From a virus (taxonomy: Duplodnaviria; Heunggongvirae; Uroviricota; Caudoviricetes): DNA of 9,497 nt. The position numbers and the translations under genes are program-made. Within the stretch, counting starts at the first letter, position 1. Each line of letters begins with the position of its first letter. Shown here piece by piece: positions 1 to 9,497 of the stretch. Below the pieces are notes generated by a model. That model saw only the letters and a program-made list of their open reading frames with translations. It was not told the DNA's origin and ran no database searches. The DNA is taken from IMG/VR virus record IMGVR_UViG_3300014510_000025; one strand, 5' to 3'.

Positions 1-219
1 TTACATCCACATAATTTGCTGCCCTGACGGCAACGGGTGCGGCCTTACAGCGTGGACTTCTCCCGGCTTCACGATGTATCGCTGTACCGACTCATAAGTG
101 ATGAACGTGGCGCTGCAATTCACGTTCTGACACTGGTGATAACGCTCTTTTGTCGTGTCAGTGATATAGCGACTTGTACGCGCATGTGCGGCATGCTGGC
201 ATAAAGGACAATGAAACAT
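1..219 (-). CDS. ogr: Ogr late-gene transcriptional activator (Ogr/Delta zinc-finger family), 72 aa
   Basis: Translation from ATG at 219..217 reads MFHCPLCQHAAHARTSRYITDTTKERYHQCQNVNCSATF...IMWM with a CxxC...CxxxxC zinc-binding arrangement and ends at TAA 3..1. This matches P2 Ogr in sequence and length as I remember it. The ORF-track start at 282 adds 21 residues not expected for Ogr; a GGAAGAGGTG Shine-Dalgarno precedes the ATG at 219. Confidence 0.88.
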   Translation of the reverse strand: MFHCPLCQHAAHARTSRYITDTTKERYHQCQNVNCSATFITYESVQRYIVKPGEVHAVRPHPLPSGQQIMWM

Positions 220-253
220 CGCGAGCACCTCTTCCGGTTTTGTTGATGGTGTC

Positions 254-282
254 ATTTTAGTTAATTTATCCTTATAAAACAA
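254..282 (-). promoter_or_regulatory. Candidate sigma70-type promoter for ogr (-35 TTGTTT at 282..277, 17-bp spacer, -10 TAAAAT at 259..254)
   Basis: Hexamers read directly from the minus strand in the 81-bp D-ogr intergenic region; spacing is canonical. Not experimentally anchored, and AT-rich DNA yields such matches easily. Confidence 0.3.
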
Positions 283-300
283 ACAGATAAAATAAAAACA

Positions 301-1464
301 TCACTCATCATCTTCTGTTTCGTACTCCACATCAGAAAGCCTGACCTCAAGCTCTAAGGACGTCGTGAAGCCGGAATTATTCAGAAAATGTGTCACCTTA
401 GTGATTGTCCAGTCCTGCTCGTCTATGACGCGCTTAAAGCCTGACACTTTAACCGGTGTTTCCGTGTAAATATCTGCCCGACCGGTAGCCAGGCTGATGG
501 AGAACTCCGCCACACCCCGTTGCAGTTTATCCCACTTCGCCTGAGCGGCGCGCATGGCCTGCGCTTTCGTGGCATATACCGTAGTCAGGGCAAAAACGTT
601 GTCAGCCTCACCGGCCATGTATTCACCTTCACGCGCTTCCGGTACTTTTGGCGCTTTCTTCTGCGTGACCGGTTTTGCTTTCGGGTGCTCCAGCGCGCGC
701 AGGTGTTTTTCTTTCTTTTTGCGTTTCAGTTTTACCTTCTGCTTTTGTGGTTTCGGGTCTTTGGTGTGTAACCACTTTGCCGTTACGCCGGTGTAAGCTC
801 CACGGTCAGCAATCGCAAAATGATGACGGTCGCCGTCGCTGCGGGTTATGGTAATCTGCGGGATTTTTTTACCACTGGCCGTCACCCCCTGCCCCGCTTT
901 GAGAAACAGCAGTTTTCCCATTTTTACCGACACCTCGCCGCCGTTACGTTCTGCAAGACGGGTCAGAAATTTCGCATCAGACTCCTGCGACTGGTCGATG
1001 TGCGGGATTTTAATTCCGGCCAGTGACGGAGCGACACTGGCTTCCAGCCTGTTACGGGAGGCTATCGCCTCAACAATCGCGCCGAGCGTGGTGTCATGCC
1101 AGGAGCCTTCCCGGCGGGAATTAAGCGTCCCGCGGAAATCTGCACTCCGGGCGCGGATGGTGACCACATCCGGCGCGCCCCGGTGTTCAACCTCATCAAC
1201 GGTGAATTTCCCTTTGCATACCAGGGCAAAACCTTTCCAGCCGATATACACCGTCAGGACAGCGCCACGAACCGGCAGCCCGACCTGCCCGTCGGCATCG
1301 TTCAGTTCAATATCAAGCTGGTCAGCCTCAAAGCCCCGGTTATCCGTCAGGGTCATGCTCATCAGACGGTCGCTGATATTGCCGGTAATATCCCTGCTGT
1401 CGAGCATCAGCATGTAATCCGGCGTCAGCGTACTGCCTGCATCAAATGTCAGCGCATCCAGCAT
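301..1464 (-). CDS. D: Tail protein D (P2 gpD-like), 387 aa
   Basis: Full-length ORF 387 aa, the same length as P2 gpD, in the position between U and ogr. Its ATG (1464..1462) overlaps the U stop codon by one base (TAATG), indicating translational coupling. Confidence 0.9.
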   Translation of the reverse strand: MLDALTFDAGSTLTPDYMLMLDSRDITGNISDRLMSMTLTDNRGFEADQLDIELNDADGQVGLPVRGAVLTVYIGWKGFALVCKGKFTVDEVEHRGAPDVVTIRARSADFRGTLNSRREGSWHDTTLGAIVEAIASRNRLEASVAPSLAGIKIPHIDQSQESDAKFLTRLAERNGGEVSVKMGKLLFLKAGQGVTASGKKIPQITITRSDGDRHHFAIADRGAYTGVTAKWLHTKDPKPQKQKVKLKRKKKEKHLRALEHPKAKPVTQKKAPKVPEAREGEYMAGEADNVFALTTVYATKAQAMRAAQAKWDKLQRGVAEFSISLATGRADIYTETPVKVSGFKRVIDEQDWTITKVTHFLNNSGFTTSLELEVRLSDVEYETEDDE

Positions 1465-1943
1465 TATCCCACCTCCGTCATACCCGTGAATTTAGTCGCC
1501 ATACTGCCAGCCTTACCGATGAGCGATTCCGCCTGTTTGCCGATATCGCCATAAAGCGCGGCCAGTGATTCATCAACGCGGGTGAGCGACAGCGTAAAAT
1601 CAATTTTCCGGGGTGTGCCGTCTGCAAAGAAAATACTCCCTGTTTCACTCACCCTGCTGATGACATACATGCCGTAAATCATGCCGGTGCCATCCAGCAA
1701 CGGCCACGCCCGACCTTCCTCTGCCATCAGCCTGAGCGTAGTCATCGTCAGCTTTCCGCCGGTCAGCTCGGGATAAAGCACACCGGCCAGCGTGATGTTT
1801 TCCTCACCCACACCGAGAAACTGAAAGGCATCCCGTTTACCGATACGGGAATTTGACGGCCAGCGATAATCTGATTCACGCTGCATGGTCTGGTGTGGCA
1901 GCGTCTGGCGCATAAAAACAAACATACCTAACGCGAGCATCAT
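1464..1943 (-). CDS. U: Tail protein U (P2 gpU-like), 159 aa
   Basis: 159-aa ORF matching P2 gpU length and position. A strong Shine-Dalgarno AAGGAGGTGA lies upstream of the ATG at 1943 (reverse complement of 1948..1957). Confidence 0.9.
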   Translation of the reverse strand: MMLALGMFVFMRQTLPHQTMQRESDYRWPSNSRIGKRDAFQFLGVGEENITLAGVLYPELTGGKLTMTTLRLMAEEGRAWPLLDGTGMIYGMYVISRVSETGSIFFADGTPRKIDFTLSLTRVDESLAALYGDIGKQAESLIGKAGSMATKFTGMTEVG

Positions 1944-1957
1944 TTTTCGTCACCTCC

Positions 1958-4405
1958 TTAACCGTCATGCATCATGCTGGCACGGGCGCGCGCACGTTTA
2001 TCCCGCTCGTATTTTTCGAGCGCAGCCTGTAACTGGCGGTCAAGCTGTGTCCCCGGCGCATTACCACCCGTCAGGCTGATGTGATATTCGTTTTTACTCT
2101 GGTCCACATAAGAGCGGCTAGCCGGTGCCGTGACCGGCTGATAAGCCTGATAGCCTGCATAAGAGCTGGTCGCCGGAATATAACCACCGCTGCCATACGT
2201 GGCGGCTTGAGTTCTGGCGGCGGTCTGGTCAAGTGTGTCTGACTCTTTGTTGATAACACCGAGTTTTTCCAGTACCCAGTCAATACCGCTGCGCAGTTTG
2301 TTGAACGCATTAAGCGGCAGCATCAGCGCGTCAGCCAGTGCCTGCCCGAACATGACCCCCGTGTCACGGCAACTGTTCAGGGTGTCCTGAGTGGCTTTGA
2401 CCGGGGCAATCAGGTTTTTAAACCACTGCCACGCGGCCTGTAACTTTTCACCCAGCCAGTCAAACAGCGGCTTAAGTGGCGTGAACAGTTCCCCCACCGG
2501 CGCAAATGCCGCTTTCAGCCCTTCAACCACACCGCCAAAGAATGCGCTGACAGGCTCCCAGTATTTACGGATAAGTAACGCTCCGGCGACAATGGCGGCC
2601 ACCACGGCCACTACCGGCCAGCTAATCGCCCCGATGGCCGTCATAACAGCACTGCCAACCGTCGTGAAGATTGCCCCCATTGCGCCTGCTGCCGCGATGA
2701 TGGCATTAATGCCGGTGATAACCGGCCAGGCTACAAGACCAATTGCACCGATGATGCCAATAAGCGCCAGTGCGCCACCGGCAATGATGCCGATGGTTGA
2801 CGCCAGTGATTTGTTTTTCTGGATCCAGCCGTCGAGTTTTAACACATACTTTGTGGCCGTCTGCGTGAGATTACGCAGTGCGCCTTCCTGCTGGTCAAAC
2901 AGGTCTGTCCCCACCGCTTCATAAGCGGACTGAAACTCCTTAAAGTCACCGCCGAGATTGTCCTGCATGATATTTACCAGCTCTGCGGTCTTCCCGTCTG
3001 AGGCTTTAAACGCAGCAGTCAGTTTGTCCAGCTTTCCGGTTGAGGCGGCAGTCATCAGCACGGCGGCGGCTGAGCTGGCTTCCTCCCCGAAAATGGTTTT
3101 CATGTATTCAGCCTGCTGGGCAGTACCGAGCCGGTTTTTCTCAAAACTGGCCTGCATTTCTTTCAGAATGGTAAATATTGGCCGGGTGTTTCCCTTACTA
3201 TCTGAGGTTTTCACACCAAGTTCTTTGAGTGCATCCCATGCTTTTCCCGTCGGTGCCTGCAGGCGGCTTAACACGGCACGACTTCCCGTCCCCGCCATTG
3301 AGCCTGTGATTTTTGCATCATGCAGCGCCCCAACCATTGCGGCGGGTTCTTCAATGCTGACACCGGCATTTTTTGCCACAGGTGCGGCATAGGTCAGCGC
3401 ATCGCTCATGCCGTCAAAATCGGCGGCGGTTTTGTTCATCGTCATGGAGAGAACATCCCCGATATGAGCGACCTTATCGTTTGAAAGTTGAAAGGCGGAT
3501 TTCATCCCCATTAGCAGGGCGGCGTTTTCTTCCATCGTGCGGCGATTCGCCAGCGCCATATTCAGCGTGACCGGCGTTGCCGCCTGAATGGCATCAACAT
3601 CCCCACCGGCTTTCGCAATGATAATCTGCGCACCGGCTGCATCATCCGCCGAGGCGGCGGTATTATCGCCGAGCTGGCGCGCCTGTTTGCGTAGTGCGGT
3701 CATTTCGGCGGAGTCTTTTGCCACTCCGAGCACGGCCTGCAATTCTGAGTTTTTCTGCGCAAACTCATAACCGGGCATCAGCAACTTAACTCCGGCCATC
3801 GTTCCCGCCGCCGCAATCCCCACACCGGCAGCGCCTACTGAGGCCATATTTCCGGCCAGTTCCTTGCCTGCCTGATAACGCTGTTTTACTGCGTTAAGTT
3901 TTGCCTGTTGCGCACTGACACGCGCCAGCGCGTCACGCTGACGGTTAAGCTGTGCGGTGGTTTCACTGATACGGTTTTTCAGCCCCTGCTCATCATGTGC
4001 AAGATTGCGGGTATTAATTCCCACAGCGGCCAGTTCCCGCTGCTGGCGTTTAACGGAATCTGTCAGGCGGTTATATTTCGCCTGTAAGTCCTCCGCCGCA
4101 CGCTTTGCGGATTCCAGCACTTTCGCCTGAGCACGGGTCGGACGTTCGGTGTTTTTAAACTGTGTGGCAAGGGCTTCGGCCTCCTGCCGTGCCTTTTCAA
4201 GTGCATGACCAGTCACGGCGAGCTGTGCACTGGTCTTGCGGAATCCCTCAATACGGGATGCCTGACCGTTCAGCTCGCGCAGTGATTTTTGTGTTTCCCG
4301 GATATCCCCCGACAGCGATTTGCTCGCTGTGCGGATGGATTTAAACGGGCGGGATGCCTGGTCAACAGCCCTGAGCAATACCTGTAATTTTACATTGTTA
4401 CTCAT
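1958..4405 (-). CDS. T: Tail tape measure protein T (P2 gpT-like), 815 aa
   Basis: 815-aa ORF. The N-terminal half is coiled-coil-like (rich in A, Q, R, K, E). A central Gly/Ala-rich hydrophobic stretch (IIAGGALALIGIIGAIGLVAWPVITGINAIIAAAGAMGAIF) is typical of tape measure proteins. Position immediately downstream of E/E' matches P2. Confidence 0.92.
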   Translation of the reverse strand: MSNNVKLQVLLRAVDQASRPFKSIRTASKSLSGDIRETQKSLRELNGQASRIEGFRKTSAQLAVTGHALEKARQEAEALATQFKNTERPTRAQAKVLESAKRAAEDLQAKYNRLTDSVKRQQRELAAVGINTRNLAHDEQGLKNRISETTAQLNRQRDALARVSAQQAKLNAVKQRYQAGKELAGNMASVGAAGVGIAAAGTMAGVKLLMPGYEFAQKNSELQAVLGVAKDSAEMTALRKQARQLGDNTAASADDAAGAQIIIAKAGGDVDAIQAATPVTLNMALANRRTMEENAALLMGMKSAFQLSNDKVAHIGDVLSMTMNKTAADFDGMSDALTYAAPVAKNAGVSIEEPAAMVGALHDAKITGSMAGTGSRAVLSRLQAPTGKAWDALKELGVKTSDSKGNTRPIFTILKEMQASFEKNRLGTAQQAEYMKTIFGEEASSAAAVLMTAASTGKLDKLTAAFKASDGKTAELVNIMQDNLGGDFKEFQSAYEAVGTDLFDQQEGALRNLTQTATKYVLKLDGWIQKNKSLASTIGIIAGGALALIGIIGAIGLVAWPVITGINAIIAAAGAMGAIFTTVGSAVMTAIGAISWPVVAVVAAIVAGALLIRKYWEPVSAFFGGVVEGLKAAFAPVGELFTPLKPLFDWLGEKLQAAWQWFKNLIAPVKATQDTLNSCRDTGVMFGQALADALMLPLNAFNKLRSGIDWVLEKLGVINKESDTLDQTAARTQAATYGSGGYIPATSSYAGYQAYQPVTAPASRSYVDQSKNEYHISLTGGNAPGTQLDRQLQAALEKYERDKRARARASMMHDG

Positions 4406-4825
4406 TCGTGTTTCCGCTTCGCCGGAGCGCCTTTTCGCGCCATGTGATGAGTTCGGTCAGGCTCATGGGATACAGTTCTGATGGCGGCCAGTGAAATATC
4501 ACTGCCACATCTGCCATCAGGTCATCGACCGACAGATTTTTCGGAAACGTTACTGCACCGAGTTCGGCGACAAAAAACCGACCACCTTACCGGCCAGCGC
4601 CACAAGGTCAGGCAGTTCCAGTGCGGCAACTTCCTGCTCGGTCAGCATCGGTGCCGTCATGCGCGGCAACACCTTAATTAGTGCATCAACTTCGGAGTTT
4701 GCGACCGCAGCCAGACTGACACCGCGCAGCGTCCCGGCACTGGGTTTCATCAGCGTGACCTGTTCGATGACCTGCTCACCACGCTTGACCGAATTGTCCA
4801 GGGTAATCACATTTTCTTTGTTCAT
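4398..4825 (-). CDS. E': Tail assembly chaperone E+E' (programmed -1 ribosomal frameshift product of gene E, about 142 aa)
   Basis: Manual translation after a -1 slip at the T-run 4577..4572 continues ...FFVAELGAVTFPKNLSVDDLMADVAVIFHWPPSELYPMSLTELITWREKALRRSGNTNE and stops at TAA 4400..4398, overlapping the T start codon. This is the conserved E/E' arrangement of P2-like phages (analogous to lambda G/GT). Confidence 0.8.
4550..4825 (-). CDS. E: Tail assembly chaperone E (P2 gpE-like), 91 aa
   Basis: 91-aa ORF MNKENVITLDN...GKVVGFLSPNSVQ ending at TAA 4552..4550. It contains the slippery run G GTT TTT TG near its 3' end. Confidence 0.88.
   Translation of the reverse strand: MNKENVITLDNSVKRGEQVIEQVTLMKPSAGTLRGVSLAAVANSEVDALIKVLPRMTAPMLTEQEVAALELPDLVALAGKVVGFLSPNSVQ
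4571..4579 (-). other. Programmed -1 frameshift slippery site (minus-strand GGTTTTTTG)
   Basis: Homopolymeric T6 followed by G, read directly; zero-frame codons are GGT TTT TTG. It lies 19 nt upstream of the E stop, where the -1 frame is open through to 4398. Confidence 0.75.
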
Positions 4826-4849
4826 GGTTTTCTCACTTCTGAATCAGGG

Positions 4850-5407
4850 TTAACCGGTCAGCCTGGCTGACCGGATGAAAATCACAGGCCGATATTGCGG
4901 CGGGNNNNNNNNNNCCCCCAGCCGGTCGACGCCGTTCACCTTCTCAATCATGTTGATGGTGTCGATTTCGACCAGCTCCTTACCGTCCATCGTCAGCCGG
5001 AAATAGGTGCAGACCACGGAGATTTTCGACTCAGTGTCTTCTCCCTGTTTACCCTCGCCGGTGTCGATTTCTTTCTGACGTCCACGCATGACCACTTCGA
5101 CGGCCACCGTTTCGCCGGTATCGTCACGCTGGTAAGAGCCTGCAAAACGAATCGGCACAGCATCCACACCGGTTGCGGCGTAAAGCTCCCAGATAACCGA
5201 ATCCGGGAAGCCCCCGAGCGACCACTCCATTGACAGCGCATCGTCATCAAGGCCGAGGTCTACCGGTGCGCTGCCGTTCATCCCCGCACCGCGATAGTTT
5301 TCGAGCTTACGGGTCAGTTTTGGCAGCGTGACGGACTTCGCGACGCCCTGATAGCTGTAGCCGTTCAGAAAGACGTTCATTAACTTGAGTTTGCGCGGCA
5401 TTGCCAT
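4850..5407 (-). CDS. FII: Tail tube protein FII (P2 gpFII-like); contains a 10-N assembly gap, so the 3' end is uncertain
   Basis: ORF begins MAMPRKLKLMNVFLNGYSYQGVAKSVTLPKL..., tail-tube-like, directly downstream of the sheath gene with an AAGGAG Shine-Dalgarno. As given, the frame stays open across the N-run to TAA 4852..4850 (185 aa). If the true gap length is not 10, the alternative frame ends ...RRNIGL at TGA 4884..4882, closer to the about 172 aa I expect for P2 FII. Confidence 0.82.
   Translation of the reverse strand: MAMPRKLKLMNVFLNGYSYQGVAKSVTLPKLTRKLENYRGAGMNGSAPVDLGLDDDALSMEWSLGGFPDSVIWELYAATGVDAVPIRFAGSYQRDDTGETVAVEVVMRGRQKEIDTGEGKQGEDTESKISVVCTYFRLTMDGKELVEIDTINMIEKVNGVDRLGXXXXPPQYRPVIFIRSARLTG
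4906..4915. other. Run of 10 N (assembly gap or masked bases) inside the FII coding sequence
   Basis: Literal nnnnnnnnnn in the sequence; the four X residues in the ORF-track translation come from it. Confidence 0.99.
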
Positions 5408-5419
5408 CGGTCAGGCTCC

Positions 5420-6610
5420 TTAATTGCTGTTAACCGAGGTGACCAGATTTGCCAGGTATTTATCGGTAATACGCTGGCGCAGGGTCAGGTTTTCAAGAGG
5501 AGGCACCGGTGTATAGTCGTAGTCGATATACAGTTTTCCGGCCTTGAGGGTTTCCACATCGTTGGATTCTTCGCTGAACCAGCAGGTCGCATCCACGATA
5601 TAGCCGTTTGTTTTCAGCTCACGGAATTTGGCATTGATGCCGTCAACGATGTCGCGAATCAGCGTTGCGGTGATGGGCTTGTCCACCGCCCACATGTGCG
5701 CCTCAGCCATCGTGTCGGCCAGCACCTGCGCGGTGCGGGTATAGTTTTCAAAGAGGAACAGCGGGTCATCAGAGCAGGTACGGTTACCCCAGAATCGGAA
5801 ACCGTCGCGGCGAATCAGCGTAGTGACGCCTGACTCGTTAAGCAGGTCAGCATCGGTGCCGGACTCCTGCAAATCCCAGAAGACGGATGCGCTGATGCCG
5901 GTAACACCGTTCACCCCGACGTTGGACAGCGTTTTATGCCAGCCCTGCTCCTGGTCGATTTTAGCGCGCAGACCCAGCGCACGGGCGGTGGCATACGCGG
6001 TGGCGGTGGTACTGGTGACCGTATCCCATGCGAGGAAATCCGGCCAGATGACCATCAGCTCACGCTGGCTGAAATTCTGGCGGTAGGCTTTCACCTCGGA
6101 AATGGTCTTACAGCCCCATGCGCTGATATACCCGAAAGCGCGCAGCTTCTGACAGACTGATGCCAGTGCAACAGCCACCTCTTTGGTGTCCAGTCCCGGC
6201 ACACCGAGAATACGCGGTTTAACACCGGTTACCGACTCCGCCGCCAGCAGGGCTTTCAGTCCGGTGTACTGACCGTTTTCGTCGGTGGTGCCGATGATAT
6301 TGGAAACGGTCTGCGCGAGTTTCGTTTCCTCGTCATCACCGGTGCCGTCTTCCACGCGCACGACAACGGTGACCGGTTTTGACTGGTCAGCGATGGCCTG
6401 CAACGATGCCGCCAGCGTGCCTTTTTTACCGGCCTTTGCAATTGCGCTCTGCACATTGGTAATCAGCACAGGTTTATTGAGGGGGAAGGTTTCCGCATCC
6501 GCATCGCTGGCCGTGCAGACCATGCCGACAATGGCCGTGGATACGGTGGAAATGACGCGGGTGCCGTCGTTAATCTCCAGCACCTGCACGCCGTGATGAT
6601 AGTCACTCAT
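5420..6610 (-). CDS. FI: Contractile tail sheath protein FI (P2 gpFI-like), 396 aa
   Basis: The ORF-track entry 5420..6724 carries a 38-aa N-terminal extension. The internal ATG at 6610..6608 gives MSDYHHGVQVLEINDGTRVISTVSTAIVGMVC..., 396 aa, matching the P2 sheath start and length as I remember them. A GGAG Shine-Dalgarno precedes it, and the extension would have to read through a terminator hairpin. Confidence 0.9.
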   Translation of the reverse strand: MSDYHHGVQVLEINDGTRVISTVSTAIVGMVCTASDADAETFPLNKPVLITNVQSAIAKAGKKGTLAASLQAIADQSKPVTVVVRVEDGTGDDEETKLAQTVSNIIGTTDENGQYTGLKALLAAESVTGVKPRILGVPGLDTKEVAVALASVCQKLRAFGYISAWGCKTISEVKAYRQNFSQRELMVIWPDFLAWDTVTSTTATAYATARALGLRAKIDQEQGWHKTLSNVGVNGVTGISASVFWDLQESGTDADLLNESGVTTLIRRDGFRFWGNRTCSDDPLFLFENYTRTAQVLADTMAEAHMWAVDKPITATLIRDIVDGINAKFRELKTNGYIVDATCWFSEESNDVETLKAGKLYIDYDYTPVPPLENLTLRQRITDKYLANLVTSVNSN

Positions 6611-6705
6611 CCGTTTAACTCCGTGGTTAATGGGTGAGTGGTATTTTCTGTTGTGCAGAGCATGAGACGCTATTTGACCTGGCTGGTCAGTGGATGAAAC
6701 AACAG

Positions 6706-6730
6706 ATAAAGAAAAGGCGGACAATCCGCC
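6706..6730 (-). terminator. Candidate rho-independent terminator downstream of the cargo ORF (minus strand: GGCGGA-TTG-TCCGCC followed by TTTTCTTTAT)
   Basis: Perfect 6-bp GC-rich inverted repeat with a 3-nt loop (6730..6716) followed immediately by a T-rich tract (6715..6706) on the minus strand only. It sits between the cargo ORF and FI. Confidence 0.45.
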
Positions 6731-6734
6731 CGCC

Positions 6735-6752
6735 TGTCATGATTTGTACACA
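6735..6752 (-). promoter_or_regulatory. Candidate Ogr-dependent late promoter element upstream of FI (minus strand TGT-N12-ACA dyad: TGTGTACAAATCATGACA)
   Basis: This is the only TGT-N12-ACA match in the 285 bp upstream of FI. Established knowledge: P2 late promoters, including P_F upstream of FI, carry a TGT-N12-ACA element centred near -55. I could not find a convincing -10 at the expected spacing, so this is tentative. Confidence 0.25.
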
Positions 6753-6894
6753 CTCATTTTCCGACTGACAATTTACATAACCCAAAAGTTATCAAATCTG
6801 ACAGTCTGCTTTGAGCAAGAAGCGGACATTTGCCTGTCAGGGTATATGCCGCTCTGCGGTTATTATCCAGAATCAATAATTCATCTGAGTTGGA

Positions 6895-7533
6895 TTACAT
6901 ATAAAACATAGTTACCCCATGAATAACCATTAGCAGATCATCAATTATGTAAATCTTTTGTTTCAGGTTTTTTGGGTGTTGTGACAACAAATGGCTATAG
7001 CGTTTAAGCAAAATATTAGAAAGATTAAACTCATTCATGAAGTGTTCTTCTAATAAGTAACCATCAATATCAACTTTAATATCATTACTACTTTTCATCT
7101 TCTGTAACGTAGATTTTACACACTCCAGCAGGATGCTTTGCTCATGGTAATAGTCCATAAGAAGAGTAACATCCTCTTTATCAAGTTTACTTAATTCACT
7201 GAAGTAGGCTTTAAAAACTTTATCAGTCTGGTTTAATGCAATCTGTAAGCGAGGCCCTCCTAATGATTTGACATTAATGGCAAAAGGCTCGCCAACAAAA
7301 TGCTCCGAATTTTCGTCAAAGCCAATATTTCTCGTTTTATCAAGAAAAGTGAGAGCGCGATGGTTATTAGCGATTTCATATGCAAACATTGTTCTGATAC
7401 TGTCTCTCTCAGCCTCCATGCTTATATCATCACGATGATTCGTATAAAATATATTTCCAATAAAGAGAACCATAGCAAGAATCACTGAACTTGCCTCCCA
7501 ATTAATATTTTTTAATCGTCGCTTAGTAAACAT
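6895..7533 (-). CDS. Hypothetical membrane-anchored protein, 212 aa; AT-rich cargo gene at the position of the P2 Z/fun lysogenic-conversion locus (candidate superinfection-exclusion or anti-phage protein)
   Basis: Clean 639-nt ORF in roughly 30% GC DNA, where stops are frequent by chance. ATG at 7533..7531 is preceded by AAGGTG. The N-terminus MFTKRRLKNINWEASSVILAMVLFIGNIFY is a basic patch plus a hydrophobic segment of about 20 residues (signal anchor); the remainder is hydrophilic with no motif I recognise. It lies between G and FI, where P2 has Z/fun. Function is inferred from context only. Confidence 0.75.
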   Translation of the reverse strand: MFTKRRLKNINWEASSVILAMVLFIGNIFYTNHRDDISMEAERDSIRTMFAYEIANNHRALTFLDKTRNIGFDENSEHFVGEPFAINVKSLGGPRLQIALNQTDKVFKAYFSELSKLDKEDVTLLMDYYHEQSILLECVKSTLQKMKSSNDIKVDIDGYLLEEHFMNEFNLSNILLKRYSHLLSQHPKNLKQKIYIIDDLLMVIHGVTMFYM

Positions 7534-7599
7534 ACCGCACCTTAATTATCAAAAATATTCCTTCAGTGTTATCTGGTTAGCCTAAACCAAGACATTAAA

Positions 7600-7660
7600 G
7601 TCCGCAGGATATCATATACATAAAATGTATTGATTAGAATTTGCACTAATAAAATAATGC
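7600..7660 (-). promoter_or_regulatory. AT-rich putative promoter region for the cargo ORF (possible -10 TATGAT at 7616..7611)
   Basis: 221-bp AT-rich intergenic region between the G stop and the cargo start. Hexamer read from the minus strand; no strong -35. Speculative. Confidence 0.2.
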
Positions 7661-7754
7661 TTTACTAAAATCTACTCCAGACACAGAGCGGCCTGTCAGA
7701 TTAGGCTTTACTCTGTGCCATAGATATGTAAGCTCACACCAGAGCTCATACAAC

Positions 7755-8282
7755 TTATTGCGGCATTTCCGGCCATTCAGGATTTGCAGGATCCACACGA
7801 CTGACCAGAACGCTGTAACGCTCCCATGCATCCAGTCGGCTACGCTCCTCATCTGTTGCCATATTCAGCCTGACAGCGCGCTCCAGCGGCACAATCACGG
7901 ATTCGGCTTCGGAAAGCAAAGTTGCCTTTTGTGATTCTGCCAGTTGCTGCTGTTCGTCTGCCGTATAAATCCGCTTAATCACGGCACCATCCTTAAACAT
8001 CCATTTACCTGAGTCATCAGCACGTCGGTTGGCGGTAATATCAGGAACCTCGACAACGCTAAAACCTTCAGGGTTAAGCGTTGAAGCATCTCTGGTGATG
8101 CCGACAATTATATTATTCTCGTCGTAAACAATCTTTATCGTGTCTTCCTGAAAATTACTTACTTCCTCATACCAGTTTTTTCCGTCTTCAGACCATAACC
8201 AGACAACATCAAAATTTTTTGTCAGTTGATATTGGGCAACAGTTTTGGGATTACCCGCAGTAATATTTTTTAAATGCTGCAT
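7755..8282 (-). CDS. G: Tail fibre assembly protein G (P2 gpG-like, Tfa family), 175 aa
   Basis: 175-aa ORF, the same length as P2 gpG, starting 3 nt after the H stop (TAATTTATG). The translation ends ...[31 protein letters not shown], which I recognise as the C-terminal signature of phage tail-fibre assembly chaperones. Confidence 0.88.
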
Positions 8283-8285
8283 AAA

Positions 8286-9497
8286 TTATACCTGTGCGAC
8301 GTTATACCATGTGCCATTAATGTATTTTTGTATTGGTCTGAATACTGCGGGGTCATCACCATCGACTTCACCGACAATACCAAGCCCTGTAATTACATGG
8401 CCTGATTTTTCATACATCACACCTTTTTGCATAGTCTGAACAACACGTGTGCCCAGGCGAATATCTCGTACATAGCGAGAATCCGATTCAGCTTTGGTAT
8501 ATGCACCAATATCTCCCGCAGAGGGTTTGCGGGTTGTGGTGTAAAACTCTGACCAGTTAGCCTCAAATCCATAACCATCACGTGCTGAACGATAAAAAAT
8601 ACCGCCGTTCTTATGATTCACACGGAACTGTACGGCAGGGCAACTCCCCGCATTCATATTGAAGTGGAGGATTAATGTCGATGCACCGCTGATATCTGCA
8701 TCATAAACACCGCTATTCCAGTTCCAGCCAACAGCTTTATCATTTGCAACCCTGCTTCCTGTTTGCCCTAAAGCAAATGCAGGCTGCTGGTTTTTCGTGT
8801 TGTAGTCTCGTCGCCAGCCGGGGGCATAAGCATCACCATGATTAATATAAGTGAATTGAGCGTTAGTGGTGCCGCCTCCGGTAGAAGTGCTTGGTGTTGT
8901 TACACGGATGGTCATGGCACCTTTATTACCCATAACCTCAATAACGCAACCTGCAAGATGAATAGTTCCACAGCCAGTATCGGTAATAATTTTATTATTG
9001 CCGTATGACCATGAACATTTGCACATCCAGTACGGATGATTAAATGCACCACGGGAATCCAGCCATTCAATAAACTGAGCGGTTGTCCAGTTTCCGGCTT
9101 CAGTGCTCAAAGCGCCGCTATAAGCACGACAGGCACCGATATTTTTCGTGAAGGTATCCTTTCCCGGAATATCCGCACCGTTCTGATCTTTCTGAAGACG
9201 TTTTTCAGCATTGTCATAGGCAGACTTCACTGCTTTTGGTGTTGCGGCCAGCGTTTCAGAATCACTGTTGGCGGCGCTACTGAGCTGAACAAGACCTTTC
9301 CGCGCCGTGGTGGCGTCCTGTGCAGTGTATTTCCCGTTAGCAAGGTCATACGCGGCCTTTACCGCCTTTGGCGTTGCCGCAAGCGTGTCAGAATCGCGGT
9401 TGGTGACGCTACTGAGCTGGACAAGACCTTTTCGCGCTGTGGTGGCGTCCTGTGCGGTATATTTCCCGTTAGCAAGGTCATATGCTGCTTTTACCGC
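8286..9497 (-). CDS. H: Tail fibre protein H (P2 gpH-like), 3' portion only; the 5' end lies beyond the window
   Basis: The frame is open from the window edge: manual translation of 9497 downward gives AVKAAYDLANGKYTAQDATTARKGLVQLSSVTNRDSDTLAATPKAVKAAYDLANGKYTAQDA..., in frame with the ORF-track entry 8286..9230. The start shown at 9230 is internal. The C-terminal region is the presumed receptor-binding domain. Confidence 0.88.
   Translation of the reverse strand, partial: AVKAAYDLANGKYTAQDATTARKGLVQLSSVTNRDSDTLAATPKAVKAAYDLANGKYTAQDATTARKGLVQLSSAANSDSETLAATPKAVKSAYDNAEKRLQKDQNGADIPGKDTFTKNIGACRAYSGALSTEAGNWTTAQFIEWLDSRGAFNHPYWMCKCSWSYGNNKIITDTGCGTIHLAGCVIEVMGNKGAMTIRVTTPSTSTGGGTTNAQFTYINHGDAYAPGWRRDYNTKNQQPAFALGQTGSRVANDKAVGWNWNSGVYDADISGASTLILHFNMNAGSCPAVQFRVNHKNGGIFYRSARDGYGFEANWSEFYTTTRKPSAGDIGAYTKAESDSRYVRDIRLGTRVVQTMQKGVMYEKSGHVITGLGIVGEVDGDDPAVFRPIQKYINGTWYNVAQV
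9234..9497. repeat. Tandem direct repeat, 132-bp unit (44 codons), at least 2 copies, inside the tail-fibre gene
   Basis: The strings ctactgagctg (9277 and 9409) and caaggtcata (9341 and 9473) recur at exactly 132-bp offset with only a few mismatches. The period is a multiple of 3, so the protein repeat KAVKAAYDLANGKYTAQDATTARKGLVQLSS... is preserved. The array may continue beyond the window. Confidence 0.85.

What the first reader, a model, noticed from the sequence alone, without database searches (positions are those of the whole stretch)
6731..6840. Phased CTGACA / TGTCAG hexamers in the cargo-FI spacer, and a 9-mer shared by both flanks of the cargo gene
Seen in sequence: the hexamer CTGACA or its complement occurs four times in 110 bp (ctgtca 6734..6739, ctgaca 6765..6770, ctgaca 6798..6803, ctgtca 6834..6839), spaced 31, 33 and 36 bp apart (about three helical turns) with alternating orientation; about 0.05 occurrences would be expected by chance. 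The 9-mer GCCTGTCAG occurs on both sides of the cargo gene (6832..6840 and 7691..7699), the second inside a 7-bp inverted repeat CACAGAG...CTCTGTG (7682..7717). Inference: these could be operator sites for a regulator, possibly overlapping the Ogr-type TGT/ACA half-sites of the late promoter, or footprints of the recombination that swapped cargo into this slot. A single shared 9-mer is only weak evidence on its own.
Basis: seen in the sequence. Interest (0 to 1): 0.45.

Follow-up and report, generated by a model that had tools for sequence, protein, structure and literature searches.

The report
Decayed transposon ends flanking P2 cargo
The repeated CTGACA motifs are conserved sequence boxes in the two inverted ends of a transposase-less cassette, derived from an IS481-family insertion sequence, that carries the cargo gene between the P2 tail genes G and FI; relatives of this cassette carry anti-phage defence genes in other phages, plasmids and chromosomes.

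Summary
The hexamers and the 9-mer are at the stated coordinates. Only the two inner hexamers (6765-6770, 6798-6803) are conserved across P2-like phages. The cluster is not significant against the window's own hexamer density (P about 0.2).

Comparison with 41 filled and 5 empty G-FI slots shows that the cargo sits between two conserved inverted ends of about 90 bp (window 6745-6832 and 7672-7752). Each end has a TGTA terminus, a CTGACA box at nt 21-26, a CTGWCAG box at nt 54-60 and an inner hairpin.

An HMM built from ends of the type found outside P2 slots hits the window exactly at these two places (E 1e-13, 6e-12). Units with such ends, carrying other cargo, lie in plasmids, prophages and an E. 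coli chromosome. Several have perfect 7-bp target-site duplications. One carries Shango and one a SMODS/S_4TM pair.

The terminal 30 nt match the inverted repeats of a 1.2-kb IS481-family insertion sequence common on enterobacterial plasmids, which also makes 7-bp duplications.

The Ogr site lies elsewhere (about 6679-6707), beyond a terminator, so the operator reading fails. The window's own ends are decayed and probably immobile. Cargo turnover by recombination within the inner ends is inferred, not shown.

The parts
5420..6610 (-). FI tail sheath gene (context); ATG at 6610
   Evidence: ORF list and sequence; identical start region to P2 FI; RefSeq annotation of a 99.6% identical prophage
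6679..6707 (-). PF late promoter activator (Ogr-type) site, placed by distance from the P2 annotation; the core TGT-N12-CCA is at about 6684-6701; the transcription start is expected at about 6634-6636
   Evidence: P2 record: activator site 69-97 nt and TSS 24-26 nt upstream of the FI ATG; sequences compared. Position is inferred by homology, not measured
6706..6735 (-). Intrinsic terminator (AGGCGGGCGGATTGTCCGCCT + TTTCTTT) of the V-G late operon; it is phage backbone, not part of the cassette
   Evidence: Terminator scan; it directly follows the G stop codon in empty-slot phages; 97% of cells paired across 36 flanks
6738..6744 (.). 7-mer CATGATT flanking the FI-side terminus; a possible decayed target-site duplication partner of 7753-7759 (4 of 7 identical)
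   Evidence: Termini placed from the HMM alignment; empty sites read GCAATAAAC|ACAGGCGGGC; relatives have perfect 7-bp duplications
6745..6832 (-). FI-side (R-type, IRR-like) end of the cassette; terminus TGTACACAC at 6745
   Evidence: nhmmer with an HMM of ends of the type found outside P2 slots: 6832..6738, E=1.7e-13; conserved in front of 30+ different cargo types
6765..6770 (+). Box 1 (CTGACA), nt 21-26 from the terminus, the same position as in the inverted repeats of the IS481-family IS
   Evidence: TGTCAG in 31 of 36 flanks
6798..6804 (+). Box 2 (CTGACAG), nt 54-60 from the terminus, 33 bp from box 1
   Evidence: part of the top-ranked inverted repeat 6795-6813 / 7684-7702
6804..6827 (.). 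Inner hairpin of the R end (GTCTGCTT-TGAGCAAG-AAGCGGAC on the + strand); the conserved/variable junction lies in it
   Evidence: Alignments; pairing 74% of cells, no covariation; other-cargo megablast hits end at query 417-441, i.e. window 6816-6840
6832..6859 (.).
   Evidence: Sequence; absent from other cargo types; also one arm of a weak inverted repeat with 7602-7619. Interpretation is tentative
6895..7533 (-). Cargo ORF, 212 aa (RefSeq annotates a 197-aa product in a near-identical prophage); AT-rich; no Pfam or PADLOC match
7672..7752 (+). G-side (L-type, IRL-like) end of the cassette; terminus ...GCTCATACA at 7752
   Evidence: nhmmer 7672..7762, E=5.7e-12; conserved after the G stop codon in all 26 cargo types
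7693..7699 (+). Box 2 of the L end (CTGTCAG), nt 54-60 from the terminus, inside the palindrome CACAGAG(7682-7688)/CTCTGTG(7711-7717) typical of L-type ends
7727..7732 (+). Box 1 of the L end, decayed (TGTAAG instead of TGTCAG), nt 21-26 from the terminus
7753..7759 (.). 7-mer ACTTATT flanking the G-side terminus; it contains the G stop codon (7755-7757)
7755..8282 (-). G tail fibre assembly gene (context)

Best explanation
Window 6745-7752 is a 1008-bp transposase-less cargo cassette, a 'mobile insertion cassette'. It is bounded by two inverted ends of about 90 bp that descend from the inverted repeats of an IS481-family insertion sequence. The finding region is essentially the FI-side end.

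The end is laid out as follows, counted from its terminus:
- terminus TGTA at 6745;
- CTGACA box at nt 21-26;
- CTGWCAG box at nt 54-60;
- inner hairpin;
- cargo.
The G-side end has the same layout in mirror image.

Shown:
- the two ends are homologous to each other and to the ends of units in other genomic contexts;
- those units have 7-bp target-site duplications;
- their terminal 30 nt match IRL and IRR of a 1.2-kb IS481-family IS found in the same hosts.

Inferred:
- the boxes are binding sites for that transposase, supplied in trans;
- an ancestral cassette inserted at the G stop codon, in front of the V-operon terminator, in a P2-like phage;
- the outer halves of the P2 copy have since decayed, so it is probably immobile;
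- the many cargo alleles arose mainly by homologous recombination between the still-similar inner 40 bp of the ends and other cassettes of the family.

The outer two hexamers of the finding are not part of the conserved design.
For: 1. Slot comparison. Of 46 P2-like loci with both genes in range, 5 have an empty slot (G stop followed directly by the terminator) and 41 are filled, with 26 unrelated cargo types. All filled slots carry the same 88-bp G-side and roughly 95-bp FI-side flanks.

2. The flanks are inverted repeats of each other. This is the top inverted repeat in the window. HMMs of each flank hit the other flank in reverse orientation.

3. An HMM built from four ends outside P2 slots, plus one end of that same type nested inside a P2 slot, hits the window only at 6832..6738 (E=1.7e-13) and 7672..7762 (E=5.7e-12).

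4. Complete L-end/cargo/R-end units occur outside P2 slots: in an E. coli chromosome inside a toxin array, in Yersinia, Salmonella and Klebsiella plasmids, and in prophage contigs next to tail-tip and tail-fibre genes. Perfect 7-bp duplications are seen in L085, L166, L172, L173 and L214/L267, and 6 of 7 in three more.

5. Cargo of relatives includes Shango SngABC (E down to 2e-279), a SMODS+S_4TM pair, a TIR-domain protein and an HTH-2TM protein.

6. Metagenome contigs that match only the terminal 37 nt or so carry an adjacent 357-aa ORF. It scores 290 bits on NCBIfam transpos_IS481 (cut-off 224) and has HTH_29+rve domains. These ISs have perfect 7-bp duplications.

7. A 95% identical transposase is found on 828 plasmids, 180 of them Escherichia. 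A 1201-bp copy on an E. coli IncF plasmid has the duplication ACTGACT. Its IRL matches a cassette L end at 28 of 30 positions, and its IRR matches a cassette R end at 28 of 30.

8. CTGACA sits at nt 21-26 from the terminus in the IS and in both window ends. CTGWCAG sits at nt 54-60 in both window ends.

9. Phage P2 itself has the two ends around fun(Z).

10. The conserved/variable junction falls inside the inner hairpin: the cargo-proximal arm varies with the cargo and the distal arm is nearly invariant. This fits crossovers within the ends.
Against: - The window's own termini are decayed: 16 of 30 and 20 of 30 identical to the IS IRR.
- Its flanking 7-mers agree at only 4 of 7 positions, so transposition of this copy is not shown.
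- No binding or transposition data exist. The role of the boxes as transposase sites is inferred from position and conservation.
- The inner module (box 2 plus hairpin) is not seen at the left end of the IS. Its function is unknown.
- One complete unit (Salmonella plasmid, L168) has no recognisable duplication.
- In this sample the P2-slot ends were found only in Escherichia. Long conservation of a dead element would be odd unless recombination or some other function keeps it.
- A role at the RNA level is not excluded.
- An older paper on these P2 loci (Nilsson et al. 2004, Mol Biol Evol 21:1) could not be read. It may already describe the border repeats.
Confidence: 0.8

Rival explanations
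1. The hexamers are operator sites for Ogr or another regulator of the late promoter PF or of the cargo gene.
For: TGT/ACA-containing motifs lie about three helical turns apart. Two of them are conserved. The region lies upstream of FI.
Against: The annotated P2 activator site and transcription start map to about 6679-6707 and 6634-6636, separated from the motifs by an intrinsic terminator. Empty-slot phages keep PF but lack the motifs. The same motifs, at the same distances from a terminus, occur in plasmids and chromosomes with no late promoter nearby. The promoter scan finds nothing in 6731-6840.
Confidence: 0.04
2. The FI-side flank is a structured RNA: a small RNA or a 3'-UTR element that ends at the terminator. 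The hexamers would then be the two arms of a long hairpin (GACUGUCAG...UGUCAGUC).
For: The minus-strand fold gives a 44-nt hairpin followed by the terminator. That hairpin is 93% paired across 36 flanks, with many G-U pairs that favour the FI-sense strand. There is a weak Rfam hit to the enterobacterial sRNA family STnc630 (24 bits, E=0.06). Late transcripts from the V operon should read into this region.
Against: The fold is not better than shuffles (z=-1.5). There is no covariation beyond shuffled controls. The Rfam hit is far below the gathering score of 55, mostly covers the terminator and PF, and nothing reaches gathering score in 12 related loci. No promoter was found. The same sequence occurs as an inverted copy at the other side of the cargo and at transposon-like termini elsewhere. 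An RNA role would not explain that, though it could coexist with it.
Confidence: 0.1
3. The flanks are simply conserved phage backbone that serves as homology arms for cargo exchange. They have no transposon origin, and the hexamer cluster is chance.
For: Given the window's 18 copies of the hexamer, three copies within 110 bp is not unusual (P=0.22). The two outer hexamers are not conserved. The P2 copy has decayed ends.
Against: Empty-slot phages lack both flanks. The flanks are inverted repeats of each other. Homologous end pairs bound unrelated cargo in non-phage contexts with perfect 7-bp duplications. The termini match an IS481-family IS.
Confidence: 0.05

Closest known systems
IS481-family insertion sequences (single DDE transposase with an N-terminal HTH and an rve core; TGT...ACA termini)
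   Same: Termini TGTATTAG...CTAATACA. CTGACA at nt 21-26. 7-bp target duplications. IRL/IRR polarity is kept in the cassette ends (28 of 30 identities for intact cassettes). They occur in the same hosts and on the same kinds of replicon.
   Different: The cassettes have no transposase. Their ends extend to about 95 bp with an extra CTGWCAG box and a hairpin. They carry 0.6-6.5 kb of unrelated cargo. The copy in the window has decayed termini.
Mobile insertion cassettes (MICs) and 'transporter' ISs: IS-end-bounded units with passenger genes, such as MIC231 of Bacillus cereus (recalled from my own knowledge of the IS literature, not read here)
   Same: Two IS-type inverted ends, passenger genes, no transposase, target-site duplications, presumed mobilisation in trans.
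   Different: A different IS family and host range. Here the passengers include anti-phage systems, and one insertion has become a fixed variable slot of a phage lineage.
The P2 fun(Z) locus, the second defence hotspot of P2-like prophages (Vassallo et al., bioRxiv 10.1101/2022.05.12.491691)
   Same: The same locus between G and FI. It is known to hold fun(Z) and several experimentally found defence systems.
   Different: That preprint (searched by keyword) does not mention inverted repeats or a transposase, and the Rousset et al. section on P2 hotspots treats only the cos-proximal hotspot. The boundary structure and the IS481 link come from this analysis.
Integron gene cassettes with attC sites
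   Same: Variable single-gene or few-gene cassettes bounded by imperfect palindromes. Multi-gene slots show back-to-back hairpins between genes.
   Different: There is no integrase and no R''/R' core sites. The units have true terminal inverted repeats and target duplications. Cargo occurs in both orientations.

Membership tests
IS481-family-derived non-autonomous cassette (MIC) | Terminal inverted repeats with TGT...ACA termini | tested here: met
   Window termini are TGTACACAC (6745, read inward) and TGTATGAGC (7752, read inward). The ends are mutually inverted.
IS481-family-derived non-autonomous cassette (MIC) | Ends homologous to the IRs of an IS that encodes an IS481-family transposase | tested here: met
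   The transposase next to such ends scores 290 bits on NF033577 (cut-off 224). Intact cassettes match at 28 of 30 positions to IRL or IRR. The window ends match at only 16 and 20 of 30, but are linked through the 95-nt HMM (E 1e-13 and 6e-12).
IS481-family-derived non-autonomous cassette (MIC) | Target-site duplication of the length made by the cognate IS (7 bp) | tested here: inconclusive
   Perfect in at least 5 related cassettes and 6 ISs. In the window only 4 of 7 match (CATGATT vs ACTTATT). The consensus P2 slot has 5 of 7, consistent with an old duplication of AATAAAC.
IS481-family-derived non-autonomous cassette (MIC) | No transposase gene inside; passenger gene(s) instead | tested here: met
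   One 212-aa ORF without Pfam or PADLOC hits. No rve-type protein was found among 80 ORFs at related ends in viral contigs.
IS481-family-derived non-autonomous cassette (MIC) | Mobilisation by the transposase in trans | not testable with these tools
   This needs a transposition assay. Occurrence in unrelated contexts with duplications is indirect support for relatives only.
Ogr/Delta-type late-promoter activator site | Partial dyad TGT-N12-ACA centred about -55 from a late transcription start | tested here: not met
   The PF site maps to about 6684-6701 by the P2 annotation. The hexamers lie about 130-200 nt upstream of the start, beyond a terminator.
Rfam RF02052 STnc630 | Score at or above the gathering threshold (55 bits) | tested here: not met
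   24.2 bits, E=0.064. No hit at gathering score in the window or in 11 related loci.
Integron attC cassette | attC with R''-L''/L'-R' core sites, and an integron integrase nearby | tested here: not met
   No such cores appear in the flank consensus. The neighbouring genes are tail genes.

The most novel reading that the evidence does not exclude
The cassettes may be an active shuttle for defence genes. On this reading, an IS481-family transposase resident on enterobacterial plasmids moves them in trans into phages, plasmids and chromosomes. The cassette-specific inner module (second CTGWCAG box plus hairpin) would act as a dedicated exchange site that lets cargo be swapped between fixed ends. 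That would make the P2 fun(Z) hotspot, and perhaps tail-region accessory-gene sites of other prophages, products of one transposon family.
Probability: 0.3. Interest if true: 0.8.

Novelty: new variant of a known kind. Interest (0 to 1): 0.62.

Why it matters
It gives a concrete origin and boundary structure for the variable G-FI locus of P2-like phages, the classical fun(Z) locus and a known defence hotspot. In this reading the locus is a fossil IS481-type cargo cassette.

It also links that locus to a family of transposase-less cassettes that carry Shango, a SMODS/S_4TM pair, TIR-domain and unknown genes across phages, plasmids and chromosomes of Enterobacterales.

The end profile is a practical probe for finding new cargo genes, which are candidate defence or counter-defence functions.

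The proposed mobilisation by a common plasmid-borne IS can be tested directly.

Tried and rejected
- **Promoter and terminator scan of 6550-7800**. No promoter-like site lies in the finding region. The only relevant hit is the backbone terminator.
- **Rfam, permissive and gathering thresholds**. Only a sub-threshold STnc630 hit.
- **RNA folding of both strands** and **pair counting on 36 flanks for two candidate structures**. The helices are well paired, but there is no covariation beyond shuffles, so an RNA role is neither shown nor excluded.
- **Integron-like reading.** Suggested by the palindromes and by back-to-back hairpins between genes. Rejected once the units were found to have true terminal inverted repeats and 7-bp duplications.
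- **Tn7, Mu, Tn552 or IS21-type ends.** Considered from memory because of the long ends with repeated boxes. Dropped when the adjacent transposases scored as IS481 family.
- **Search for a transposase next to ends in viral contigs**. None found; the neighbours were phage and defence genes. The first 14-mer scan of viral contigs gave many chance hits and needed HMM filtering.
- **A K. quasipneumoniae plasmid region with a single end**. It was an IS-rich mosaic and uninformative.
- **Literature.**
  - Nilsson et al. 2004 and Odegrip et al. 2006 are not held.
  - Sequence-string and keyword searches found no description of these repeats.
  - The Rousset et al. section on P2 hotspots treats only the cos-proximal hotspot.

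Full report
**Setting**

The window is the tail region of a P2-like prophage, with all genes on the minus strand. They are D, U, T, E, FII and FI (5420-6610), an AT-rich cargo ORF (6895-7533), then G (7755-8282) and H. A 99.6% identical prophage sits in E. coli RM14723.

**The observation**

All four hexamers, the two 9-mers and the 7-bp inverted repeat are at the stated coordinates. Three corrections apply.

- CTGTCA is not the complement of CTGACA. The strict motif occurs three times in 6731-6840. The recurring unit is the near-palindromic heptamer CTGWCAG (6798-6804, 6834-6840, 7693-7699).
- The hexamer is common throughout the window: 18 copies against about 4 in shuffles. A cluster of three in 110 bp has P=0.002 under a Markov background but P=0.22 given the window's own density.
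- On its own, therefore, the cluster is not significant. What gives it meaning is comparison with other sequences.

**Where the late promoter is**

The P2 record annotates the PF activator site 69-97 nt upstream of the FI start and the transcription start 24-26 nt upstream. In the window that is about 6679-6707 and 6634-6636.

A strong intrinsic terminator on the minus strand (6735-6715 plus a T run) lies between that promoter and the motifs. The finding region is therefore upstream of both, and the Ogr-operator idea has no positional support.

**The slot in related phages**

I used the FI protein to collect 80 IMG/VR loci. In 46 of them both G and FI could be placed.

- Five have an empty slot, in which the G stop codon is followed directly by the terminator and PF.
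- Forty-one are filled, with 26 unrelated AT-rich cargo types. Cargo genes run in either orientation.
- A further group carries a DNA invertase gene next to PF and has no flank module.

Every filled slot has the same two flanks.

- After G comes about 88 bp: GTTGTATGAGC...GGCACAGAGTAAAGCCTAATCTGACAGTCCGCTCTGTGCCAGGAGCGGAC.
- Before the terminator comes about 95 bp: GTCCGCTTCTCGCTCAAAGCAGACTGTCAGATTTGATAGC...AATTGTCAGTCGG...GAGTACAA.

The two inner hexamers of the finding are TGTCAG in 31 of 36 distinct flanks each. The outer two are not conserved. Megablast hits from prophages with other cargo stop at window 6816-6840. The conserved/variable junction is thus at the inner edge of the finding region.

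**The flanks are inverted repeats**

The best inverted repeat in 6600-7800 pairs 6795-6813 with 7684-7702. HMMs of each flank find the other flank in reverse orientation in most loci. Each flank also contains a hairpin (GTCCGCT-N8-AGCGGAC) at its cargo-proximal edge.

**The same ends outside P2**

A 36-bp exact match to 6791-6826 in the E. coli CEC15 chromosome led to a complete unit inside a polymorphic-toxin array. It has an L-type end, 1.9 kb of cargo and an R-type end. Its termini are clean, 5'-TGTATTAGCTCAG...CTGAGCTAATACA-3', and it has a perfect 7-bp duplication, GATTATC.

Further complete units:

| Host / replicon | Size | Cargo | 7-bp duplication |
|---|---|---|---|
| Yersinia pseudotuberculosis plasmid | 3.4 kb | two hypothetical genes | GCTAATA, perfect |
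| Salmonella plasmid | 0.9 kb | one HTH-2TM gene | none recognisable |
| Klebsiella electrica IncFII plasmid | 6.7 kb | complete Shango system SngABC | 6 of 7; inserted in the centre of a palindrome |

More units are in prophage contigs, with perfect duplications ACTAAGC, CATAAGC and CTATATC. Their cargo includes a SMODS plus S_4TM pair and a TIR-domain protein, and some lie next to tail-tip or tail-fibre genes.

The R-type end occurs in 66 plasmids of more than ten enterobacterial genera. It covers at least 80% of its length in 241 of 5426 complete E. coli genomes, at one or two copies per genome.

An HMM made from ends of this non-P2 type hits the window exactly twice: 6832..6738 (E=1.7e-13) and 7672..7762 (E=5.7e-12). 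Four of its six sequences lie outside P2 slots, and one lies nested inside a P2 slot. The reference phage P2 has the same two ends around fun(Z).

**The transposase**

No transposase lies in or beside the cassettes in the viral loci.

A metagenome scan with the terminal pattern returned many contigs in which only the last 37 nt or so match. In these the adjacent 357-aa ORF has HTH_29 plus rve/rve_3 domains and scores 290 bits on NCBIfam transpos_IS481, whose cut-off is 224. These 1.2-kb ISs have perfect 7-bp duplications.

A 95% identical transposase is encoded on 828 plasmids, including 180 from Escherichia and 200 from Salmonella. A 1201-bp copy on an E. coli IncF plasmid has the duplication ACTGACT.

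- Its IRL, TGTATTAGTCGCGACTTGATCTGACAC, matches a cassette L end at 28 of 30 positions.
- Its IRR, TGTATTAGCTCAGACCTGATCTGACAG, matches a cassette R end at 28 of 30 positions.

The cassettes therefore keep the left/right polarity of the IS.

CTGACA occupies nt 21-26 from the terminus in the IS and in both window ends (6765-6770; 7727-7732, decayed to TGTAAG). The second heptamer occupies nt 54-60 from both window termini (6798-6804; 7693-7699). By my own reading of the IRR sequence, the IS carries a second CTGTCAG at nt 51-57.

**Interpretation**

The finding region is the FI-side end of an IS481-derived, transposase-less cargo cassette spanning 6745-7752. That the boxes are transposase binding sites is an inference from position and conservation.

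The window's termini are decayed: 16 and 20 of 30 positions match the IS IRR. Its flanking 7-mers agree at 4 of 7. The consensus P2 slot gives 5 of 7, and empty sites read GCAATAAAC|ACAGGCGGGC, which fits an old duplication of AATAAAC. The P2 copy is therefore probably a fossil.

The inner 40 nt of the ends remain close to those of cassettes elsewhere, while the outer half is specific to the P2 lineage. The cargo-proximal hairpin arm varies with the cargo while the distal arm is nearly invariant. Some multi-gene slots also contain nested ends or back-to-back ends.

Together these points suggest that cargo alleles are exchanged by homologous recombination within the inner ends. They do not prove it.

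This may be a trace of such an event.

**Rivals**

- An RNA role for the flank plus terminator remains possible but unsupported: the fold has z=-1.5, there is no covariation, and the Rfam hit is sub-threshold.
- The operator reading is contradicted by position, by empty-slot phages and by the occurrence of the same motifs far from any late promoter.
- Pure chance explains only the two outer hexamers.

**What is known**

This locus is recognised as a second defence hotspot of P2-like prophages. Keyword searches of that preprint, and my reading of the P2-hotspot section of Rousset et al., turned up no mention of border repeats or a transposon origin. Nilsson et al. 2004, which may discuss the borders, is not held.

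IS-end-bounded passenger cassettes are a known kind of element; this statement rests on my own knowledge. I therefore rate this a new variant of a known kind. It is of moderate to good interest because it explains a phage defence hotspot and defines a searchable family of cargo carriers.

Noticed in passing
window, whole (for example 127, 441, 2547, 3357, 3915, 4716, 6149, 7870): CTGACA/TGTCAG occurs 18 times in 9.5 kb against about 4.2 expected from dinucleotide shuffles (none of 200 shuffles reached 18). Most copies lie inside tail genes. I did not work out whether this reflects codon usage or something else.
   Followed up: no
window 6680-6796 (-): Sub-threshold Rfam match to the enterobacterial sRNA family STnc630 (24 bits, gathering score 55). 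The aligned part is mainly the terminator and the PF activator region. This suggests that STnc630 may itself derive from an equivalent terminator and late-promoter junction of a P2-like prophage.
   Followed up: partly
L169 17085-23759 (Klebsiella electrica IncFII plasmid NZ_CP041249.1): A complete Shango system (SngA, SngB, SngC; E down to 2e-279) sits inside a 6.7-kb cassette of this family, in the plasmid leading region next to ssb-psiB-psiA. The cassette is inserted in the centre of a palindrome.
   Followed up: partly
L045 316-575; L212 2323-2586; L252 3675-3938: In some P2 slots the G-side end is followed within about 260 bp by a complete R-type end of the non-P2 kind, an almost empty cassette. 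More cargo and the usual P2-type R end come after it. This is evidence for nested or tandem insertions.
   Followed up: partly
L061 1240-1380; L085 about 6890-6930; L008 1710-1755: Between genes of multi-gene cargo there are solitary or back-to-back copies of the inner hairpin (for example GGTCCGCTCCTCGCTCATAGCGGACC) without the outer end parts.
   Followed up: partly
window 6620-6710 compared with L001 553-650: The PF promoter region exists in two clearly different alleles among otherwise near-identical phages: the P2 type (ACCGGTGGTTGTGCTGTCGATTAGCC) and the window type (ATCTGTTGTTTCATCCACTGACCAGCC). Both keep TGT-N12-CCA.
   Followed up: no
L005, L011, L016, L022 and others, about 250 nt upstream of FI; Fels-2 (L084 7096-7653): A third class of P2-like loci has a DNA invertase (Cin/Gin-like) gene abutting PF in place of the terminator and cassette. 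It presumably serves tail-fibre switching.
   Followed up: no
window 6842-6859 and 7602-7619: A weak inverted repeat (18 nt, 72% complementary) brackets the cargo ORF inside the cassette ends. It may be chance.
   Followed up: no
window 6895-7533 (-): The cargo protein (212 aa from the first ATG; RefSeq aa in a near-identical prophage) has no Pfam or PADLOC match. The same cargo is present in 201 of 5426 complete E. coli genomes.
   Followed up: partly
metagenome loci L306 and L368: GC-rich contigs carry IS481-family ISs with the same terminal 25-30 nt (TGTATTAGCTCA.ATTTAA.CTGACAG). This end type therefore seems to extend to hosts with very different base composition. The organisms were not identified.
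   Followed up: no

What the first reader, a model, noticed from the sequence alone, without database searches (positions are those of the whole stretch)
6895..7533. AT-rich single-gene cargo at the Z/fun-equivalent slot encodes an unrecognised membrane-anchored protein
Seen in sequence: a 212-aa ORF at roughly 30% GC sits in a late operon that is otherwise roughly 55% GC, exactly between the tail-fibre assembly gene G and the sheath gene FI. It has its own AT-rich upstream region and a downstream hairpin terminator. The protein has a basic N-terminus followed by one hydrophobic helix (residues about 14-32) and a hydrophilic domain of about 180 aa with no catalytic motif I can identify. Established knowledge: in P2 this slot holds the Z/fun lysogenic-conversion gene (T5 exclusion), and P2's lysogenic-conversion genes (old, tin, Z/fun) are known to be AT-rich; the slot is variable among P2-like prophages and carries anti-phage cargo. 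Inference: this is a lysogen-expressed superinfection-exclusion or abortive-infection protein acting at the inner membrane. It may be P2 Fun(Z) itself or an undescribed replacement; I cannot tell which without a search.
Basis: partly seen in the sequence, partly recalled or inferred. Interest (0 to 1): 0.75.

Follow-up and report, generated by a model that had tools for sequence, protein, structure and literature searches.

The report
Uncharacterised membrane-protein cargo in P2 prophage
A P2-like prophage carries, at its known anti-phage "Z/fun" cargo slot, an AT-rich gene for a small membrane-anchored helical protein. The protein is not P2's Fun(Z), belongs to a tiny uncharacterised family that moves between phages, satellites, plasmids and defence islands, and is a plausible but untested phage-exclusion factor.

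Summary
Window 6895-7533 (- strand) is a 212-aa ORF at 33.6% GC, lying between the tail-fibre assembly gene G and the sheath gene FI of a P2-like prophage.

The family is small: 29 representatives among 1.84 billion proteins, all placed ones in Enterobacterales. It is under purifying selection (dN/dS 0.08-0.23). It recurs as a single-gene cargo in several places:
- both P2 hotspots;
- the primase-att hotspot of P4-like satellites;
- a siphovirus tail module;
- a conjugative element;
- islands next to restriction-modification, SIR2-HerA, PDC-S49 and putAbiC genes.

The AlphaFold2 model shows an N-terminal transmembrane helix running into an up-down helical bundle, with no catalytic fold.

- The 212-aa form is a rare 1-nt-deletion allele of a 197-aa protein.
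- The gene runs in the same direction as the late genes.
- The "own terminator" is a conserved backbone hairpin.

Best guess, untested: an envelope-level phage-exclusion protein. Interest is moderate.

The parts
6827..7681 (-). Cargo insert (855 bp, 33.7% GC) between conserved P2 backbone flanks
   Evidence: Blastn against P2 matches window 7899-7682 and 6826-6600 and nothing in between. GC.
6895..7533 (-). ORF of 212 aa: a frameshift allele of a 197-aa PHROG 3829 / 'lysogenic conversion protein' family member
   Evidence: (E 6.5e-130, residues 1-193). The exact 212-aa sequence is seen on 19 public contigs.
6968..6973 (-). Homopolymer (A6 on the coding strand; A7, or CA6, in relatives). The 1-nt deletion shifts the frame after residue 188. 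The canonical stop would be at 6941-6943.
   Evidence: Alignment with RM14723 and M21816. The allele is in 1 of 50 fetched loci (L027) and in none of 5,426 complete E. coli genomes.
7438..7500 (-). Codons for the transmembrane helix (residues 12-32, INWEASSVILAM..F..N conserved)
   Evidence: Hydropathy; invariant columns N11 W12 E13 A14 S16 V17 A20 M21 F24; AlphaFold2 helix 12-31, or 12-66 continuous with helix 1.
7538..7543 (-). Shine-Dalgarno-like AAGGTG, 4 nt before the ATG. The motif TTTTTGATAATTAAGG(A/T)G is shared with the Pantoea and Enterobacter-plasmid copies.
   Evidence: Direct reading.
7606..7641 (-). Upstream 36-nt patch conserved with the Pantoea copy (83%), containing TATGAT. 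A candidate promoter region, not validated.
   Evidence: Blastn; alignment; the promoter scan is not above chance.
7680..7719 (-). Conserved backbone hairpin just after G (9-bp outer stem, no U run); its 3' arm abuts the left cargo junction (7681/7682). The stable fold (-24.8 kcal/mol) was computed for the 71-nt stretch 7730-7660 that contains it.
   Evidence: Also present in P2; fold.
6706..6735 (-). Intrinsic-terminator-like hairpin plus T run (backbone, also in P2), just upstream of the P_F activator site. The first clear terminator downstream of the ORF.
   Evidence: -14.4 kcal/mol.
6832..6840 (-). CTGACAGGC 9-mer near the right cargo junction
   Evidence: exact copies on the - strand at 6832-6840 and 7691-7699. 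With up to 1 mismatch there are 13 matches against 2.0 expected.
7691..7699 (-). CTGACAGGC 9-mer just outside the left cargo junction, in the loop of the post-G hairpin. It forms an inverted repeat with 6795-6813.
   Evidence: I1: 6795-6813 / 7684-7702, 84%. These correspond to the 'inverted repeats' annotated in AJ512683.
7755..8282 (-). Gene G, tail-fibre assembly protein (upstream neighbour)
   Evidence: Pfam Caudo_TAP 7.4e-35.
5420..6610 (-). Gene FI, tail sheath (downstream neighbour; the true start is MSDYHHG)
   Evidence: Pfam Phage_sheath_1, _1C and Gp18_domIII_N; P2 annotation.

Best explanation
Shown: this is a self-contained, horizontally mobile single-gene cargo (a 'moron') inserted at the Z/fun hotspot of a P2-like prophage. 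It encodes a small protein under purifying selection. The protein has an N-terminal membrane helix that runs into a non-enzymatic up-down helical bundle.

Inferred mechanism: the positively charged N-terminus stays in the cytoplasm, and the bundle, with its conserved GEPFA loop, faces the periplasm. The protein then acts stoichiometrically, not catalytically, as a superinfection-exclusion factor at the inner membrane. It would bind an incoming phage's ejection or tape-measure machinery, or the inner-membrane component that machinery uses, and so block genome entry.

Expression is probably twofold. Late transcripts from the V-H-G operon could read through, since no canonical terminator lies between G and the ORF. 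A weak promoter of its own in the AT-rich leader could also contribute.

The copy in this window has its last 9 residues replaced by 24 out-of-frame residues. This affects only the predicted disordered tail.
For: Real gene:
- dN/dS is 0.08-0.23 between E. coli, Salmonella, Pantoea and Kosakonia copies.
- Motifs are conserved down to 20-30% identity; R47, N57 and L117 are invariant.

Mobile single-gene cargo:
- The insert is 855 bp relative to P2.
- The same cassette, with its leader and trailer, occurs in a Pantoea island and an Enterobacter plasmid.
- The gene stays at 27-37% GC in every host.

Location and association:
- The slot is a validated defence hotspot (PMC9519451).
- Homologues sit right after the primase of P4-like satellites, which PMC13586616 lists as a minor defence hotspot.
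- One sits in the other P2 hotspot, next to PADLOC candidate PDC-S49.
- Others sit next to a type II restriction-modification pair, near SIR2 + DUF87, and next to a putAbiC protein and an HD protein.
- One is a reverse-oriented moron between tail genes of a siphovirus-type prophage.

Non-enzymatic membrane protein:
- The two AlphaFold2 runs gave best models that agree on the fold (pLDDT 77-78, pTM 0.68-0.70). In the second run all five models scored 75-78; in the first only one of five was good.
- The transmembrane helix is the most conserved segment, which suggests specific helix-helix contacts.

Topology: the N-tails carry 1-8 Lys/Arg with net positive charge, and the C-flank is net neutral to negative.
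Against: - There is no experimental evidence for any function.
- The P2_AC1 lysogen, which has an intact copy, showed no protection against T4, P1, 186, CLB_P2, AL505_P2 or T7. Its lambda and LF82_P8 phenotype is explained by another locus (PMC9122126).
- No promoter is detectable above chance, so expression in lysogens is unproven.
- Topology by charge counting is ambiguous in several homologues.
- The hydrophobic segment of the E. coli protein is borderline for a transmembrane helix (1.56).
- Location-based inference is weak: only 15-32% of unknown P2 cargo proteins score as antiviral by machine-learning predictors (PMC13586616), and the slot also carries non-defence cargo (bioRxiv 10.1101/2024.10.15.618418).
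- The structural matches are non-specific.
Confidence: 0.35

Rival explanations
1. Abortive-infection or membrane-effector protein. On infection, the conserved transmembrane helix (invariant S16xxxA20, N27) oligomerises and the protein permeabilises or depolarises the inner membrane. The helical bundle, which may face the cytoplasm, acts as the sensor of a phage product.
For: The same location and association evidence applies as for exclusion. The transmembrane segment is unusually conserved, with polar Asn/Ser residues. A neighbour in Proteus carries a putAbiC domain. Transmembrane effectors are common in abortive-infection systems (PMC9122126 discussion).
Against: It is a single gene with no recognisable sensor or enzymatic domain and no conserved partner across ten contexts. 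The positive N-tail favours a periplasmic bundle. No toxicity data exist.
Confidence: 0.2
2. Non-antiviral lysogenic-conversion or envelope function. Examples are immunity to an envelope-targeting bacteriocin or T6SS/CDI effector (colicin M immunity is likewise an N-terminally anchored periplasmic protein; from my own knowledge), entry exclusion of conjugative elements, or an envelope-stress or virulence modifier.
For: RefSeq names the family 'lysogenic conversion protein'. That is a name only, with no tested function. One homologue lies inside the tra region of a conjugative element, and another is about 4 kb from an Rhs-WHH toxin/immunity cluster. The hotspot also carries non-defence cargo (bioRxiv 10.1101/2024.10.15.618418).
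Against: There is no consistent association with toxin genes or tra genes. Most non-phage contexts are next to recognised anti-phage genes. There is no homology to any known immunity or exclusion family.
Confidence: 0.2
3. A phage-cycle gene. Being co-directional with the late operons, it would be a late protein serving P2-type morphogenesis or lysis timing.
For: It has the same orientation as G and FI. There is no canonical terminator between G and the ORF, only a hairpin without a U run.
Against: Among complete E. coli genomes that match the slot region, 201 of 716 carry it. It is absent from P2 itself. It occurs in P4-like satellites, plasmids, a conjugative element and chromosomal islands that have no virion genes. 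Its GC is foreign to the operon.
Confidence: 0.05
4. This particular copy is a decaying allele. The frameshift replaces the C-terminal 9 residues with a 24-residue hydrophobic tail, which inactivates or mislocalises the protein, so the window's gene has no function whatever the family does.
For: The window has a 1-nt deletion in a homopolymer. The allele is rare: 0 of 5,426 complete genomes and 1 of 50 loci. The new tail scores 1.51 on hydropathy, almost like a second transmembrane segment.
Against: The exact protein recurs on 19 contigs from several sources, so it persists. Only the tail after residue 188 changes. That tail is predicted disordered (pLDDT below 60) and lies outside the bundle, and its length varies among homologues.
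Confidence: 0.2
5. It is P2 Fun(Z) itself or a diverged Fun(Z).
For: It occupies the same slot and has the same AT-richness.
Against: Fun(Z) is 528 aa and on the opposite strand. BLASTP finds no significant similarity, best E 0.85.
Confidence: 0.01

Closest known systems
P2 Fun(Z) (NP_046777; T5 exclusion, FUdR sensitivity)
   Same: It occupies the same G-FI slot of a P2-type genome. It is a single AT-rich (about 33% GC) non-essential cargo gene flanked by the same conserved inverted-repeat backbone.
   Different: No sequence similarity. Fun(Z) is 528 aa against 197/212 aa, lies on the opposite strand, and is a soluble P-loop-containing protein (GEKGTGKT seen), whereas this protein is membrane-anchored.
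PHROG 3829 / RefSeq 'lysogenic conversion protein' (e.g. WP_264115996, WP_032301962)
   Same: It is a member: E 6.5e-130, and 94-96% identity to P0001. The cassette is in 201 of 5,426 complete E. coli genomes and in 13 phage records (8 distinct phages, including P2_AC1, P24E6b, P24B2, P22H1, D8, 12W and PhiR44_1).
   Different: The window copy has a frameshifted C-terminal tail. The family name does not rest on any experiment I could find.
Prophage moron-encoded inner-membrane superinfection-exclusion proteins (HK97 gp15; T4 Imm/Sp; P22 SieA; lactococcal Sie2009). Their properties are from my own knowledge.
   Same: A small single-gene membrane protein carried as a moron inside or next to tail genes, with no enzymatic domain. 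The HK97 gp15 moron lies directly before the tape-measure gene.
   Different: No homology was demonstrated. HK97 gp15 is only 62 aa. No exclusion phenotype is known for this family.
Validated cargo of the P2 Z/fun hotspot (three PD systems of Vassallo et al. 2022, PMC9519451)
   Same: Same hotspot, with the same logic of inference from location.
   Different: No PADLOC v2 model matches, and that database includes the PD-T4, PD-T7 and PD-lambda systems.
Periplasmic four-helix-bundle ligand-binding domains (Tar, PcaY, PilJ, sensor kinases)
   Different: The matches are generic: designed bundles score higher, and Foldseek E is at least 0.1. There is no second transmembrane helix and no signalling module.

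Membership tests
P2 Fun(Z) | Sequence homology to NP_046777 | tested here: not met
   BLASTP best E 0.85.
P2 Fun(Z) | About 528 aa, transcribed antiparallel to the late operons | tested here: not met
   This ORF is 212/197 aa and on the same strand as G and FI.
P2 Fun(Z) | Located between G and FI | tested here: met
P2 Fun(Z) | Blocks T5 growth / FUdR sensitivity | not testable with these tools
   Needs an experiment. T5 was not in the P2_AC1 lysogen panel (PMC9122126).
PHROG 3829 / 'lysogenic conversion protein' family | Full-length profile match | tested here: met
   E 6.5e-130, residues 1-193 of a 197-position profile; 94-96% identity to P0001.
PHROG 3829 / 'lysogenic conversion protein' family | Canonical C-terminus (...HPK(K/E)PE.K...) and a length of about 197 aa | tested here: not met
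   A 1-nt deletion gives a different 24-residue tail.
Known anti-phage defence systems (PADLOC-DB v2) | Match to any defence-protein model | tested here: not met
   0 families for the query. For 23 family members there were only scattered single hits with E at or above 0.004.
Phage moron (autonomous cargo unit in a late operon) | Present in some and absent from other otherwise collinear genomes; deviant GC | tested here: met
Phage moron (autonomous cargo unit in a late operon) | Own promoter and own terminator | tested here: inconclusive
   The promoter scan is not above chance. The terminator belongs to the backbone. A 36-nt leader patch is conserved with the Pantoea copy.
Inner-membrane superinfection-exclusion proteins | Inner-membrane localisation | tested here: inconclusive
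   There is one predicted transmembrane helix. Orientation is inferred from charge only. No topology predictor or experiment was available.
Inner-membrane superinfection-exclusion proteins | Blocks genome entry of superinfecting phage without killing the cell | not testable with these tools
   Needs plating, DNA-entry and survival assays.
Inner-membrane superinfection-exclusion proteins | Homology to a characterised Sie protein | not tested
   Only the size of HK97 gp15 was checked (62 aa). There was no hit in Pfam, PHROG annotated families or the PDB.

The most novel reading that the evidence does not exclude
The family is a new, stand-alone, non-enzymatic envelope-level phage-exclusion module, made of a transmembrane helix and a periplasmic helical bundle. 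It would be shared by P2-like phages (both hotspots), P4-like satellites, siphovirus prophages, conjugative elements and defence islands of Enterobacterales. It would act by intercepting phage genome-delivery machinery at the inner membrane. That would add a Sie-type mechanism to hotspots so far known mainly for intracellular immune systems. It would also be one of the rare cargo families present in both P2 and P4 elements.
Probability: 0.3. Interest if true: 0.6.

Novelty: new member of a known kind. Interest (0 to 1): 0.4.

Why it matters
The Z/fun slot of P2-like phages is a recognised reservoir of anti-phage genes, but most of its cargo has no assigned function. This cargo is common: the cassette is in 201 of 5,426 complete E. 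coli genomes (3.7%) and in eight distinct sequenced phages that match the P2 late region (Peduovirus or unclassified Escherichia phages), including P2_AC1. It has no detectable relative among known defence, toxin or immunity proteins.

If it excludes phages at the membrane, it would define a new single-gene exclusion family. It would also help predict phage susceptibility of clinical E. coli, which matters for phage therapy. If it does not, it is a well-defined example of non-defence cargo in a 'defence' hotspot. It can be tested directly with existing strains and phages.

Tried and rejected
- **Family and structure searches.** Pfam, NCBIfam and PADLOC on the query gave nothing above noise. 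The same was true for 23 family members, including relatives at 20-30% identity.
- **Solved structures.** A PDB sequence-profile search gave nothing; the best hit had E 0.23.
- **Other slot cargo.** Similarity to Fun(Z) and to P2-EC58 ORF1 was rejected.
- **A possible link between Fun(Z) and the KAP-NTPase neighbour in L045.** Fun(Z) has no Pfam or PADLOC hit and no similarity to that protein, so I dropped the idea.
- **HK97 gp15 as a homologue.** It is 62 aa and serves as an analogue only.
- **Promoters.** Consensus scans in the window and in the Pantoea locus were not above shuffled expectation. The one - strand hit (-10 GATAAT at 7545-7550) would start the transcript inside the ribosome-binding site, so I do not accept it.
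- **RNA families.** Rfam found no RNA family in the window.
- **Literature.** Searches for the RefSeq accessions, PHROG 3829 and peptide strings found nothing, including in the DefensePredictor supplements. Nilsson 2004, Christie & Calendar 2016, Odegrip 2006 and the 2026 H-NS preprint are not held.
- **Locus search.** The search for related loci with the wide alignment failed on genome contigs because no stretch was conserved enough. The closer alignment returned only two species representatives.
Full report
**1. What is in the window**

The window is the late (tail) region of a P2-like prophage, read on the - strand. In order it carries:
- ogr (1-219);
- D (301-1464);
- U (1464-1943);
- the tape-measure gene T (1958-4405);
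- E (4550-4825);
- FII (4850-5407);
- FI sheath (5420-6610);
- the ORF in question (6895-7533);
- G, tail-fibre assembly (7755-8282);
- the 3' part of the tail-fibre gene H (8286-9230).

The gene identities come from Pfam. FII was not in that scan and rests on the second source only: the RefSeq annotation of a locus in E. coli RM14723 that is 99.7% identical over the cargo region. There the prophage lies next to fieF-pfkA.

**2. Checking the observation**

The ORF is real: ATG start, 212 aa. Its GC content is 33.6% (GC3 33%) and its 146-nt leader is 30.1% GC. The D-to-FI block is 55.5% GC and G/H about 45.5%.

Blastn against phage P2 shows backbone homology on both sides, at window 7899-7682 and 6826-6600, with nothing in between. 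The foreign insert is therefore 6827-7681, 855 bp.

The protein has a basic N-terminus, one hydrophobic helix (about 12-32) and a hydrophilic helical remainder.

- **(a) Length.** A comparison with RM14723 and M21816 shows a single-base deletion in an A-run on the coding strand (window 6968-6973). It shifts the frame after residue 188. The other 30 relatives aligned (29 of them full-length) carry the canonical tail, which in the E. coli form ends ...KPETKDLHN; full-length relatives are 195-207 aa, mostly 196-197. The window instead has 24 out-of-frame residues.
  - The allele is not a one-off error. The exact 212-aa protein is on 19 public contigs, and the same A6 run is in one IMG/VR locus, L027.
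  - It is rare. None of 5,426 complete E. coli genomes has it, and 9 fetched loci match a pattern for the in-frame run (A7 or CA6).
- **(b) Terminator.** The hairpin at 6715-6735 plus its T run is genuine (-14.4 kcal/mol). The same element sits in P2 immediately upstream of the annotated P_F activator site. It is part of the conserved backbone and not the cargo's own terminator.
- **(c) Orientation.** The ORF is co-directional with G and FI. P2 fun(Z) is antiparallel.

**3. It is not Fun(Z)**

P2 Fun(Z) is 528 aa, and BLASTP against it gives nothing (best E 0.85). The Z-region ORF1 of P2-EC58, from the GenBank record AJ512683 that annotates the flanking inverted repeats, is also unrelated.

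All three cargo genes have about 33% GC.

**4. What family it belongs to**

The only strong hit is PHROG 3829, of unknown function (E 6.5e-130, residues 1-193). Pfam, NCBIfam and PADLOC return nothing meaningful. RefSeq names some copies 'lysogenic conversion protein'. I found no experiment behind that name.

The family is very small:
- 37 clusters at 90% identity among 5.8 billion proteins;
- 29 representatives at 50% identity among 1.84 billion, of which 17 have E at or below 1e-10.

All members that could be placed are from Enterobacterales: Escherichia, Salmonella, Pantoea, Kosakonia, Pluralibacter, Enterobacter, Dickeya, Pectobacterium and Proteus.

In E. coli the cassette is common. It is in 201 of 5,426 complete genomes. 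A further 515 genomes match only part of the query, typically the conserved flank, and so probably carry other cargo in this slot. It is in 13 phage records, which are 8 distinct phages; all match the P2 late region, and the classified ones are Peduovirus. One is P2_AC1.

Pairwise dN/dS of 0.08-0.23 shows purifying selection. Distant members at 20-30% identity keep the same architecture and a few invariant residues: R47, N57 and L117, with S16, A51, E53, I54 and Y129 nearly invariant.

**5. Structure**

Two AlphaFold2 runs produced best models that agree on the fold. The first used the canonical 197-aa form with 32 sequences. The second used the window allele with a more diverse 29-sequence alignment.
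- Mean pLDDT was 77-78 and pTM 0.68-0.70. In the second run all five models scored 75-78. In the first run only one of five was good (77.1; the others 46-58).
- The membrane helix (from residue 12) continues into a long first helix.
- A conserved but low-confidence loop follows (about 67-91, containing the invariant E82-P83-F84-A85).
- Then come helices at about 92-100, 105-116, 119-148 and 154-185.
- The frameshifted tail has pLDDT below 50.

There is thus no catalytic fold. The most conserved part among close relatives is the transmembrane helix itself: N11 W12 E13 A14 S16 V17 A20 M21 F24 are invariant. This suggests specific helix-helix contacts and not a passive anchor.

Charge counts favour N-in/C-out. 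N-tails carry 1-8 Lys/Arg with net positive charge, and the C-flank is neutral to negative. This remains an inference.

**6. Genomic contexts of relatives**

The gene has no conserved neighbour, so it behaves as a stand-alone unit. The contexts found are:
- the P2 Z/fun slot (this window);
- the other P2 hotspot, after the portal gene and directly behind a KAP-NTPase that matches PADLOC candidate PDC-S49 (L045);
- immediately after the alpha-primase of P4-like satellites in Pantoea ananatis and Kosakonia, a position PMC13586616 lists as a minor P4 defence hotspot;
- an AlpA-type island in Pantoea;
- the cargo end of a lambdoid prophage in Salmonella, next to a type II methylase/endonuclease pair;
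- beside a putAbiC-domain protein and an HD protein in Proteus;
- an island with ArdC and SIR2 + DUF87 in Dickeya;
- inside the tra region of a conjugative element in Salmonella;
- as a reverse-oriented moron between tail genes of a siphovirus-type prophage in Pectobacterium;
- an IncFII-type Enterobacter plasmid, where the gene is full-length if a TTG start is used.

In every host the gene keeps 27-37% GC against flanks of 33-58%. The E. coli cassette shares leader and trailer sequence with the Pantoea and plasmid copies (window 7555 to 6798, plus a 36-nt patch at 7606-7641). The unit that moves is therefore the gene with its short flanks.

**7. Expression signals**

No sigma-70-like site stands above chance (2 found, 4.0 expected). 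The only - strand hit would start the transcript within the ribosome-binding site.

Between G and the ORF there is a stable conserved hairpin at 7680-7719 (-24.8 kcal/mol for the 71-nt stretch 7730-7660 that contains it) but no U run. The first canonical terminator on that strand is the backbone hairpin before P_F.

Read-through from the late V-H-G operon is therefore plausible, and a promoter of its own is unproven. Both points are inferences.

**8. Published knowledge on the slot**

Vassallo et al. [quoted passage not shown] It holds fun in P2 and three of their validated systems. Egorov et al. (bioRxiv 10.1101/2024.10.15.618418) re-identify the Z/fun hotspot in 1,008 P2-like phages and note mixed cargo. 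Moura de Sousa et al. (PMC13586616) describe a defence hotspot within the P2 tail genes and the primase-att hotspot of P4. They also state that P2 and P4 almost never share defence genes.

Rousset et al. (PMC9122126) isolated P2_AC1, whose copy of this gene is intact. The lysogen protected only against lambda and LF82_P8, out of lambda, T4, P1, 186, CLB_P2, LF82_P8, AL505_P2 and T7. The cloned TIR system from the other hotspot reproduced that phenotype. This is a weak negative for the present gene against that panel, which lacked T5.

**9. Interpretation**

Shown:
- it is a mobile single-gene cargo at a known hotspot;
- it encodes a selected, membrane-anchored, non-enzymatic helical protein of an uncharacterised family.

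Inferred: the most likely function is an envelope-level phage-exclusion (Sie-type) factor that blocks genome entry, which I put at about 0.35. The rivals are:
- a membrane abortive-infection effector (0.2);
- a non-antiviral envelope or immunity function (0.2);
- a phage-cycle role (0.05).

Separately, there is about a 0.2 chance that this particular frameshift allele is impaired. Identity with Fun(Z) is refuted.

**10. Novelty and score**

The slot, and the practice of inferring function from location in it, are already published, and the gene family already exists in databases as a hypothetical protein. What is new:
- the family has no link to any known defence, toxin or immunity family;
- it has a membrane-anchor-plus-bundle architecture;
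- it spreads across P2, P4, siphovirus, conjugative-element and island hotspots.

I rate it a new member of a known kind (prophage hotspot cargo, candidate exclusion gene), with interest about 0.4.

Noticed in passing
window 4905-4914: A run of 10 N inside the tail-tube gene FII gives XXXX in the translation. It is an assembly gap or a masked stretch; the FII reading frame continues across it.
   Followed up: partly
window 6832-6840 and 7691-7699 (also 6795-6813 / 7684-7702): An exact 9-mer, CTGACAGGC, lies in direct orientation near both cargo junctions: one copy just inside the right junction, the other in the backbone hairpin 10 nt outside the left junction. CTGWCAG is over-represented in the window (7 found, 0.9 expected). 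These overlap the 'inverted repeats' annotated in the P2-EC58 Z-region record and may mark the recombination sites that swap cargo at this slot.
   Followed up: partly
window 7755-9230: G and the C-terminal part of H are about 45.5% GC, against 55.5% for D-FI. This fits an exchanged tail-fibre/host-range module adjoining the cargo slot, as noted for this hotspot in bioRxiv 10.1101/2024.10.15.618418.
   Followed up: no
L010 5402-6001; L011 6001-6591; L044; L046: Homologues at 61-64% identity sit directly after the alpha-primase of P4-like satellites in Pantoea ananatis and Kosakonia. [quoted passage not shown] At this divergence it is not a recent exchange.
   Followed up: partly
L045 5172-7585: In another P2-like prophage, a 32%-identity homologue lies 44 bp downstream of a KAP-NTPase matching PADLOC candidate PDC-S49 (E 3.9e-88), in the portal-side (old/tin) hotspot. 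This is either a possible two-gene arrangement or just neighbouring cargo.
   Followed up: partly
L012 5893-6486 (Enterobacter cloacae plasmid CP033467): The copy is annotated as a 161-aa protein lacking the membrane helix. The DNA encodes the full N-terminus in frame if a TTG start is used, so the 'truncation' is an annotation artefact.
   Followed up: yes
L005 3215-3808 (phage P2_AC1) and cluster P0002: P2_AC1 and 149 database entries annotate a 181-aa form starting at an internal Met inside the membrane helix. Conservation of residues 10-24 across the family supports the 197-aa start.
   Followed up: partly
window 5420-6724: The mechanical ORF for FI (434 aa, TTG start) overruns the true start (MSDYHHG at 6610) and overlaps the P_F promoter/terminator region. 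This is not a real extension.
   Followed up: yes
L003 17282-17916: In the near-identical prophage of E. coli RM14723, the baseplate gene V is annotated as frameshifted, so that prophage may be defective. The corresponding region lies outside this window.
   Followed up: no
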